Under the pieces are notes generated by a model. The model was not told where the DNA came from. It did no database searches and saw only the letters and a list, made by a program, of their open reading frames with translations. Below are positions 1 through 64,000 of a DNA stretch of 64,000 nucleotides, piece by piece (within the stretch, counting starts at the first letter, position 1; every line of letters starts with the position of its first letter). The DNA is from an uncultured bacterium (GTDB lineage: Bacteria; Hydrothermota; UBA3072): positions 63,939 through 127,938 of the forward strand of contig CAZHNS010000003.1 of the NCBI GenBank assembly GCA_964534175.1, written 5' to 3'. The translations under genes were made by a program, and so were the position numbers.

Positions 1-3
1 AGG

Positions 4-402
4 ATGACTGTTCAGAATATTGGTAAGCGACCCTACATACGAAGGCTTTTTAATATATGTATTACGTACGATTCTTCGCCTGAAAAAGTCGAGAGAGCTT
101 TGGAAATAATAAAAGATATACTGAAAGATCATGAAGGTATGAAGCCAGACTTTCCGCCGCGAGTTTTCTTTAACGAGTTCAACAGTGATTCTCTTAATAT
201 TCTTGTTATATATTGGTATCATCCTCCTGAGTACTGGGATTTTATGCAATTTAGCGAGAAAGTTAATTTTGAAATTTTAAATCGATTTAATTCCGAAGGC
301 ATCGATTTTGCGTTTCCAACGCAGACTTTGTATCTTGCGGGAGATGAAAAGCGCCCTCTCAACATCGATCTCTCGAGAGACGAACCGCATAATAAAAGTT
401 AG
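4..402 (+). CDS. Mechanosensitive ion channel (MscS family) protein, C-terminal portion; 5' end lies outside the window
   Basis: ORF runs from window edge; C-terminal beta/alpha domain pattern typical of MscS-family cytoplasmic domain; no upstream start within window. Confidence 0.5.
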   Translation: MTVQNIGKRPYIRRLFNICITYDSSPEKVERALEIIKDILKDHEGMKPDFPPRVFFNEFNSDSLNILVIYWYHPPEYWDFMQFSEKVNFEILNRFNSEGIDFAFPTQTLYLAGDEKRPLNIDLSRDEPHNKS

Positions 403-502
403 CAGTTTTAGATTCGAAGTCAGGAATTAAATTTTTTAGACAACGAAGGTTTTTATTTTTGTTTTAACTAAAGTCTGAAATCTGGGATCTGAGACCTAAT
501 GA

Positions 503-946
503 TTATTGTTTAGCTTTTCTCTCACTAAACATTAACAAGGAAATTAGTGTTCCGTAGAAGAAAAAATAGAAACATCCTTCGATAACTATTTTTTTTGTAT
601 CGAGATACAGGGGTCTAAAAAAAAACAAGCCTACAAGTATAGAAAAAGCACCTAAAAGGCAGGTGGTAAGTGACCTGAAAGAGGCTATTCTGTTTGCTAC
701 ATTGTTTTTGTCAATGTAGTGTGCGCAAAGGAAATCTGTGGCCGTTAGTACGGGAGTAAACATAAAGAGCACAAAAAAGTAGAGGAAATGTAGGGAAGGG
801 GGAGCTGAATCGGATAAGAAAAAGATAATGACGGCTAAGGGAATTATACCATTAAAGCCTATTCTTGTGCCGACGAGAATATAAATAAACGTTATTAGAG
901 TAACTACCCCACTTATATAAAGGAGAACCTTTATGCTTTTTATCAT
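503..946 (-). CDS. Hypothetical integral membrane protein (about 4 TM helices)
   Basis: 147-aa ORF with alternating long hydrophobic stretches; no recognisable family. Confidence 0.35.
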   Translation of the reverse strand: MIKSIKVLLYISGVVTLITFIYILVGTRIGFNGIIPLAVIIFFLSDSAPPSLHFLYFFVLFMFTPVLTATDFLCAHYIDKNNVANRIASFRSLTTCLLGAFSILVGLFFFRPLYLDTKKIVIEGCFYFFFYGTLISLLMFSERKAKQ

Positions 947-1136
947 TAAAACCCCCTCATGAATATTTACATAATCATATCAATAAAGTGAAAAAAATCA
1001 AGGACTGAATATGTGGCGAAAAATACAGAAATAATGCACTACCGTTTTATAACTATTTACTTACAGCAAGAACAAATTAAAAAGATAAAAAGTACAGGGT
1101 GTAAGGAATTTTTCAAATTTTTTTAGAATTTACCTC

Positions 1137-1165
1137 TTGACGTATCTTTACAATTTTTATATAAG
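1137..1165 (+). promoter_or_regulatory. Sigma70-like promoter (TTGACG -17nt- TATAAG) for the 1189 gene
   Basis: TTGACG at 1137-1142, 17-nt spacer, TATAAG at 1160-1165, then AAGGAG RBS and ATG at 1189. Confidence 0.4.
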
Positions 1166-1188
1166 TATTATAAAAAGGAGAAAAAAAA

Positions 1189-3372
1189 ATGAAAATATTT
1201 ATACGTAATCTTTGTTTAGGTTTTGTCTTAGTTTTATTGTTATTTAGTTCTTTTAATATCTTTAGTTGGCCTAATATTCCTAAAATTCCCGAAGTTAAGG
1301 GTATAACGGATAAAATTGCTGATAAACTTCCAGGGTTGGACAAAATATTAAAAAGTGATCCTCCGGTAACAACAAATCTAAAGGATGCAATAACTGAAGT
1401 ATCCATACTGGATGATTATGAGCCTGCTTCACTGGATTTTTTATGGATGGGAGACCTGCCCAGAAGTAAGAAAGGTGCTTTTAAACTTGAGCGTCCAGGA
1501 TTATTCGAGTTCACGGCGCAGAGTTACTGCCTTAAAGCTGGAACATATTCTCCCGGGCAGGGTAATGGTTATCTTTATGCTCCGCTTAAAGGTCCTCAGG
1601 GTGATATTGTAGGAAATGTTCTGAGGAATTCATATGAACATCCGGAAATAGAGCAAAGGAAGGTTCAGGTTTTACTGTGGGCGATTATTGCTCGTACTAA
1701 ACTTACGGATATGTCGACAGAGAATCAGTTGACTGCTTCGAAACTATTGACGCCAGAAGAAATGTTTGAACTCAACGGAGGCGCGCTTGGGCTTGTTCCT
1801 GAAGATATGAAAGAAGAAGCATTTGGTAAAGTTCCGGAAGAGGTGAGGACGGTTCTCGAAGCGGAAGCAAAATTACGTGAAAAACTTACTTCTGTTGAAT
1901 CAAAATATGAGGATCTTGAACGCATCGCCGTTTTGACTGGAAAGGTCCCGATGGGCAAAGACAGTAGGGCAGTGCCTTCCGGAAGATGGTCCTATCATGG
2001 GGACGGATACTTTATAAGGTTCTTTCCTGCTGGGTATTCGCAGGATAAAATTCAGATTTCTATTGCTCCTAAAATTACAATTAAAAAAGATAGCAAAGGT
2101 AGAATAATTTCTCTTTCGGATGATGATGGAAATCTGATTGAAGTCGAATACGATGAAGCAAGTTCTATGAATGTAAATAAAGATTCGAAAGTGAAAGCTT
2201 ACGCTTTTAAAAAAGTCCATTTCGTTAAAATGCTCACCGTTCCACCGGAGATGGTTTTAGACCTTGAAGCCGATTGGACAGGAAAAGGATGGGTTTTTAA
2301 AGGGGAACCTTCAGGTAAGGGTTCGCCTTCAACTACGACAAAATTTACTGGTACTTCAAAACGTTATAAAGAAGCATCGGGATATAGAGAAGAGTTAAAG
2401 AATCTGGATAAGGTTTTGAAACTGAAAGGTGGCGTAGAAGATTTAATGAATCTTGTCCATTTTAAAATGGCAATAAAAGATTTAGTTGTTAATAATTCCG
2501 CCAGTAATCGAATTTGGGCAAAAGGACATGCCGATCTGGCAAATGAAGCAATTCAGTATCTTATAACTGAAAAAGAAGGTAGTTACGTATGGGCTTTTGC
2601 CGATTACGATAATTACTATGGAAAGGGGCTAAGAGAGACATTCTTTTCTATATTGAAGTCTTTTATTTCTTTGCCTGTTTATGCTGATGCGGATAAGATA
2701 CCCTGGTTCAACCCAGGTGATAATGTCGGGACACCGGGCAATACTTCGAGGCAGCGAATTGGTAATTCCGGACGTCCTGCATTAAGTGATGAGGAGAAGC
2801 AAAAAGCATGTGACAAGTTGAATGAGGAAATACAAAACGAACAGACTATTTTAGATGCATATTCTGATAAAGGTTTACTCGATGCGGCTAAAGCCAATGG
2901 ATATGATGGTTATGAGTACAATAACTGTGTTAAAAATTTTCTTGAAAAAACTTTTGGTGATGAGCAATTTACTCCTTTCGAGGATTTGAGCCCGAGCGAA
3001 CAGTCAGATGTACTTAAACAACCTTCAGGAGCTGATTCCGGTCCGAATTTTGATGCTCCCATGCACACAACTCCTGACTGCAGAATTGTAGAAAACTGGA
3101 CCACTCAGGACTATATAGATAAATTCGGAGAGACGGCTGGTAAGGCCCTGCAGCATGCTCACCGGGCACATGAAGGTTCACATCAAAAAACATGTAAGGA
3201 TAAAACCAATTATCATGATGTGCCTCCCGGACAGGGATCTGGTTGGCCGATCGACCCGGATGGATATGATGATTATATGAAAGATCCTGACAATTATAGT
3301 AAAGATGAACAGGAAGCATATAAGGCAGGTATTGCTGACAAGGAAAAATCCCTGGCGGATTTAGGATGCTGA
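1189..3372 (+). CDS. Large secreted hypothetical protein (signal peptide; Cys/His/Asp-rich C-terminal region)
   Basis: 727-aa ORF, N-terminal hydrophobic signal peptide after MKIFIRNL, strong RBS AAAGGAG; no family recognised. Confidence 0.55.
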   Translation: MKIFIRNLCLGFVLVLLLFSSFNIFSWPNIPKIPEVKGITDKIADKLPGLDKILKSDPPVTTNLKDAITEVSILDDYEPASLDFLWMGDLPRSKKGAFKLERPGLFEFTAQSYCLKAGTYSPGQGNGYLYAPLKGPQGDIVGNVLRNSYEHPEIEQRKVQVLLWAIIARTKLTDMSTENQLTASKLLTPEEMFELNGGALGLVPEDMKEEAFGKVPEEVRTVLEAEAKLREKLTSVESKYEDLERIAVLTGKVPMGKDSRAVPSGRWSYHGDGYFIRFFPAGYSQDKIQISIAPKITIKKDSKGRIISLSDDDGNLIEVEYDEASSMNVNKDSKVKAYAFKKVHFVKMLTVPPEMVLDLEADWTGKGWVFKGEPSGKGSPSTTTKFTGTSKRYKEASGYREELKNLDKVLKLKGGVEDLMNLVHFKMAIKDLVVNNSASNRIWAKGHADLANEAIQYLITEKEGSYVWAFADYDNYYGKGLRETFFSILKSFISLPVYADADKIPWFNPGDNVGTPGNTSRQRIGNSGRPALSDEEKQKACDKLNEEIQNEQTILDAYSDKGLLDAAKANGYDGYEYNNCVKNFLEKTFGDEQFTPFEDLSPSEQSDVLKQPSGADSGPNFDAPMHTTPDCRIVENWTTQDYIDKFGETAGKALQHAHRAHEGSHQKTCKDKTNYHDVPPGQGSGWPIDPDGYDDYMKDPDNYSKDEQEAYKAGIADKEKSLADLGC

Positions 3373-3410
3373 GGTTAGTGATTGGTATATTGGTTAATTG
3401 GTTGATTGGT
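3373..3410 (+). repeat. 8-bp periodic GTTAG/ATTGG array immediately after stop codon of the 1189-3372 gene
   Basis: ggttagtg attggtat attggtta attggttg attggt - 5 units at 8-bp period starting 1 nt after TGA. Confidence 0.6.
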
Positions 3411-3466
3411 AAAAATAAAATTTTATTCATTTATTGTAGAATCCTGTAGGGGATTAGAGAATTTTA

Positions 3467-4123
3467 ATGGGCGATTATACGAATGAGATGAGAGAGTATT
3501 GGAATAAGAGATTTTCCGAGGGTGCTGAAATCTGGGGTGTTAAACCGAGTAAGACCGCTCACTATGCCCTTAAATTATTTAAAAGTCTTAATGTAAGATC
3601 GGTGATTGTTCCGGGTTCGGGATATGGGAGAAATACAAAATTATTTGGGGAAGCGGGATTTAAGGTTGTAGGAGTAGAAATATCAGATAACGCAGTTAAA
3701 CGGGCGCGAAAATTTGACACGAAAAGTAAATTTTATCGTAGAACGGCACTTGAAATAGATTCATTAGTCGAAAAATTTGACGCCATATACTGTTTCAATA
3801 TGCTGCATCTTTTTAAAGAGAAAGAAAGATTACTATTTATAGATAAATGCAATGAAATATTAAATGATCATGGATTTACTTTTTTTGTGATGTTTTCAGA
3901 TAAGGAAGAGAGTTTTGGCAAAGGCAAGAAAATTGAGAAAAATACTTTTGAAAGTAAACCAGGAAGAATAGCACATTATTTTACCAGGGAAGACTTATTG
4001 GCTCATTTTAAGAATTTTGACGTTATTGAGATAGGGAAGATGACCGACGAGGAAAACCATGGTGAGGTAGGTAAACATATACATCGGTTAAGATATGTTT
4101 TTTGTTCAAAGCGGGATTACTGA
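3467..4123 (+). CDS. Class I SAM-dependent methyltransferase
   Basis: Motif I-like VIVPGSGYGRN and downstream acidic/aromatic motifs typical of Rossmann-fold methyltransferases. Confidence 0.55.
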   Translation: MGDYTNEMREYWNKRFSEGAEIWGVKPSKTAHYALKLFKSLNVRSVIVPGSGYGRNTKLFGEAGFKVVGVEISDNAVKRARKFDTKSKFYRRTALEIDSLVEKFDAIYCFNMLHLFKEKERLLFIDKCNEILNDHGFTFFVMFSDKEESFGKGKKIEKNTFESKPGRIAHYFTREDLLAHFKNFDVIEIGKMTDEENHGEVGKHIHRLRYVFCSKRDY

Positions 4124-4161
4124 TTTTTTGAGAACAGGGTACCAGTATTTTACTGCTTCTA

Positions 4162-4560
4162 CTAGGAGCCCCCGATAAGTTTTTTGATTTCTTTTAATAA
4201 GTCTTTAGCTTCGATAGGCTTTTCCATAAAAACGTTTACAGGCATATATTCCATGTCTTCATTCTGTCCAAGGTGGAATTTGGCCATTTCTGAGTCCTGA
4301 TTTACAGCGGTTATCATGATAATAGGAATTTCCTTTAACTTATCGTCAGACCTAATTTTTTCGCTCACCCATATACCGTCGGTCTTTGTTTTCATCATAA
4401 TATCCAACAATATAATATGGGGAGTTTTCTTTTTAACTTGTTTGAATGCTTCTTCACCGTTTCTGGCAGTCCGAGTCTCATAACCATTACCTTGCAATAT
4501 TATTTCTATCGTTTCTACGAAATCGGGGTCATCATCCACAATAAGTATTTCTTTTGACAT
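4162..4560 (-). CDS. Response regulator, stand-alone receiver (CheY-like) domain
   Basis: ILIVDDDPDFVETIEIIL...LLDIMM phospho-acceptor Asp context; 132 aa single domain; start overlaps upstream kinase stop (operon). Confidence 0.75.
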   Translation of the reverse strand: MSKEILIVDDDPDFVETIEIILQGNGYETRTARNGEEAFKQVKKKTPHIILLDIMMKTKTDGIWVSEKIRSDDKLKEIPIIMITAVNQDSEMAKFHLGQNEDMEYMPVNVFMEKPIEAKDLLKEIKKLIGGS

Positions 4561-5489
4561 TATTTCTCCTTTTTTTGAATTACGGGAAAGCTCACTTCTA
4601 CTGTAGTTCCTTTATTTAAATTACTTTTCACTTTTATGGTCCCACCATGAGCATCGATTATTCTTTTGACGAGAGAAAGTCCGAGCCCCATACCTTCCTT
4701 TTTATGTTCGGGACGCGCGTTTTCGCCACGGAAGAAGATATTAAATATCATTGGTAGTTCTTTTTTCTTTATACCTATACCCTGGTCTTTCACTCGTAGC
4801 AATAAAGAGTTGTTTTTTTTGTTTTCAGTTATCTTCACCTGATTTCCCGGGTTACTGTATTTGATTGCGTTATGAATTATATTTACAAAAGCTCTTCTTA
4901 AGAGTTCCGGATTCCCATAAATGGGAGGTATATCATCGGAGATATCCCAGTTCATTTTAATATTGTTTTCAGCTGCGAATGAATCCATTTCTTCGTTCAG
5001 AGAAGATAGTAATTCTCCCATGTTGATTTTTTCTATTTCTATTTCACCTGTTCCTTCTTCGAGGTGAGAAAACATTAACAGATCGTTCAAAAGTTTTATA
5101 ACGTCGTTTATCCTTACTTTTGCTCTGTTGAGAAGTTCTTTTTGTTTTTTAACATCTTTTTCGAGGTAACCATCCAGTATTACGTTTAAAATATTATAAA
5201 CTGAAGCCAGTGGTGCCTTTAATTCATGTGATACTTCATAAGTGAATCTGGTTTTGGCTTTTGTTAGCTCGACGGTTTTCGCGTAATGTTCGCTGCACGC
5301 AGCCTTGGCTTCCTTGGAATGTTTTCTAATGCCTTTTAGATTTTTAATTAAGGATGTTATGTCGGATTCAAGCTTCCCATGCCAGTCCCTGATTCTATCA
5401 AGGTGGCATTCCGGATCGTTAATATTACATATTTTAGGTTCCATGCTCTTTTCTCTCTTTAATATTAGGTAAATTAAGAAAAAATGCAA
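4560..5489 (-). CDS. Cytoplasmic sensor histidine kinase (HisKA + HATPase_c), Cys-containing N-terminal region
   Basis: H-box SHELKAPL, N-box IIHNAIKYS, G-boxes DQGIGI / GMGLGLSLV; no TM segment. Confidence 0.75.
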   Translation of the reverse strand: MHFFLIYLILKREKSMEPKICNINDPECHLDRIRDWHGKLESDITSLIKNLKGIRKHSKEAKAACSEHYAKTVELTKAKTRFTYEVSHELKAPLASVYNILNVILDGYLEKDVKKQKELLNRAKVRINDVIKLLNDLLMFSHLEEGTGEIEIEKINMGELLSSLNEEMDSFAAENNIKMNWDISDDIPPIYGNPELLRRAFVNIIHNAIKYSNPGNQVKITENKKNNSLLLRVKDQGIGIKKKELPMIFNIFFRGENARPEHKKEGMGLGLSLVKRIIDAHGGTIKVKSNLNKGTTVEVSFPVIQKKEK

Positions 5490-5547
5490 GCGTGTTCAGA
5501 GTAACCCAAAACTCTATTTTCCGCTCCAATATTACTTATTTAGCTGT

Positions 5548-5567
5548 AATGTGATTTTTTTCACAAC
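5548..5567 (+). promoter_or_regulatory. Rex-type operator (TGTGA-N6-TCACA) abutting the -35 box of the Ehr-like operon promoter
   Basis: aaTGTGAttttttTCACAAc at 5548-5567; TTGACA at 5568-5573 then 17-nt spacer and TATTAA; rex gene encoded at operon end; a TTGTGAA half-site also at 5602-5608. Confidence 0.4.
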
Positions 5568-5671
5568 TTGACAAACTTCTAAATTATTATTATTAAACTT
5601 TGTGAATTAAATATTTAAGTTAATTAATTCTTTTTTCATTTAGATAAAGAGTTGAAGTAACGGAGGGTTAA

Positions 5672-6196
5672 TTGTATAAAAATGAGGGTTTTACTGTAAA
5701 AGAAAGAATAAAAAGTTTCTGCTGGTTGTTTTTCTTCCTTGTTATCCTCTGGTTACTGCTTACCTCGACTTTTAATTCTCAGGAATTAATAGTTGGTGTT
5801 TTTGTTTGTTCTGTAATTGCTCTTGTAACTTATAAATTTTATATTAAATTAGGTTTTCCTTCTGTAAGCCTTAAGAAGTTTTACTTTTCTCTTGTTTATA
5901 TATTAGTTCTTTTTTTTGAGATATTGAAAGCCAATATAGATGTAGCCCTGCGAGTTATCCGTCCCTCCCTGCCAATAAATCCCGGTGTAATAATTATAAA
6001 GACAGGCCTTAGATCAGATATCGCAAAAACAATTCTGGCTAATTCCATAACTCTAACGCCCGGTACATTTACTCTGGATATTCAAGGAAATAAATTACTA
6101 ATTCACTGGATAGATGTAGAAGCGACTGATATTGATGCCGCGACTAATATTATAGGCGAAAGATTCGAAAAATATTTGAGGGTTATATTCCAATGA
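5672..6196 (+). CDS. Mrp/Mnh antiporter subunit E-like (MbhA-like)
   Basis: MrpE-type membrane N-terminus and LTPGT motif; TTG start with GGAGGG RBS; first gene of 13-gene operon. Confidence 0.65.
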   Translation: MYKNEGFTVKERIKSFCWLFFFLVILWLLLTSTFNSQELIVGVFVCSVIALVTYKFYIKLGFPSVSLKKFYFSLVYILVLFFEILKANIDVALRVIRPSLPINPGVIIIKTGLRSDIAKTILANSITLTPGTFTLDIQGNKLLIHWIDVEATDIDAATNIIGERFEKYLRVIFQ

Positions 6197-6447
6197 TTGC
6201 AACAATTTATTTTGTAGTTATAGGCTTAGGGGTTGTCTTATGTTTGCTCAGGATGATTAAAGGTCCTACTGCTCCTGATCGTGCTGTCGCGCTGGATACA
6301 GCGGTGACAGTCACAGTCGCGTTGTTGGTCCTTATTGGTCTTGTCCTCCGAAGAAGAATATATCTTGATGTTTCATTGGTATATGCTGTTCTAACCTTTA
6401 TAGGTTCAGTTGCAATAGCAAGATATCTTGAGGGAGGAATCGAATGA
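6193..6447 (+). CDS. Mrp/Mnh antiporter subunit F-like
   Basis: 84 aa, 3 TM, MrpF/PhaF-like pattern (LLRMIKGPTAPDRAVALD); overlaps neighbours by 4 nt. Confidence 0.65.
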   Translation: MIATIYFVVIGLGVVLCLLRMIKGPTAPDRAVALDTAVTVTVALLVLIGLVLRRRIYLDVSLVYAVLTFIGSVAIARYLEGGIE

Positions 6448-6782
6448 TCTGGGGCTGGTGGGTTACGGGGTTTGGTGTAATATTTTTGTTCCTGGGGAGC
6501 CTCGGCGTATATAGGATGCCTGACGTATACAATAGATTGCAGGCGGGAACAAAATGTACGACACTTGGCGCTTTCTGTACCATTATTGGTGTTGGAATAA
6601 TAGAGCCTTCCTGGTTCTGGACAACTTTTATAATCGCGGTATTTGTATTATTGACTAACCCAATATCGAGTCATGCACTTGGAAGAGCGTCCTGTATTTC
6701 AAAAGTCAAACTCTGTAAAAAAACAAAGGTTGATCAATCGGAAGGTTTTTGTAGCGAAGGGGATGATGAAGATGATTCTTGA
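6444..6782 (+). CDS. Mrp/Mnh antiporter subunit G-like
   Basis: MnhG-like N-terminus (FLFLGSLGVYRMPDVYNRLQAGTK...); translational coupling. Confidence 0.65.
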   Translation: MIWGWWVTGFGVIFLFLGSLGVYRMPDVYNRLQAGTKCTTLGAFCTIIGVGIIEPSWFWTTFIIAVFVLLTNPISSHALGRASCISKVKLCKKTKVDQSEGFCSEGDDEDDS

Positions 6783-7017
6783 AGTAATCCTGGTTTTCGT
6801 AATGCTTGTGGGTGCCGTTGCTGCCGGTTTTTTTAAAGATTTGTTAAACGCGGTAATCGCTGCCGGCTTTGTTAGTTTTATTGCGGCGATACTCTTCTAT
6901 TTTCTTCATGCTCCCGATGTAGCTATGGCTGAAGCTTCTATTGGTGCTGCCTTAACTGTAGCAATTTTCATAATAGCTATTAAGAAAACAAAAAGATTCG
7001 AGGAAGATGATGCGTAA
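6763..7017 (+). CDS. MnhB-domain small membrane subunit (MbhD-like); start taken at internal ATG 6763 rather than ORF-track 6673
   Basis: ORF 6673-7017 overlaps MrpG-like gene for 110 nt; ATGATGAAGATG at 6763 gives 84-aa 3-TM protein matching MnhB-like DUF4040 proteins of Mbh/Mbx clusters. Confidence 0.5.
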   Translation: MMKMILEVILVFVMLVGAVAAGFFKDLLNAVIAAGFVSFIAAILFYFLHAPDVAMAEASIGAALTVAIFIIAIKKTKRFEEDDA

Positions 7018-7693
7018 GATAATTAGTTTTATTTTAATAACAATAATAGCAGCAGGTATCTTTTTCTCACTGGAGGAAGTACCTTTTGGAGCCACGAAAA
7101 GCAGAGTGAGAGAGTATTATCTTGATAACGGTATAAAACAAACAGGAGCTACAAATATAGTGACATCTGTGGTGGTTAATTATCGTGGTTTTGATACTCT
7201 CGGAGAAGTAACTGTACTGTTCCTCGCGAGTATTGGTCTTTCCGCGGTTCTTTACAGAAAAAAAGAAGAGAGAGGAAAAAAGAGAAGAGAGAGCAGTTTG
7301 ATTTTATATACCGGCTGCAGGTTTTTGTTTCCTCTTATTCTCCTTTTCGGTTCATACATATTTATTCATGGCCATTTGACTCCCGGAGGAGGTTTTCAGG
7401 GAGGAGCTATCATAGCATCCGGGTTTTTGCTAACCATGCTTGGTTGTTGGGGATGGGAAGGAATTAACAGGAACAGATTTAAGATAACAGAATCTCTCTC
7501 GGGTCTTGCCTTTGTTGTTATAGGTCTTCTTGGATTACTTTACGGAGGGTATTTCCTTTTTAATTATCTGCCCAAAGGAATACCTAATCAGCTTTTTAGC
7601 GCCGGAATTATTCCTCTTGTGTATATTGCCATAGGATTCAAAGTGGGTTCGGAGATTGCGGGTATAATAAATGATATGGTGAGGAGCGGGTAA
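7007..7693 (+). CDS. Mrp/Mnh antiporter subunit B-like (MbhE/F-like)
   Basis: MnhB-domain pattern (GATNIVTSVVVNYRGFDTLGEVTVLF); multi-TM. Confidence 0.6.
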   Translation: MMRKIISFILITIIAAGIFFSLEEVPFGATKSRVREYYLDNGIKQTGATNIVTSVVVNYRGFDTLGEVTVLFLASIGLSAVLYRKKEERGKKRRESSLILYTGCRFLFPLILLFGSYIFIHGHLTPGGGFQGGAIIASGFLLTMLGCWGWEGINRNRFKITESLSGLAFVVIGLLGLLYGGYFLFNYLPKGIPNQLFSAGIIPLVYIAIGFKVGSEIAGIINDMVRSG

Positions 7694-8052
7694 TGGAATT
7701 CATAGAAAATTATCTGTATTATATCGCATCCTTTGGTTTAATCCTTATAGGTCTTTATATAATGCTTATCAAGAAAAATTTGATAAAAATTATTATAGGT
7801 CTTTCAATTATAGATACGGGAGTAAATATTTTATTAATTACTATGGGTTATTTAAAAGAAGGAACCGCTCCTATTTTCTCACGTGAGGGTTTACTGCCTT
7901 CAAGGATGGTAGATCCCGTGCCACAGGCACTGGTTCTGACTGCTATTGTGATAGGAGTTGCAATTCTTGCGCTTGCATTGACTCTGGCGGTAGTCCTTTA
8001 CCGTCATTACGGAACTCTCAATGTTAGAAAAATAAGGAATCTTAAATGGTAA
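7693..8052 (+). CDS. Mrp subunit C / NuoK-like small membrane subunit
   Basis: 119 aa, 3 TM; NuoK/MrpC-like fold; coupled ATG overlapping previous stop. Confidence 0.65.
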   Translation: MEFIENYLYYIASFGLILIGLYIMLIKKNLIKIIIGLSIIDTGVNILLITMGYLKEGTAPIFSREGLLPSRMVDPVPQALVLTAIVIGVAILALALTLAVVLYRHYGTLNVRKIRNLKW

Positions 8053-9524
8053 ATCCTGTTTTACTTATAATTATTCCTTTAGCCGGAGCTTTTGCTATAC
8101 CGTTATTTGGTTTTATTTCCAAACACATATCAAAATATATTTCTTTAATTTCTACTCTGGTAATGGCTGTAATTGTGGGTTTTTTAGTTCCGCAAGTTAT
8201 AAACAATCCCATAATTGTTTTGATTGGAGGTTTTAAGCCACCTTTTGGTATCAACCTTGTTGTAAGCCCCTTTTCTCTGTTTTTCGCGGGTGTTATAAGC
8301 TTGCTTGGTTTTCTTGTGTCCATTTATGCTATAAAATATATCGATGATGGAGATATCGAAAAGTATCACCTTTTATTTCTGCTTTTCATAACAGGAGCCA
8401 CAGGAGTTGTCCTTACAGGTGACATATTTAACTTATTTGTTTTCTTTGAGATACTCTGTATTTCTTCCTACGCTCTGGTTGCTTATAACAGGGATAGGGA
8501 TGGAGTGGAAGCCGGTATAAAATACCTCATTCAGGGTTCTGTGGGTTCGTCTTTTATTCTTATTGGAATAGCCCTAATTTATGGACTTTGCGGCTCATTG
8601 AATATGGCAGATATAGCAAGTCAAATTCATTCCGTAAATTCCCCCTTATTATCTCTTGCGCTGTTTCTTTTTCTTACAGGTTTTGGAATCGAAGGAGCTA
8701 TATTTCCACTGAATGCCTGGTTACCCGATGCTCACGCGAGTGCTCCCTCGACTATAAGCGCTGTACTTTCCGGTTTTGCAATCGAAGTAGGAGTATATGC
8801 AGTCGTGCGGTTTGTCTGGACCATATTCGGAGCGTTAAGTATTCTTCATTTTCTTGCAGGACTTGGAGTTCTGACACTGCTTGTTGGTGAACTAGCAGCT
8901 TTCAGGCAAAATCGTATTAAGCGCATGCTTGCTTATTCATCAATAGGGCAGATAGGTCTTATTGTTTTTGCTTTTGGGATAGCTTCTACTGCAGGAGTTA
9001 AAGGAGCTTTATTACAAATTGCATCTCATGCAATGGCAAAAGCTTTGCTCTTTTTGGCTGCAGGTTATATGATATATAGAGCGGGATCTAAGGATATTTC
9101 TTCGCTGGAAGGAATGGGGAGAAGAATGCCTTTTACTTCTTTAGCTTTCACGGTAGGAGCTTTTTCGCTTGTGGGTTTTCCGCCTTTTGTAGGGTTCTCC
9201 AGTAAGTTTTTAGTAATAAAAGCTGCATTGGCTGAAGGACAGCTTATATTTACCATTCTTATCGGGTTTGTTTTATTAGGCACAATAATCGAAGGATCTT
9301 ATTTCCTAAAAGTAATTCAAACAATTTATTTTAAAGGGGGAGAAGTTAATTCTAATAAAAGAATAGAAGCTCCTATCTGTGCTTTGATTCCCATGGTTAT
9401 TTTGCTTATGCTAATCGTAGTTGTAGGGGTATATCCAGGCTTAATAAATAGCGTTTTAGACTCGGCAGCTTCAGGGTTCCTGGATAGAATGCAGTATATT
9501 AAGACCGTATTGGTAGGAATATAA
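8046..9524 (+). CDS. MrpD/NuoM/NuoN-family proton-translocating antiporter-like subunit
   Basis: 492 aa, about 14 TM; conserved WLPDAHA motif region (AWLPDAHASAPSTISA). Confidence 0.75.
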   Translation: MVNPVLLIIIPLAGAFAIPLFGFISKHISKYISLISTLVMAVIVGFLVPQVINNPIIVLIGGFKPPFGINLVVSPFSLFFAGVISLLGFLVSIYAIKYIDDGDIEKYHLLFLLFITGATGVVLTGDIFNLFVFFEILCISSYALVAYNRDRDGVEAGIKYLIQGSVGSSFILIGIALIYGLCGSLNMADIASQIHSVNSPLLSLALFLFLTGFGIEGAIFPLNAWLPDAHASAPSTISAVLSGFAIEVGVYAVVRFVWTIFGALSILHFLAGLGVLTLLVGELAAFRQNRIKRMLAYSSIGQIGLIVFAFGIASTAGVKGALLQIASHAMAKALLFLAAGYMIYRAGSKDISSLEGMGRRMPFTSLAFTVGAFSLVGFPPFVGFSSKFLVIKAALAEGQLIFTILIGFVLLGTIIEGSYFLKVIQTIYFKGGEVNSNKRIEAPICALIPMVILLMLIVVVGVYPGLINSVLDSAASGFLDRMQYIKTVLVGI

Positions 9525-9536
9525 AGGAGTTAAGAG

Positions 9537-11390
9537 ATGCTTTTAGAGGTACTGCTTATAGTCGCATTTGGGGGAGCGTTTCTGACCTATCTCCTTGGGA
9601 AAATTTCTTCCAGATTACGCGATGTATTTGCAGTTCTTGTCTCTTTAGCTTTGGTAGTTATTACCTGTTTGCTTTACAACAAGCAACAGCAAATAGTTTA
9701 CTTTGCATTCTTCGACAACCCTCTTATTCTTAGATCGAATATGCTTTCCTGGTTTTTCGGTATTACAATCGTAGGGATTGGTTTTCTGTCGGTAATTTAT
9801 TCTTTGGGATACATGGGGAAAGAAGAAAAATTGGATTATTATTACTTTATAGTGATACTTATTAATGCATCTATGATTGGAACTGTTTTTAGTGGTGACT
9901 TTATATCATTTTTTATGTTTTGGGAAATAATGAGTTGGAGTACCTTTCTTTTAATAAGCTATAAGGGAGGTAAGGCGTTATCTGCTGGAATGAAGTATAT
10001 AATTATGTCAATTATTGGGTCCATGACTATGTTAATTGCTATTATTAGTTTATATGTTACCTGTGGTACTCTGGAATTTTCTTCCCTGGTTTCTCAAGTG
10101 GAAATTACTTCAATGAGCTACAATTTATTCCTTCTCATTATGTTTGGGGTTGTCTTTACCATTATTAATGCATTCTGGCCACTTCACACCTGGCTTCCTG
10201 ATGCACATGCGGAAGCCGTGAGTCCCTTTTCATCGATTCTTTCAGCAGTACTTGTAAGAAAGGGGTTGTATGGACTCTACCTCGTTATGTATATAATATT
10301 AGGTTTAAATGTCTTGAATAGGTTGACTTTCGGATTTATAAGTTATAATAATGTGTTCTGCTTCATTGGTGCGGTGACTATAGTTTTTGCGGCATTTAGT
10401 GCTTTTCTTCAGGATGATAGTAAGAGAATTCTTGCCTGGAGTACGGTTGGTCAGGGTGGTTATATGATTTTGGGAATTGCGTTTACCACAGCTATTGGGC
10501 TTGCTGGAGGTATGTTCCACGTTTTGAATCATTGTATTTATATAGGTTTACTTTTCTTCGTGGCTGGCGCAGTGGAACGCCAAACCGGAGGGATAAGAGA
10601 TATAAATAAGTTAGGTGGATTAATTAAAAGAATGCCTGTTACTTTTATTGGAGGCGTGGTGGGTATATCTGGTTTAATTGGGCTGCCCTTAACCTGTGGT
10701 TTTGTTTCCAAATGGTTAATATATAAAGCGTTAATTTTGGGAAACCGTCCATTTTTAGCATTTGCTGCATTTATGGGAACCTGGGGAACCATTTTGTACG
10801 GATATAAATTTATTCATAACATTTTCTTAGGTCAGTTGCCGAAAGAATTCGAAGATGTCAAAGAAGTTCCCTTTTCAATGAGATTCCCCATAATTTTATT
10901 GACAATAGCGGTTATTTTAATTGGCGTTCTTCCCGGCATACCCCTTAAAGTCATAAATATTATTAATGTTTCTGCCGGTTTTAAAGCTTTATCGATAAAT
11001 ATATCAGGTGTTATTTCGGAGACGGGTGTGTTAAATACTGTAAATATCTTTACCGCCATTTTAGCGGCTTTGTTAGTAATTTATTTATTATTCCGTACAG
11101 GTGCCGAATCAGAGAGAGTCTCCCAGGAAGATTCTTATGCTGCAGGTTCATATATTCCTGTAGGGAAATATCATTACACTGTTAAATTTTACGATCCGTT
11201 TTCCAGACTTGCGAAACCATGGCTGAAGGATAGGATAGATAATTTTTACGAATGGTTAACCCGCATAGTGGAGAAAATAGCTGAAAGACAAAGGCGTATT
11301 TATACAGGAGATTTAGGTTTTTACCTCGTATACATTGTTCTTTTTCTGGCAGCATTGATTTTTGTGCGGATTATATGTAGGCAATGGTGA
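9537..11390 (+). CDS. MrpA/NuoL-family antiporter-like subunit (second large antiporter subunit, MbxH'-like)
   Basis: 617 aa; TWLPDAHAEAVSPFSSILSAV motif of complex-I subunit L/M/N superfamily; long C-terminal extension. Confidence 0.75.
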   Translation: MLLEVLLIVAFGGAFLTYLLGKISSRLRDVFAVLVSLALVVITCLLYNKQQQIVYFAFFDNPLILRSNMLSWFFGITIVGIGFLSVIYSLGYMGKEEKLDYYYFIVILINASMIGTVFSGDFISFFMFWEIMSWSTFLLISYKGGKALSAGMKYIIMSIIGSMTMLIAIISLYVTCGTLEFSSLVSQVEITSMSYNLFLLIMFGVVFTIINAFWPLHTWLPDAHAEAVSPFSSILSAVLVRKGLYGLYLVMYIILGLNVLNRLTFGFISYNNVFCFIGAVTIVFAAFSAFLQDDSKRILAWSTVGQGGYMILGIAFTTAIGLAGGMFHVLNHCIYIGLLFFVAGAVERQTGGIRDINKLGGLIKRMPVTFIGGVVGISGLIGLPLTCGFVSKWLIYKALILGNRPFLAFAAFMGTWGTILYGYKFIHNIFLGQLPKEFEDVKEVPFSMRFPIILLTIAVILIGVLPGIPLKVINIINVSAGFKALSINISGVISETGVLNTVNIFTAILAALLVIYLLFRTGAESERVSQEDSYAAGSYIPVGKYHYTVKFYDPFSRLAKPWLKDRIDNFYEWLTRIVEKIAERQRRIYTGDLGFYLVYIVLFLAALIFVRIICRQW

Positions 11391-11394
11391 TATT

Positions 11395-12276
11395 ATGAAG
11401 GTTGCTTCGTTTTTCATCTTACCTATTATCGGCTTTACAGTTGGTATATTTTTCATGGGTTTATCCAGAAGAATAATGGCTAGGATACATTGGAGATATG
11501 GTCCTCCTCTGGTTCAACCACTTCTTGATATCATAAAGCTCTTTCACCAAAGAAGTATATCCCATGGAGTTATTTTTGAACTTGGTCTTCTTCTTTCCTT
11601 AGCCGGGAGTATAGTTACTCTTCTTTTTATTCCTATAGGCAATATATGTGCACTCGATATGTCTGGAGGACTTCTGGTAATTTTATATCTTATGCTTTTA
11701 GCGCCTTTCGGCATAGCTTTATCAGGAGGAGAAGCGGCAAATCCAAACGCGAGTATTGGAATTTCCCGAAAGATGCTTTTGGCTTTGAGTTATGAAGTTC
11801 CATTTCTTTTAGCTCTTCTGGCGGTTATGATAGAATATAACACGATCTCTATAGTTGAAATAGTTGAGCTTCAGAGGGCTTCGAGTTGGGGAATTGTTTC
11901 TCTACCTTTATCGGCTATAGCTCTTTTCCTTATTTTACCAGCAATGCTCGGCATAAGACCCTTTGATGTGGTAGGAGCACCGCAGGAGATCGCTTCCGGT
12001 CCAAAAGTTGAATATGGCGGTAAATTTTTAGCATTATATAATATTGAACGAGCTTTTCATGAGTTTATTATTATTGCGCTATTTGTTAATTTGTTCCTTG
12101 GGGGGGCTAATGACCCATTCACTTTCTTTCTAAAGATGTTAATAATATTTGTACCTTTTATCAGTGTTAGTGCTGTTTTTCCAAGATTTAGAATTGAACA
12201 AGCAATTCGCTTCTGCTGGAGATTGCCGACTATTTTGGCTCTTATAGGTTTGATTATTGCAAGTGTGTGGAGGTAA
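11395..12276 (+). CDS. NuoH/HycD/MbhM-like membrane subunit (respiratory complex I subunit 1 family)
   Basis: RIMARIHWRYGPPLVQPLLDIIKLF matches NuoH/HyfC N-terminal signature; ATG 11395 chosen over ORF-track 11362. Confidence 0.7.
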   Translation: MKVASFFILPIIGFTVGIFFMGLSRRIMARIHWRYGPPLVQPLLDIIKLFHQRSISHGVIFELGLLLSLAGSIVTLLFIPIGNICALDMSGGLLVILYLMLLAPFGIALSGGEAANPNASIGISRKMLLALSYEVPFLLALLAVMIEYNTISIVEIVELQRASSWGIVSLPLSAIALFLILPAMLGIRPFDVVGAPQEIASGPKVEYGGKFLALYNIERAFHEFIIIALFVNLFLGGANDPFTFFLKMLIIFVPFISVSAVFPRFRIEQAIRFCWRLPTILALIGLIIASVWR

Positions 12277-12836
12277 AAATGGATAGAAAAGTTGTAAGGA
12301 AATGGTTGAAGGATCCAGAAAAAATGGGTAATAAGTATTCTCTCTGGGCTGTTTATTTCTGCACGGGCTGTGGAATAATTGAAGTTCCTCCGGTTATAAC
12401 TTCTCGCTGGGATGCAGAGAGATTTGGCGTTATTCCTGTAGCGACCCCAAGACAGGCAAATTTGTTTTTAATTACGGGTTATGTCTCTCTGAAAACTTTA
12501 AGAGCTATCATAAGGACCTATGAGCAGATGCGAGAGCCAAAATATACAGTAGGGTTTGGTTCATGTCCGATAAACGGAGGTATGTACTGGGATTCATACA
12601 ACACCATCAAACACCTTGATAAATATATACCGATTGATGGTTGGATTGCCGGTTGTATGCCTAGACCTGAAGCGATATTTATTGCAGTAACGCATCTATG
12701 GACTTTGATCGATAAGGGTATGGCAAACGCATACAAAAAGTACAGAAAACAATATAAATATTATCGAAGGAATCAGGAAATGGCGCTGGGAAAACTCGAA
12801 TGGCCACCCCTGTACCCAATAATTGAAGATGAATAA
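12267..12836 (+). CDS. NuoB/hydrogenase-small-subunit-like [4Fe-4S] subunit (MbhJ-like)
   Basis: Four Cys in CTGCGIIE ... GSCP ... AGCMPRPE arrangement; CxxC (hydrogenase-small-subunit type) rather than CC (NuoB type). Confidence 0.75.
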   Translation: MEVKMDRKVVRKWLKDPEKMGNKYSLWAVYFCTGCGIIEVPPVITSRWDAERFGVIPVATPRQANLFLITGYVSLKTLRAIIRTYEQMREPKYTVGFGSCPINGGMYWDSYNTIKHLDKYIPIDGWIAGCMPRPEAIFIAVTHLWTLIDKGMANAYKKYRKQYKYYRRNQEMALGKLEWPPLYPIIEDE

Positions 12837-13338
12837 AAAGATAATTACAGAATTAGAAACGACGTTTAAAGATATTGAAGTAAATGCTTCTAAGGATACC
12901 AGAATGGAAATTTGTGCTCGTGAAGAGCAGATTTTAGCAATTTTGAGATTCATTGCCAATAAGGGTTATGACCATTTAGCCCTTATCTCCTGTGTGGATT
13001 GGATTGAAGAAGAGGAATTTGAATTGGTTTATATAATTACCTCTTACTCGCAGGAAAATAAGGTATACCTGGATAAGGGAGATATTTTTCTCAAGACAAG
13101 AATTGCAAGAGAAAATCCGGAAGCACGAACGGTAATTCCGATTTTTGCCAATGCTGAGCCGTATGAACGAGAGATTCATGAGCTCTTCGGAGTGAAGTTT
13201 AACGGTCATCCAAGATTAACACATCTTCTGTTAGAAAGAGATTATGAAATACCCCCATTCAGGAAAGATTTTGATACAAGAAAGTATGTTAAGGAAGTTT
13301 TTGATTCAATTCCTGCAATCACAGAGGAGGAAGAGTGA
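12823..13338 (+). CDS. NuoC-like (30-kDa subunit; MbhK-like)
   Basis: EREIHELFGVKFNGHPRL matches NuoC ERE..D(L/M)FG signature. Confidence 0.7.
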   Translation: MKMNKKIITELETTFKDIEVNASKDTRMEICAREEQILAILRFIANKGYDHLALISCVDWIEEEEFELVYIITSYSQENKVYLDKGDIFLKTRIARENPEARTVIPIFANAEPYEREIHELFGVKFNGHPRLTHLLLERDYEIPPFRKDFDTRKYVKEVFDSIPAITEEEE

Positions 13339-14432
13339 GAGAAGTTGAACTCTATTTTGGTCCGCAGCACCTCGGGATGGTAGGAAATTTTAGTATAACG
13401 TTGAAGGTAGAGGGAGATCGTATTTTAGAAGCTACTGCGAATCCGGGATTTCTTCATCGTGGATTTGAGAAGTTGATGGAATGTCGAACCTGGATACAAA
13501 ATTTTCCCATGGTTTGTAGAATAAACGTTGTAGAGCCTGATCATATGGAAATGGTGTATGCAATGGGAGTGGAGAAATTAGCAAATATAGAAGTGCCGGA
13601 AAGGGCGCAGTGGATAAGAAGTATATACCTTGAACTTGCTAGAGTTGGTTCGCATCTTTTTGGTTTGTGGGCTTATTCCAATATGTTGGGTTTTGATACT
13701 GTTGCTCAGTGGGCGATGTACCATAGAGACCTGATTCTGGATCTTTTCGAGGAATTAACAGGCGGGAGGGTATATCATATTTATATCTGGCCTGGTGGGG
13801 TAAGACGTGACTTTCCGAAGGGTTTTACAGATAAAGTCGTAGAGACTTTACATTCAATAGGGAAGTGTGTTCCCGATTATAACGATACATTTTTCAAAAA
13901 TCCGCTGTTTTATGAGAGAACTCATGATATAGGAAAAGTAACGAGAGAAGAAGCAGAGAAATGGGGAGGAGTAGGACAGGTATTAAGAGCTACAGGAAAG
14001 TCCTTTGATATAAGGAAGGTGGAGTCCTATGCAGCTTATGATAAAGTGGATTTTAACATACCCACAAGAGAAGACGGAGACGCGTATTCGAGGATTATGG
14101 TGATAAGAGATGAAATGATAGAATCCGTTCATTTGATTTTTAAACTAATTGAAGGATTACCGAAGGGAGAAGTTTATAACAAAGTACCCAATCCTTTTAA
14201 GTGGAATATCGAAGAAGGTGAATCTTATGTAAGAGTTGAATCTTCGAGAGGAGAATTAGGGCTTTATCTGGTAAGTGATGGCGGAGATAAACCTTATAGA
14301 GTCCATTTTAGAACGCCTTCTTATTCTCATGGTCTAACAATATTAGAGAAAGTCTTAGAAGGCGCTAATATCTCGGATGTAGGAAATATCATGATTAGTA
14401 TGTACGTTGTCGCTCCTGAGATAGATAGATGA
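13335..14432 (+). CDS. NuoD-like / [NiFe]-hydrogenase-large-subunit-like catalytic subunit LACKING both Ni-Fe cysteine motifs
   Basis: GFLHRGFEKLME (NuoD/EchE-type HRG.EK) but no RxCGxCxxxH after it and C-terminus ...YVVAPEIDR has no DPCxxCxxH. Confidence 0.7.
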   Translation: MREVELYFGPQHLGMVGNFSITLKVEGDRILEATANPGFLHRGFEKLMECRTWIQNFPMVCRINVVEPDHMEMVYAMGVEKLANIEVPERAQWIRSIYLELARVGSHLFGLWAYSNMLGFDTVAQWAMYHRDLILDLFEELTGGRVYHIYIWPGGVRRDFPKGFTDKVVETLHSIGKCVPDYNDTFFKNPLFYERTHDIGKVTREEAEKWGGVGQVLRATGKSFDIRKVESYAAYDKVDFNIPTREDGDAYSRIMVIRDEMIESVHLIFKLIEGLPKGEVYNKVPNPFKWNIEEGESYVRVESSRGELGLYLVSDGGDKPYRVHFRTPSYSHGLTILEKVLEGANISDVGNIMISMYVVAPEIDR

Positions 14433-14456
14433 GAAAAATGAGTAATTTAAATTTAG

Positions 14457-16331
14457 GTGAGGTTTACAGAAATGGATAAAAAAACTTCAATTCTGAGTCC
14501 GTTAAAGGCGTTAAAATATCTTTTCAAAAAACCAAAAACTTTAAGATATCCGTTTGAACTTAAAGAGCCTGCAGAAAGATATAGAGGTTTACATCTAAAT
14601 GATTGGGATCAGTGCACGGGTTGCGGAAACTGTGCAGATATTTGTCCTAATGAGGCAATTCTTATGAAAGAAATACCGGAAATCGAGGCAAAAGACGGAG
14701 AGAGAAATGAGCGCCCCGAAATAGATTACGGTAGATGCTGTTTTTGCGGATTATGTGTTGATATTTGTCCGACAGGTTCCATCCGGCTATCCAGAGATTA
14801 TTTTCATATCCATTTTGACCCCAAGACTTTCAAGCTTCTGGCAAAAGATGAAAAAACGGACGGGGAACACTTCCTTCCTGAGGGGAAATATTCTATTCTT
14901 AAAGCATCGCTTGCCCATCGAAGAAAAAATTATGAGGGTTTTAGTTCTGACTTAGAATACGCACTGTTTGACCCTGAAAGAGTACAGATGTCTCAGGCTT
15001 CACCCAAAGAGAGAAAATCCTCTTTTATTGAACAGGTAAAGGGTTTCAGCGCACAGGAGGCTCTAAAAGAAGCGAGTCGATGTTTGGAGTGTAAGTTATG
15101 CGAGGAAGTCTGTCCTGCCGGTATGGATATAGTTGATTATGTACGCAATTTATGGGAAGGTGATTTAGAGGAAGCGGTCAGGGATATTTACAAAACAAAT
15201 CCCTTACCCGGCGTTTGTGGTAGAGTTTGCACGCATAATTGTGAGTCTGCCTGTGTACTTAGTCATCGAGGTGAACCTGTATCTATAAGATGGTTAAAGC
15301 GTTATGTTGTGGATAATCTTTCTCTTTCCGAATATCAAAAGGTGCTTGAAACAGAAAAAATTAAATCTATAGGGAAAAAAGTTGCTATAATTGGCGCGGG
15401 TCCGGGAGGCTTATCGGCTGCTTATTATCTCAGATTGATGGGTTATAAGGTCGTTATCTTTGAGAAGTTGCCCGAACCCGGTGGGATGCTGAGATATGGT
15501 ATTCCTGAATACCGACTTCCCTATGAAGCTTTAAATAAAGATATTGAATATATAAAATCTGTAGGAGTAGATATTAGATGTGATAATACTGTTGGCGAGG
15601 ATATTTCACTTGCTGAACTTCGGGATAATTATGACGCGGTTTTTGTGTCTACTGGTTTTCATGCCGGGCGGAGTACCGGAGTTCCGGGAAGTAAAAACCC
15701 TCACGTTTTTCAGGCAATAGAATTACTCAGAAAGGTGACGATGGGAGAAGAGATTGAAGTTACCGATAAGATTGTGGTAATAGGTGGGGGAGATGTTGCT
15801 ATGGATATTTCGAGAACACTTGCCCGATTGCAGATGAAGAAATTTGGAGCTGTAGATATTACTCTCAGTTGCTTGGAAACGAGGGACATTATGCCCGCTA
15901 CTCCGGAAGAAATAGAGGAAGCTCTTGAAGAAGGCATTAAAATGTATCCGGGATGGGGTCCGGAGAAGATTATTATAGAAAAAGAAAAAGTTAAGGGTAT
16001 AGTTATGAAAAAGTGCCTCAGGGTTTTTGACGAAGAAGGAAAGTTTAATCCTGAATTTGATGATAAGGAGAAAAAGGATTTTGAGTGTTCGATGGTCGTT
16101 GAAGCAATAGGGCAGGCACCTGATTTTACTTTTATATCAGAAGATATAAAAGTAAAACTTAAATATGAGGGAAGAAGGATGAAAGTTAATGAGTATGGTC
16201 AAACTTCATTGCCTTGGTTATTCATCGGAGGAGATATCCTGAGGGGTCCCGATGTAATTAACGCTATCGATACCGGACATAAGGCCGCAAGAGGTATCGA
16301 TAAATTTATCTCCTCCAAAGAGAAAAAATAA
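14457..16331 (+). CDS. Fusion protein: NuoI-type 2x[4Fe-4S] ferredoxin (N-term) + GltD/NfnB/SudA-like FAD/NAD(P)H oxidoreductase (C-term)
   Basis: CTGCGNCADICP and CCFCGLCVDICP (NuoI-like); then CLECKLCEEVCP + CGRVCTHNCESAC (GltD-type Fe-S), GXGXXG FAD site VAIIGAGPGGLSAAYYL and second dinucleotide site VVIGGGDVAMD. Confidence 0.75.
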   Translation: MRFTEMDKKTSILSPLKALKYLFKKPKTLRYPFELKEPAERYRGLHLNDWDQCTGCGNCADICPNEAILMKEIPEIEAKDGERNERPEIDYGRCCFCGLCVDICPTGSIRLSRDYFHIHFDPKTFKLLAKDEKTDGEHFLPEGKYSILKASLAHRRKNYEGFSSDLEYALFDPERVQMSQASPKERKSSFIEQVKGFSAQEALKEASRCLECKLCEEVCPAGMDIVDYVRNLWEGDLEEAVRDIYKTNPLPGVCGRVCTHNCESACVLSHRGEPVSIRWLKRYVVDNLSLSEYQKVLETEKIKSIGKKVAIIGAGPGGLSAAYYLRLMGYKVVIFEKLPEPGGMLRYGIPEYRLPYEALNKDIEYIKSVGVDIRCDNTVGEDISLAELRDNYDAVFVSTGFHAGRSTGVPGSKNPHVFQAIELLRKVTMGEEIEVTDKIVVIGGGDVAMDISRTLARLQMKKFGAVDITLSCLETRDIMPATPEEIEEALEEGIKMYPGWGPEKIIIEKEKVKGIVMKKCLRVFDEEGKFNPEFDDKEKKDFECSMVVEAIGQAPDFTFISEDIKVKLKYEGRRMKVNEYGQTSLPWLFIGGDILRGPDVINAIDTGHKAARGIDKFISSKEKK

Positions 16332-16341
16332 TTTCGAGAGA

Positions 16342-16974
16342 ATGGACAAAGAAGATATCCCAAAAGAGACAATAGAAAGACTTCTATTTTATACAAAGTG
16401 CCTATCGACTTTTAAACAATCAGGCAAGGAACAGTTTTCATCAGCGGATATTGCCAGGAGGTTAAAACTTAAGCCCACATTGGTGAGGAAAGATCTCTCT
16501 TATATTGGACGGATTGGCAGAAGAGGGATTGGCTATAATGTTGAAAGAGTTCTGGACAAGATAAATCGAGTCGTTTATTATGAAAAAGAGCATCAGGTTG
16601 CTCTTATAGGTGTGGGGAATATCGGAAAAGCATTAATAAATTATCCCGGATTTCAAGCACACGGATTGGTTATAAAACTCGCTTTCGAGAAAGACAAGGA
16701 AAAAATCGGTAAGGAAATTTATGGCGTTAAAATTGAAGATATAAAAACACTTAAAAAAAGAGTGGCAGAGGAAGAGATAAAAGTCGGAATTATAGCTGTT
16801 CCTCCTATTCAGATTAAAGAAGTTATTGATATTGTTAAAGACTCAGAAATAAAAGCGATTCTTAATTTTACCTCCACATGTATGATGCCCTATGACGATT
16901 TAAAAGGGAAGTTAAAGATAAAAAATATCGATCTAGCGGTTGAGATGCAAAGATTGGTGTATTATTCATCATAA
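16342..16974 (+). CDS. rex: Redox-sensing transcriptional repressor Rex
   Basis: N-terminal winged-helix IPKETIERLLFYTKCL...RKDLSYIGRIGRRGIGYNV and Rossmann VALIGVGNIGKAL typical of Rex; 10 nt after the NuoI-GltD gene. Confidence 0.8.
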   Translation: MDKEDIPKETIERLLFYTKCLSTFKQSGKEQFSSADIARRLKLKPTLVRKDLSYIGRIGRRGIGYNVERVLDKINRVVYYEKEHQVALIGVGNIGKALINYPGFQAHGLVIKLAFEKDKEKIGKEIYGVKIEDIKTLKKRVAEEEIKVGIIAVPPIQIKEVIDIVKDSEIKAILNFTSTCMMPYDDLKGKLKIKNIDLAVEMQRLVYYSS

Positions 16975-17034
16975 AGAAAAAAACTGACCCAGTCGTAAGT
17001 CATAGACATATACCTAGATTTTACTATTCAGAAC

Positions 17035-19581
17035 CTAATTTGATATTTGCCTTAAAACAAATTCTCCCGTGAGTCTTATATCTTTTGATGAGCTTCCTAT
17101 TAAAACTTTAAATTTACCTTTTTCGGCAATCCAGTCTTTGCTTGCGATATCATAAAAAGAAAGAGCACTTTTATCCAATTCGAAACTGATTTTCTTCTTC
17201 TCGCCGTGTTTTAAAAAGACCTTCTTAAATCCTTTTAGTTCTTTAACCGGGCGTTCCACACTCGCTTTTATATCCTGGACGTATAGCTGGACTATTTCTG
17301 CGCCTGCACGCTCACCCGTATTTTCTATCGTCAAGTTTATTTTAACCGTCTCGTTTTCTTTTATATTCTTTTTATCTATTTTTAGATCGCTGTATTTAAA
17401 AGACGTATATGAAAGCCCATAGCCGAAAGGGAATAAAGGTTCGACTTTTTCTTTGTCAAAGTGGCGATAGCCTACAAAAATGCCTTCTTCGTAATGAACT
17501 TCCCCCTCTTTTTCCGGGTAATTACCGTAGGCTGGTGAATCTTCCCATTTTTTTATGAAAGTTGTTGGTAGTTTTCCCGATGGATTTACGTCTCCTAGTA
17601 TTATATCCGCCAGAGCATTTCCGCCTTCCTGCCCCGGATACCACGCGGCTATTAATGCGGGAACCTCATCTAACCACTCGTTCATAAGAACCGCAGCTCC
17701 ACCGTTTACGACCACTATAACGTTCTTATTAACTGAAGCGATATTTTTAATAAGTTTTACCTGTTCTGTTGGCAATGTCAATTCCTTTCTGTCTCCTCCT
17801 TCATGTTCTCTTACACCCACACAGACAATTGCTGCGTCAGCGCTTTTAGCCGCGGTTATTGCGGCATTAATCGCGGCCTCTTCTTTGTCCAGTTTTTTCT
17901 CTTCTAACTTCGTCCATCCAAGTACAACAGACGCACCGCCTATATTTTCAAAGTACTCAACTTTTATATCGTAAGATTCGCCTTTTTTAAGTTCAACAGT
18001 ATCTATTTTTGTGACTACACCATGCGGACCCCAGTTATCCACAATTTTTTTTCCATTTAGGTATAAATAACTTCCATCGTCGCTACTGGTCCCAATTATG
18101 TATTTACCGCTTGAAGGAGTAAGTAATTTTCCAGTCCATATTATGGAAAATTCATCTTTGTTAAGTTTTTCATCGGGTGAATCCAGATGGAAAATAAAAT
18201 TGATCTGTTTATCAATTCTACTAAGAACCGGTTTTCCTTCGAATGTTGGATTGTTATAATATTTGCCCAGTAAGCCCACTTCTCCAGATTTTCCTTTTGG
18301 AGGTCTAAGGTACGAAGATTCTATAGGTCTTATCAATTTTTCTTTAAATAGTCCTCTTTCATATATTACCTCAATATCTTTGCCGAGTTTGTTTTTGAGA
18401 CCGTCTAAAATGCTTACAGAATAAAAAGGATCAACATTTGAACTGCCTCCGCCTCCGATTATTGCTTCTTTAGCATTGGGACCGATAACAGCTATCTTGC
18501 TTATTTTTTCTTTGCTCAAAGGCAGCAGATTTTTTTCGTTCTTAAGCAGTACTGTTCCTTCCTCTGCAACTTTTAAAGCTAATTTTTGATGCTCTGGTGT
18601 ATTTATTGCTCCTTTGTCGAGTTTTTTATCAAAAATACCGGTTACGAACATTGTTCTCAGCATTCTTCTAATTTTATCGTTTATTTCTTTTTCTCTTATT
18701 AGTTCTCCTTGTACTGCTTGAAGTACTGCTTTTTTCTGCAGGTATCCCGCGGTTGGCATTTCGATATCCAGTCCGGCATAAAGAGTCGGAATTACGCTGT
18801 GGACAGCGCCCCAATCCGACATTATAAAACCTTTAAAGTTCCATTTGCCTTTTAAAATATCCTTCAGTAAATAAGTGTTTGCACAGCAATAATGTCCGTT
18901 TACTCTATTGTAAGCAGCCATCACAGACAAACAGCCTCCTTCGGTTACTGCGGCTTTAAAGGCTGGCAGGTATATTTCATGAAGGGTTCTTTCGTCTACT
19001 TTAACATCGACCCTGAATCTATTGTATTCCTGATTGTTGCAGGCATAATGTTTCGCGGTTGCTACGACATTTTCGCTCTGGACTCCTTTAACAAATGAGA
19101 CTGTCATTCTGGAAGCGAGGTATGGGTCTTCGCCGTAACTCTCAAAATTTCTGCCGCCGTGCGGGACGCGGTGAATACAAATACAGGGACCCAGAAGCAC
19201 ATTTCTGTCCCTTGCTTTTGTTTCTTTACCGATAGCTTTTCCTACTTCATAAATTAAATCTGTATTCCAGGTAGATGCCATCGATATGCTTGCCGGAAAA
19301 GCTGTCGCTTTCTCCCAGCGAACTCCGACAGGACCGTCTGTCATATTCATAGGAGGAATTCCGAGTCTCTCATTTGCCGGAGAATTAAATCCTTCTCCCT
19401 CTAACATTTCAACCTTTTCTTCCAATGTCATCCTGCCTAAAAGGTCTTCTACTCTTTTCTCTATTGGTTGGCTCTGGTCTTTATAAATCGGACTTCCATA
19501 AAGATTGCTATTGATAAAAGTTGTTATAAGTGTGAGTACTAATAATGAAATTTTTTTTAAAAAAGAAATTCTTGCTTTCAT
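17035..19581 (-). CDS. bglX: Secreted GH3 beta-glucosidase (BglX-like) with PA14 insertion and Fn3-like C-terminal domain
   Basis: Signal peptide; GH3 N-terminal motifs (RMTLEEK, GFIMSDWGAVHS, catalytic Asp region); PA14-like GLLGKYYNNPTFEGKPV. Confidence 0.85.
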   Translation of the reverse strand: MKARISFLKKISLLVLTLITTFINSNLYGSPIYKDQSQPIEKRVEDLLGRMTLEEKVEMLEGEGFNSPANERLGIPPMNMTDGPVGVRWEKATAFPASISMASTWNTDLIYEVGKAIGKETKARDRNVLLGPCICIHRVPHGGRNFESYGEDPYLASRMTVSFVKGVQSENVVATAKHYACNNQEYNRFRVDVKVDERTLHEIYLPAFKAAVTEGGCLSVMAAYNRVNGHYCCANTYLLKDILKGKWNFKGFIMSDWGAVHSVIPTLYAGLDIEMPTAGYLQKKAVLQAVQGELIREKEINDKIRRMLRTMFVTGIFDKKLDKGAINTPEHQKLALKVAEEGTVLLKNEKNLLPLSKEKISKIAVIGPNAKEAIIGGGGSSNVDPFYSVSILDGLKNKLGKDIEVIYERGLFKEKLIRPIESSYLRPPKGKSGEVGLLGKYYNNPTFEGKPVLSRIDKQINFIFHLDSPDEKLNKDEFSIIWTGKLLTPSSGKYIIGTSSDDGSYLYLNGKKIVDNWGPHGVVTKIDTVELKKGESYDIKVEYFENIGGASVVLGWTKLEEKKLDKEEAAINAAITAAKSADAAIVCVGVREHEGGDRKELTLPTEQVKLIKNIASVNKNVIVVVNGGAAVLMNEWLDEVPALIAAWYPGQEGGNALADIILGDVNPSGKLPTTFIKKWEDSPAYGNYPEKEGEVHYEEGIFVGYRHFDKEKVEPLFPFGYGLSYTSFKYSDLKIDKKNIKENETVKINLTIENTGERAGAEIVQLYVQDIKASVERPVKELKGFKKVFLKHGEKKKISFELDKSALSFYDIASKDWIAEKGKFKVLIGSSSKDIRLTGEFVLRQISN

Positions 19582-19623
19582 TCTACCTCCCTGATTATAT
19601 TTTTTGTTCAGGAAAATTTGATT

Positions 19624-20787
19624 TTAAAATGCGTCTTTTATAATTCCTCTTAATTCTTCATCGGTTAAAACTATTGGGTTACCCTGCATACTGTTTGATA
19701 TTTTTGCTTTGCCTATCAATTCTTCGATTTGTTCTTCTTTTAAATCGACTTCTGAAAGATGAGGCATATTTAGTTTTTCGTAGAGTTCATCTGTCCATTG
19801 GATTAAGTCTTTCGGTTTTGCTTTTTCGTTTTTTGTTACTATTCTTGCGATTTTTTCATATTTTTTGAATACTACAGATGAAGGTTTACGTTCCTCGAGG
19901 GCTTTGATATTTGCTTTTATAACATAGGGCAGAAGGATGCCGCAAACTACGCCATGGGGAGCGCCTATCATACCTCCCATTGGTCCTGCGAATCCGTGGA
20001 CTGCTCCGAGTTTCGCGTTCGCGAGGGCTATTCCGCCAAAGAGACTTCCTATGCACATATCTTCCCTTGCTTTTGCTTCGGTAGGATTGTTAAATGCTTT
20101 TAGAAGGGAGCGGCTTATTCTTTTTATTCCTTCCTTGCAGATTGCGTCTGTTAACATATTCGCTTTTATTGAAACATAGGGTTCTATTACCTGCGTGAAA
20201 GCGTCGAGTCCGGTACTTGCCGTTACCTCTTTCGGCATCGAATAGGTTAGTACTGGATCGAGTATAGCAATATCCGGGAGCATAAAAGGACTCCTGAGAC
20301 TAACCTTTACGGAGTGTTCATTTGATTTTATTACTGCGTTTTTAGTCACTTCCGTTCCTGTTCCCGCGGTTGTCGGTACCGCTATAAACGGAATAGTAGG
20401 GTTCTTTATGGGTTTGCCTCTGCCTATTACCTCTAGATAATCAAAGAGATCTCCTCCGTTTGTTACGAGAGCGGATACCGCTTTACCCGTATCTATGGCA
20501 CTCCCTCCTCCTATTCCAATTATTACGTCGGTTTTACTTCGACTGGCTAGTTTTAGACATTCGGTAACAACATTGGTTGTGGGTTCACCGTTTACGGAGA
20601 ACGTTTCGAATTTTATTTTTTTCTTTGTGAAATCGTCGAGTAAAAATTTACACCTGTTTTGATTTTTACCTGTGACGATGAGAGGCTTTTCCCCGAGATT
20701 TAAAGCATTATCCGGGATTTTTTCTGCGGATCCGTCCCCAAAAATTATCCATTTCGCGGTTGCGAATTCAAAGCGAGTTGCGTTCAC
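19624..20787 (-). CDS. Iron-containing (group III) alcohol dehydrogenase
   Basis: [16 protein letters not shown]-binding motif and His-rich metal site (HGVVCG / HGFAGP) of Fe-ADH family. Confidence 0.85.
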
Positions 20788-21089
20788 CAGTCTGAATCTT
20801 CCGGAAATAAGTTTGAGAATTTAACACTGAATCTGGGTTCTGCCATCATGTCGGCAACCGAGTCTCTCCACTTTTTATAGTGGTCTGTTTCTTTATGTTT
20901 GGCTGGGTCGTCCGGGGTTTTATAAACTTCATTGAGAACGAATTTACTTTTATCATCATTTTGCTGAAGCACGTCGAATTGTGCTATTCCCGGTTCTTGT
21001 ATGCTGTTTTGGGCATTCTCGATTGATATTTTTTTGAATTCTTCGATTTTATCTTCTTTTACATGAACATGTACATGTACCACAAGCAT
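20784..21089 (-). CDS. ABM-domain (antibiotic biosynthesis monooxygenase-like) small protein
   Basis: 101-aa ferredoxin-like ABM pattern; stop overlaps ADH start (co-transcribed). Confidence 0.55.
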
Positions 21090-21227
21090 AAATCCCTCCC
21101 TTATTTTTAAACAAAGGTAGTTTTATATAATATTGAAGTTCATTGTATAGTCAAGGTCTGGGAGGTTTGGAGTTTCTTACTTTTTTAAATCGTAATTTCT
21201 TGAAAAATAGAAATTATGATAGTTCCC

Positions 21228-21600
21228 TCACCCAATTTCCCGTTCAGGGTACCGTTCTTAAAAATCGTAGTCAATTTCCCCGACGGTCTTATTCGTAAGG
21301 AGTACTGTTCGAGAAAACCAGAGTCAATTCTCCCGGCGAGAGAATTGCTCTTTATCTCTCGCTCTCACTCTTTTCGATTTCTTCAAAATCGAAAAACCGT
21401 GCCCGTTCGAGCTCCGAGGTATTTTCCTGAACAGTACTCCTTACTCATTTTGAAGTTTAAGTCCATGCCCGCTCAGTCTGCGAGACATTTTTTATGAAAG
21501 GCATACCTGGACTTTTAAGATTTGAAGAAAACAAAAAGAAAAACCATGCCCGCTCGGTCTCCGAGGCATTTTTCCTGAACGGTACCCTTCACTTTTTTTT
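21228..21600. repeat. Composite hairpin-rich dispersed element, copy 1 (family A)
   Basis: Shares multiple blocks with 54418-54725 (gtcaatttcccc.acgg; aaggagtactgt...acag(t/c)actcctt outer inverted repeat; ccatgcccgctcg-hairpin-ttttttatgaaaggcat.cctg.acttttaag). Confidence 0.7.
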
Positions 21601-21667
21601 ATTTATGCTGAAATATATGTTATATCTTATTTAATAAAAAAAGCATGAAACTCCAATTGGGAGGGGG

Positions 21668-22849
21668 TTAGTCTATTAGATGTTCTTCTTCGACTTTTGA
21701 AAATAAAGCGCAGATTATGGTAAGAGTCCCTAATATAATAAAAGAATAGTTTAAAGACCACTCTACCATTAATCCGACAAGGGGATATATTACTGCACAC
21801 ACGAGACTTCTTACCATCGATATAGTAGAAATGACCGTTGCTCTGTTGTGCGATTCTATATATTTATTCATATAGCTTTGGAATAGTACCATTCTAGAAA
21901 GCCCAAATCCTGCTGTAAGACATATAATTACTATTGCCAGAGGTATATTGTTATTTATACCGAGCAGTATAAAACAGATACCCGGAAAAAGAGCACTGAA
22001 AAACAAATAACGTTTTTTTGAACCGAACAATTTTTCCAATTTATCAAAACCGTTCATTATGGGTATCTGAGAACCCGACATAAGAGAGCTAACCAGACCA
22101 AAATATATTATAGGGACGCCAAGCTCACCTAATAGTGGCTGGTACATCCATATTATAAAGAAGACCAGAGCACTTATTGAGACTAAATCGAAAGTGAGTA
22201 TTTTGAGGATCTTATGACCTTTGAAATATCTGATTCCGCTTTTCAGAGTGTCTATATATTTCCCTTTTTCCTCTTTTTCGCTTTTTATGTGTGGTTCTTT
22301 AAAAGTTAAAGCTACCAGGAAAGCACTGAAGAAAGGAAAGAATACAAACATCATCGCATATCTTAATCCAATTTTGGATGCTATAAGACTTCCTATCGGA
22401 GCTGCAATCATGATAGCGGACATTTCAAAACTTCTCAATCTTCCGATAATCTTTTTCGAATTAGATTCAAGGTCGATTTCTTTTAGGGTATCGTAGAGCA
22501 TAGCTTCATCACTGCCTGAGAGTAGAGAAAATCCCAGTGCCCAGAAAAATTCTCCCACAAAGAAGATGTAAAAATTAGGGACTGAAGAATACACAAGAGT
22601 CGCTATCGATGAAGATATTGCGGCTAGAACCAGAGAGGTTTTTCTTCCGAAACGATCTGCGATTGCTCCTGTAGGAATTTCCAGTAGTAATACGACGATA
22701 ACGTAGAATGATTGCAGAATCATTATCTGTGTGTAGCTCACTTTACCCCAATCAAGATAGAAGGGTACGAGTACACCCGAGATAAACATCAGCATATATA
22801 AAAACTTATATGTATAAATTTTCCAGATATTTGCTCTATAGGTTTGCAT
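21668..22849 (-). CDS. MFS transporter
   Basis: 12-TM topology, MFS loop motif (GAIADRFGRK). Confidence 0.75.
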   Translation of the reverse strand: MQTYRANIWKIYTYKFLYMLMFISGVLVPFYLDWGKVSYTQIMILQSFYVIVVLLLEIPTGAIADRFGRKTSLVLAAISSSIATLVYSSVPNFYIFFVGEFFWALGFSLLSGSDEAMLYDTLKEIDLESNSKKIIGRLRSFEMSAIMIAAPIGSLIASKIGLRYAMMFVFFPFFSAFLVALTFKEPHIKSEKEEKGKYIDTLKSGIRYFKGHKILKILTFDLVSISALVFFIIWMYQPLLGELGVPIIYFGLVSSLMSGSQIPIMNGFDKLEKLFGSKKRYLFFSALFPGICFILLGINNNIPLAIVIICLTAGFGLSRMVLFQSYMNKYIESHNRATVISTISMVRSLVCAVIYPLVGLMVEWSLNYSFIILGTLTIICALFSKVEEEHLID

Positions 22850-22917
22850 AGGGCTTATATTATATGATTGGAGAGAACAAAGGCAAGGTGTTAGGTATTA
22901 AGTCTTAGGTTTTAGAT

Positions 22918-23433
22918 TTAGTTGCCTAATTTTTTATCGATTCTCTTTATAAAACTCTCTTTCCCTTCCTGGTACTTGTCGATATCGTAACGATATTTTT
23001 TTGCCAATTTTTCTTTAAGGCGTGAATATTCTCCGGCGATCTTCGGATGTGAAATTAAATAATCTCTAAAATCGATATGCCTTTTGATTTGTGGACTTCG
23101 GCTTTGAAATATATGTACGTGGTGCGTTCGGTTATTTCCTCCTTTTTGGAAAAATCGTCTTTTCGGTATACCATATTCACCTAACGCAACATATCCTAAT
23201 TTTTCCATTTGTTTATTGTAGCTATCAACTTTGTTTATATCTTTAACTTCTACAATAATATCTATTACAGGTTTAGCTTTAACCAGCGGAATAGCAGTGC
23301 TTCCTATATGATGTATACTTATAAATATTTCTTTAAATATCTTTTCTATTTTCTTTGATTCTTCATTAAACTTTTGTTTCCAGGTTGGATTGTGGGGAAC
23401 GACTTTAACGATTCTTTTATTTTCCGGTGGCAT
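22918..23433 (-). CDS. GrpB-family (UPF0157, nucleotidyltransferase-fold) protein
   Basis: HHIGSTAIPLVKAKPVIDIIVEV and downstream HHVHIF motif typical of GrpB. Confidence 0.65.
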   Translation of the reverse strand: MPPENKRIVKVVPHNPTWKQKFNEESKKIEKIFKEIFISIHHIGSTAIPLVKAKPVIDIIVEVKDINKVDSYNKQMEKLGYVALGEYGIPKRRFFQKGGNNRTHHVHIFQSRSPQIKRHIDFRDYLISHPKIAGEYSRLKEKLAKKYRYDIDKYQEGKESFIKRIDKKLGN

Positions 23434-23476
23434 AGTAGATTATAAATATTATAAATTTGTTGTCAATTACTTATTT

Positions 23477-23573
23477 GATTGGTGCGTAGAAGCGTTAGTG
23501 CGTGAGCCTCTCCTTCCATCCAAGTATTTGGAATTTTAACTCTCTAACACTCTAACGCTCTAACCCTCTAACG
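23477..23573. repeat. Inverted pair of 8-bp-periodic arrays (GTTAG-type then CTAAC-type)
   Basis: gattggtg cgtagaag cgttagtg cgtgagcc (23477-23510) then ctctaaca ctctaacg ctctaacc ctctaacg (23542-23573). Confidence 0.6.
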
Positions 23574-23596
23574 ATTTTGTGTCTTCGTGGCTAAAA

Positions 23597-24112
23597 TTAT
23601 TTTTCTTTATTAAACATTTTCTCCGCGGGGCAGTTGATTTCTCTTTGCTTACAATATTTACACGCTAGAGAGCCACGAACGAGTTCGTTGCCTTTAGAAA
23701 CGAGTAAAAAAAGTAAAATTACGAATAATAATAATAACCAATTAAAATCCATAATCAATCTTACTATCCCTATTATCACGGGTATTATAGCGACAAGCAT
23801 ATCGGGTATAAGGTCTTTCCAGGTTATATTGTCGGACCAAGCGAATTTTTTTATGTCCCCCTTTTTGAAGAACAAGGAACATAATTTACCTTTTCCGAAA
23901 GCACATCTTTTGCCATAGTAATAGCAATTAATACAGCTTTTTCGAAGAAGACGGACTTCCAAAAAGACAATATACGCAAGATAGATTAGCAGCCAGATTA
24001 TTCCGAGCGGTTTGATTATTATTATACCAATTGTGTAGATGGATAATTGTAAGAGGTTCGAAATGATTATAATCCAGTAAGGATAATTTTCAAAACATTC
24101 AAATTCTTTCAT
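23597..24112 (-). CDS. Hypothetical membrane protein with Cys-cluster (zinc-ribbon-like) loops
   Basis: 171 aa, about 4 TM; CINCYYYGKRCAFGKGKLC and CKYCKQREINCP motifs. Confidence 0.4.
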   Translation of the reverse strand: MKEFECFENYPYWIIIISNLLQLSIYTIGIIIIKPLGIIWLLIYLAYIVFLEVRLLRKSCINCYYYGKRCAFGKGKLCSLFFKKGDIKKFAWSDNITWKDLIPDMLVAIIPVIIGIVRLIMDFNWLLLLFVILLFLLVSKGNELVRGSLACKYCKQREINCPAEKMFNKEK

Positions 24113-24218
24113 ATATAAATTATAAAAATTATTGATTTAATGTCAATTGTTTTTTTAATATTCCTTGAAACAAATAACAGACTCTCACGTCTAACTAATA
24201 AATAAACGGAGGTTAAAA

Positions 24219-24287
24219 ATGAAATTAACAAATAAAAGATTCGGAAAATTCAGAGAAGAGTATCAAATAGCAGACGAGTTAAAGTAG
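24219..24287 (+). CDS. Possible small ORF (22 aa, MKLTNKRFGKFREEYQIADELK) with strong RBS
   Basis: GGAGGT 5 nt upstream of ATG; followed within 30 nt by intrinsic terminator; no homology recognisable. Confidence 0.2.
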   Translation: MKLTNKRFGKFREEYQIADELK

Positions 24288-24315
24288 AAAACGAAAAATT
24301 GAGGAGAATAAAAAA

Positions 24316-24345
24316 GGCGGGTTCTTCCCCGCCTTTTTTGTTTTG
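24316..24345. terminator. Bidirectional intrinsic terminator (aaaaaaGGCGGGttcttcCCCGCCtttttt)
   Basis: Perfect 6-bp GC stem, 6-nt loop, A-run upstream and T-run downstream; lies 14 nt past stop of the 24359-26989 minus-strand gene. Confidence 0.65.
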
Positions 24346-24358
24346 ATTATGTCTGTAT

Positions 24359-26989
24359 CTATTTAATCAACACCATTTTTTGTTTTTCGCTTTTATTATC
24401 CGATGATACACTTATAAAATACGCGCCATTGGGAAGATTGCTCATATCGATATTTAGATCATAAGTGCCCTGTCTGTCTCCTACAATTTTTTCATCCAAC
24501 CTTATTCCAGCTGTATTGAAAATCTTAAGTTTAACTTGTTCGGAAGCTGAATTGACGAATGAAATATTGCAGATTCCCTTGCTTATTGGGGAAACTTTAA
24601 GGTCAAATTTACCGTTTTCTGACTTGATGTCATTGTCTTCATCGATTCCGGCAGATGCGCGTAACTTACCCCAGATGCGTATGGCATTCGCGGGATTATC
24701 GTTGATGTCTTCTGCCCAGTTTGGGAAAACAACCAGTATTTGAGAACCTCCGCCACTGGCGGCAGCAGGATTTGTTTGGTATGGTTCTATATCAAAAGAT
24801 GCGATTGGATATATTTCGATTATTGATCCGCCGGTGTTCACCGCTGCTCCCAGTACATTCTGAACTGTTTCGCTTTGACTATTTTGGCAGCCTACAAGAT
24901 AGTTTGTACCGTCGAAAACAATAAATGTTAATGATTGGGTCCCTGAATATGGAATAATGGGAACTCCGGAAGCATCGAGAACAGTGCCGTTTTGATGAAC
25001 CCTTGCCCCGTATATATCGGACGCGTTGCTGGTACGTCTGTCTTCCCATGCTACAAGATAATTCGTTCCGTCAAATGCTACTGCCGGTAGATACTGTCCA
25101 TTGTCGGCTGTTGAAATAGCGATACTGCTCGCGTCGATTGGATTTCCGGATTGATTTACTCTTACACCATATATATCCTCCTCAAAAGTACCGGAGCTAT
25201 TATCATACCATACTACAAGGTAATTGGTTCCGTCAAAGGCGACCGAGGGATAATCCTGCGCGAGAGCATCATCGGATATTACAGTTCCGGAAGGACTTAG
25301 AAGGCTGCCGTCCGGTTCTACGAGTGTACCGTAAATATCACGGGCACCATAACCATTACGTTCGTCTGACCATACTACTAGAAAGTTTGTGCCGTCAAAA
25401 GCAACGGAAGGGTATCTCTGTCTGCCTGTTGCAGTAGAAATGGCAATTCCTGGCGGATCGAGAACATTTCCGGATGTAGTAACGCGGGCGCCATAAATAT
25501 CGTTAGTACCACTTCGGTCATCCTGCCATACGACCAGATAAGTAGAATCGTTATCAAAAGCGACCGCGGGGTAACTTTGATTTCCTGTACTTGTGGAAAT
25601 CGCTATCGCGTCCTCATTAAGTTGTTCTCCCGAAGCATCGATAAGCATTCCATATATGTCTGGAGAGAATCCTCCGCTTCGAGCTTCCTCCCAGACTACA
25701 AGATAATTTGTTCCGTCGGACGCGACTGCGGGGTTACTCTGGGACTGAGCAGAAGACGAAATTAGAATTCCATCTCCGTCGGTTACTGTACCTGATGAGC
25801 TTATCCGGCAACCGTAAATATCAGTATAACCTCCGTTTCGGTTGTCTCTCCATGCAGCTAGCCATTGACCGCTGTAAGATATTACTGCTGGTGCTACCTG
25901 TTGAGCATCAATATTGACAATAGGAATGCCCGATGGATCCTGGACTGTTCCTGATGTGTTTACCCTGGTACCGTATATATCGGGATTGCCCGCCACATCT
26001 CTATTGTCATACCATACCACGAGATAGTTTGTACCGTCGAAGCTTACGGAAGGCATGTACTGGTAATCTGCTGCAGTTGATATTGCGATTCCTGCCGGGT
26101 TAAGGACAGTTCCGTCTGTATCAAGAAGAGTACCATAAATATTGTAGTCGGAGCCCGATCGCTTGTCATACCAGACAACGAGATAATTTGTGCCGTCAAA
26201 GTCGATGGAAGGACGATTTTGTTCATCGGAAGCGATTGAAATCTCGATTCCGGACGGATCGAGGACAATACCGTCTTGATCTACCCGTGACCCGTAGATA
26301 TCGTAAGTACCGTTTCGCTTGTCCTGCCATACCACCATATAATTGGTTCCGTCAAAAGAAACGTCGGGAAAATATTTGATAGAGTCAGTAACCGATATGG
26401 CAATTCCCTCGTTGAGTACAGTACCATCTTGAGCAACTCTTGCGCCGTAGATATCATAAGAGGAACCGCCCCTGCTGTCATACCAGACTACAAGATAATT
26501 GGTTCCGTCGAAAGCAACTCTTGGACTCATCTGAGAGCCGGCCGCGTCGCTGACTGCAAAGGGCTCATCATCTAAAAGTTCTCCCTCTTTAGAAACTCTT
26601 GCACCATAAATATTATGCGGGTTAGCTCCCTCTCTATCATGCCATACTACAAGATAATTAGTTCCGTCGAAAGCAACGTCCGGGTAAGGATCAGTGTAGT
26701 CGCATTTTGCGATTAATATACCGGCGGGATCGAGAAGATTACCGTTTTCGTCGATTCGAGCTCCATAGATATCCCAACCCCCGGCACGGCAATCATTCCA
26801 GACGACAAACGCCGTTGTATCGTCGGTCGCAATACGTGAACCAGCCTGGTTTTTTATAGCCGGAACATACACAAGAGTCGTATCGATTAAAAATCCGCCA
26901 GCTCGGAGATCCCTTGATTGTGGCCAAATATTTACCGTTGCAAGAAAAGTAAATAACAGAATAGCAATAGCAATCAATTTTTTATTCAT
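24359..26989 (-). CDS. Secreted protein with about 13 tandem ~50-aa beta-propeller-type repeats (FDGTNYLVVW.D.R.G..DIYG.RV) and T9SS C-terminal sorting domain
   Basis: Signal peptide; repeat consensus resembling TolB/PD40-like blades; C-terminal ...LKIFNTAGIRLDEKIV...YDLNIDMSNLPNGAYFISV...K matches Por-secretion tail. Confidence 0.7.
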   Translation of the reverse strand: MNKKLIAIAILLFTFLATVNIWPQSRDLRAGGFLIDTTLVYVPAIKNQAGSRIATDDTTAFVVWNDCRAGGWDIYGARIDENGNLLDPAGILIAKCDYTDPYPDVAFDGTNYLVVWHDREGANPHNIYGARVSKEGELLDDEPFAVSDAAGSQMSPRVAFDGTNYLVVWYDSRGGSSYDIYGARVAQDGTVLNEGIAISVTDSIKYFPDVSFDGTNYMVVWQDKRNGTYDIYGSRVDQDGIVLDPSGIEISIASDEQNRPSIDFDGTNYLVVWYDKRSGSDYNIYGTLLDTDGTVLNPAGIAISTAADYQYMPSVSFDGTNYLVVWYDNRDVAGNPDIYGTRVNTSGTVQDPSGIPIVNIDAQQVAPAVISYSGQWLAAWRDNRNGGYTDIYGCRISSSGTVTDGDGILISSSAQSQSNPAVASDGTNYLVVWEEARSGGFSPDIYGMLIDASGEQLNEDAIAISTSTGNQSYPAVAFDNDSTYLVVWQDDRSGTNDIYGARVTTSGNVLDPPGIAISTATGRQRYPSVAFDGTNFLVVWSDERNGYGARDIYGTLVEPDGSLLSPSGTVISDDALAQDYPSVAFDGTNYLVVWYDNSSGTFEEDIYGVRVNQSGNPIDASSIAISTADNGQYLPAVAFDGTNYLVAWEDRRTSNASDIYGARVHQNGTVLDASGVPIIPYSGTQSLTFIVFDGTNYLVGCQNSQSETVQNVLGAAVNTGGSIIEIYPIASFDIEPYQTNPAAASGGGSQILVVFPNWAEDINDNPANAIRIWGKLRASAGIDEDNDIKSENGKFDLKVSPISKGICNISFVNSASEQVKLKIFNTAGIRLDEKIVGDRQGTYDLNIDMSNLPNGAYFISVSSDNKSEKQKMVLIK
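24900..26700 (-). repeat. Intragenic tandem DNA repeats (~150-bp period) encoding the blade repeats
   Basis: Recurring g(t/g)(t/g)ccgtc(a/g)aa(a/g)gc(a/g)ac...gggta blocks roughly every 150 bp. Confidence 0.55.
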
Positions 26990-27076
26990 TAAAGCCTCCT
27001 TTTTGTTTTTTAACTTAGTATATAAATGTAATGTTATTGTACTGTTTTTTTATTATTTAGTCAAGAGTTTTTTAAT

Positions 27077-27146
27077 GGTTAGTCTGTTAGTGTGTTAGGC
27101 TGTTTTTTTTACGCACTAACGCACCAACCGACCAACGGACTAACTG
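27077..27146. repeat. Inverted pair of 8-bp-periodic arrays: GTTAG x3 then CTAAC/CCAAC x4 (potential long imperfect hairpin) in divergent intergenic region
   Basis: ggttagtc tgttagtg tgttaggc tg tttttttt acg cactaacg caccaacc gaccaacg gactaactg. Confidence 0.6.
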
Positions 27147-27266
27147 GGTTGCATTGTGTATTGGGAGATAAAGGGGTTGACATGGAAATCATATACCTTA
27201 AGATTACAACAATCTGGAAAGAAATAATTATAACTAAATTCTAAATAAAGGAAAAAGGGAGGGAAA

Positions 27267-27776
27267 ATGAAAATTTTAAAAAGAGTTTTAATCGTGATTG
27301 GTGTTCTGATTGCTTTGATGGTTATTGCTTTTGGAGTTTATTTGCTGGTTAATCGTCAGAGTGTTGCAGAGCCTTTCGAAGTAGGTTCTCCCGACTCGGC
27401 CAGGAAAATTTTGATTGTCACACAGGGTAGCGATTATAAAAATCTTATGGTAGATACTCTTATTTCCCGGTTAAAAGGAGAGGACGTTTATATAAGCGTA
27501 ATAGATATATCAGGATTAAACGAAATTTCTCAGGAAGATTGGGACGCGGAGATTATCATTCACACCACTGAAGGTTATAGATTGCCCGAGAGTGTTAAGG
27601 AATATCTTTTGCGAATAGAAAACCCTGATGAGGTTATGCTTCTTATTACTTCGGGTAGCGGAGAATGGAAGCCGGAAGATTGTAAGGTCGATGTCCTTAC
27701 TTCAGCTTCGAGAGTTACCGATATACCTGAAAAGGCAAATTATATAAAAGATAAAATAAATTCACTTTTTGAGTGA
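27267..27776 (+). CDS. Hypothetical membrane-anchored protein (N-terminal TM, flavodoxin-like beta-alpha-beta pattern)
   Basis: 169 aa; single N-terminal TM; no family recognised. Confidence 0.4.
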   Translation: MKILKRVLIVIGVLIALMVIAFGVYLLVNRQSVAEPFEVGSPDSARKILIVTQGSDYKNLMVDTLISRLKGEDVYISVIDISGLNEISQEDWDAEIIIHTTEGYRLPESVKEYLLRIENPDEVMLLITSGSGEWKPEDCKVDVLTSASRVTDIPEKANYIKDKINSLFE

Positions 27777-27787
27777 TAAAGACTAAA

Positions 27788-28132
27788 TTAGCTTTTTAGA
27801 GCGCCACCTACCGCTCCGCCTATAAGGCCGAGTAATCCGCAGTACAGCATAGCGACAATAATAGTGCCGCCCGATATGGCGCCTAAAATTACTCCGAGTA
27901 ATGCGCCCGGAGGACCTCCGAACATTGCGCCCCATACTCCACCCGCAGCGGTGAAGAATAGAGTAGCAATTACTCCTAGTATTGTTCCGCTCAAGAAACC
28001 TGCAAAAGCTCCTCTTCCGGCACCTTTAGCGATAATACCCGCAATAAAACCTGCGAGTATATAGCCTATAACTGGAATATGCCCAAGAAATGCCATAGCT
28101 ACCGCCCCTACGAAAACAGCCAGCAAAAACAT
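27788..28132 (-). CDS. Small Gly-zipper-rich membrane protein
   Basis: 114 aa, GxxxG-rich TM helices; antisense ORF 27864-28064 considered spurious. Confidence 0.4.
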   Translation of the reverse strand: MFLLAVFVGAVAMAFLGHIPVIGYILAGFIAGIIAKGAGRGAFAGFLSGTILGVIATLFFTAAGGVWGAMFGGPPGALLGVILGAISGGTIIVAMLYCGLLGLIGGAVGGALKS

Positions 28133-28218
28133 TACAACCTCCTTAAATTTTTTCTTATTTTATTCCTGTACTGTTATCTGTCAAGTAGGAAATCTCCTAT
28201 CCTTATTCCATTTTTTAC

Positions 28219-28250
28219 CACAGAGAACACAGAGAAACACAGAGAAAAAA
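28219..28250. repeat. Short tandem repeat cacagagaa x3 preceded by ttttttaccacag motif
   Basis: cacagagaa cacagagaaa cacagagaaaaaa; ttttttaccacag also at 33668. Confidence 0.5.
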
Positions 28251-28343
28251 AGGAATACGTTGTTGTTTAAAACCCTCCCCACAGCCCTAAAATTAGCTAC
28301 TGATTTACACGGATAAGCACGGATTTTTTTTGTTTTTTTCTTC

Positions 28344-28374
28344 CTAACTTACTAACATTCTAACGATCTAACTG
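28344..28374. repeat. 8-bp periodic CTAAC array (GTTAG on minus strand) ending 4 nt from stop of the 28378 minus-strand gene
   Basis: ctaactta ctaacatt ctaacgat ctaactg. Confidence 0.6.
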
Positions 28375-28377
28375 TTA

Positions 28378-29799
28378 TTATTTAATAATTAGTAACTTGT
28401 AGCTTTTTCCTGAATTATGAACTTTAACTATGAAAATTCCTGAAGGAAGTTTATTTATATCTGTAATAGCAATTTTTCTTCCTGTTACGGAAAAGATACT
28501 TATTTCCTCTGTGTAAACTAATCTTTGTATGTCTGGCAGGAATAAAGTATTTTTTCTACTTTCCAGTAATTCTTCTACCGGCTGGTGATTTGGGAAGAGA
28601 TCATTCCATTTGTACCACTGTGGAGAAAAGTAGGAAGCATCATGCGCGGAATCCGCGAATGAAACCGCGAATAGTGAATCATTTGGCAGGAAAAAAAGTG
28701 TGTGCAAAGTATTTTCGCACGCCAAGGATTTCATTAAATTTTCCATTCTATTGAAAGTTATATCTGGGTTAGTCCGCAGTGAATCTAAGACGGTATAGTA
28801 TCGCGAGTCGAACAAAGGTGCATAATTAACTTCTTCGTGATTTAAGGCTAAGAGATACCATGGGTAAAGATTTTCGTCATTTTCAGAGGTTCTGAAGGTA
28901 TCTCCTGATTCGTTGACACACTCTAAAACGGCTGCCGAAATTGTTGAAGAATCTACGTATGGTATAACTGTATGCAAAAGCCATGCGCCGCCGTTATTCA
29001 CTTCGAGAACTTTTTCGTATGCGTCTCGAAAGTTTACTATATGGTCTTTGTTATAATCGGAAATTTCGAGGATTTCCCTCAAGATAAATTGCATAGGCAT
29101 AACTCTTGGTTTTTTATTTGGAGTGCTAGTATGATAACCGGCGTTTATTGCCAAAGTGAGCATATCTTCGTTTACTCCTGAAATAGTCGAAATTATTCCC
29201 GGAAAACCAAAACCTACCCAGGCTTTTCCGCTATCGGGTTCGAAAGTCATTATGAGTCCTCGTTCTGCATCACTCATTTCGTGGGTTAAATCAAGATTTC
29301 TTCCCAGAATAATGTTTCCTTTTATTAAAGTATCGTTTATGGTTGCCTTACCCCAGGCAGAAAGAGAACTGCAGCCGAGGCTCTCTATGCTTAAAAAAAC
29401 ATAGTTTATATCGAATGTTGAATTTCCAAGTAGAATGTCGATTACATCCAGGTCACGGAGCAGTTCGGGAATATAAATATCCTCTCCAGAGGCTATTATT
29501 CCGTCTATTATTCCTTCGGCTTCTTTTTGATATTTTTTGGGAACAGTGAAGTAATTCCTATAATTTAGATGCAAATACTCGTATTCAAAGTAAGATAAAT
29601 CAATGATTTGAAAGCAAAATTCAGTAAGAAAATCAACTATTCTTTTATTTAATAGATATCCCTGTGCAAATCCCATTTCATAGTTGTTTCCCCAGACATT
29701 AAGAATCTCCTGCTCTCCATTGTATCGGAGAGAACCATTGATTGCAGTAGCTTCAGAAGTTATAATTAGGAAGGACAAGATAAGAATGAATTTTTTCAT
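28378..29799 (-). CDS. Secreted Ntn-hydrolase-like (peptidase C45 / acyl-CoA:6-APA acyltransferase-like) protein with T9SS C-terminal sorting domain
   Basis: Signal peptide; internal Gly-Cys (LGCSSLSAWG) resembling the autoproteolytic G-C site of C45/AAT-family precursors; C-terminus ...INKLPSGIFIVKVHNSGKSYKLLIIK Por-tail-like. Confidence 0.45.
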   Translation of the reverse strand: MKKFILILSFLIITSEATAINGSLRYNGEQEILNVWGNNYEMGFAQGYLLNKRIVDFLTEFCFQIIDLSYFEYEYLHLNYRNYFTVPKKYQKEAEGIIDGIIASGEDIYIPELLRDLDVIDILLGNSTFDINYVFLSIESLGCSSLSAWGKATINDTLIKGNIILGRNLDLTHEMSDAERGLIMTFEPDSGKAWVGFGFPGIISTISGVNEDMLTLAINAGYHTSTPNKKPRVMPMQFILREILEISDYNKDHIVNFRDAYEKVLEVNNGGAWLLHTVIPYVDSSTISAAVLECVNESGDTFRTSENDENLYPWYLLALNHEEVNYAPLFDSRYYTVLDSLRTNPDITFNRMENLMKSLACENTLHTLFFLPNDSLFAVSFADSAHDASYFSPQWYKWNDLFPNHQPVEELLESRKNTLFLPDIQRLVYTEEISIFSVTGRKIAITDINKLPSGIFIVKVHNSGKSYKLLIIK

Positions 29800-29821
29800 T
29801 CCTGATTTTTAGTGTAAATAA

Positions 29822-30304
29822 TTAATTGCTGAATTGGTCAAGATTGATTCTGATATCTGCTGTTATTTCATGTTCATCAAACCATCCCCCTATCATCTCA
29901 AGAGCGTATTTTATGGTTGTTGATTGGGAAGGGTAGGTTGTTAAGGATTCCGGAGGTGTATCTAAAGGCTCTTTTTCCATTGTAATTATTTCTGAAATTG
30001 TTCCGTCTGATTCTATATATGCGAGGTCTATGTCAAAGTTGCATCCTTTCATCCAGAAAACTCTTCTGCTTTCGTTTGGAAAAACAAATAACATTCCGTG
30101 GTTCACTGCCAGTGTGTCTCTATAGGATAATCCCATTTCCCACTCTTCTGGTGAATCTGCTACTTCTACCTGTATTATTTGTTCACCTACTTCTATATTC
30201 CAGGTATCGTTCTCATCTGGAACCGAACTGTTACATCCAGTGAAAGATACAAATAAAAAAAGAAATAATATTGGAATTTTACTTTTGCTAAGAAATGATT
30301 TCAT
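29822..30304 (-). CDS. DUF192-family lipoprotein
   Basis: Lipobox FTGC; MLFVFP...WMKGCNFDIDLAYIESDG pattern of DUF192/COG1430. Confidence 0.55.
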   Translation of the reverse strand: MKSFLSKSKIPILFLFLFVSFTGCNSSVPDENDTWNIEVGEQIIQVEVADSPEEWEMGLSYRDTLAVNHGMLFVFPNESRRVFWMKGCNFDIDLAYIESDGTISEIITMEKEPLDTPPESLTTYPSQSTTIKYALEMIGGWFDEHEITADIRINLDQFSN

Positions 30305-30331
30305 AACTATTTCTCCCTTTTTAAGATAAAG

Positions 30332-33300
30332 TTATATTTTTTCCACATCTATCGATAAAGCTGTAGAGACACCGCTTTCTTCCATTGTTATCCCGTAGAT
30401 GAAATCAGAACGTTCCATAGTTGCTCTATTGTGGGTGACTATTAGAATCTGAGAAGTCTTTGAGAATTCACGCAAGATATCGCTAAACCTCTCTATATTA
30501 TTTTCATCCAGGGGGGCATCGATTTCGTCCATAATATAAATAGGCGACTGCCTTTTCCGCATAATCGAAAGAAGAAGAGCAACAGCAGCAAGAGTCTTTT
30601 CTCCGGTGGAAAATAATTCCATGCTTTTAAGTCTTTTTCCCTTGGGCCTGACAAGAATTTCTATGTTGGATTCGAGAATATTTGTACTGGGTAATCTTAT
30701 ATCGGCTGCTCCTCCGGGAGAGAGTTTACTATAAATGGATTTAAAATCTTCTTTGATGCCTAAAATTGTTTCCTTGAATTCCCTTGTTGCTTTTGTATCG
30801 ATTTCTTCTATGGTTTCTTCAATATCCTTTTTGGATGAGACTAAATCGGAGCGCTCCGCCTCTATTTTATCTAATTCGGACTGCTTTTCTTCATATTGGT
30901 TTAATGCCAGTGGATTTATAGGATATAAAGAATCTATCTTCTTTTTTAGTTTTTCTATATTTTCGTCGATGTTTTCCTCTATTTCTACTTCTTCTCCCTT
31001 TATTTCTTCTCCAAATTCTTTGAATATTTCACTTTGAATACTGTCTTTTTTGTATTTTTGTTCAGACAATGCCATTTTTAATTCGGAAATTTCTTTTTCT
31101 AATTTACTGTTTTCTTCCTGCCTGGATTTATATTTAGTCTTTTTATCGGATAAGATTTCCTCTGATTTTTGTATTTTTTCGTTCAGAGAAGAATTTTTTT
31201 TCTTTAATTCCTCGAGTTTTTCTGTTTTATTCTTAATTATTATTTCCAATTCCTTAATTTCCTTTTCAAGAACGGATTTTCTATCTATTAATCTAATAGC
31301 CTCTTTAAGTCTACTTATTTCTTCTTTTGTTTCGCTTTCCCTGTCCGTAATTTTTTCTTTCTTTTTTTCTACTTTTGCGAGTTCTTTTTCGGCTTCTCCT
31401 TTTTTGTCTTGAATTTCTGTCTGCTTCTTATAATCGAGAGAAAGATTCTTCTTCGCATTTTCTTTTTCTTTTTCTTCCTCTTTAATCATTTTATTTATAT
31501 CCCGGATTTCTTTCTTTGCATCATTTATATTATTCTCAATCGATTCTATTTTAACTTCTACACGGCTGATTTCGAATTCGTATTCTGCTTTTTCAGCTGT
31601 TATCTTTTCCCTTTCGTTATTTTCTACTTTAAGCTTTTTTTCAAGTTCACTCAGAATATTTATAATTTCGTTTCTCTTTTCTTCCAGTTTTTTAATCTGT
31701 TTTTCGTATTCTTTTTCCTTAAGAGTTAGTTCCTTTTCTTTTGCTCTTCTTATTAGTATTCCTTCTTTATTTTTAGAAAGTAAAATAAAATTATTGACTA
31801 TTACGTCGCCCCTTTTTGTTACCCAGAAGCCGCCTTTTTCTTTTGCTTTTTCTAAAGCTCCTTCCAGGGTTTCCGCGAAGTTGTATTGAGAGAGTTCTTT
31901 TTTTATAAGATGAGCAAATTTTCCCGATACGACTTCCGAAAGGCTACTTTCTTTAACAGATTCTTCTTTGTCTTTTGTTGCGAATATACCACCTTTCAAT
32001 GATTCTTTTTTTATGAAATTGAGTACTTCTTTCATTTCGGATGCTTTTACAACGGCACTTTTTACTCTTTCTCCGAATATGGCTTCTATTGCTGCCTCGT
32101 AGCCTTTTTTAACTTCTAAATTATCCGAAAGTGAAGGTAATCCAAACTTTGCGTTGATTTTTTTCATTTCATTTGATATTTCAATATCTCTATTCTTATA
32201 AAACTCTATTTCTTTTTTTGTCTTTTCGTTTTCAGAGGTTAGAGAGGTGAGTTTTCTTAAGCCCGCAGTCTTTTCATTTTCGTATTTTTCGATCGATTGT
32301 GCAAGGTCGTTTATTCTTTTTGTATTTTCTTTTAATCTTTTCTCAATTTCTTTTGTGTTTGAATCTAATCCCTTTATTTTCGTATTTTCTTTCTCGATTT
32401 CTTTTTTGTATTCTTCCTGGCTTTTTAAAAGGGAAGTCACGCGTGAGCTTTGCTCTTCTTTTTTTACCGTAAGAGAGAGCTCCTTTTCTTTTAGTGTTTC
32501 GATTTCTCCTGTGATTTCTGAATATTCCTTATCTATTTCCGCTATTTTTTCTTTGTGAATTTGTATCTGGGCGTTCAACTTTGCTTCAGCTTCTTCTATA
32601 TTATCCATTTCTTGTTGTAGTTCAGCTATGATGGAAGAAATGTCTTCCGGCAGGTCTTTGGTAAAATTATCTATATGTTTTAATTCGCCGGCATTTCCCG
32701 CTTTCTTTTCCCTGATGGATGATATTTCTTCCTGGGTATTCTGTATATTATTTCCTCTTTCTCTGTATTCTTCTCTATCTTCTTTTAAATCTTCTTCTCC
32801 GATTTTTATTTCGCTTTCCAATTTTTTTATTATACTACGAATCTCGTCGGTTTTTTCGGAGAGTTCTCCGATTTTATTTTCTCTTTCTTTTAATATATTT
32901 TCTATTTCTAATAACCGGTGTTTTGCTAATAAAATCGATTTTTCTTTCAATTCACTTTTATGTTTATGGTATCTTTTTGCCCTATTTGCTTCAGTTTTAA
33001 GAGAGCGGGCGATACTTCTCTTCTCGTTTAGTAGGATTTCGATTTTTTCGAGAGAATTGGACACGGAGTTTAACTTGTTTTGAGCTTCTTTTCTATCGCC
33101 TCTATATCTTTTTATGCCAGATATGGATTCAAAAATTTCTCTTCTCAGTTCCGAATCCGATATAAGAAAATCTTCGACCAATCCCTGATTTAGAATAGCT
33201 GACCGCAGGCCCGTATTAGCAAACAAATCCTGAATGTCGCGAAGACGGCAAGGAGTATTGTTAATAAGAAATTCCCCTTCTCCCGAACGGAAGAACCGCC

Positions 33301-33601
33301 TTTTTATTTCTACTTCATCGAAATCCATAGGAATCCCGCCGTTGTTTTCAAAGGTTAGGACAACTTCAGCCATACCTACAGGCGGACGCGTTTCTGTGCC
33401 TGTGAAGATTAGGTCTTCCATTCCTTCTGCCCTTAAAGATTTTATACTCATTTCACCCAGAGTCCATTTTATGGCATCGATTATATTACTCTTGCCGCAC
33501 CCGTTAGGGCCAACAAAAGCGGTAATGCCTTCTTTTAAATCGAATGTTGTTTTCCTGGGAAAGGATTTGAATCCCGATAATTTAATTTCCTTTAAGCGCA
33601 T
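30332..33601 (-). CDS. smc: Chromosome segregation protein SMC
   Basis: Canonical SMC N-terminus (MRLKEIKLSGFKSFP...FVGPNGCGKSNIIDAIKWTLGE), long coiled coils, C-terminal signature/Walker B (LDEIDAPLDENN). Confidence 0.85.
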   Translation of the reverse strand: MRLKEIKLSGFKSFPRKTTFDLKEGITAFVGPNGCGKSNIIDAIKWTLGEMSIKSLRAEGMEDLIFTGTETRPPVGMAEVVLTFENNGGIPMDFDEVEIKRRFFRSGEGEFLINNTPCRLRDIQDLFANTGLRSAILNQGLVEDFLISDSELRREIFESISGIKRYRGDRKEAQNKLNSVSNSLEKIEILLNEKRSIARSLKTEANRAKRYHKHKSELKEKSILLAKHRLLEIENILKERENKIGELSEKTDEIRSIIKKLESEIKIGEEDLKEDREEYRERGNNIQNTQEEISSIREKKAGNAGELKHIDNFTKDLPEDISSIIAELQQEMDNIEEAEAKLNAQIQIHKEKIAEIDKEYSEITGEIETLKEKELSLTVKKEEQSSRVTSLLKSQEEYKKEIEKENTKIKGLDSNTKEIEKRLKENTKRINDLAQSIEKYENEKTAGLRKLTSLTSENEKTKKEIEFYKNRDIEISNEMKKINAKFGLPSLSDNLEVKKGYEAAIEAIFGERVKSAVVKASEMKEVLNFIKKESLKGGIFATKDKEESVKESSLSEVVSGKFAHLIKKELSQYNFAETLEGALEKAKEKGGFWVTKRGDVIVNNFILLSKNKEGILIRRAKEKELTLKEKEYEKQIKKLEEKRNEIINILSELEKKLKVENNEREKITAEKAEYEFEISRVEVKIESIENNINDAKKEIRDINKMIKEEEKEKENAKKNLSLDYKKQTEIQDKKGEAEKELAKVEKKKEKITDRESETKEEISRLKEAIRLIDRKSVLEKEIKELEIIIKNKTEKLEELKKKNSSLNEKIQKSEEILSDKKTKYKSRQEENSKLEKEISELKMALSEQKYKKDSIQSEIFKEFGEEIKGEEVEIEENIDENIEKLKKKIDSLYPINPLALNQYEEKQSELDKIEAERSDLVSSKKDIEETIEEIDTKATREFKETILGIKEDFKSIYSKLSPGGAADIRLPSTNILESNIEILVRPKGKRLKSMELFSTGEKTLAAVALLLSIMRKRQSPIYIMDEIDAPLDENNIERFSDILREFSKTSQILIVTHNRATMERSDFIYGITMEESGVSTALSIDVEKI

Positions 33602-33695
33602 ATCGGTTTTAATTTATAAAAACAGTCGAAATAGTCAAGAGGAATAAAAAGCCTCTACAGCACATTTTTTTACCACAGCCCACACAGGATTTAAC

Positions 33696-33714
33696 CCGTT
33701 AGTCCGTTGGTCTG
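33696..33714. repeat. Short 8-bp periodic GTTAG/GTTGG unit pair, preceded by ttttttaccacag motif
   Basis: ccgttagt ccgttggt ctg. Confidence 0.4.
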
Positions 33715-33761
33715 TTTTCTGCGTGTCAACTAATTAAACAATTAACCAGTATATCAGTTGT

Positions 33762-34811
33762 CTACAACCAAAAAGAAAGCTTGACGAGAGGGCCCGAAAA
33801 GTCGACTCCCGCGTAATTATTATAGTTGAACCCCAGACCAATATTAAATCTATAAAATTCGCGATTTAAGGAAGCCGAAAAATTATTGAAGTTTAGCGAA
33901 CCATAAGACGAATTTAATGTATATAAATCCAAGTTGTAATTATCGGGGAAGAAAATCTGTAAATTAGCTCCATAAGATAATCGGGCTTCCTCGAGGGGTT
34001 CGATATAAAGAGCTCCCACAAAAGGCGTTAAAATAAAATGATTAGTTGCAAAATAGAAACCGCCATTTATTGAATAAAGAGTAAGAGATTCCTCGCTTGA
34101 AAAAACACTCTGATAAAAACAATTAAAATGCAAGCTATAAAGATTTGCGGAAATTTTTGCCGTAGCTCCATAAGTATCCCGAATATCTTTTCCCAGATAA
34201 GCAGCTTCGACTGAAGAATAAAGAAATGCGATCCTTCTCGGCTGTTTATGCTCGTATATAGGCCTCCTAAGAATCAAGTCTGAATTATCTACATAAGTGT
34301 AATCATCATATATCACATCATAAGAAGGATTATCGTAAATCCAATAAATATCTGAATAATAATCATCTCTATATATCTTATGGTGCTTTCTGTTGTAATC
34401 ATTAACATAGTCGTGTTTATCCTTATCCTTTTCTTTTGCTTTCACTTTTTCTTTCTCTTTCTTCTTTTCTTCGGCTTTCGCTTCTATTTTTTTCTTCTCC
34501 TCTGTAATCTTATCTTTAACTTCCTTGATACGGCTCGTTTCTTGAACGCGTTCTTCCTTCTCATTTTTCTTTTCCTTCTCTTTTCCCTTTTCTTTCACTT
34601 TCTCTTTGCTTTTAAATTCTATTTTTTCTTCCGTTTTTACTTTCTCCTGTTCTTTTTCATTGTTTTTCTCTTCTACTTTTTCCTTTTCCTTTGAAATCTT
34701 CTCTTTAATTTCTTGAATAAAGCTCCTTCCTCCGTTGGATTTTCCCTCTGCAAACAATGGAATGAAAAGTAATAATGAAACTAGAAATATTTTATTGTTT
34801 AAATTTTTCAT
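33762..34811 (-). CDS. Secreted protein: Lys/Glu-rich low-complexity N-terminal half, Tyr/Asn-rich beta-barrel-like C-terminal half (possible outer-membrane protein)
   Basis: Signal peptide; KEKEKV... repeats; C-terminal alternating hydrophobic/aromatic pattern ending ...KLSFWL. Confidence 0.4.
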   Translation of the reverse strand: MKNLNNKIFLVSLLLFIPLFAEGKSNGGRSFIQEIKEKISKEKEKVEEKNNEKEQEKVKTEEKIEFKSKEKVKEKGKEKEKKNEKEERVQETSRIKEVKDKITEEKKKIEAKAEEKKKEKEKVKAKEKDKDKHDYVNDYNRKHHKIYRDDYYSDIYWIYDNPSYDVIYDDYTYVDNSDLILRRPIYEHKQPRRIAFLYSSVEAAYLGKDIRDTYGATAKISANLYSLHFNCFYQSVFSSEESLTLYSINGGFYFATNHFILTPFVGALYIEPLEEARLSYGANLQIFFPDNYNLDLYTLNSSYGSLNFNNFSASLNREFYRFNIGLGFNYNNYAGVDFSGPLVKLSFWL

Positions 34812-34927
34812 TTTATCCTCCTTTACAAATGAGACCTTGCGAAACCGCTCCCGGTTTCATTTGAAAACTAGAGATTGCACAGATTAACACAATATTCTTA
34901 CCGCACAGACTTGCAGTACGCATTTGT

Positions 34928-34960
34928 AGGGATTGACAGATTATATTTGGGGAATATGAT
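34928..34960 (+). promoter_or_regulatory. Sigma70-like promoter TTGACA-16nt-TATGAT upstream of 35120 gene
   Basis: ttgacagattatatttggggaatatgat. Confidence 0.35.
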
Positions 34961-35018
34961 AAAATTATGGAGATAGGACGAATGTTTTTAAGCTTTAAAA
35001 TTAAAAACGGCTAATTTA

Positions 35019-35105
35019 AAATGAGTTTTATAACCATTTTTGGAATCGGTTTAGGGCTATCGACGGATACTCTCGCCGTATCGGTGATAATTGACTCATT
35101 AAGGT
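35019..35105 (+). pseudogene. 28-codon remnant resembling the N-terminus of an MntP-type manganese exporter
   Basis: MSFITIFGIGLGLSTDTLAVSVIIDSLR* resembles MntP N-terminus (...GMSMDAFAASI...); stops after 28 codons, 15 nt before next gene. Confidence 0.25.
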
Positions 35106-35119
35106 AATGGAAATCAGTT

Positions 35120-35911
35120 ATGAAAATTATCGAGCGAGAGGCGAAATCGATATACACCAGAACAAAACTTCCCGGCATAGAATATACAATTAACCAGTAC
35201 GTAGGATGCGGATATAGATGTGTTTACTGTTATGCCCGTTACATGAGCAGATGGAAAAAGTACGGACAGTGGGGAACTTGGATTGAAGTAAAGGTAAACG
35301 CCCCGGAACTTGCCAGAGAAAAAGTTGAAGGAGAGGTGTCGATGAGTTCGGTTTCCGACCCCTATCAACCTATTGAGAAGAAATTTATGTTAACCAGAAA
35401 GGTTCTTGATAATATGAACAAAGATACTGAAATATCTATTCTTACCAAGTCCGAACTGGTTTTAAGGGATATTGATATACTCAAAAAATTTAAAAACTTA
35501 AACGTTGGCTTAACTATAAATTGTTTTCCGGAAACAACGAGGAAGATTCTCGAGCCGCATGCGCCGTCCAATGAGAGACGAATTGAAGCGCTTAAAAAAT
35601 TAAATGAGGAAGGAATAAAAACCTTCTGTTTTATAAGTCCTATTATTCCTGAACTTACAGAAGTTAGAAAAACACTGCGTGAAACTAAAAAAATAGTAGA
35701 CTATTATATAATTGAAGTTTTGAATACTCATCTTGGAGGAGAAAATTTGAAAAAGATTTTAGAAGATAAATTTCCGGAAAGTTACGAGTATTTGAGAGAC
35801 AGAAAAAAGATGGAAAAGTTTGTCGAATCGCTTAAAAATTATTTAGAAGAACAAAAAGTTCCTCTCACAGCATTTGTCAGCCACTGGGAAGAAAATTACT
35901 ATAAGCAGTAA
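35120..35911 (+). CDS. Radical SAM protein, SplB/COG1533 (DNA-repair photolyase-like) family
   Basis: TINQYVGCGYRCVYCYAR - CxxxCxxC in the context conserved in COG1533. Confidence 0.65.
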   Translation: MKIIEREAKSIYTRTKLPGIEYTINQYVGCGYRCVYCYARYMSRWKKYGQWGTWIEVKVNAPELAREKVEGEVSMSSVSDPYQPIEKKFMLTRKVLDNMNKDTEISILTKSELVLRDIDILKKFKNLNVGLTINCFPETTRKILEPHAPSNERRIEALKKLNEEGIKTFCFISPIIPELTEVRKTLRETKKIVDYYIIEVLNTHLGGENLKKILEDKFPESYEYLRDRKKMEKFVESLKNYLEEQKVPLTAFVSHWEENYYKQ

Positions 35912-36003
35912 ATATTATAACTAAAAAGAAACAATTATTCCCTTGCAAAGTCTTATTACTTTTTTATATTTAGCTGTAAGCCTTAAACTTAAAAAAGGAG
36001 GAG

Positions 36004-37152
36004 GTGAAGTATATGTTTTTTAAAGTATTTAACAAATCTACGAGAATCTTATTTTTGGTATTTTTTGTTATTTCTTTACTCCCGTATGAAATTAAAGCGA
36101 ATGATTGTAGTAAAGGTTTCGAGGAATACGCTGCCCTCACAGGGCATAAGCAGGGAGTTATTGAAGCTGTATTCAGTCCGGATGGAAAATACATATCTTT
36201 AAGCAACAAAGATTTTCATGTTAATATCTGGGATGTTTCAACAGGTAAGTCTCTCGCAATGATAAATGGTTTTAACGAATGGCCCGCACAGGTTGCTTAT
36301 AGCCCTGATAACAAACTCTTATTAACCTCGGATTATGAAAAAATAAAAATATGGGAAGTGCCTTCCGGTAAGTCTTATAAAATAATTGAGAAAGTAGAAG
36401 AACCGTTTGCTTTAAGTCCCGATGGGCAGTCTCTTGTGGGCAAGTTTAAACCCTCTGACGGGGCTTATCAGTTAAAACTTTATTCTTTTCCCTCGGGTGA
36501 GTTGAAAAAGAGTATTGATAATGCTCATGAAAAGATAATTAGATGTGTAAGATGGAGTCCCGATGGTTCCCTGTTTGCTTCTTCTGGCGATGATGGTACT
36601 CTTAAATTGTGGAATGGTAAAACCGGTGAATTGATAAAGGCAATATCTGCGGGTAAAAAAGTAGGGTTGTTTGAATTTTGTCCGAAAGGAATTTTTATCG
36701 CCGCGATTGTAGGTGAAGATCCTGGTAGTTTTTTTAAACCTGCGGAGGTTGCCATCTGGGAAGTCTCCAGCGGTAACCTAATTAAAACTTTGGAAGGTTT
36801 TAATAAAGGGCTTGAGGATTTGTCTTTCAGTTCTGACGGAAATTATCTTATCACAGGTGAACGCGGTCCAAAGGCTTCGCTATGGAAAATTTCCTCATGG
36901 GAACTTGCAAAAGCATTTGATGGACATAAATACTGGGTATCTCATGTATCTTTTAGCCCTGATGGTAAATGTTTATTGACCGGGACAGCTGACGAATTCA
37001 TATTATGGGATGTTGCTACTGGAACGAAAGTCGAATCCTCTGTCGCTGCCAAACAGGGTTTGACTTCGGTCGTTTTTAGCCCCGATGGCAAAGTTATAGC
37101 TACGACAAGTACGGATAATACCGTTAAACTCTGGAAGATTAAAGAAGAATAA
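36004..37152 (+). CDS. Secreted WD40 beta-propeller repeat protein
   Basis: Signal peptide; about 7 WD-like repeats (SPDGK...IWDV, SPDGS...LWN, SPDGK...LWK). Confidence 0.7.
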   Translation: MKYMFFKVFNKSTRILFLVFFVISLLPYEIKANDCSKGFEEYAALTGHKQGVIEAVFSPDGKYISLSNKDFHVNIWDVSTGKSLAMINGFNEWPAQVAYSPDNKLLLTSDYEKIKIWEVPSGKSYKIIEKVEEPFALSPDGQSLVGKFKPSDGAYQLKLYSFPSGELKKSIDNAHEKIIRCVRWSPDGSLFASSGDDGTLKLWNGKTGELIKAISAGKKVGLFEFCPKGIFIAAIVGEDPGSFFKPAEVAIWEVSSGNLIKTLEGFNKGLEDLSFSSDGNYLITGERGPKASLWKISSWELAKAFDGHKYWVSHVSFSPDGKCLLTGTADEFILWDVATGTKVESSVAAKQGLTSVVFSPDGKVIATTSTDNTVKLWKIKEE

Positions 37153-37249
37153 ATAAAAAAAAGTAAATGAATTAAGAACAGTTTAAAATTGCAGGGTCTA
37201 ACCTGTTGGTGCAAAAAGATAAACTGCTAAATCAAAAATCTTTAAGGAG

Positions 37250-38488
37250 TTGATTTTTATGTTAACAAGGAAATGTATTTTTTTATTTGTTCTTAGTATA
37301 TCTATGCTTGTATTTCAATCATGTAAATTGTTTTCTGGTCCGGATTATGATATTTTAGCCAGAAGTACATCTTTTGAGGATGTTCAAGCGGCGGTTGATT
37401 CGGCTGAAAGCGGGGATGTTGTGAGAATTCCGGAGGGCAGCAGCACCTGGACTTCTAGACTGGAAATACCTGACGATAAAAGGATAACTTTATATGGCAG
37501 TGGACAGGGTACAACCGTTATTTCATCCGACACATTAGCGCCCAGCAGTTTAATCAATATGGGCAGTTCCGGCTCACGTGTTACCAATATGGGATTTATG
37601 CTTGCTAACGATAACGGAAATGGTATTACGGTTAGAGGAGAAGGTTGGAGGGTAGATCACTGCAGGTTTGACAATATGATTGAACACATTATTGAAGGCG
37701 TCAGCGCACGTGGATATCGCTCTGAAGGAGGATGTCCGGTCGGAGTGGTCGATCATTGTGAATTTAATAATACCAGGGCATTGGTTGTAGGTGATGCAAG
37801 CCTTATGGCCAATAGTATATGGGCTGAGCCTCTCGGACTCGGAACTAATAACGCCGTCTTTATTGAAGATTGTGTATTCGATTATACTCAATTTAGCAAC
37901 GCGATTGATGCTAATTACGGCGGAAGATATGTGTTTCGTTATAATATTATAAATGATGCCTATATTGAAGCTCATTCTCTTCAAGGAACACACAGAGCTA
38001 CCAGAAGCTGGGAGATTTACGGAAATACAATTAACCAGGTGGAAAGAGCTATGTGGGCACCTTTTTTCTTACGTGGGGGGACCGGCGTTGTTTTTAACAA
38101 CACTATAACCGGAGACTGGTCCTCGGGACCGGCAATAGTTGTCGATAACCGAAGAACTTTTGAGGCTTTAGGTGAAGGTGGGTTGTGTGATGGTACCTCA
38201 CCCTGGGATGGCAATGAAGATTCGACAGGATATCCTGCCCGTGACCAGATTGGACGGTCTACAGACGAGTGGCTATGGACAGATGAAAACCCCTACCCGC
38301 CACAGGAACATGATCCTTTTTACCAGTGGAATAATACACATGAAGGAAACAATATTAATGTCTATGTGCATAATGATTGCGGTGTTCATATAAAGGAAAA
38401 CAGAGATTATTATAACAATGTAGAAAAACCAGATTATACCCCTTACACTTACCCTCATCCGTTAATAGAGGAATGGGGCGGTAATTAG
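37250..38488 (+). CDS. Secreted right-handed parallel beta-helix (pectate-lyase-fold) protein
   Basis: Signal peptide; repeated NGITVRGEGWRVDHCRF / VVDHCEFNNT / VFIEDCVFDYT coils typical of PbH1 repeats. Confidence 0.5.
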   Translation: MIFMLTRKCIFLFVLSISMLVFQSCKLFSGPDYDILARSTSFEDVQAAVDSAESGDVVRIPEGSSTWTSRLEIPDDKRITLYGSGQGTTVISSDTLAPSSLINMGSSGSRVTNMGFMLANDNGNGITVRGEGWRVDHCRFDNMIEHIIEGVSARGYRSEGGCPVGVVDHCEFNNTRALVVGDASLMANSIWAEPLGLGTNNAVFIEDCVFDYTQFSNAIDANYGGRYVFRYNIINDAYIEAHSLQGTHRATRSWEIYGNTINQVERAMWAPFFLRGGTGVVFNNTITGDWSSGPAIVVDNRRTFEALGEGGLCDGTSPWDGNEDSTGYPARDQIGRSTDEWLWTDENPYPPQEHDPFYQWNNTHEGNNINVYVHNDCGVHIKENRDYYNNVEKPDYTPYTYPHPLIEEWGGN

Positions 38489-38589
38489 CGGTGATCTTGT
38501 GTTAATCTTTGTAGTCTCGAGGTTTTAGTTTAAGGTTGGGCTTGACAATGAGTTTTTAAAGGGTATATTTTTATGAAATTGGAGGCTAA

Positions 38590-38832
38590 ATGCCCACTTA
38601 TGAGTATGAATGTCTAAAATGTAAATATAAATTTGAAAAATTTCAAAATATGACAGAAGAGCCCTTAAAGGTCTGTCCACAATGTGGTGGTAAATTGCAT
38701 AGATTGATTGGTACAGGCGCGGGTATCATTTTTAAAGGTGAGGGTTTTTATCATACGGATTATAAAAAACAGGGCAGCAGTGATGCGGTTAAGAAGGGTA
38801 AAAGAGAAAGTAAAAGTGAGAGTAAAGACTAA
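38590..38832 (+). CDS. FmdB-family zinc-ribbon protein
   Basis: MPTYEYECLKCKYKFE...CPQCGG signature. Confidence 0.7.
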   Translation: MPTYEYECLKCKYKFEKFQNMTEEPLKVCPQCGGKLHRLIGTGAGIIFKGEGFYHTDYKKQGSSDAVKKGKRESKSESKD

Positions 38833-38859
38833 AAGTAAGCAATCCCTAATACTTTTTTA

Positions 38860-39654
38860 ATGCTGTTTTTTCTTTTTTCTTTTTTTCTTCTTTTATTATA
38901 TTTAGCGTTTAAGTGTTATGAACATTTTAAGGTCTATCGTCCGAGAGACAATTTAGTTGCTTTTCCTGACAGCTACAATATAGAATTTGAAGACGTAAAT
39001 TTTTCATCTCGCGATAAAGTTTTGCTCAACGGCTGGTTCATTAAAGGAACTTCCGGGAGAGTTATTCTTTTCTTTCACGGCAATTTTGGTAACATTTCGC
39101 AAAGATTGGATATTATCAATGAGTTGTATTCTCTTGGATATAATGTTTTTATCTTTGATTATAGAGGTTTTGGCAGGAGCAATGGTGTCCCTTCTGAGAA
39201 AGGTTTATACAATGATGCCTTAGGAGCTTATGATTACCTTAAGGAAAGAGGATATAAAAATGAAGATATTATTCTTTTTGGTAGATCTCTGGGCGGTGTT
39301 GTTGCAATATTCCTCGCAAGTGCGGTTAAGGATTTTAGAGGTTTAATAGTCGACAGTTCTTTCTCTTCTGCACAAGATTTAAGTTATGATTTCTTCGGTT
39401 TTAAATTTCCGAGGTTTATAATATCAAACAGGCTTGAGTCCATAAAAAGAATAAAAGATATAAAAATTCCGAAATTAATTGTACACAGTGAAGATGATAA
39501 TTTAATACCTTTTCATCATGGAAAGAGGTTATTTGAGATAGCAAGCGAACCTAAGAAATTTCTAAAGATTAAAGGTTTTCATAATTCTTGTATCCAGGAT
39601 TCTAAAGATATATACATGGCTGGAATTAAGAATTTTTTGGAGAGTTTAGAATGA
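38860..39654 (+). CDS. Alpha/beta hydrolase (BAAT/dienelactone-hydrolase-like)
   Basis: HGNFGN oxyanion region, GRSLGG nucleophile elbow, downstream Asp/His. Confidence 0.7.
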   Translation: MLFFLFSFFLLLLYLAFKCYEHFKVYRPRDNLVAFPDSYNIEFEDVNFSSRDKVLLNGWFIKGTSGRVILFFHGNFGNISQRLDIINELYSLGYNVFIFDYRGFGRSNGVPSEKGLYNDALGAYDYLKERGYKNEDIILFGRSLGGVVAIFLASAVKDFRGLIVDSSFSSAQDLSYDFFGFKFPRFIISNRLESIKRIKDIKIPKLIVHSEDDNLIPFHHGKRLFEIASEPKKFLKIKGFHNSCIQDSKDIYMAGIKNFLESLE

Positions 39655-39929
39655 TGTTTAACCACGAAATACAGTAAACCCCATTCGCTCTTTTTAATTT
39701 GCGTTAAAAAAAACACACGAGAAAACATAATTGATGATTTTAACTCCGTACTCATCATAATTCAGGCATTTATCTTTGCTTTTTTCAAAAACTTATTGAA
39801 TCTGTTATATCCTTCTTTATGCCTGAGGGTTGACATAAATTAAATCCTTAAGTATTTTTAATAATAAAAAGTTAATGCCATTAGATGTTTTTGGTAAAGA
39901 CAAAACTATCACAAAAAAGGAGGTTTTGT

Positions 39930-41240
39930 ATGATTGCTAAATATAAGTTCATGGTACTCTGTTCGGCAATTCTTGTAACTGTGTTGCTTTTTACTTCCTG
40001 CGGCGGTGACATTAGTGGACTTGATCTTATTGAACCAACTGGCGGAGAGGAAGTTTCGTTGCCTGTGTCACTATTCTGGACAAAAGTTGAAGATGCCTCT
40101 GGTTATGCAGTAGAAGTTGATACCGCTACTAATTTTGAATTCCCTGTGGTTTCCGTTGAGGTTTCTGATACCACTTATACTCTGACGGACCTAAATACGC
40201 TTAAATATTACTGGCAGGTCTTTGCGCTTGATGGAAATGGCAGGATGAATGATTTCTCGGCTCTGGACTCCTTTGTGGTCTCAGGCGCTGCGTATCCAAG
40301 GAATCTATTAACAAGTATTCAGGTTTTAGAAGATCCTCAGTCGCTTGACATTACTCCGAATGGTGCAGAGATCTGGGTCAACCACTGGGGGCAGTACGAT
40401 ACCCTTGTTTATGTTATATCGACAGTGAGCAATCAGGTGACCCATACGATTCCGGTTACCAATGTCGGTGATAATGAGTTGAGAATTACCAGTGATGGTA
40501 ATTTTGCCTACTACTGCGGTGTCTGGAATATGGATAGTGCCGGTATCCTCGAAATTTCTACGTCTGGTTATAACCAGACGAGGGTACTCGGATATCTTGA
40601 AGGTGAAGATCCGCCGGTTAAGGTTGGCCCGGAAGGCTACGGGGTGGCATTGACCCAAGTGAACGACATCATCTATGCAGCGCATATGGCGACGGCCGGG
40701 GACGGCTGTATCACGAAGTTCGATGTCTCGAGCGGGGCATTGATCGACAGCGTTCTTCTGCCCTGGATCATGGATGTCGACCTGAACCACGCCGAGACAA
40801 AACTCTATGCGGTCAACCAGAGCGATGACATCTTCTATGAACTCGATCCAACGACGATGACTGTCAACCGACAACTTTCGGTCGGTAACGGACCCGAGCT
40901 TATTCTGATCACTTCTGATGATGAATATGCTTTTATTTCGCATCTTAATGATGATGTTTATGTTGTTGATCTCTCAAGTCTTACGAAAGTTACTCAATTT
41001 GATCCGGATATTGGGGAATTTGGTATGGCTTTTACCCCGGATGAGAAATATCTTTTCTTGTGCGATTACGGTTCTGATTATATCAGCGTTTACGATGTTG
41101 ACGACCCAACGAATCCGGTTATGATTGAGAAACTCGAGTTTACGGATGCTGGTTCGTTCACTGAACTTGTTTTTAATGCCGATGGTTCCCGAGCCTATGT
41201 AGTCGAGTCTCACGGCTATATATATGTTTTAGAGAAGTAA
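39930..41240 (+). CDS. Lipoprotein with beta-propeller (YVTN/lactonase-like) repeats; contains ~320-bp high-GC mosaic segment
   Basis: Lipobox LFTSCGG; start at ATG 39930 (RBS AAGGAGG) rather than ORF-track 39885; segment ~40590-40910 is ~55% GC with GC3-rich codons. Confidence 0.5.
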   Translation: MIAKYKFMVLCSAILVTVLLFTSCGGDISGLDLIEPTGGEEVSLPVSLFWTKVEDASGYAVEVDTATNFEFPVVSVEVSDTTYTLTDLNTLKYYWQVFALDGNGRMNDFSALDSFVVSGAAYPRNLLTSIQVLEDPQSLDITPNGAEIWVNHWGQYDTLVYVISTVSNQVTHTIPVTNVGDNELRITSDGNFAYYCGVWNMDSAGILEISTSGYNQTRVLGYLEGEDPPVKVGPEGYGVALTQVNDIIYAAHMATAGDGCITKFDVSSGALIDSVLLPWIMDVDLNHAETKLYAVNQSDDIFYELDPTTMTVNRQLSVGNGPELILITSDDEYAFISHLNDDVYVVDLSSLTKVTQFDPDIGEFGMAFTPDEKYLFLCDYGSDYISVYDVDDPTNPVMIEKLEFTDAGSFTELVFNADGSRAYVVESHGYIYVLEK

Positions 41241-41248
41241 TCTGCTCC

Positions 41249-41299
41249 GAAGATATTTATATAGCTGGAATTAAGGATTTTCTGGATAGCCTGGAATAG
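41249..41299 (+). pseudogene. Remnant duplicate of the 3' end of the alpha/beta hydrolase gene (EDIYIAGIKDFLDSLE*)
   Basis: About 80% nucleotide identity to 39603-39654 (KDIYMAGIKNFLESLE*) including stop; no upstream ORF. Confidence 0.5.
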
Positions 41300-41365
41300 T
41301 GAGACGGAAAAGGATTGATACGGATATTCAAAGAGAGAAAGGAGCATAAAGAGAAGTCAGAGCCG

Positions 41366-41510
41366 TCGAAAATTAAAAATCAAATATCAAAGTGCAAAAT
41401 TACAAATCAAAGTTCAAAAATGAAATAAAAACGAAAAACTTTAAAGGACATGATGTAATTTTGCATTTTTATTTGGCGTTTTACTTTTTAAATTTTAATA
41501 TTTAAATTTC
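41366..41510. repeat. AT-rich imperfect palindromic dispersed element, copy 1 (family B), ~110 nt upstream of lolC/E
   Basis: aaattaaaaatcaaa...acaaatcaaagttcaaaaatgaa / ...attttgcatttttat...ttttaaattttaatattt; arms are mutual reverse complements; shared with 50942-51090 and 56306-56485. Confidence 0.65.
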
Positions 41511-41621
41511 ATAAAAAATTTGGGAGTTCTTACAGCATATTTTGGTGTATTTGTTTGAAATTCAATGCTATGATACACATTACCCCCTTGCCCAAAGATA
41601 TAAAAAGGATATACTGATTAT

Positions 41622-42848
41622 ATGAAAAAGCTGTTTAATATCGAATATTTTCTTGCTAAAAGATATATACGAATTAAAAAAGGAGAGGGTTTCAGGTCTT
41701 TAATAACACTTTTTGCAGCCGGAGGCATATCTTTGGGAGTTGCTACGCTTTTAGTTGTTATGTCTGTAATGAATGGTATGCAGACTGACCTTAAAAACAA
41801 AGTTCTTGGAGCAAGCGCCCCTCTTACAGTTTTGACAATAGATCAAAAATTTATAAAAGATTGGGAAGGTATAGTGGATACTTTGAAAGAAAGAGTGCCA
41901 GAGATTAGGGATGCGACACCTTATATTTTTGAAAAAGCACTTTTGAAACATGAGGATAGAACTGACGGAGCTATAATAAGAGGAGTTGACCCTGCTTCCT
42001 TTTCTCTGGTTTCGGATATTCCCGATAATATTGAAAAAGGAGAGTTTGATCTTTCCGGTAGAAAAGTCGTTCTCGGAAATTATCTGGCGAGAAGATTGTG
42101 GGCTCATGTAGGAGATACGATAACCATTTCATCTCCTTTTTCTTCTGCTCCTACTCCATTTGGTTTTCTTCTGCCTGCGGAAGATTTTGTTCTCTCCGGG
42201 GTTTTTGACATGGGGATGTACGAATACAACGCGACTATTGCAATAATATCGATTGAGAATGCAAAAAGTCTTTTTGGGATCGACGGAGTTACCGGTATAG
42301 ATTTTACAGTGAGTGATCCCTACCGGGCTCCTGATCTTGCAATTGATATCGTAGCCCAGCTTGGATATCCTTATCGGGTAATGAATTGGATGGAAAGGAA
42401 TAGAATCCTTCTTAGAGCTCTTGAAATCGAAAAAAAGGTAATGTTTATAATACTTACTTTAATAATAATTGTTGCCGCTTTCAATATTATTTCTTCTCTG
42501 GTTCTAATTGTGCTGGCAAAGATGAGAGAAATAGGAATCCTTAAAGCTCTGGGTGCTTCTGCTTCTTCTGTTACAAGAATATTTCTGATAGATGGTTTGA
42601 TTGTGGGTGGGGGAGGTGCCTTTTTTGGGGTTTTGATTGCCTGGATATTATGTTTTCTTCTCGGTAAGTATAAGTTCATTGATTTACCTTCTGATGTTTA
42701 TTTCCTTACAAAACTACCGGTGGAAATGCAGTTACCTGATTTTCTTTTAGTTATATTTTCAGCTATAGCTTTATCTCTCCTGGCTGCTTTGTATCCGGCA
42801 AGAAAAGCTGCCGGACTTGATCCTGTAGAGGCGATAAGAAATGAGTAA
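41622..42848 (+). CDS. lolE: Lipoprotein-releasing system permease LolC/LolE (FtsX-like)
   Basis: N-terminal TM, large periplasmic MacB-like domain, C-terminal 3 TM FtsX module; adjacent lolD. Confidence 0.8.
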   Translation: MKKLFNIEYFLAKRYIRIKKGEGFRSLITLFAAGGISLGVATLLVVMSVMNGMQTDLKNKVLGASAPLTVLTIDQKFIKDWEGIVDTLKERVPEIRDATPYIFEKALLKHEDRTDGAIIRGVDPASFSLVSDIPDNIEKGEFDLSGRKVVLGNYLARRLWAHVGDTITISSPFSSAPTPFGFLLPAEDFVLSGVFDMGMYEYNATIAIISIENAKSLFGIDGVTGIDFTVSDPYRAPDLAIDIVAQLGYPYRVMNWMERNRILLRALEIEKKVMFIILTLIIIVAAFNIISSLVLIVLAKMREIGILKALGASASSVTRIFLIDGLIVGGGGAFFGVLIAWILCFLLGKYKFIDLPSDVYFLTKLPVEMQLPDFLLVIFSAIALSLLAALYPARKAAGLDPVEAIRNE

Positions 42849-43515
42849 TATTATAACGGCACTAAAGGATGTTAAAAAAGGTTTTTTGTCCGGAAAAGAG
42901 GAAATAAACGTTCTGCAGGGTATAAATTTGGAAGTCGAGGAAGGCGATTTCATTACAATAAGCGGTCCATCTGGTTCAGGAAAGAGTACACTTCTCCACA
43001 TATTAGGCGGTCTTCTGCATCCTGACCAAGGAGATGTTATTCTTCAGAATAAATCTCTTTATGCGCATTCGGATCAGGAACTTGCGAAGATAAGGAATGA
43101 AAAAATAGGATTTATATTTCAGTTCCATCATCTCCTTCTTGATTTTACTGTGATAGAAAACTTGGTGATACCTCTTTTGATAAAAGGCACCACTTTTGGA
43201 AAAGCTTCTAAAAAGGCGGAGGAATTATTAGGCCTTGTGGATCTTAGACACAGGGTACATGCCAAGCCCAGAACTCTTTCAGGAGGAGAAAGACAGAGAG
43301 TCGCAGTCCTTCGAGCTATTATAAATGATCCCTTATTGCTGCTTGCAGATGAACCCACGGGCGATTTGGATCGGGCACACTCAAATGTGGTTTTAGAGAT
43401 GTTGCGCCAAATTCATCGCGATAAAGGTATGACAGTGATTCTCGTAAGTCATAATCAGAGGGTTGCAAAAATGGGCGAAAAAACATATAATTTAATAGAA
43501 GGAAAATTAAAATGA
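42841..43515 (+). CDS. lolD: Lipoprotein-releasing system ATP-binding protein LolD
   Basis: Walker A GPSGSGKST, signature LSGGERQRVAV, Walker B LLLADEPTGDLD. Confidence 0.85.
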   Translation: MSNIITALKDVKKGFLSGKEEINVLQGINLEVEEGDFITISGPSGSGKSTLLHILGGLLHPDQGDVILQNKSLYAHSDQELAKIRNEKIGFIFQFHHLLLDFTVIENLVIPLLIKGTTFGKASKKAEELLGLVDLRHRVHAKPRTLSGGERQRVAVLRAIINDPLLLLADEPTGDLDRAHSNVVLEMLRQIHRDKGMTVILVSHNQRVAKMGEKTYNLIEGKLK

Positions 43516-43979
43516 AATGTGAATTATGCGGAGCAAATAACGCAAAATACAAATATTATGAAGTAGATTCTGATACAGTTCGAGAAATAAATATATGCGA
43601 ACAGTGCGCCAGAGAAAAAGGCGTAGATATTAAGAGTAAAGAGGAATCCGTTGTGGTTGAAAGCAAGACGTGCCCTGGTTGTGGTCTTACTTTTGGGGAA
43701 TATAAAGATTCGGGAAGCCTGGGGTGTGCTGAGTGTTATAAGAATTTTCAAGATCAAATCAAGGTATTTCTCAAAGAATCACAGTTGGGAATATTGCATA
43801 AAGGGAAAGAACCTGTTAGAAATAGTAAGGTTATTTTTGTGAAGAAGGAAATTATGGAGATGAAAAAGAAGCTGGATGATTATGTGGAAGATGAAAAGTT
43901 TGAGGAAGCTGTAAAGTTAAGGGATAAAATTGAAGCAAGAAAAGAAGAACTTAAAACTATCAGGGAAAAAAATGATTGA
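43512..43979 (+). CDS. mcsA: McsA-like protein-arginine kinase activator (zinc fingers + UVR motif)
   Basis: CELCG...CEQC and CPGCG...CAECY zinc fingers, C-terminal UVR-like EEAVKLRDKIEARKEEL; precedes mcsB-clpC. Confidence 0.7.
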   Translation: MKCELCGANNAKYKYYEVDSDTVREINICEQCAREKGVDIKSKEESVVVESKTCPGCGLTFGEYKDSGSLGCAECYKNFQDQIKVFLKESQLGILHKGKEPVRNSKVIFVKKEIMEMKKKLDDYVEDEKFEEAVKLRDKIEARKEELKTIREKND

Positions 43980-45012
43980 TTCTCTCATAGATCATTTTCC
44001 GGTTTGGTTAGAAAACATAGGACCTTATTCGGAGATTATTTTATTTTCTAAGGTTTCTCTTTATCGTAACTTAGGAGGATATAAGTTCAATAAGAGAAAT
44101 TCGGATAAGGAAAGAGAAGAAATTTTGGATTTGCTTATTGAGGGTATGGACGCGCTTTCTTCTTTTGAGAAAGTCATTCCCTTGAAGGGCCTTAAAGATA
44201 ATGAAAGAGAACTTTTTGCCGAAAGGGATTTTCTCTCGAGAGATGACTTGAGGGATTCCCGCTTTCTCGGGTTAGGTCTAAACGACCTGCAAAACAATGT
44301 TATTGTTTTAAACTCGAAGGAACACATTAAAATATCTTGTGTGTCAGGCGAATTGTCCCTCAAAGAGACTTATTCTAAGTGTGATAGTCTTGATGATGAG
44401 CTAAATGATGAATTTGGATTTGCGTATGATAAAAGAATAGGTTTTCTTACTTCTTCGACCGATAAGGTCGGAACAGGAATGGTTGTTTCAGCAGTTGTTC
44501 ATCTGCCGGCTCTTGTTATTACCGGTAAATTCATAGACGTCATCGATGATCTTGAAGATTCTCTTTTTTCTATAGGAGGAGTTTTTAACGTAGGTGAAAC
44601 TGTCGAAGGAAGTTATTTTAAATTAAGCAATAAATTTACATTGGGTGTTTCTGAAGAAGAAATATTGAAAATGTTCGAAAACAAGATTAAGAGTATAATT
44701 GAAAAGGAAGTGGATAGTAGAGAATATTTAACTCAAAAAGTGGGTTATGAGACTGAAGATAAGATATGGAGATCTTATGGTATCTTAAAGAATGCCAGAC
44801 TTCTATCCGTAACAGACTTCCTTAATTTAACTGCTGCCGTAAGACTTGGTGTAAGTTTGGGAATTGTAAAGGATATTAGTATTAAGGATTTGAACATATG
44901 GCTTTTCCAAGGGCTTCCGGGTCATTTAAGCGTCCTAAATGAAGAGGTCAAGAATAAAAAAGAAGAAAATATTCTGAGAGCGAGATTAATAAGGAACAAT
45001 TTAGGAGGATAA
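43972..45012 (+). CDS. mcsB: McsB-like ATP:guanido phosphotransferase (protein arginine kinase) with non-canonical signature
   Basis: Phosphagen-kinase-like fold (RNLGGYKF..., DKVGTGMVVSAVVHLPALV); start at ATG 43972 overlapping mcsA stop by 8 nt. Confidence 0.65.
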   Translation: MIDSLIDHFPVWLENIGPYSEIILFSKVSLYRNLGGYKFNKRNSDKEREEILDLLIEGMDALSSFEKVIPLKGLKDNERELFAERDFLSRDDLRDSRFLGLGLNDLQNNVIVLNSKEHIKISCVSGELSLKETYSKCDSLDDELNDEFGFAYDKRIGFLTSSTDKVGTGMVVSAVVHLPALVITGKFIDVIDDLEDSLFSIGGVFNVGETVEGSYFKLSNKFTLGVSEEEILKMFENKIKSIIEKEVDSREYLTQKVGYETEDKIWRSYGILKNARLLSVTDFLNLTAAVRLGVSLGIVKDISIKDLNIWLFQGLPGHLSVLNEEVKNKKEENILRARLIRNNLGG

Positions 45013-45016
45013 AAAT

Positions 45017-47467
45017 ATGTTTATGGATGAGCGTTTTACAAAAAAGTTAATAGACGTTGTTAAAATATCAAAGGATTTGGCGCGTGAAGCCGGGTTGGGC
45101 GAAGTAACGCCAGTTATCCTTTTACTTGCTATATTAAGACACGGAAACAATATCGCAGTTACCGTTATCGAAGAAGTGGGTGTGGATGTTGAGATACTTG
45201 AGAATAGGATTTTAAAACTCGTTAAAAGTAATAGAGATATATTGATCGTAGAACAGCCCATTGGATTGTCAGAGGATTCTCTGAATATCCTTGAGGAGGC
45301 TAAAGAAGAGGCTTTGATGCTTGGTAGGCAGATAATAGGCACGGAGCATCTTTTGCTTTCTTTGCTTAAGGCAAAAGAAGGTGCGTTTATCGAAATTTTA
45401 AAACCAGAAGAGCTCGATTACTATTTAGCGAAGCAGATGCTGCTTGACCTTTTTGATAAGGAAAAATCGCCCGATAAGGTACAAGAAAAATCAAAACCTT
45501 CTGTTGATAGGGCCTTGGAATTTTATACAAGAGATTTAACCGATCTTGCAAAGAGAGGAAGAATTGACCCTGTTATTGGTAGAGAATCTGAGATGGAGAG
45601 AGTCATTCAGACTTTATGTCGAAGAAAAAAGAATAATCCGGTGCTTGTAGGTGAGCCCGGGGTTGGTAAAACCGCAATAGTTGAAGGTCTTGCGCAGAGA
45701 ATTATTATCGGTGCGGTACCCAAGATGCTGCAAAACAAGAAAATACTTTCTATGGATCTCGCTTCTGTTATAGCCGGAACTAAATATCGCGGTCAATTTG
45801 AAAAGAGGTTAAAACAGATTTTAGAATCATTGAAAGATTCCGAGAACATACTTTTTATTGATGAGATGCATACTATCGTAGGAGCAGGGGCGGCTGAAGG
45901 AGCCATAGATGCTTCTAATATGCTTAAGCCTGTTTTAGCCAGGGGAGAAATTCAGACCATTGGAGCGACTACCACTGAGGAATATAGAAAATATATAGAA
46001 AAAGATGGAGCTCTGGAACGCCGTTTGCAGATGGTTCTTATAGATCCTCCTACAATAGATGAAACAATAGATATATTAAATGGTATTAAACGTAAATATG
46101 AAGATTTTCATAAAGTTACGTATACTGATGAAGTAGTTAAAGCAACGGTTAAACTTTCCTGTCAATATATAGCTGATAGAAATCTTCCTGATAAAGCGAT
46201 TGATGTCTTAGACGAGACGGGAGCCAAGGTTAGGTTAAGGGAGACAAAAGTTCCTGATGAAATAGTATCACTTGAGGAAGAGTTGCGTAAAGTTAAGGAA
46301 GAGCTTCTGAGAGCCAGAGAAGAAGGAAAATATGAAGTTGCAATAGAACTGCGGGATAGAAGAGATGAAATCGAAGGTAAATTGGAGAAGAGTCTAGAAG
46401 ATTGGGGAAAATACGGTGCTCTAAAGAGGGTTGAGGTCTTGGAAGAAGATATAAGAGAAGTTATCTCTCTCTGGACAGGAATTCCTCTAAAGAGACTCAG
46501 AGAGGAAGAGACCGAACGACTTCTTTCTATGGAGGATGAAATTAAAAAGAGACTTGTTGGACAAAGTGAAGCAATCAGAGTGGTCTCTAAGGCGATTAGA
46601 AGAAGCAGGGCTGGTCTTCGGGATATGCGAAGGCCGCTGGGGGCTTTTCTTTTCCTTGGCCCTACGGGAGTAGGAAAAACCGAGCTTGCGAAACAACTTG
46701 CAAGATTTCTCTTTAACACCGAAGAGTCTCTAGTCAGGATTGATATGAGTGAGTTTATGGAAAGATTTAATGTTTCCAAGTTGATAGGGGCTCCTCCGGG
46801 GTATGTAGGATATGATGAAGGTGGACTTTTGACCGAAGCCGTCAGAAGGAGACCTTATTCTGTAATTCTTTTGGATGAAATAGAAAAAGCTCATCCTGAT
46901 GTATATAATATCCTTCTTCAGGTTTTTGATGAAGGTATGCTTACGGATGCATATGGAAGAAAAATCTCCTTTAAAAATGCAGTTATTATTATGACTTCGA
47001 ATATAGGAACGAAGGAGATAATGCGAGGAACGTATGTTGGGTTTAAAAAACCCGATAAAGGAATTAAATATGAGGAAATGAGAGAATATCTGCTGGAGGA
47101 AATTAAAGAAAGATTCAGTCCTGAATTCCTAAACAGAATAGATGAAAGCATTGTTTTTAAATCACTCCACCGGGAAACGATGGCTTCTATTGTCGATATA
47201 TTTTTCAATGAGGTCAGAGAAAGAGTTGAGGAGAAAGGATTCGAAATTTCTCTCACAGACGAAGCAAAAGAGTTCTTAATCGAAAAAGGTTTTGATCTGG
47301 AATATGGGGCGCGACCTCTGAAAAGAGTTATGCAGAGACAATTGGAGGATAAATTAGCAGAAGGATTTTTAAAGGGGAAGTGGAAAAAGGGAAACAAAAT
47401 TGTAGTTTCCAGAGAGGGTGATGACTTAATATTCTTCTCGTCTCGTCCTGTTGCAGAAGTTCTCTAA
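45017..47467 (+). CDS. clpC: ATP-dependent Clp protease ATP-binding subunit ClpC
   Basis: Two Clp_N repeats, two AAA+ modules (GEPGVGKT; GPTGVGKT), UVR linker, ClpB/C signature. Confidence 0.9.
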   Translation: MFMDERFTKKLIDVVKISKDLAREAGLGEVTPVILLLAILRHGNNIAVTVIEEVGVDVEILENRILKLVKSNRDILIVEQPIGLSEDSLNILEEAKEEALMLGRQIIGTEHLLLSLLKAKEGAFIEILKPEELDYYLAKQMLLDLFDKEKSPDKVQEKSKPSVDRALEFYTRDLTDLAKRGRIDPVIGRESEMERVIQTLCRRKKNNPVLVGEPGVGKTAIVEGLAQRIIIGAVPKMLQNKKILSMDLASVIAGTKYRGQFEKRLKQILESLKDSENILFIDEMHTIVGAGAAEGAIDASNMLKPVLARGEIQTIGATTTEEYRKYIEKDGALERRLQMVLIDPPTIDETIDILNGIKRKYEDFHKVTYTDEVVKATVKLSCQYIADRNLPDKAIDVLDETGAKVRLRETKVPDEIVSLEEELRKVKEELLRAREEGKYEVAIELRDRRDEIEGKLEKSLEDWGKYGALKRVEVLEEDIREVISLWTGIPLKRLREEETERLLSMEDEIKKRLVGQSEAIRVVSKAIRRSRAGLRDMRRPLGAFLFLGPTGVGKTELAKQLARFLFNTEESLVRIDMSEFMERFNVSKLIGAPPGYVGYDEGGLLTEAVRRRPYSVILLDEIEKAHPDVYNILLQVFDEGMLTDAYGRKISFKNAVIIMTSNIGTKEIMRGTYVGFKKPDKGIKYEEMREYLLEEIKERFSPEFLNRIDESIVFKSLHRETMASIVDIFFNEVRERVEEKGFEISLTDEAKEFLIEKGFDLEYGARPLKRVMQRQLEDKLAEGFLKGKWKKGNKIVVSREGDDLIFFSSRPVAEVL

Positions 47468-47473
47468 TTTGAA

Positions 47474-48256
47474 ATGGGAAAGAGCATTTCGATAGTTAAT
47501 CAGAAAGGTGGGGTGGGTAAAACAACGACTGCAGTAAATTTAGGGGCCGCTCTCGCTCTTTACAATCAGCATTGTCTGATAATTGACATGGACCCACAGT
47601 CGAATGCTACAAGTGGTTTAGGACTTACGGGTGTATCACCTACTATATACGATGTACTCGTAAAAGGGAAAGATCCCAAAAAAATAATTAAAAAAACAAA
47701 CGTTGAAAACTTGGATGTTATACCCTCGGATATCTCTCTCGTAGGCGCCGAAGTTGAACTTGTAGATGTTAGAGGGAGAGAAATGCAACTCAAGAGAAGG
47801 ATAATGCCTCTTAAAAGGGAATATGATTTTATTTTAATCGATTCTCCCCCCTCACTTGGTTTGCTTACTGTAAATTCTCTGGTTGGGGCGGATTCTGTTT
47901 TAATTCCAATCCAGGCTGAATTTTATGCGATGGAAGGTTTAAGTAAACTTTTAAATACGGTCAGAAATATCCAGCGGGAGTTGAATTCCAGATTGACTAT
48001 CGAAGGTGTACTTCTGACACTTTTTGATACAAGATTGAATCTCGCTCATGAGGTTACAGACGAGGTCTGTAAATATTTCGGAGATAAGGTATATGAAGTA
48101 ATAATTCCAAGAAATGTTACGTTGGCAGAAGCGCCAAGTTATGGAAAGAACATTTTTGATTACGATTCAAGATCAAGAGGTGCTGAGGTATATAAAATGC
48201 TTGCAGAAGAGGTAATAAGAAGGAATGGCAAGAAGGGCGCTTGGCAAAGGGTTTAA
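47474..48256 (+). CDS. parA: Chromosome partitioning ATPase ParA/Soj
   Basis: Deviant Walker A KGGVGKTT. Confidence 0.85.
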   Translation: MGKSISIVNQKGGVGKTTTAVNLGAALALYNQHCLIIDMDPQSNATSGLGLTGVSPTIYDVLVKGKDPKKIIKKTNVENLDVIPSDISLVGAEVELVDVRGREMQLKRRIMPLKREYDFILIDSPPSLGLLTVNSLVGADSVLIPIQAEFYAMEGLSKLLNTVRNIQRELNSRLTIEGVLLTLFDTRLNLAHEVTDEVCKYFGDKVYEVIIPRNVTLAEAPSYGKNIFDYDSRSRGAEVYKMLAEEVIRRNGKKGAWQRV

Positions 48257-49034
48257 TGCCCTAATCCCATCGGTAGAAGAAGATAAAGTACCGATAGGAA
48301 AGGTCTTTCATTCTCCCTTACAGCCCAGGAAAAAGATTAATGAAGAGGATTTAAAAGAGCTGGTTGCTTCTATAAAGCAGAATGGTATCCTGCAGCCTGT
48401 TCTACTCAGAAAGATCGAAGAGAATAAATATGAGTTAGTGTATGGCCACCGTCGTTTTGAAGCAGCAAAGAGAGCAGGCCTTAAAGAAATCCCCGCAGTT
48501 TTCCGGCGTCTTTCTGACAGAGAAGTTCTCGAAATTGCTATTATTGAAAATATACAAAGGGAAGATTTAAACCCTATGGAGGAAGCTAACGCTTATTATA
48601 ACCTGAATGTGGAATTCGATCTTACTCAGGAAGAAATAGCCAAGAGAGTTGGTAAAGCAAGGACAACTATAACCAACAAGATGAGATTGCTATCACTTCC
48701 GAAAGAAGCTCAGCAAGCTTTGTCCGAAAATAAAATAACTGAGGGTCATGCAAGAGCTCTTTTAGGTTTTAAAGATGAAAATAGAATTTTAAAAGAGTTG
48801 AAAAGTATTATAAGTGGAGATAAAACTGTAAGGGAAGCAGAAAAAGCTTCCAGAGTTAAGAAGAAAAAAAGGCAGATATCTTCCGAGTATGAAGACTTAA
48901 GGGAAGAACTTATGCATTTGTTTGGCACTGAAGTGAGAGTAGAGACCGGGAAAAAAAGAAATAAATTGATTATAGAATTTTATTCAGATCAGGATTTAGA
49001 GAGAATCTATAATATAATAAAAGGAAAGAAATAA
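48225..49034 (+). CDS. parB: Chromosome partitioning protein ParB/Spo0J
   Basis: ParB box GILQPVLLRK..YELVYGHRRFEAAKRAG and HTH region. Confidence 0.85.
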   Translation: MARRALGKGFNALIPSVEEDKVPIGKVFHSPLQPRKKINEEDLKELVASIKQNGILQPVLLRKIEENKYELVYGHRRFEAAKRAGLKEIPAVFRRLSDREVLEIAIIENIQREDLNPMEEANAYYNLNVEFDLTQEEIAKRVGKARTTITNKMRLLSLPKEAQQALSENKITEGHARALLGFKDENRILKELKSIISGDKTVREAEKASRVKKKKRQISSEYEDLREELMHLFGTEVRVETGKKRNKLIIEFYSDQDLERIYNIIKGKK

Positions 49035-49048
49035 GGTTTTTGGGGTAG

Positions 49049-49825
49049 GTGATGGGAATTAAGAAGTATACTATACAAATTATTCCTGAAGACGGTGAGG
49101 TCAGGGAGATAGATTTAACGAGAAGGAAGATTGTGTTGTTGGGTTCTATTCTTTTTCTGATAATAGTAACGATTTTATATCTATCGGTGAATATTGGCAG
49201 GCTGGCCGTGGATAAAGCAGAGTATACTTTATTGAAAAAAAAGATTACCAATCTTGAGAATAGAGAACTGGAGATAGAAAAATTAAATAGTAGAATGAGA
49301 AAGTTTTACGATTTTGCTAATAAGTTAAACAAATCTCTCGGTCTTGAAATTTCCCTCGAGGACTTTTTTGAAGCTGAAAAGGAAAAAGTGCCCGCGGAGA
49401 CTTATAATATACAGGAAAACGGAACAATGGAAACCGAAGCTCTCCGGTTGCAGAATTTTATTCCGAATATACTTCCCACTACTGAAGGCTGGGTAAGTAA
49501 AAAGTTTTCTGATGGGCATCAGGCAATAGATATATCTCTAAAAGAAGGAACTCCTCTTTTTTCTACTATGGAAGGGGAGGTTGCCTTTACGGGAGATAGA
49601 AAATATCTTGGAATAACACTGGAGATTCGAAATGACGAAGGTTTTGGATTGATTTACAGCCATTTAAGTGAAATTCTGGTTAAAGAAGGAGAAGAGGTTA
49701 AAAAAAATCAGTTGATTGCTCTCTCCGGTAATAGTGGAAGAAGTGATGCCCCTCATCTGCACTATGGTGTACAAATACAAGGTAAATGGGTTAACCCAAT
49801 TGATTATTTACTTATCAGGAGGTAA
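49049..49825 (+). CDS. M23-family (LytM-domain) peptidase, membrane-anchored
   Basis: HQAIDIS..G.PLFST.EGEV and HLHYGVQIQGKWVNP motifs. Confidence 0.75.
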   Translation: MMGIKKYTIQIIPEDGEVREIDLTRRKIVLLGSILFLIIVTILYLSVNIGRLAVDKAEYTLLKKKITNLENRELEIEKLNSRMRKFYDFANKLNKSLGLEISLEDFFEAEKEKVPAETYNIQENGTMETEALRLQNFIPNILPTTEGWVSKKFSDGHQAIDISLKEGTPLFSTMEGEVAFTGDRKYLGITLEIRNDEGFGLIYSHLSEILVKEGEEVKKNQLIALSGNSGRSDAPHLHYGVQIQGKWVNPIDYLLIRR

Positions 49826-49827
49826 TT

Positions 49828-50190
49828 ATGCGACAGGACGCAATAATGAATGTTTTTCATAAAGGGTCTACAATTGATGGCAAAATAAGGATAAATGGTT
49901 CTATTAGAATAGACGGAAAGTTGAAAGGACAGGTTGAGGCGACAGAAGCGGTTATAATTGGTGAAACCGGAGTAATTGAAGGAGATATAAAAGCCAAGGA
50001 AACAAATATTTCTGGTAAATGTACTGGCCAAATATTGGCGGAAAATACTGTTCTTCTTCATGCTTCTGCTGTAATAAATGGTGATGTGAAATGCAAAAAA
50101 TTAGTCGTTGATGAAGGTGTAATTATCGATGGGAATATATCGATGAGAGATAAGAGCAGGAATGTCCCGGAAGAAAAAGAAAAGACATAA
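49828..50190 (+). CDS. Bactofilin
   Basis: Beta-helical repeat IDGK.KG.VEATEAVIIGETGVIEGDI... typical of bactofilin DUF583. Confidence 0.75.
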   Translation: MRQDAIMNVFHKGSTIDGKIRINGSIRIDGKLKGQVEATEAVIIGETGVIEGDIKAKETNISGKCTGQILAENTVLLHASAVINGDVKCKKLVVDEGVIIDGNISMRDKSRNVPEEKEKT

Positions 50191-50875
50191 AATACGCCCA
50201 GTCGAAATCAAAGTTAACTATCTTAAGTTAATTCCAGCTTCTGTTCTAATAAAACAGGGTGACACAATTGTACTTGTTTCTTCTACTCTTAATGATACCG
50301 TGCCACCTTTCCTAAAAGGTTTAGGTCGGGGATGGATAACTGCTCAGTATGGTATGTTGCCAAAAAGTTCGAGTTCAAGGATAAACAGAGAAAGAAACGG
50401 GTTGTCCGGCAGAAGTTATGAAATTCAGAGGTTGATTGGAAGATCCATTAGACAGGCTTTTGATTTAAACATGTTAGGAGAAAGAACCATTATTGTGGAT
50501 TGTGATGTAATTCAAGCTGATGGAGGAACGAGGGCAGCATCGGTAACAGCTGGAGTTGTCTCGGTCTATGAGCTTTTCAGACAGATGGTTGCAATGGGAG
50601 AGATAAAAGGGATTCCTTTGAGACGCTGGGTTGCGGCTATCTCGGGTGGTATTGTTAATGGAGAAATCATGCTCGACCTTAATTTCGAGGAAGATTCAGG
50701 AGCGGATGCCGATGTCAATCTTGTGATGGACGAAAATGGGGGTTTGATTGAGATTCAGGGTACCGCGGAGAGAAAGCCCATAGAACAAGAAGATTTGGAT
50801 CGACTGGTTGAAATCGGTAAAGAAGGTATAAAAGGCCTTATTGCCAAACAGAAGGAAGCACTCGGGATACTTTGA
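50162..50875 (+). CDS. rph: Ribonuclease PH
   Basis: IRPVEI...GSVLV..GDT.VL and GWITAQYGMLPKSS...YEIQRLIGRS conserved blocks. Confidence 0.85.
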   Translation: MSRKKKKRHKIRPVEIKVNYLKLIPASVLIKQGDTIVLVSSTLNDTVPPFLKGLGRGWITAQYGMLPKSSSSRINRERNGLSGRSYEIQRLIGRSIRQAFDLNMLGERTIIVDCDVIQADGGTRAASVTAGVVSVYELFRQMVAMGEIKGIPLRRWVAAISGGIVNGEIMLDLNFEEDSGADADVNLVMDENGGLIEIQGTAERKPIEQEDLDRLVEIGKEGIKGLIAKQKEALGIL

Positions 50876-50941
50876 AATTCTTACTTTTTAAAGTTGAGTC
50901 GGGTGCAAACAAATAAGCGACTCGGGTATCCAAATTTGTCG

Positions 50942-51090
50942 AAATTTAAAAATCAAAAATCAAAATGTAAAAATACAAATCAAAGTTCAAAAATGAATAC
51001 AAGAATCCGCAAGAATTTAAAAAGCATGAGACAATTTTGCATTTTTATATGTAATTTTGCTTTTTAATTTTTAATATTTTATTTCCCATG
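50942..51090. repeat. AT-rich imperfect palindromic dispersed element, copy 2 (family B), ~40 nt upstream of rluD
   Basis: aaatttaaaaatcaaaaatcaaaatgtaaaaatacaaatcaaagttcaaaaatgaata...attttgcatttttatatgtaattttgctttttaatttttaatatttt. Confidence 0.65.
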
Positions 51091-51128
51091 AAATCAAATC
51101 AATTATTTGAGAATCTTTTATAGGTTTT

Positions 51129-52136
51129 ATGAAAAATAAAGAAATCGAAGAGTATAGTAATGATGAGGTTTGGCAAGAAGAATCCAGGACTGAGAATGTA
51201 AGGCTCGATACATATTTGTCTAAAAGCAGTCTCCCGTTTAGTAGAAGTAGAGTCAACAAAAAAATAAAGGATGGAGAGGTTTTAGTAAACGGAGAGAAGA
51301 CGAAGCCATCCTATTCTGTAAAAAGGGGAGATGTTATTCAGGTTTTTTATAAACCCCGTGTACCTTTTGAAATAAAACCCGAGAAAATACCAATTTCAAT
51401 TTTATATGAAGACCGGGATATTATTGTTTTAAACAAGCAGAAAGGTATAGTGGTTCACCCGGCAAAAGGAAATTCTGATGGCACGTTAGTTAACGCGCTA
51501 CTTCATCATTGTGCTACTCTTCCGGAAGGTTTTGATATGGATAGGCCCGGTGTTATCCATAGGTTAGATGAAGATACAACAGGTGTTATTGTGTTCGCAA
51601 AAAGCGAGAGAGTTCATTCTAAAATCGCGGTACAATTTCAGGAAAGACAAGTTGAAAAGATTTATCTGGCGGTGGTTTGGGGTGAACCTCCTATGAAAGA
51701 AGGGAAAATAAGTTCTCCAATAGGCAGAAGTCCTCTGGATAGGACTTTGATGGCGGTTACCCCGTTAAAATCCAGAGATTCTTTAACAAAATTTAAGGTG
51801 CTCCGTTCGTATGGTTTTGCTTCAATCCTCAAGGTGTTACTTGAAACCGGGAGAACTCACCAAATAAGAGTTCATCTTTCTCACTTGGGTTATCCTGTGA
51901 TTGGTGATGCGGATTATGGGGGAAGGGATAAAAGAATTTTAAGAAGAATAGGGCTTGACTATACGGATGTTTTTGATAAGATAATGGGGATTATTGATAG
52001 GCAGGCTCTTCACGCTGCATCTATTGAGTTTACTCATCCCATAAAGAAGAGGAGAATTCGAATCGCTGCACCGCTTCATGAAGACATGAAGAAGCTTATT
52101 GATTTTTTAAATGAAAATGCTGCCACTAAGACATAA
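51129..52136 (+). CDS. rluD: RluA-family 23S rRNA pseudouridine synthase (RluD-like, S4 domain)
   Basis: S4 domain N-terminus; catalytic HRLDEDTTGVIVFAK. Confidence 0.85.
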   Translation: MKNKEIEEYSNDEVWQEESRTENVRLDTYLSKSSLPFSRSRVNKKIKDGEVLVNGEKTKPSYSVKRGDVIQVFYKPRVPFEIKPEKIPISILYEDRDIIVLNKQKGIVVHPAKGNSDGTLVNALLHHCATLPEGFDMDRPGVIHRLDEDTTGVIVFAKSERVHSKIAVQFQERQVEKIYLAVVWGEPPMKEGKISSPIGRSPLDRTLMAVTPLKSRDSLTKFKVLRSYGFASILKVLLETGRTHQIRVHLSHLGYPVIGDADYGGRDKRILRRIGLDYTDVFDKIMGIIDRQALHAASIEFTHPIKKRRIRIAAPLHEDMKKLIDFLNENAATKT

Positions 52137-52211
52137 AGACACAAAGGAGTGTTGGGTGAATAAATTATTTTCAAAAATAAATTATAAAGATTTAGTGTTC
52201 TTTATGCCTTT

Positions 52212-54386
52212 GTGGCTAATAAAAAGATGGATTTAGTAATAGTTGAATCCCCTGCTAAAGCCAGGTCAATAACCCATTATCTTAAAAAAACAAAAGTGAT
52301 GGCAACTATGGGCCATATTAAAGATCTTCCCAAGAGCAAGATGGGTATAGATATAGATAACGGTTTTAATCCAGATTATAAAATAATAAGAGGAAAAGGT
52401 AAAATTGTTAAGGATATAGTAAAAGAAAGTAAGAAAAGTGATAGAGTTTTTATCGCAACTGATCCGGACAGAGAGGGGGAGGCAATCGCTTTCCACCTTC
52501 AGGAAGAACTTCCTGTTGAGCCTAAAAGGGTAATGTTCTATGAAATGACAAAAAGTGGGATAAATAAGGGAATCGGAGAACCGGGTAGTATCGATATGAA
52601 TAAGGTTTTCTCTCAAAGAACCAGGAGAATCTTAGACAGGCTTGTCGGATATAAGATAAGTCCTTTGCTATGGAAGGCTATTAGAAGAGGTTTATCTGCA
52701 GGAAGGGTGCAGAGTGTGGTCTTAAGGCTTATTTGTGAAAGGGAAGAAGAAATAGACAATTTCGTTCCGGAAGATTATTGGGTTTTTGATGGTCATTTTG
52801 TGCATAAAAACGGTGAATTTAAGGCAAATCTTGAAAGAATAGATGGTAAAAAAGCGAGTATTAGAAGTAAAGAAGAAGCAGAAAAGGTAAGAAAAGATTT
52901 AAAGGACGCTAATTTTCAGGTAGGAGAATTTAAAGAGACAGACGTTAAACAATCTGCATTTCCGCCTTTGATAACAAGTACACTGCAGAGAGCTGCTTCC
53001 AATAATTTCGGGTTTCCTATAAAGAAGACGATGTATGTTGCGCAAAGGTTATATGAAGGCATTGAACTTCCCGGTGGTACTACGGGACTGATTACTTACA
53101 TGAGAACGGATTCTTTCAGGCTGTCTAAAGATGCTGAGATGAGTATGCGGAAATTCATTAAAGATAACTACGGAGAAAATTATGTGCCTGCAAAGCCCAA
53201 TGTTTATAAATCAAAAAAAGGCGCTCAGGAAGCTCATGAAGCCATTAGACCTACAGATATAAATAAAACACCGGAATCTATCAGGGAATATTTGAAGGCA
53301 GATGAGTATAAAATCTATAAACTTATATGGGAACGGGCTCTTGCGAGTCAGTTCGAGGACGCTATTTTTGATTCCAGAAAGGTTTCAGTTGTGACTTCTT
53401 CTTATGAATTCAGAGGTTCTTCGAAGAATTTGAAGTTCGATGGTTTTTATAAAATTCTTCCCGCCCCGAAAGAACAAGACATTATCCCATTGATGAAAGC
53501 AGATGATCCGGTGGAATTGAAAAAGCTTAATGATGAGAAGAAGACGACCGAGCCTCCTGCAAGATATTCGGAAGCTACAATGGTCAGAGAAATGGAAAAG
53601 AGAGGTATCGGAAGACCCAGCACTTATTCTCCTACTATATCTACTTTATTGGTTAGAACTTATATAAAAAAGATAAAGGGTTTTTTGGTCCCTCAGGAGA
53701 TTGGTAAGATCGTGAATAAAGTTTTGGTTTCTAATTTTGGTTCAACAATAATTAACTGTGATTTTACCTCTTCTATGGAGGAAACTCTTGATAAAATTGA
53801 AGATGGTAAAGGAGATTGGCAAAAGTCTATAGAGGAATTTTATGATTCTTTTAAAAATAGTATTGATGCAGTAGAAAAAAAGATTCCCGAAATTAGAGAT
53901 AGTATAAGTGAGAAAACAGACAAAGAATGTCCCAAGTGCGGTAAGAATTTAATAGTTAAATGGGGACGCTATGGTAAATTCCTGGCTTGTCCGGGTTATC
54001 CTGAAGATTGCGAAGGTTATACTGAACCTCACTCTGATGACATTTTAGATGAGAAATGTCCCAAATGCGGGGGTAAGGTAATCTTAAGGCAGGGGAGATT
54101 CGGACGATTTAAAGCCTGCGGTAATTATCCTGATTGTGATTGGAGTGCTCCGGTTTCTACCGGTGTTAAATGCCCTAAGTGTGGTAAAGGTGAATTTATT
54201 GAAAGAAAGTCCAAAAAAGGAAGGATGTTTTATCCCTGTTCCGAAGAAGAATGTGATAATGTTTTATGGAATAAACCGGTTCCTGAAGAGTGTTCCAAGT
54301 GCGGGGCGCCTTTTATGGTAGAGAAATGGAATGCGAGGGCAAATTACCTTTACTGCCTTGAATGTAAGAACAAAGAAACTTTTTAA
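52212..54386 (+). CDS. topA: DNA topoisomerase I
   Basis: Toprim N-terminus LVIVESPAKA, catalytic Tyr region, three C-terminal CxxC...CxxC zinc ribbons; start GTG 52212 or ATG 52227. Confidence 0.9.
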   Translation: MANKKMDLVIVESPAKARSITHYLKKTKVMATMGHIKDLPKSKMGIDIDNGFNPDYKIIRGKGKIVKDIVKESKKSDRVFIATDPDREGEAIAFHLQEELPVEPKRVMFYEMTKSGINKGIGEPGSIDMNKVFSQRTRRILDRLVGYKISPLLWKAIRRGLSAGRVQSVVLRLICEREEEIDNFVPEDYWVFDGHFVHKNGEFKANLERIDGKKASIRSKEEAEKVRKDLKDANFQVGEFKETDVKQSAFPPLITSTLQRAASNNFGFPIKKTMYVAQRLYEGIELPGGTTGLITYMRTDSFRLSKDAEMSMRKFIKDNYGENYVPAKPNVYKSKKGAQEAHEAIRPTDINKTPESIREYLKADEYKIYKLIWERALASQFEDAIFDSRKVSVVTSSYEFRGSSKNLKFDGFYKILPAPKEQDIIPLMKADDPVELKKLNDEKKTTEPPARYSEATMVREMEKRGIGRPSTYSPTISTLLVRTYIKKIKGFLVPQEIGKIVNKVLVSNFGSTIINCDFTSSMEETLDKIEDGKGDWQKSIEEFYDSFKNSIDAVEKKIPEIRDSISEKTDKECPKCGKNLIVKWGRYGKFLACPGYPEDCEGYTEPHSDDILDEKCPKCGGKVILRQGRFGRFKACGNYPDCDWSAPVSTGVKCPKCGKGEFIERKSKKGRMFYPCSEEECDNVLWNKPVPEECSKCGAPFMVEKWNARANYLYCLECKNKETF

Positions 54387-54417
54387 TCATTACTTATATC
54401 AGAAGATTTTATAGACT

Positions 54418-54725
54418 TGGTCAATTTCCCCAACGGTGACCGTTCGGGGTACCACTACGAAAAACCGCAGTCAGTTTCCCCTGCGGGTGATTCGCAAGGA
54501 GTACTGTCCTAGAAAGACGTGGTCAATTTCCCCAGCGAGGAAATTGCCACTCGGCTCTCGGGTTCGCTCCTCTTAAAATGCAAGCATTTTAAGAGACCAT
54601 GCTCGCTCACCCTGCGAGACGCTTTCTTGGACAGCACTCCTTGTTCATTTTATTGATAAAAATCCATGCCCGCTCGTCTCCGAGCATTTTTTATGAAAGG
54701 CATTCCTGTACTTTTGGAATTTAAA
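54418..54725. repeat. Composite hairpin-rich dispersed element, copy 2 (family A), between topA and gltX
   Basis: Block-wise homology to 21228-21600; inner stems differ in sequence but stay complementary. Confidence 0.7.
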
Positions 54726-54811
54726 GAAGATAAAGTGGTGGGGGGAGGTGGAAATGCCCTTGACTTGTCTTATAAAGGACGTATATATGTAAACTATGAG
54801 GAAGTCAATAA

Positions 54812-56266
54812 ATGAGTGAAAGTAAGGTTCCTGTAAGATTAAGGATAGCGCCTTCGCCGACCGGATATTTGCATTTGGGTACGGCAAGGACAGCTCTTTT
54901 CAACTATCTTTTTGCCCGCGCAAATGGGGGGAAGTTCCTTCTTCGAATTGAAGATACGGATTTAAAAAGGTCGAGCGATTCTATGGTTAAATCTATTGTT
55001 GAGGGGCTTAAGTGGCTTGGTTTTAAATGGGATGAAGAAATTTTATTTCAATCTGACCATTTCAAGGAGTACCGAGAGAAAGCCATTGATTTATATAATA
55101 AAGGCCTTGCCTACTGGTGTTACTGTAACCATGAGGAAATAAAAGAAAGAAAAAATAAATATTTGAAGTCAAAAAAAAGATGGATGTATGATAGAAGATG
55201 CTATAATCTATCGGAAGAGGAAAAAGAAAAATTTGAGAAAGAGGGAAGGCCCAAAGCGCTGCGTTTTTTGGTCGAGGAAGGCACCACAGCTTTCAATGAT
55301 TTAATTCATGGCGAAATAAAAAGAGAAAATTCGGAAATAGAGGATTTTGTATTGATTAAGTCTGATAATTCTCCGGCGTATAACTTAGCCGTGGTTGTTG
55401 ATGATCACCGAATGAACATAAGTCACATCTTAAGGGGTGATGACCATATTTCCAATACTCCGAAACAAATTTTATTATACAAAGCTTTCAAATGGAATAT
55501 TCCTGAATTTGGGCATATGCCTTTGATACTTAGTAAGGACAAAACAAAACTTTCCAAAAGAAAAGATGCGGTTGATATCTTCGATTATAAAAAAGAAGGT
55601 TTTTTCCCGGAAGGGATGATAAATTGCCTTGTTCTTCTCGGTTGGTCTCCTAAAACAGAAGAAGAAATATTTTCTCTTGTAGAATTGGAAAAGATTTTTA
55701 CACTTGAGAATGTTCATATGACTCCCGCCGTTTTTGATAGAGAAAAGCTCGAATGGATAAACGGCGAGTGGCTAAGGAAATTGAACAGAGATGAAGTTGT
55801 AGTCAGGCTTAAGACTTATTTAAAGGAAAATGAATTCGAGGTGGACGATTCCAATTATCTTGCTCGTATCATTGAGGCGATGGGGAATAGGGCTAATAAA
55901 TTAAAAGATTTTATAGAAATTGGAAGGTATTTTTTTACAGATGATTTTACTTATGATGAGAAAGGATTAAAAAAGCGAATTTATCCTGGCGTAGAAGACA
56001 GGTTAAAGAAGTTAATAGTAAAATTTAAGAGTTTGGATTCTTTTGATAAAGAAAATATGGAAAATGCTTTACGGGAGCTTTCTAATGAGTTCGGATGCAA
56101 AGCGGGAGAACTTATACATCCTGTGCGGCTTGGGGTTAGCGGAATGACTTTTGGCCCTGGCTTATTTGAACTTTTGGAGGTTCTGGGTAAAGAAAAGGTT
56201 ATTGAAAGATTGGAAAGATTCGTTTCTTATATTGAAAACGGAGATATAGCTAAAATTGATAAATAG
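54812..56266 (+). CDS. gltX: Glutamyl-tRNA synthetase
   Basis: HIGH motif PSPTGYLHLG; KMSKS-type TKLSKRK. Confidence 0.9.
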   Translation: MSESKVPVRLRIAPSPTGYLHLGTARTALFNYLFARANGGKFLLRIEDTDLKRSSDSMVKSIVEGLKWLGFKWDEEILFQSDHFKEYREKAIDLYNKGLAYWCYCNHEEIKERKNKYLKSKKRWMYDRRCYNLSEEEKEKFEKEGRPKALRFLVEEGTTAFNDLIHGEIKRENSEIEDFVLIKSDNSPAYNLAVVVDDHRMNISHILRGDDHISNTPKQILLYKAFKWNIPEFGHMPLILSKDKTKLSKRKDAVDIFDYKKEGFFPEGMINCLVLLGWSPKTEEEIFSLVELEKIFTLENVHMTPAVFDREKLEWINGEWLRKLNRDEVVVRLKTYLKENEFEVDDSNYLARIIEAMGNRANKLKDFIEIGRYFFTDDFTYDEKGLKKRIYPGVEDRLKKLIVKFKSLDSFDKENMENALRELSNEFGCKAGELIHPVRLGVSGMTFGPGLFELLEVLGKEKVIERLERFVSYIENGDIAKIDK

Positions 56267-56305
56267 AATTGTATATGTAGAACCAGGCTAGGCAACACCG
56301 CTACA

Positions 56306-56485
56306 ATTTAAAAATTAAATATTAAAATGAAAAATGACAAATCAAAGTTCAAAATGAATAAAAAAACAGAGAAACAACTAATCACACGAATAATACAAAT
56401 ATTTTTTTTGTGGTTAGGGTAGGGGTATGATTTTGCATTTTTATATGTCATTTTGCTTTTTGAATTTTGATATTTGATTTACTAA
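56306..56485. repeat. AT-rich imperfect palindromic dispersed element, copy 3 (family B), ~80 nt upstream of ppiD-like gene
   Basis: aaaaattaaatattaaaatgaaaaatgacaaatcaaagttcaaaatgaata...gattttgcatttttatatgtcattttgctttttgaattttgatattt; variable centre contains gtggttagggtaggg. Confidence 0.65.
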
Positions 56486-56567
56486 TAGAAAGCTGTATAA
56501 TTAAAGAAGATTTTTTTTGCAAAAAAACAAAAAGTTGATTGATAATACTGTAAGGAGGTAAGTGGTT

Positions 56568-58295
56568 ATGTTAATGGAAAAAGTTAGATCGGTAACCAAG
56601 TATTTTATGTGGTTTGCTGCGTTGGCTTTTGTTTTTTCTATGGCAATCGGGTTTGGCACGAATATTTTTTGGAAAAGCGGTCAAAAAGATGAAAATGTTA
56701 TCGCAAAAGTAAATAGGGAAACCATTACAATCAAAGAATATGGTGAAGCTTTAAGAAGTAGACTTCAAAGTATAAGCGGTTCTCTGGGATCGGATCCTAT
56801 AAAAGAGAGGCAGATGTCTGAAGCAGTTATAAATCAATTGATAACGGATAAAATAATTGAAGACCTGCTTCGAAAGAGACAAATATCTGTTTCTGAAGAT
56901 CAATTAATAAATATAATCAGGGAAAACCCGCCTCCGGAAATTATGCAGAATCCGGATTTTTGGATGGGTGGTCAGTTTGATTACGATAAGTATTTCGAAT
57001 TACTTAGAGACCCGCGCGCCAGTGAGTTTATCAGAACTTATGCATATCAGATAATGGAAAATTTACCTATGAGTATATTACGCGGAGAGATTTCCTCCAT
57101 GGCTAGAGTTACCAGTGGGGAAGCTATTGAGGAATTGTTTAAGGACTCGGTTAAGGTTAGAATCGAGTATATAAAATTACCTCTGGAAGAATGGAAATCC
57201 GAAGAAACTTCTATGTCTGAAGAAGATTTTTATGCGGAACACAGTGAAATGTTTAGAAGGAATTACCTTATTAAGTTAGGTTATGTTTCTTTCCCCATCT
57301 CTATAGACGAAGAAATGATTCAAATAAGGAAGGAAGATGCTGATGAAGTTTTGGAAAGAGCCAAAACCGACTCTTTTGATTTGTTAGTAAGACATTATTC
57401 CTATTTTCCGGACAACAGAGCTCTTTTGAATGGTTGGGTTAAAGTTAAGAATTTGAGCCATGTTTTTGCATCCACTTTAGCCGGATTACGCGAAGGGAAA
57501 ATATCCAGACCTATTAAAACTGTTGAAGGTTTTCATATTTTAAAGCTTGAGGATAGAAAAAGAGACTCTGTTAAGGTTAAGGAAATTTTTCTTCCCGTGT
57601 TTCCTTCGTTTGAGAGTTTCCAGAAAAGCGAATCTGAAGCCTGGAAATTGGTAAAGAAACTTCGGTCTGATTCCGCCTTTAGTCTTACTGAAGAATATGA
57701 TCCTCAGTATATTTCTCTCGGTAAAGGTGATTTTCCTGATATCCCGGTAAATTTCGGAACATTCCTTGTTGATCCTAAAGAGGGTAATGTTTCCTATCCG
57801 CTTATAGGTGAAGAGGCTTTTTATGTTTTTTGGGTGGAGGAGAAAGAAGAGGGTATACCACCGCTTTCTGATATAAAAGAGGAGGTTCGGGATTCTCTTA
57901 TAGTTTATGAAGCGGGGAAAAGGGCTAAGAATTATGCTCTTGGTAAATTTTCCGGAGAAAATTTACCCCGTAGTCCCGAGAAAGGCAAATGGAATAGAAC
58001 CTCTTACTTTACGTTAGCAACCCATGATAAATTCAATATTCCGGAGAAGATTGCTTATTTAGCTCTTAATATCAGAAAAAACACGGTTTTACCTCCGGTT
58101 AGGGCAGGAGATTATGTTTATGTAATCAAACAAATAGATTTTAAAATGCCCAAGGATGAAGAGCTCAGGAATATTATAAATAGTATTGCCGTGGAGCTGC
58201 AAAGAGTGAAAGATATCTCTTATTTTCAGAGGTGGTTTTATCATAAAAGAAAGGAATATGATATCAAGGATATGAGAGAAAGATTGTATGAATAG
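56568..58295 (+). CDS. PpiD/SurA-family periplasmic chaperone peptidyl-prolyl isomerase (N-terminal TM anchor)
   Basis: N-terminal TM then SurA_N-like region and parvulin-like block (ISRPIKTVEGFHILKLE); ATG 56568 preferred over GTG 56562 by RBS spacing. Confidence 0.65.
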   Translation: MLMEKVRSVTKYFMWFAALAFVFSMAIGFGTNIFWKSGQKDENVIAKVNRETITIKEYGEALRSRLQSISGSLGSDPIKERQMSEAVINQLITDKIIEDLLRKRQISVSEDQLINIIRENPPPEIMQNPDFWMGGQFDYDKYFELLRDPRASEFIRTYAYQIMENLPMSILRGEISSMARVTSGEAIEELFKDSVKVRIEYIKLPLEEWKSEETSMSEEDFYAEHSEMFRRNYLIKLGYVSFPISIDEEMIQIRKEDADEVLERAKTDSFDLLVRHYSYFPDNRALLNGWVKVKNLSHVFASTLAGLREGKISRPIKTVEGFHILKLEDRKRDSVKVKEIFLPVFPSFESFQKSESEAWKLVKKLRSDSAFSLTEEYDPQYISLGKGDFPDIPVNFGTFLVDPKEGNVSYPLIGEEAFYVFWVEEKEEGIPPLSDIKEEVRDSLIVYEAGKRAKNYALGKFSGENLPRSPEKGKWNRTSYFTLATHDKFNIPEKIAYLALNIRKNTVLPPVRAGDYVYVIKQIDFKMPKDEELRNIINSIAVELQRVKDISYFQRWFYHKRKEYDIKDMRERLYE

Positions 58296-58824
58296 AAGCA
58301 GCTATCGGCTAACAGCTGACGGCTTTCGGCTTAGTAAAATTTTGGATTTTTTGCGTTGGGCTGTTTTATTAATGCCTGCGTTAATTATGTCTTTTCTATC
58401 CTGTGTTTATACTTTCAGAGAAAGTTCTTTTGGCGGCACTTTATCTATATTGTCTTTGGAAAATAAGACACAGAGCGCAGATATTGGCAGAATATTAACC
58501 GAGGGTTTGATAGATGCATTTATCAGCGATGGTAGAGTAAAACTGGAAACAGGGTCCGAGGGGGATTACCTTCTGGATGGGATAATTAATGCTTACGAAA
58601 GGAGTCCGGAATCGTACACGCCGGATGGTGAAGTCGAAAAATACCGTTTGTCGGTAAGTGCGGATTTTTTCCTTAAGAAAAAAGATAAAGAAAAGAATGA
58701 ATGGGATAAAGTTATTAATGAATCGTTTATTTATTCATCTGATTTTGATGAATTAGATGCAGTTGATTCCGTGGCCACCAAGGTTAAAAACTCCTTACTT
58801 CGTTTGATGCTGGAAGATTGGTAA
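58288..58824 (+). CDS. Hypothetical lipoprotein (possibly LptE-like)
   Basis: Lipobox FLSC after hydrophobic segment; ~180 aa; overlaps ppiD-like stop by 8 nt; family assignment weak. Confidence 0.3.
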   Translation: MNRSSYRLTADGFRLSKILDFLRWAVLLMPALIMSFLSCVYTFRESSFGGTLSILSLENKTQSADIGRILTEGLIDAFISDGRVKLETGSEGDYLLDGIINAYERSPESYTPDGEVEKYRLSVSADFFLKKKDKEKNEWDKVINESFIYSSDFDELDAVDSVATKVKNSLLRLMLEDW

Positions 58825-58830
58825 ATTAAT

Positions 58831-58868
58831 TTAGTTGATTAGTCGATTAGTTGATTGGTTAATTAGTG
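58831..58868 (+). repeat. 8-bp periodic GATTAG/ATTGG array 7 nt after stop of the 58288-58824 gene
   Basis: ttagttga ttagtcga ttagttga ttggttaa ttagtg. Confidence 0.6.
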
Positions 58869-58982
58869 TAGAATAGAATAAATTAATAGGGTAGAGGCAA
58901 CTACGAAACTATTTAACAACTTAACAACTTAACTTTTTTTTCGACTAAAGTCTAAAAACAATGTAAGCGGGATGCGGTTTTG

Positions 58983-60077
58983 TCACCTCTTTGGTATAAA
59001 GATTGTGAACATTGAACCTTTGTTTTCCTTGCTTTCTACTTCGATCCACCCGCCCATTTCTTTTACCGAGTTATAAACGAAATAAAGGCCAAGACCGGTT
59101 CCCCCATTTCCTGATTTTGTTGTGAAGAAAAGTTCGAAAATTTTATCTTTAACTACTTTACTCATACCGCAGCCTGTATCTGAAATGGAAATCGAAACAT
59201 AATCTTTTTCTTTTTCATCTTTTTCGGGACGCAGAACATTTTTTACTTCTACTTTTATCTCTCCTTTATCAGAAATAGCATCTTTTGCGTTTATAATAAG
59301 ATTAAGTAAAATTTGGTGAAGTTGATCCTGATCCCCTAAGATTTTAGCCCCAGAGTCGAGATAGTTTGCTGTAATTTTTATTTTCTTCGGTAGTATCTGT
59401 CTGGAGAAATTCGCCACACCTTTTACTATTTCATTCACGTCGAACAAGCTTTTTTCCTCCCTGATTTTTCTTATATTGGAGAGTAAACTTTTAAGAAGAG
59501 ACCTTATCTTTTGAGCTCCTTCCATAGCTGTACTAATATCTTCTAAAACTTTTACGTCTTTTGAGTTGCTTTCTGCTGCACTAAGCCCGCACATTACTTC
59601 CATCAGAAGGTTATTTGCTTCGTGGGATACTCTACCTATTAGTTGACCAACAGTTGCGAGTCTTCTTGTCTCGAGCATTTTTTTCTGTAAGAGTTCTATC
59701 CGTGAGATGTCTTTTGCCATTGAAAGTCCTCTTAAAGGAGCAGCAGAACTTAAAAGAAAAGAGACCCATTCATATATTTTTTCCTCAGTAGTTTCGGATT
59801 TTAGTTCGGTGCGCTGGATTATGGTTGGCGGTTCCTTTTTTGAGTTGGAATTTCCATTTTCTTCTTCGCCGTTTTCTTTATCTTCAGCGACAAAAGAACC
59901 GAGACTTTTGCTTATTTCTTTCATCAAGGGAGGACCGAGAAGTTTGGATATATCTTTCCCAAACTCATTTTCGGCTCTAGAGTTCCAGTAAACTATTTTA
60001 AAATTTCTATCCCATCCTACGACAGGTATTGGGATGAAATCCAGGACAATTGAGATATCTTTTTTTAAATTTATCAT
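58983..60077 (-). CDS. Cytoplasmic PAS-domain sensor histidine kinase
   Basis: N-terminal PAS-like (IPVVGWDRNFKIVYWNSRAE), H-box RVSHEANN, HATPase G-boxes DTGCGM / GTGLGLY. Confidence 0.75.
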   Translation of the reverse strand: MINLKKDISIVLDFIPIPVVGWDRNFKIVYWNSRAENEFGKDISKLLGPPLMKEISKSLGSFVAEDKENGEEENGNSNSKKEPPTIIQRTELKSETTEEKIYEWVSFLLSSAAPLRGLSMAKDISRIELLQKKMLETRRLATVGQLIGRVSHEANNLLMEVMCGLSAAESNSKDVKVLEDISTAMEGAQKIRSLLKSLLSNIRKIREEKSLFDVNEIVKGVANFSRQILPKKIKITANYLDSGAKILGDQDQLHQILLNLIINAKDAISDKGEIKVEVKNVLRPEKDEKEKDYVSISISDTGCGMSKVVKDKIFELFFTTKSGNGGTGLGLYFVYNSVKEMGGWIEVESKENKGSMFTIFIPKR

Positions 60078-60157
60078 AATATCATATTCTTAAAAATAAA
60101 AGGTGGAGCGTAGCGGATTACCACGCTCTCTATTTTACCTTTTAAGGTTTTATTTGT

Positions 60158-60355
60158 TTACTTCCAACCTTCTATCTCAAGATGAGAAATCGCCTTATGG
60201 GAGACAAAAACCGATCTATTATTTGCCATCGGTGTGTCAACTTTCAGAAACAGTCCTCTGTCATTTCTGCCCGTTACTTCGCCCTGAAACTTTGAGCCGT
60301 CCACCGTTACAATTTTGATCAGCCTTTTTGTTCTTTTGGTTGTCTGAGTGTCCAT
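60158..60355 (-). CDS. hfq: Hfq-like (Sm-fold) RNA chaperone, short form
   Basis: Sm1-like IKIVTVDGSKFQGEV...GLFLK and Sm2 HKAIS motif (compare E. coli [26 protein letters not shown]...YKHAIS); canonical N-terminal helix replaced. Confidence 0.55.
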   Translation of the reverse strand: MDTQTTKRTKRLIKIVTVDGSKFQGEVTGRNDRGLFLKVDTPMANNRSVFVSHKAISHLEIEGWK

Positions 60356-60410
60356 TATTCCTCCTTTACTTTAATGTTTAAATTACTCATTCAAATATTC
60401 ATTTAAGGTG

Positions 60411-60554
60411 TTAGCACCCGCCAACAGGTGGACCGTCAGGTCCTCCACAAAGTACTACTTCTCCAACATTCTGGGCGACGTCAACTTTAGTAGTTTTCTT
60501 ATTTATTGAATTTATGAAACTTAGTAAAATTAATAATATATTCAAACTTACCAT
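60411..60554 (-). CDS. Small ORF (47 aa) not in ORF track: hydrophobic N-terminus plus C-terminal CGGPDGPPVGGC
   Basis: ATG 7 nt downstream of AAAGGAGG RBS (rc of 60561-60568); MVSLNILLILLSFINSINKKTTKVDVAQNVGEVVLCGGPDGPPVGGC*. Confidence 0.3.
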   Translation of the reverse strand: MVSLNILLILLSFINSINKKTTKVDVAQNVGEVVLCGGPDGPPVGGC

Positions 60555-61111
60555 CAAAAACCTCCTTTAATTACTTATATAAATGCAATAATCATTCCAG
60601 AATTTAAGTTAATGGCAATCAAGTATTTAACTAAATTGGGTCTATGAGTATGTGACATTTATGTCGCAACCAATTAAGCGTATTGTTTGTTGAGCCTTGC
60701 AAATTAAGAATTGTTTTTGTGGCAGAAATGTCACTTAGGAGACAAAAATGTCACAAAAAGTCTATTTTGTTAGTAATTGCAAAGGTGTAAGGGAAATAGG
60801 GCGAAGATTGACCCGGATTTGACGTGATTTTTTCTTTTTTCTAAGGGGTTGTGAGATTAGCCGTCTCTAGAGTTCTTTGCGGGCTTGCTTCTCGCAATGT
60901 TGTTGTGATTAGGTTTTGTATGTTATAGATGAAAAAATAAGTTTTCATCTATTTCTGTTATCTGTATTTTTTATTATAATTTAACCTGCGAACAGACCAA
61001 CGATTTGTGTTATCTATGTTTAATCTTTTTTCTTTTTAATATGTATTTTGCGCTGTAATAAGGTTTATTGTTTTTTTTGCAAGTGGTTTTTCTGGGCGAT
61101 TTTTTCTTTTT

Positions 61112-64000
61112 TCAAAGAACGGTTTTTTGTCTCTTTATATCATGTTCTTTAATTAGACGGTATAAGTGTCTTCGGGAGATCTTGAGAGTTTTTGCCGCTT
61201 CGGTCACGTTGCCTCCGCTATCCTGAAGAGCTTCTATTATGGTTTCTTTTTTCCATGTTGTTTTTATTTTATCCCAGCTGGGAGTCTCTGCTTTTTTCTT
61301 TTTTCTCATTTCTTCGGGAAGGTCTTTTTGGTTTATGTAATTTCCTTTACATCTAATGAGTGAAATTTCCACGATATTTTTGAGCTCTCGTATATTTCCC
61401 GGAAAAGGATAATTTCTTAAAATTCTCATGGCATTCTCGTCAAAACCCTCTATCTTTTTTTCTTTTTTTCCGGAGAAAATCTTTAAATAATGTTTAAGCA
61501 GAAGAGTTACATCTATTTTCCGTTCACGGAGAGGCGGTATAGTTATATTTATCTGATTCAACCTGTATAAAAGGTCTTCTCTAAATTCCCGCAGCATCGC
61601 AGCCTGTTCAATGTCTCTGTTAGTTGCGGATATTATACGGACGTCCACTTTTTTGCTTTCGGTTTCTCCCACCCTTCTGATTTCTCCCCTGTCGGTAACC
61701 CGGAGAAGTCCCGCTTGTATGGAGTGAGGTGCGTCTCCGATTTCATCCAGGAAGAGAGTCCCGCCGTTTGCTTCTTCGAACATACCTTTTTTATCCTTTA
61801 TTGCTCCGGTGAATGAACCTTTTTTATGTCCGAATAATTCGCTCTGAAGGAGAGTTTCTGTAAGAGAACTGCAGTCCACCGTTATGAAGGGTCTATTGTT
61901 CCTCTTGCTCAATTTGTGAATAGTTCTGGCAACGAGTTCTTTTCCGGTTCCTGTTTCGCCCATAATTAGAACATTTACGTCAGTTTCTGCAATTTCTTCT
62001 ATTGTTCTGTAAATCTTCTGCATTTGTTCCGAGATGCCTATTATAGAATAAAAAGATTCGGGAGGAGAAGTCATCCGTTTTAGCTGTTTCACCTCTTCTC
62101 TCATTTTGTAAAGAAGATCGCCCTTCGAGAAAAGAACGCCCAGAATTCTTCCTATAGATTGCAGGAATTCCTTGTCCGAAGGTAAAAATATGTCCTTTTT
62201 TATGGTAGAATCCAGGTAAAGAACACCGTAAATTTCCTCTTCAGAAGTTATAGGAACGCATAGAATGGATCGAATTTTATTTCTCTGTATCGAATCCATC
62301 TCCAAAAATCTCGAGTCCTGAAAAGCATCTGCTGCGATTATTACCTCTCCTTTCGCGGCTTTTTTGGTTATTGTCGAGGATATTCTTCTTGCGTCTTCAA
62401 GAGTCGCATCATCGATGTTGTGAGAGGATACTATAATATTTCTTTCTTCTTCTTTTAGTATTATTGCGCCTCTTTCTGCTTTGAAAAAGTTTGTAAGCAC
62501 GGATAGAGCTTCATCGAACCTTTTCTCGGAGTCTATCGAGGAAAGAAGTTTACTTATTTCATCATAAGTGTGTATGTATCCGCTTCTAAGAGATGTTTTT
62601 TTTGCGCATTCCACAAAAAGGTCTCTCGTTTTTTCGAGAAAAAGAGCTGATTTTAATTCTTTGAATGTAATCTCGCTCTTTTTTAACTCTTCGATTGCTT
62701 CCTCGATTTTGTTTTCTCCTAAAAGGATTTTAGACTTATTAAGTCTTGCTCGTGCGGTGTAAAAAGGAAGACCTGTTCTAGTAAAAAGTCGAATAGCTTC
62801 ATTTACGGATTTAATATCTTCGCTAATAAGGCCCCAGGAAGAGAGTAATTTTCCCTTTTCAAAGTCTGATTGAATCGATTTGATTTTTTCTTTGTGAGGC
62901 TTTAAAACAGTTACAGCTTCTTCTTTTTTGCCCTGTGTGAGCAAAACTTCCGAAAGCCGCCAGGCAATATCTCTTTCTCTTCTGGGATCGTCTTTTGACT
63001 TTTTAATAAATTTTTTGAAAATTTCTTCCGCTTTTTCCCACTCGCCTTTAAAAGCAAAAAGTATGCCTTCCCCTTCTTCAAGGTTGTATTTTTCATCATT
63101 TAATTCACGTTTTATTTTCTCAGCCTCTTCCAAATTTCCTATAAAAAGCTTACTGAAAAAATATCTTTCCTTTAATGTTGGAGACAATTTCCCGTATCTA
63201 TTTTTAAAGTCTTCTATTCTTTCCTGTAGTTTTTCCCAATAGCCAATTCTCAAATAGACGATAGAAAGATTTGCTAGACAATGGTATTCAAAGTTTCCGA
63301 TTTTAAGTTTTTTGAACAAAGAAAGAGCTTCTTCTAATTCTTCTAAAGCCTCTTTGTATTTATCAAGTAAGAGAAGAGAAATCCCTTTGTAATTTGTAAA
63401 TGTTCCCTCATGCATGAGGTCTTTCTCTTCCTTTGCAATATCTATACATTTCTGGAAGTATTGGATTGCTTCTTTATGTTCTTCGTTTTGCTGTTTTGCT
63501 ATACCACCGAGAGTCAAAAAATGTTTTTTCATTTCAGGTGTAAGGTCTTTGGCTAGTTCTTCTTCGACGATTTTTAAAGTTTTTTCAAACTCTCCTTTGG
63601 TGCATAAAAGCCTGCCCTTGATAAACTTAAGTCGTAAAGGAAGTTGTCCTTCCGTCTTTTTAAAACCGGATAGGATTTTAGAGATTTCTTTTGTTTCCCC
63701 CTTTCTGATTAAAAGATATCCCAGGTGATAGATAGCCTGTTCTTTTGCTTTGCCTTTCGAAATTTTAACGGCTTTTCTGAAATATTTCTCGGCTTTTTCT
63801 TTATTCCCGGTTCTATCTTCTATCGTCCCCAATTTCAAAAGATAAAAGGGTTTTTCTTCCTTAGAGAGAAGTTCTTTATAAATAGATAATGACTCGTTAA
63901 TATTTCCGGTGCTCTCGAGAAGCCTTGCAAGAATAATACGATTATTCTTGTTATCCTGTAAGGAAAGAGCTTCTTTTAGGAATTTAATCGCCCCAGGATA
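61112..64000 (-). CDS. Sigma54-dependent transcriptional activator with N-terminal TPR repeats and GAF domain; 5' end beyond window
   Basis: AAA+ sigma54-interaction domain ([14 protein letters not shown]-like loop), C-terminal Fis HTH ([19 protein letters not shown]), central GAF, long TPR region; minus-strand frame stays open to 64000. Confidence 0.85.

Follow-up and report, generated by a model that had tools for sequence, protein, structure and literature searches.

Three intergenic palindromes ahead of lolE-, rluD- and ppiD-like genes: probable remnants of a hairpin-bounded four-helix-bundle gene cassette

The window analyzed in this work, a stretch of 64 kb from an uncultured bacterium of candidate division WOR-3, as indicated by a ClpC 93% identical to a protein so annotated, contains exactly three copies of a repeated element, all on the plus strand and 142 to 181 bp long, in which conserved arms enclose a variable centre (Table 1). 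The copies, here called c1, c2 and c3, are located between a lactonase-like gene and lolE, between the RNase PH gene and rluD, and between gltX and ppiD, respectively. Left arms are A-rich and right arms T-rich; within each copy they form imperfect inverted repeats of about 55 nt, 72-77% complementary to each other. An 18-mer, ACAAATCAAAGTTCAAAA, is invariant in the three left arms, as is a 15-mer, ATTTTGCATTTTTAT, in the three right ones, while the centres, of about 30, 33 and 70 nt, are unlike each other in sequence. An earlier note, made from the letters of the window, had described three AT-rich imperfect palindromes in the same orientation, with arms conserved and approximately reverse complementary, a centre different in each copy, and a position ahead of lolE, rluD and a ppiD-like gene: the present analysis agrees with it on all these points.

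The similarity among the copies is also more than low complexity, the reservation made in that note. When up to 3 mismatches are allowed, the 18-mer has 6 matches in the window against 0.48 expected, a figure reached by 0 of 100 shuffles. Profile HMMs of the arms, built from family members and run on the 64 kb, detected three left and three right arms, with E values from 1e-9 to 1e-13, and no further arm in the window, the next best match having E > 5. Chance low-complexity similarity is ruled out by the shuffles, by the arm-HMM matches and by recurrence of the element in at least 86 places elsewhere. No rRNA or other Rfam family matched the window at the gathering score, matches at E <= 1 being at chance level only, and a scan for tRNA and tmRNA found none.

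Table 1. Coordinates of the three repeat copies and of their parts in the window (4HB, four-helix-bundle)
Feature	Position	Strand	Description
Copy c1	41369-41510	+	112 nt before the start codon of the LolE-like (MacB_PCD/FtsX) gene
c1 left arm	41369..41422	+	left-arm HMM E 3e-13; equivalent, by homology with L092/L118 where their ORF starts, to the 4HB gene's 5' leader, start codon and opening ~10 codons
c1 start-codon position	41392-41394	+	GTG, then CAA AAT TAC AAA TCA AAG TTC AAA AAT
c1 centre	41423..41454	+	relic codons from both ends of the 4HB ORF, a few at the 5' side and the final ~7 at the 3' side, by sequence comparison
c1 right arm	41455..41510	+	HMM E 4e-9; corresponds to the stop codon and 3' trailer of the 4HB cassette
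Copy c2	50941-51088	+	41 nt before the start codon of the RluD-like gene
c2 left arm	50941..50995	+	left-arm HMM E 1e-11; conserved (89%) in L061 and L228 at the corresponding site
c2 relic ATG	50965-50967	+	TAA directly after
c2 centre	50996..51029	+	AAT GAA TAC AAG = NEYK (5'); ..TTTAAAAAGCATGAGACAA from the 3' end of the ORF
c2 right arm	51030..51088	+	HMM E 1e-11; 87-90% identity to orthologous copies, flanks 58-63%
Small GC hairpin remnant	56287..56301	+	GCGCGGCAAAGCCGC in intact cassettes, ahead of the left arm
Copy c3	56303-56483	+	79 nt before the start codon of the PpiD-like gene
c3 left arm	56303..56355	+	left-arm HMM E 2e-10
c3 relic ATG	56327-56329	+	then AAA AAT GAC AAA TCA AAG TTC AAA; 1-nt deletion, then frame lost
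c3 centre	56356..56426	+	ORF swapped for other repeat modules, including a G-rich one, GGTTAGGGTAGGGG
c3 centre, half of second inverted-repeat module	56371-56392	+	GAAACAACTAATCACACGAATA
c3 right arm	56427..56483	+	right-arm HMM E 3e-12
c3 right-hand extension	56484..56546	+	common to c3-type elements and intact cassettes
Palindrome in c3 right-hand extension	within 56513-56536	+	TTTTTTTGCAAAAAAA
Sigma70-like hexamers at c3	56474-56501	+	TTGATT-16-TATAAT
Sigma70-like hexamers at c3	56517-56546	+	TTGCAA-18-GATAAT

When 185,579 species genomes were scanned for exact matches to the 18-mer, at least 117 stretches were collected, a sample which, being recruited in this way, is biased towards conserved left arms. 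At least 86 true copies were recognized by the left-arm HMM among the matches listed; the rest, for instance those in Levilactobacillus, turned out to be coding-sequence coincidences. Among the same listed matches, most copies fall within nine unclassified 'binchicken' MAGs, and several of these MAGs can be aligned to the window with a nucleotide identity of 78-90%. Other copies come from MAGs labelled WOR-3, KSB1, Omnitrophota, Dehalococcoidia, Pirellulales, Sedimentisphaerales, Ratteibacteria and Patescibacteria. Up to 14 copies were found among the loci coming from one MAG. The centres of the elements are a mosaic of other recurring modules. MAG contigs are seen to break at these repeats: CAYQMH010000039, the contig of locus L065, starts inside the right arm of c1.

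At some loci outside the window the arms bound a gene. In L092 the same arm pair encloses an intact open reading frame (ORF) of 123 codons, whose ATG lies within the left arm and whose stop codon is formed by the first bases of the right one; in this reading frame the 18-mer encodes (Y/D)-K-S-K-F-K. The ORF matches both PF05635 '23S rRNA-intervening sequence protein' (E 4e-16) and TIGR02436 'four helix bundle protein' (69 bits, with a cut-off of 24), and parent ORFs score above the cut-offs of the two families, PF05635 and TIGR02436 (59.5 bits against 33.8; 69.4 against 24). A solved relative of the four-helix-bundle (4HB) protein is PDB 2RLD; identification of the 4HB protein as a defence-system protein was discarded, the PADLOC match being at chance level only. 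A protein search returned 2326 proteins at E <= 0.001: the best 120 of these 2326 are at least 75% identical and feature an N-terminus, M(Q/E/K)ND(K/R)SKFKNEF, which is the translated 18-mer, while longer variants open with MQKSNIKMQND.., the translation of the outer left arm.

A metagenome scan added 80 loci to the collection, and 4 further loci were included besides. In most of the about 60 distinct intact genes, the left-arm match extends from about ATG-24 to ATG+30 and the right-arm match begins at the stop codon. It follows that both ends of the 4HB gene, 5' and 3', include the arms as an integral part. The intact cassette is about 480 nt long and is composed of an A-rich leader, the 123-codon ORF and a T-rich trailer; the left arm, made up of the leader and codons 1-10, is the imperfect reverse complement of the right arm, the about 55 nt which start from the stop codon. 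Further intact examples are L128 from a Sedimentisphaerales MAG, L130 from a WOR-3 MAG and L118 from an unclassified JGI metagenome contig. In L118 and L092 a promoter-like pair, TTGACA-16-TATAAT, and a small GC hairpin lie ahead of the left arm, and of this hairpin the window copies retain at most a remnant. On the other side, c3-type elements and intact cassettes feature a right extension of about 60-85 nt, containing a T7-GC-A7 palindrome and sigma70-like hexamers.

Intact cassettes mostly follow the direction of the surrounding genes, as located by a crude ORF caller: the upstream gene lies on the same strand in 58 cases and on the opposite one in 4, and the corresponding figures for the downstream gene are 58 and 5. 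Such co-directionality with the operon (58 out of 62) points to a constraint acting at the transcript level. In 28 out of 58 the stop codon of the upstream gene is located 20-27 nt ahead of the cassette ATG, and a SD-like motif was recognized in 3 out of 54 intact cassettes.

In c1, in c2 and in L061, the c2 orthologue, extra 5' codons are found beyond the arm (NEYK, NEFKK), and the last ~7 codons of the ORF (..L-K-G-K-R-stop) are kept beside the right arm, about 300 nt of the ORF being missing; in c1 the 3' relic reads ..CTTTAAAGGACATGATGTAA, to be compared with ..CGTTAAAGGGCAAGAGATAA in L092. A tblastn search with the L092 protein found no match in the window, where the first ~10-15 and the last ~7 codons are all that survive. 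Since terminal ORF codons are kept from both ends, c1 and c2 can be described as internal-deletion relics. We consider it likely, on the whole, that the window copies are what remains of hairpin-bounded 4HB (TIGR02436/PF05635) gene cassettes that have been gutted, c3 carrying other modules in the place of the ORF. Short elements exhibit several different deletion junctions, and loss of the ORF thus appears to be recurrent; the single shared junction that would be left by miniatures multiplying as miniatures is contradicted by this variety. Multiplication as miniatures and repeated fresh deletion may both take place among short elements.

The same data may be read in the opposite direction, by placing the hairpin element first, as the ancestral mobile unit, with capture of the 4HB ORF into the loop of some copies. 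This would explain why loops accept foreign modules, and why in WOR-3-like MAGs the ORF-less copies far outnumber the intact ones (just 1 out of 14 is intact in CAZALG). A captured ORF, however, is difficult to reconcile with a left arm in which the conserved N-terminus of the family's proteins is encoded and a right arm which opens at the stop codon, with the presence of ORF codons beyond the arms on both sides in c1, c2, L061, L064 and L111, and with the same arm-plus-ORF build in distant lineages (Sedimentisphaerales, WOR-3 and others). We regard such a history as highly improbable.

Filled and empty sites were recognized at several orthologous positions. The c2 site is filled in the window, in L061 and in L228, the latter with a different centre, and empty in L229 and L230; the ClpC of L230 is 93% identical to that encoded in the window. 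Copy c3 is also present at the orthologous site in L019, and L065 hosts a c3-type element at a position (49035) occupied in the window by a spacer of 22 nt; for another site, L029 is filled and L074 is empty. In L128 a cassette separates mbhE from mnhB, two genes sharing an ATGA overlap in L236, with a gap of 57 nt between them in L231. These alignments show insertions of two kinds, old and polymorphic. In five filled/empty comparisons no target-site duplication was visible, the partners being only 78-93% related and their spacers diverged.

The earlier note had proposed that the element is a MITE or a large hairpin. A dispersed family of ORF-less inverted repeats with hairpin potential is indeed what was found, but its parent is a 4HB gene and not a transposase-bearing IS. 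Were the element a classical DNA MITE, the arms would be terminal inverted repeats, recognized as double-stranded DNA by a transposase that is provided in trans, and the 4HB ORF mere cargo. Dispersed copies and insertion polymorphism would follow, and so would the weak tie between the orientation of short copies and the neighboring genes; the internal periodicity of about 20 nt observed in each arm, where two or three sub-repeats of this length may be likened to the multiple binding sites at Tn7/Mu ends, would find a reason, and conserved arm mismatches would be the natural result of separate recognition of the two ends, left and right. We nevertheless judge this explanation decidedly unlikely: about 60 independent intact cassettes carry between their arms no transposase, integrase or other ORF, their sole cargo being the 123-aa 4HB gene; target-site duplications were not seen in the five comparisons mentioned above; the arms take in the start codon along with ten conserved codons, and also the stop codon; and intact cassettes are co-directional with the operon. 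Mobile DNA collections also speak against it, as blastn searches of phage and plasmid collections gave no match, and the 17 matches to the 18-mer in viral contigs are all unrelated coding sequence.

At the orthologous c2 site of three species the arms are 85-90% identical, the adjacent spacers 57-66%. Arms conserved better than their surroundings are what one would expect from a host regulatory element, kept as a promoter/UP element, as a bidirectional terminator/attenuator or as a mRNA-stabilising hairpin for housekeeping neighbors; such conservation could, on the other hand, stem from recent spread or gene conversion instead of function. A regulatory role would also agree with the conserved extension of c3-type elements, where TTGATT-16-TATAAT (10 out of 12 matches) and TTGCAA-18-GATAAT are found, with the canonical terminator that L228 has at the place of c1, and with the listed short elements lying twice as often after as before a same-strand gene. 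Close relatives, however, lack the element at the same sites, as L230 does at that of c2, and a GC-rich stem followed by a T-run is absent. At the three window sites, matches resembling promoters or terminators do not exceed those in shuffled sequence: the donation of promoter function, suggested in the earlier note, finds no support at the level of the whole family, hexamers at the three copies being no commoner than in shuffled sequence and conserved extension hexamers being found in the c3 subtype only.

Nor does the element always lie just upstream of a gene on its own strand, as its three copies in the window had suggested. For the 86 short elements among the matches listed, the upstream gene is on the same strand in 52 cases and on the opposite one in 26, while for the downstream gene the figures are 39 and 34, practically a random orientation. 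Finally, a promoter belonging to a single host would leave unexplained one arm sequence shared by several phyla and tied to a 4HB coding sequence. That the arms are now kept by the host as a regulatory element, whatever their origin, is in our opinion unlikely, and the gutted 4HB cassette is the reading we retain.

The arms of this cassette might pair at the RNA level. In 51 intact cassettes pairing involves 74.5% of the cells, and never more than 58% once the register is slid, with shuffled A-rich and T-rich arms still pairing well (73.9%). Double changes affect 23 pairs, against 17.3 in shuffles, a value reached by 1 out of 500, and the covariation score is 0.100 against 0.087 (4 out of 500 shuffles): covariation support for a stem in intact cassettes is modest. 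RNAalifold predicted no consensus structure from the alignment of the intact-cassette arms, and for this reason pairs were counted instead for a named structure. The divergent members L202 and L209 pair via different sequences. In intact cassettes the AUG is placed opposite conserved mismatches, T-T in 49 out of 51 and G-A in 38 out of 51.

Short elements pair as well: in 47 of them, among the matches listed, 71% of the positions are Watson-Crick pairs in a fixed register, a share which shifting brings down to 50% or less. Mismatches fall at conserved positions and compensatory changes left no signal in these 47 elements, so that the relics may be under no structural selection. G-U pairs were evaluated as a possible sign of strand-specific RNA, which the listed short elements do not reveal, being equal on both strands (4.5% vs 4.7%); in intact cassettes G-U pairs exhibit a mild excess on the plus strand, 116 vs 75.

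Folding of the single copies, a check also proposed in the earlier note, gave a mixed outcome. The hairpins of c1 (-25 kcal/mol, z -3.2) and c3 (-35 kcal/mol, z -3.8) are more stable than those of shuffled sequences, while c2 (-17 kcal/mol, z -0.7) folds no better than shuffled sequence. For the full cassette, both the MFE and the centroid folds close the left arm on the right one, with z just -1.4. The resulting stem is A-U rich and about 25% mismatched.

These features may be combined in a tentative model. The arms would form, in the operon transcript, an A-U-rich duplex of about 50 bp, similar to the IVS stem cut by RNase III, to which the cassette stem is probably sensitive as well. In intact cassettes the stem would mask the start codon of the 4HB gene until a ribosome finishing the upstream gene opens it, a form of translational coupling, and would limit what the insertion costs the host operon. 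The cassette would behave as a selfish passenger, spread without a transposase, and repeated internal deletion of its ORF would leave MITE-like hairpin relics behind. Those in the window, probably co-transcribed with lolE, rluD and ppiD, might at most modulate mRNA processing, mRNA stability or read-through.

On a wider scale, it is a tentative possibility, which we put forward with reserve, that genes for 4HB 'IVS proteins' make up a distinct class of transposase-less selfish elements riding on operons. A member of the class would be a cassette of about 480 nt with an RNA stem overlapping its own start and stop codons, expressed by coupling to the upstream gene; the class would be spread over WOR-3, Planctomycetota, Chloroflexota, Omnitrophota, KSB1 and CPR, and would shed MITE-like relics. 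If so, the classical 23S rRNA IVS would be the same element landed in a rRNA operon, and the Avd-like protein could be a mobility factor, one which binds its own hairpin RNA, for instance, and brings in a reverse transcriptase or the recombination machinery. The origin of IVS is unknown and their mobility is suspected (PMC4990558; PMC11270868); origin and mobility of rRNA IVS have been open questions since the early 1990s, together with the function of the 4HB ORF (PMC4990558). Hundreds of natural variants are now available for covariation analysis and for filled/empty comparisons, which makes these questions testable, and a concrete model of expression, in which a stem-masked AUG is opened by the upstream ribosome, is offered. 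Reading the repeats as cassette remnants explains abundant intergenic repeats of candidate phyla, otherwise annotated as anonymous MITEs or spurious small ORFs, and bears on MAG quality, as contigs break at these repeats.

Small AT-rich imperfect palindromes, multicopy and intergenic, are well represented by the Correia/NEMIS repeats of Neisseria, by the pneumococcal BOX, and by the ERIC and RPE families. BOX elements are modular, mosaic sequences, Correia repeats are cut by RNase III, and these MITE-like palindromes are co-transcribed with their neighbors and vary in presence from strain to strain. The elements described here resemble MITEs in their inverted repeats of about 55 nt, in the many dispersed copies and in their presence/absence polymorphism. 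In contrast with Correia, BOX, ERIC and RPE repeats, their parent is not an IS: it encodes a 4HB protein and no transposase, and no duplication of a TA or other target was seen in the five filled/empty comparisons. Also unlike usual MITEs, the arm cores are near-identical across several phyla. Neither free-standing 4HB cassettes bounded by such arms nor their miniatures turned up in the literature searched, an absence of evidence only.

The 4HB protein shares a distantly related four-helix-bundle fold and family with the Avd of DGRs, the score with the DGR Avd model NF033474 (19.8 bits) being far below the cut-off of 80. The relationship between PF05635 and Avd has been stated in literature (PMC10053308). 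Neither a reverse transcriptase nor a template or variable repeat was found beside the cassettes examined, whose neighbors are ordinary operon genes.

Hairpins of about 100-200 nt, devoid of ORFs, interrupt the rRNA of enterobacteria and Campylobacter as short IVS and coexist with ORF-bearing versions. Compared by description, short ORF-less rRNA IVS occupy fixed positions, helices 25 and 45, while the window copies are intergenic, within mRNA operons. A similar coexistence in nature of short ORF-less and ORF-bearing versions is reported for the rRNA IVS of CPR (PMC11270868).

The closest known relatives of the cassettes are the ORF-bearing 23S rRNA IVS of Coxiella and Leptospira. In Coxiella, a IVS of 428 nt has terminal inverted repeats forming a stem and carries a S23p ORF in the loop (PMC4990558); it features a poor SD and heptamer repeats before the ATG, is excised by RNase III, and its ORF is in reductive evolution (PMC4990558). 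Cassettes share with this group, which comprises Coxiella burnetii, Leptospira and the Brucella and Xanthomonas relatives, the PF05635/S23p ORF family and a size of about 430-480 nt, complementary termini closing a stem with the ORF in its loop, the tendency of the ORF to decay, and short A-rich repeats ahead of the ATG with SD poor or absent. IVS are excised by RNase III without religation; that cassettes are cut by the same enzyme is something we infer.

Differences from the IVS are equally clear. Cassettes and relics lie between protein-coding genes of operons, and not in helix 25 or 45 of 23S/16S rRNA; their arms are a distinct conserved family overlapping the first ten codons; and single genomes have ORF-less relics scattered over many loci. 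The window copies themselves are devoid of the PF05635 ORF, which is present in the parents (L092, L118, L128, L130 and about 60 metagenome loci). Being located outside rRNA, and deriving from a parent without a transposase, the window copies fit neither the IVS nor the MITE class, and are best placed beside both as a new variant.

Intergenic DNA in the phyla carrying these elements is a nested mosaic of hairpin modules. In the c3-type relics, whose loops hold other repeat modules instead of the ORF of the four-helix-bundle (4HB) cassette, the loop contains a second inverted-repeat module, AACAACGAATCACACGAAT ... TTTGTGCAATTTGTTGTT: the fetched loci include 46 left halves of it, only 18 of which have a matching right half at a distance of up to 2.5 kb. 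Further recurring modules are CACAGAGGACACAGAG and AAATCTGCGTTTATCTGCGTCC, along with GTCATTGCGAG...CTCGCAATGAC in a Planctomycetota copy (L107). On the right side of the right arm, a conserved extension of about 60-85 nt, which accompanies both c3-type relics and intact cassettes, encloses a perfect palindrome that could act as an operator or promoter module. Coordinates of these and the other features are collected in the table.

Features located in the window and in loci from other genomes or metagenomes
Feature	Window	Other loci	Basis
Perfect palindrome TTTTTTTGCAAAAAAA	56513-56536	L118 2955-2978; also L065, L092, L019	
Second inverted-repeat module	56371-56392	L014, L048, L096, L097, L110 and others	
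Diverged repeat (~50 nt) of abhydrolase gene 3' end	39610-39654; 41250-41312		
Small GIY-YIG ORF		L128 5507-5725; L129 5423-5725; L234 3182-3484	
GC-richer repeat family, units containing GGTCAATTTCCCC	21249-21600; 54400-54700		repeat search
Tandem repeats, at least 9 units of about 159-162 nt	24890-26780		repeat search

Immediately upstream of the c1 element, the two copies of the abhydrolase 3'-end repeat lie one on each side of a lactonase-like gene (39885-41240), which is missing from the relatives L229 and L230; the arrangement looks like a gene insertion of about 1.6 kb bounded by a direct repeat. In the relative L228, compared with window positions 41240-41620, the place of c1 is occupied by a canonical GC-rich intrinsic terminator, AAGCTCCCGGGAGAACCCCGGGAGCTTTTT (L228 6480-6520), found 3' of the lactonase-like gene. 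At the same place L230 features only the distal half of a right arm, plus a CACAGAG-type hairpin module. The repeats appear to break short-read assemblies: in a related MAG, contig CAYQMH010000039 (L065) starts partway through the c1 orthologue's right arm (positions 1-94).

The mbh/mrp operon into which the 4HB cassette is inserted also received a small GIY-YIG ORF. The latter is found there both with and without the cassette, and the operon thus hosts two independent passenger genes.

Other repeats were detected within the window. The units of the second, GC-richer family, probably the 'Family A' of the earlier note, are spaced by about 52 nt, at one site between topA and gltX and at another about 33 kb upstream. 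The tandem array, whose units share 60-80% mutual identity, looks like a gene for a repeat-domain protein.

Each phylum features a separate arm subtype, that of Dehalococcoidia (L017, L003, L086, L098; left arm ..AAAGATAAAAAATCAAAATTACAAATCAAAGTTCAAAATTAAGG..) being distinct from that of Planctomycetota (L004, L107), which argues for long residence within each lineage rather than mis-binning.
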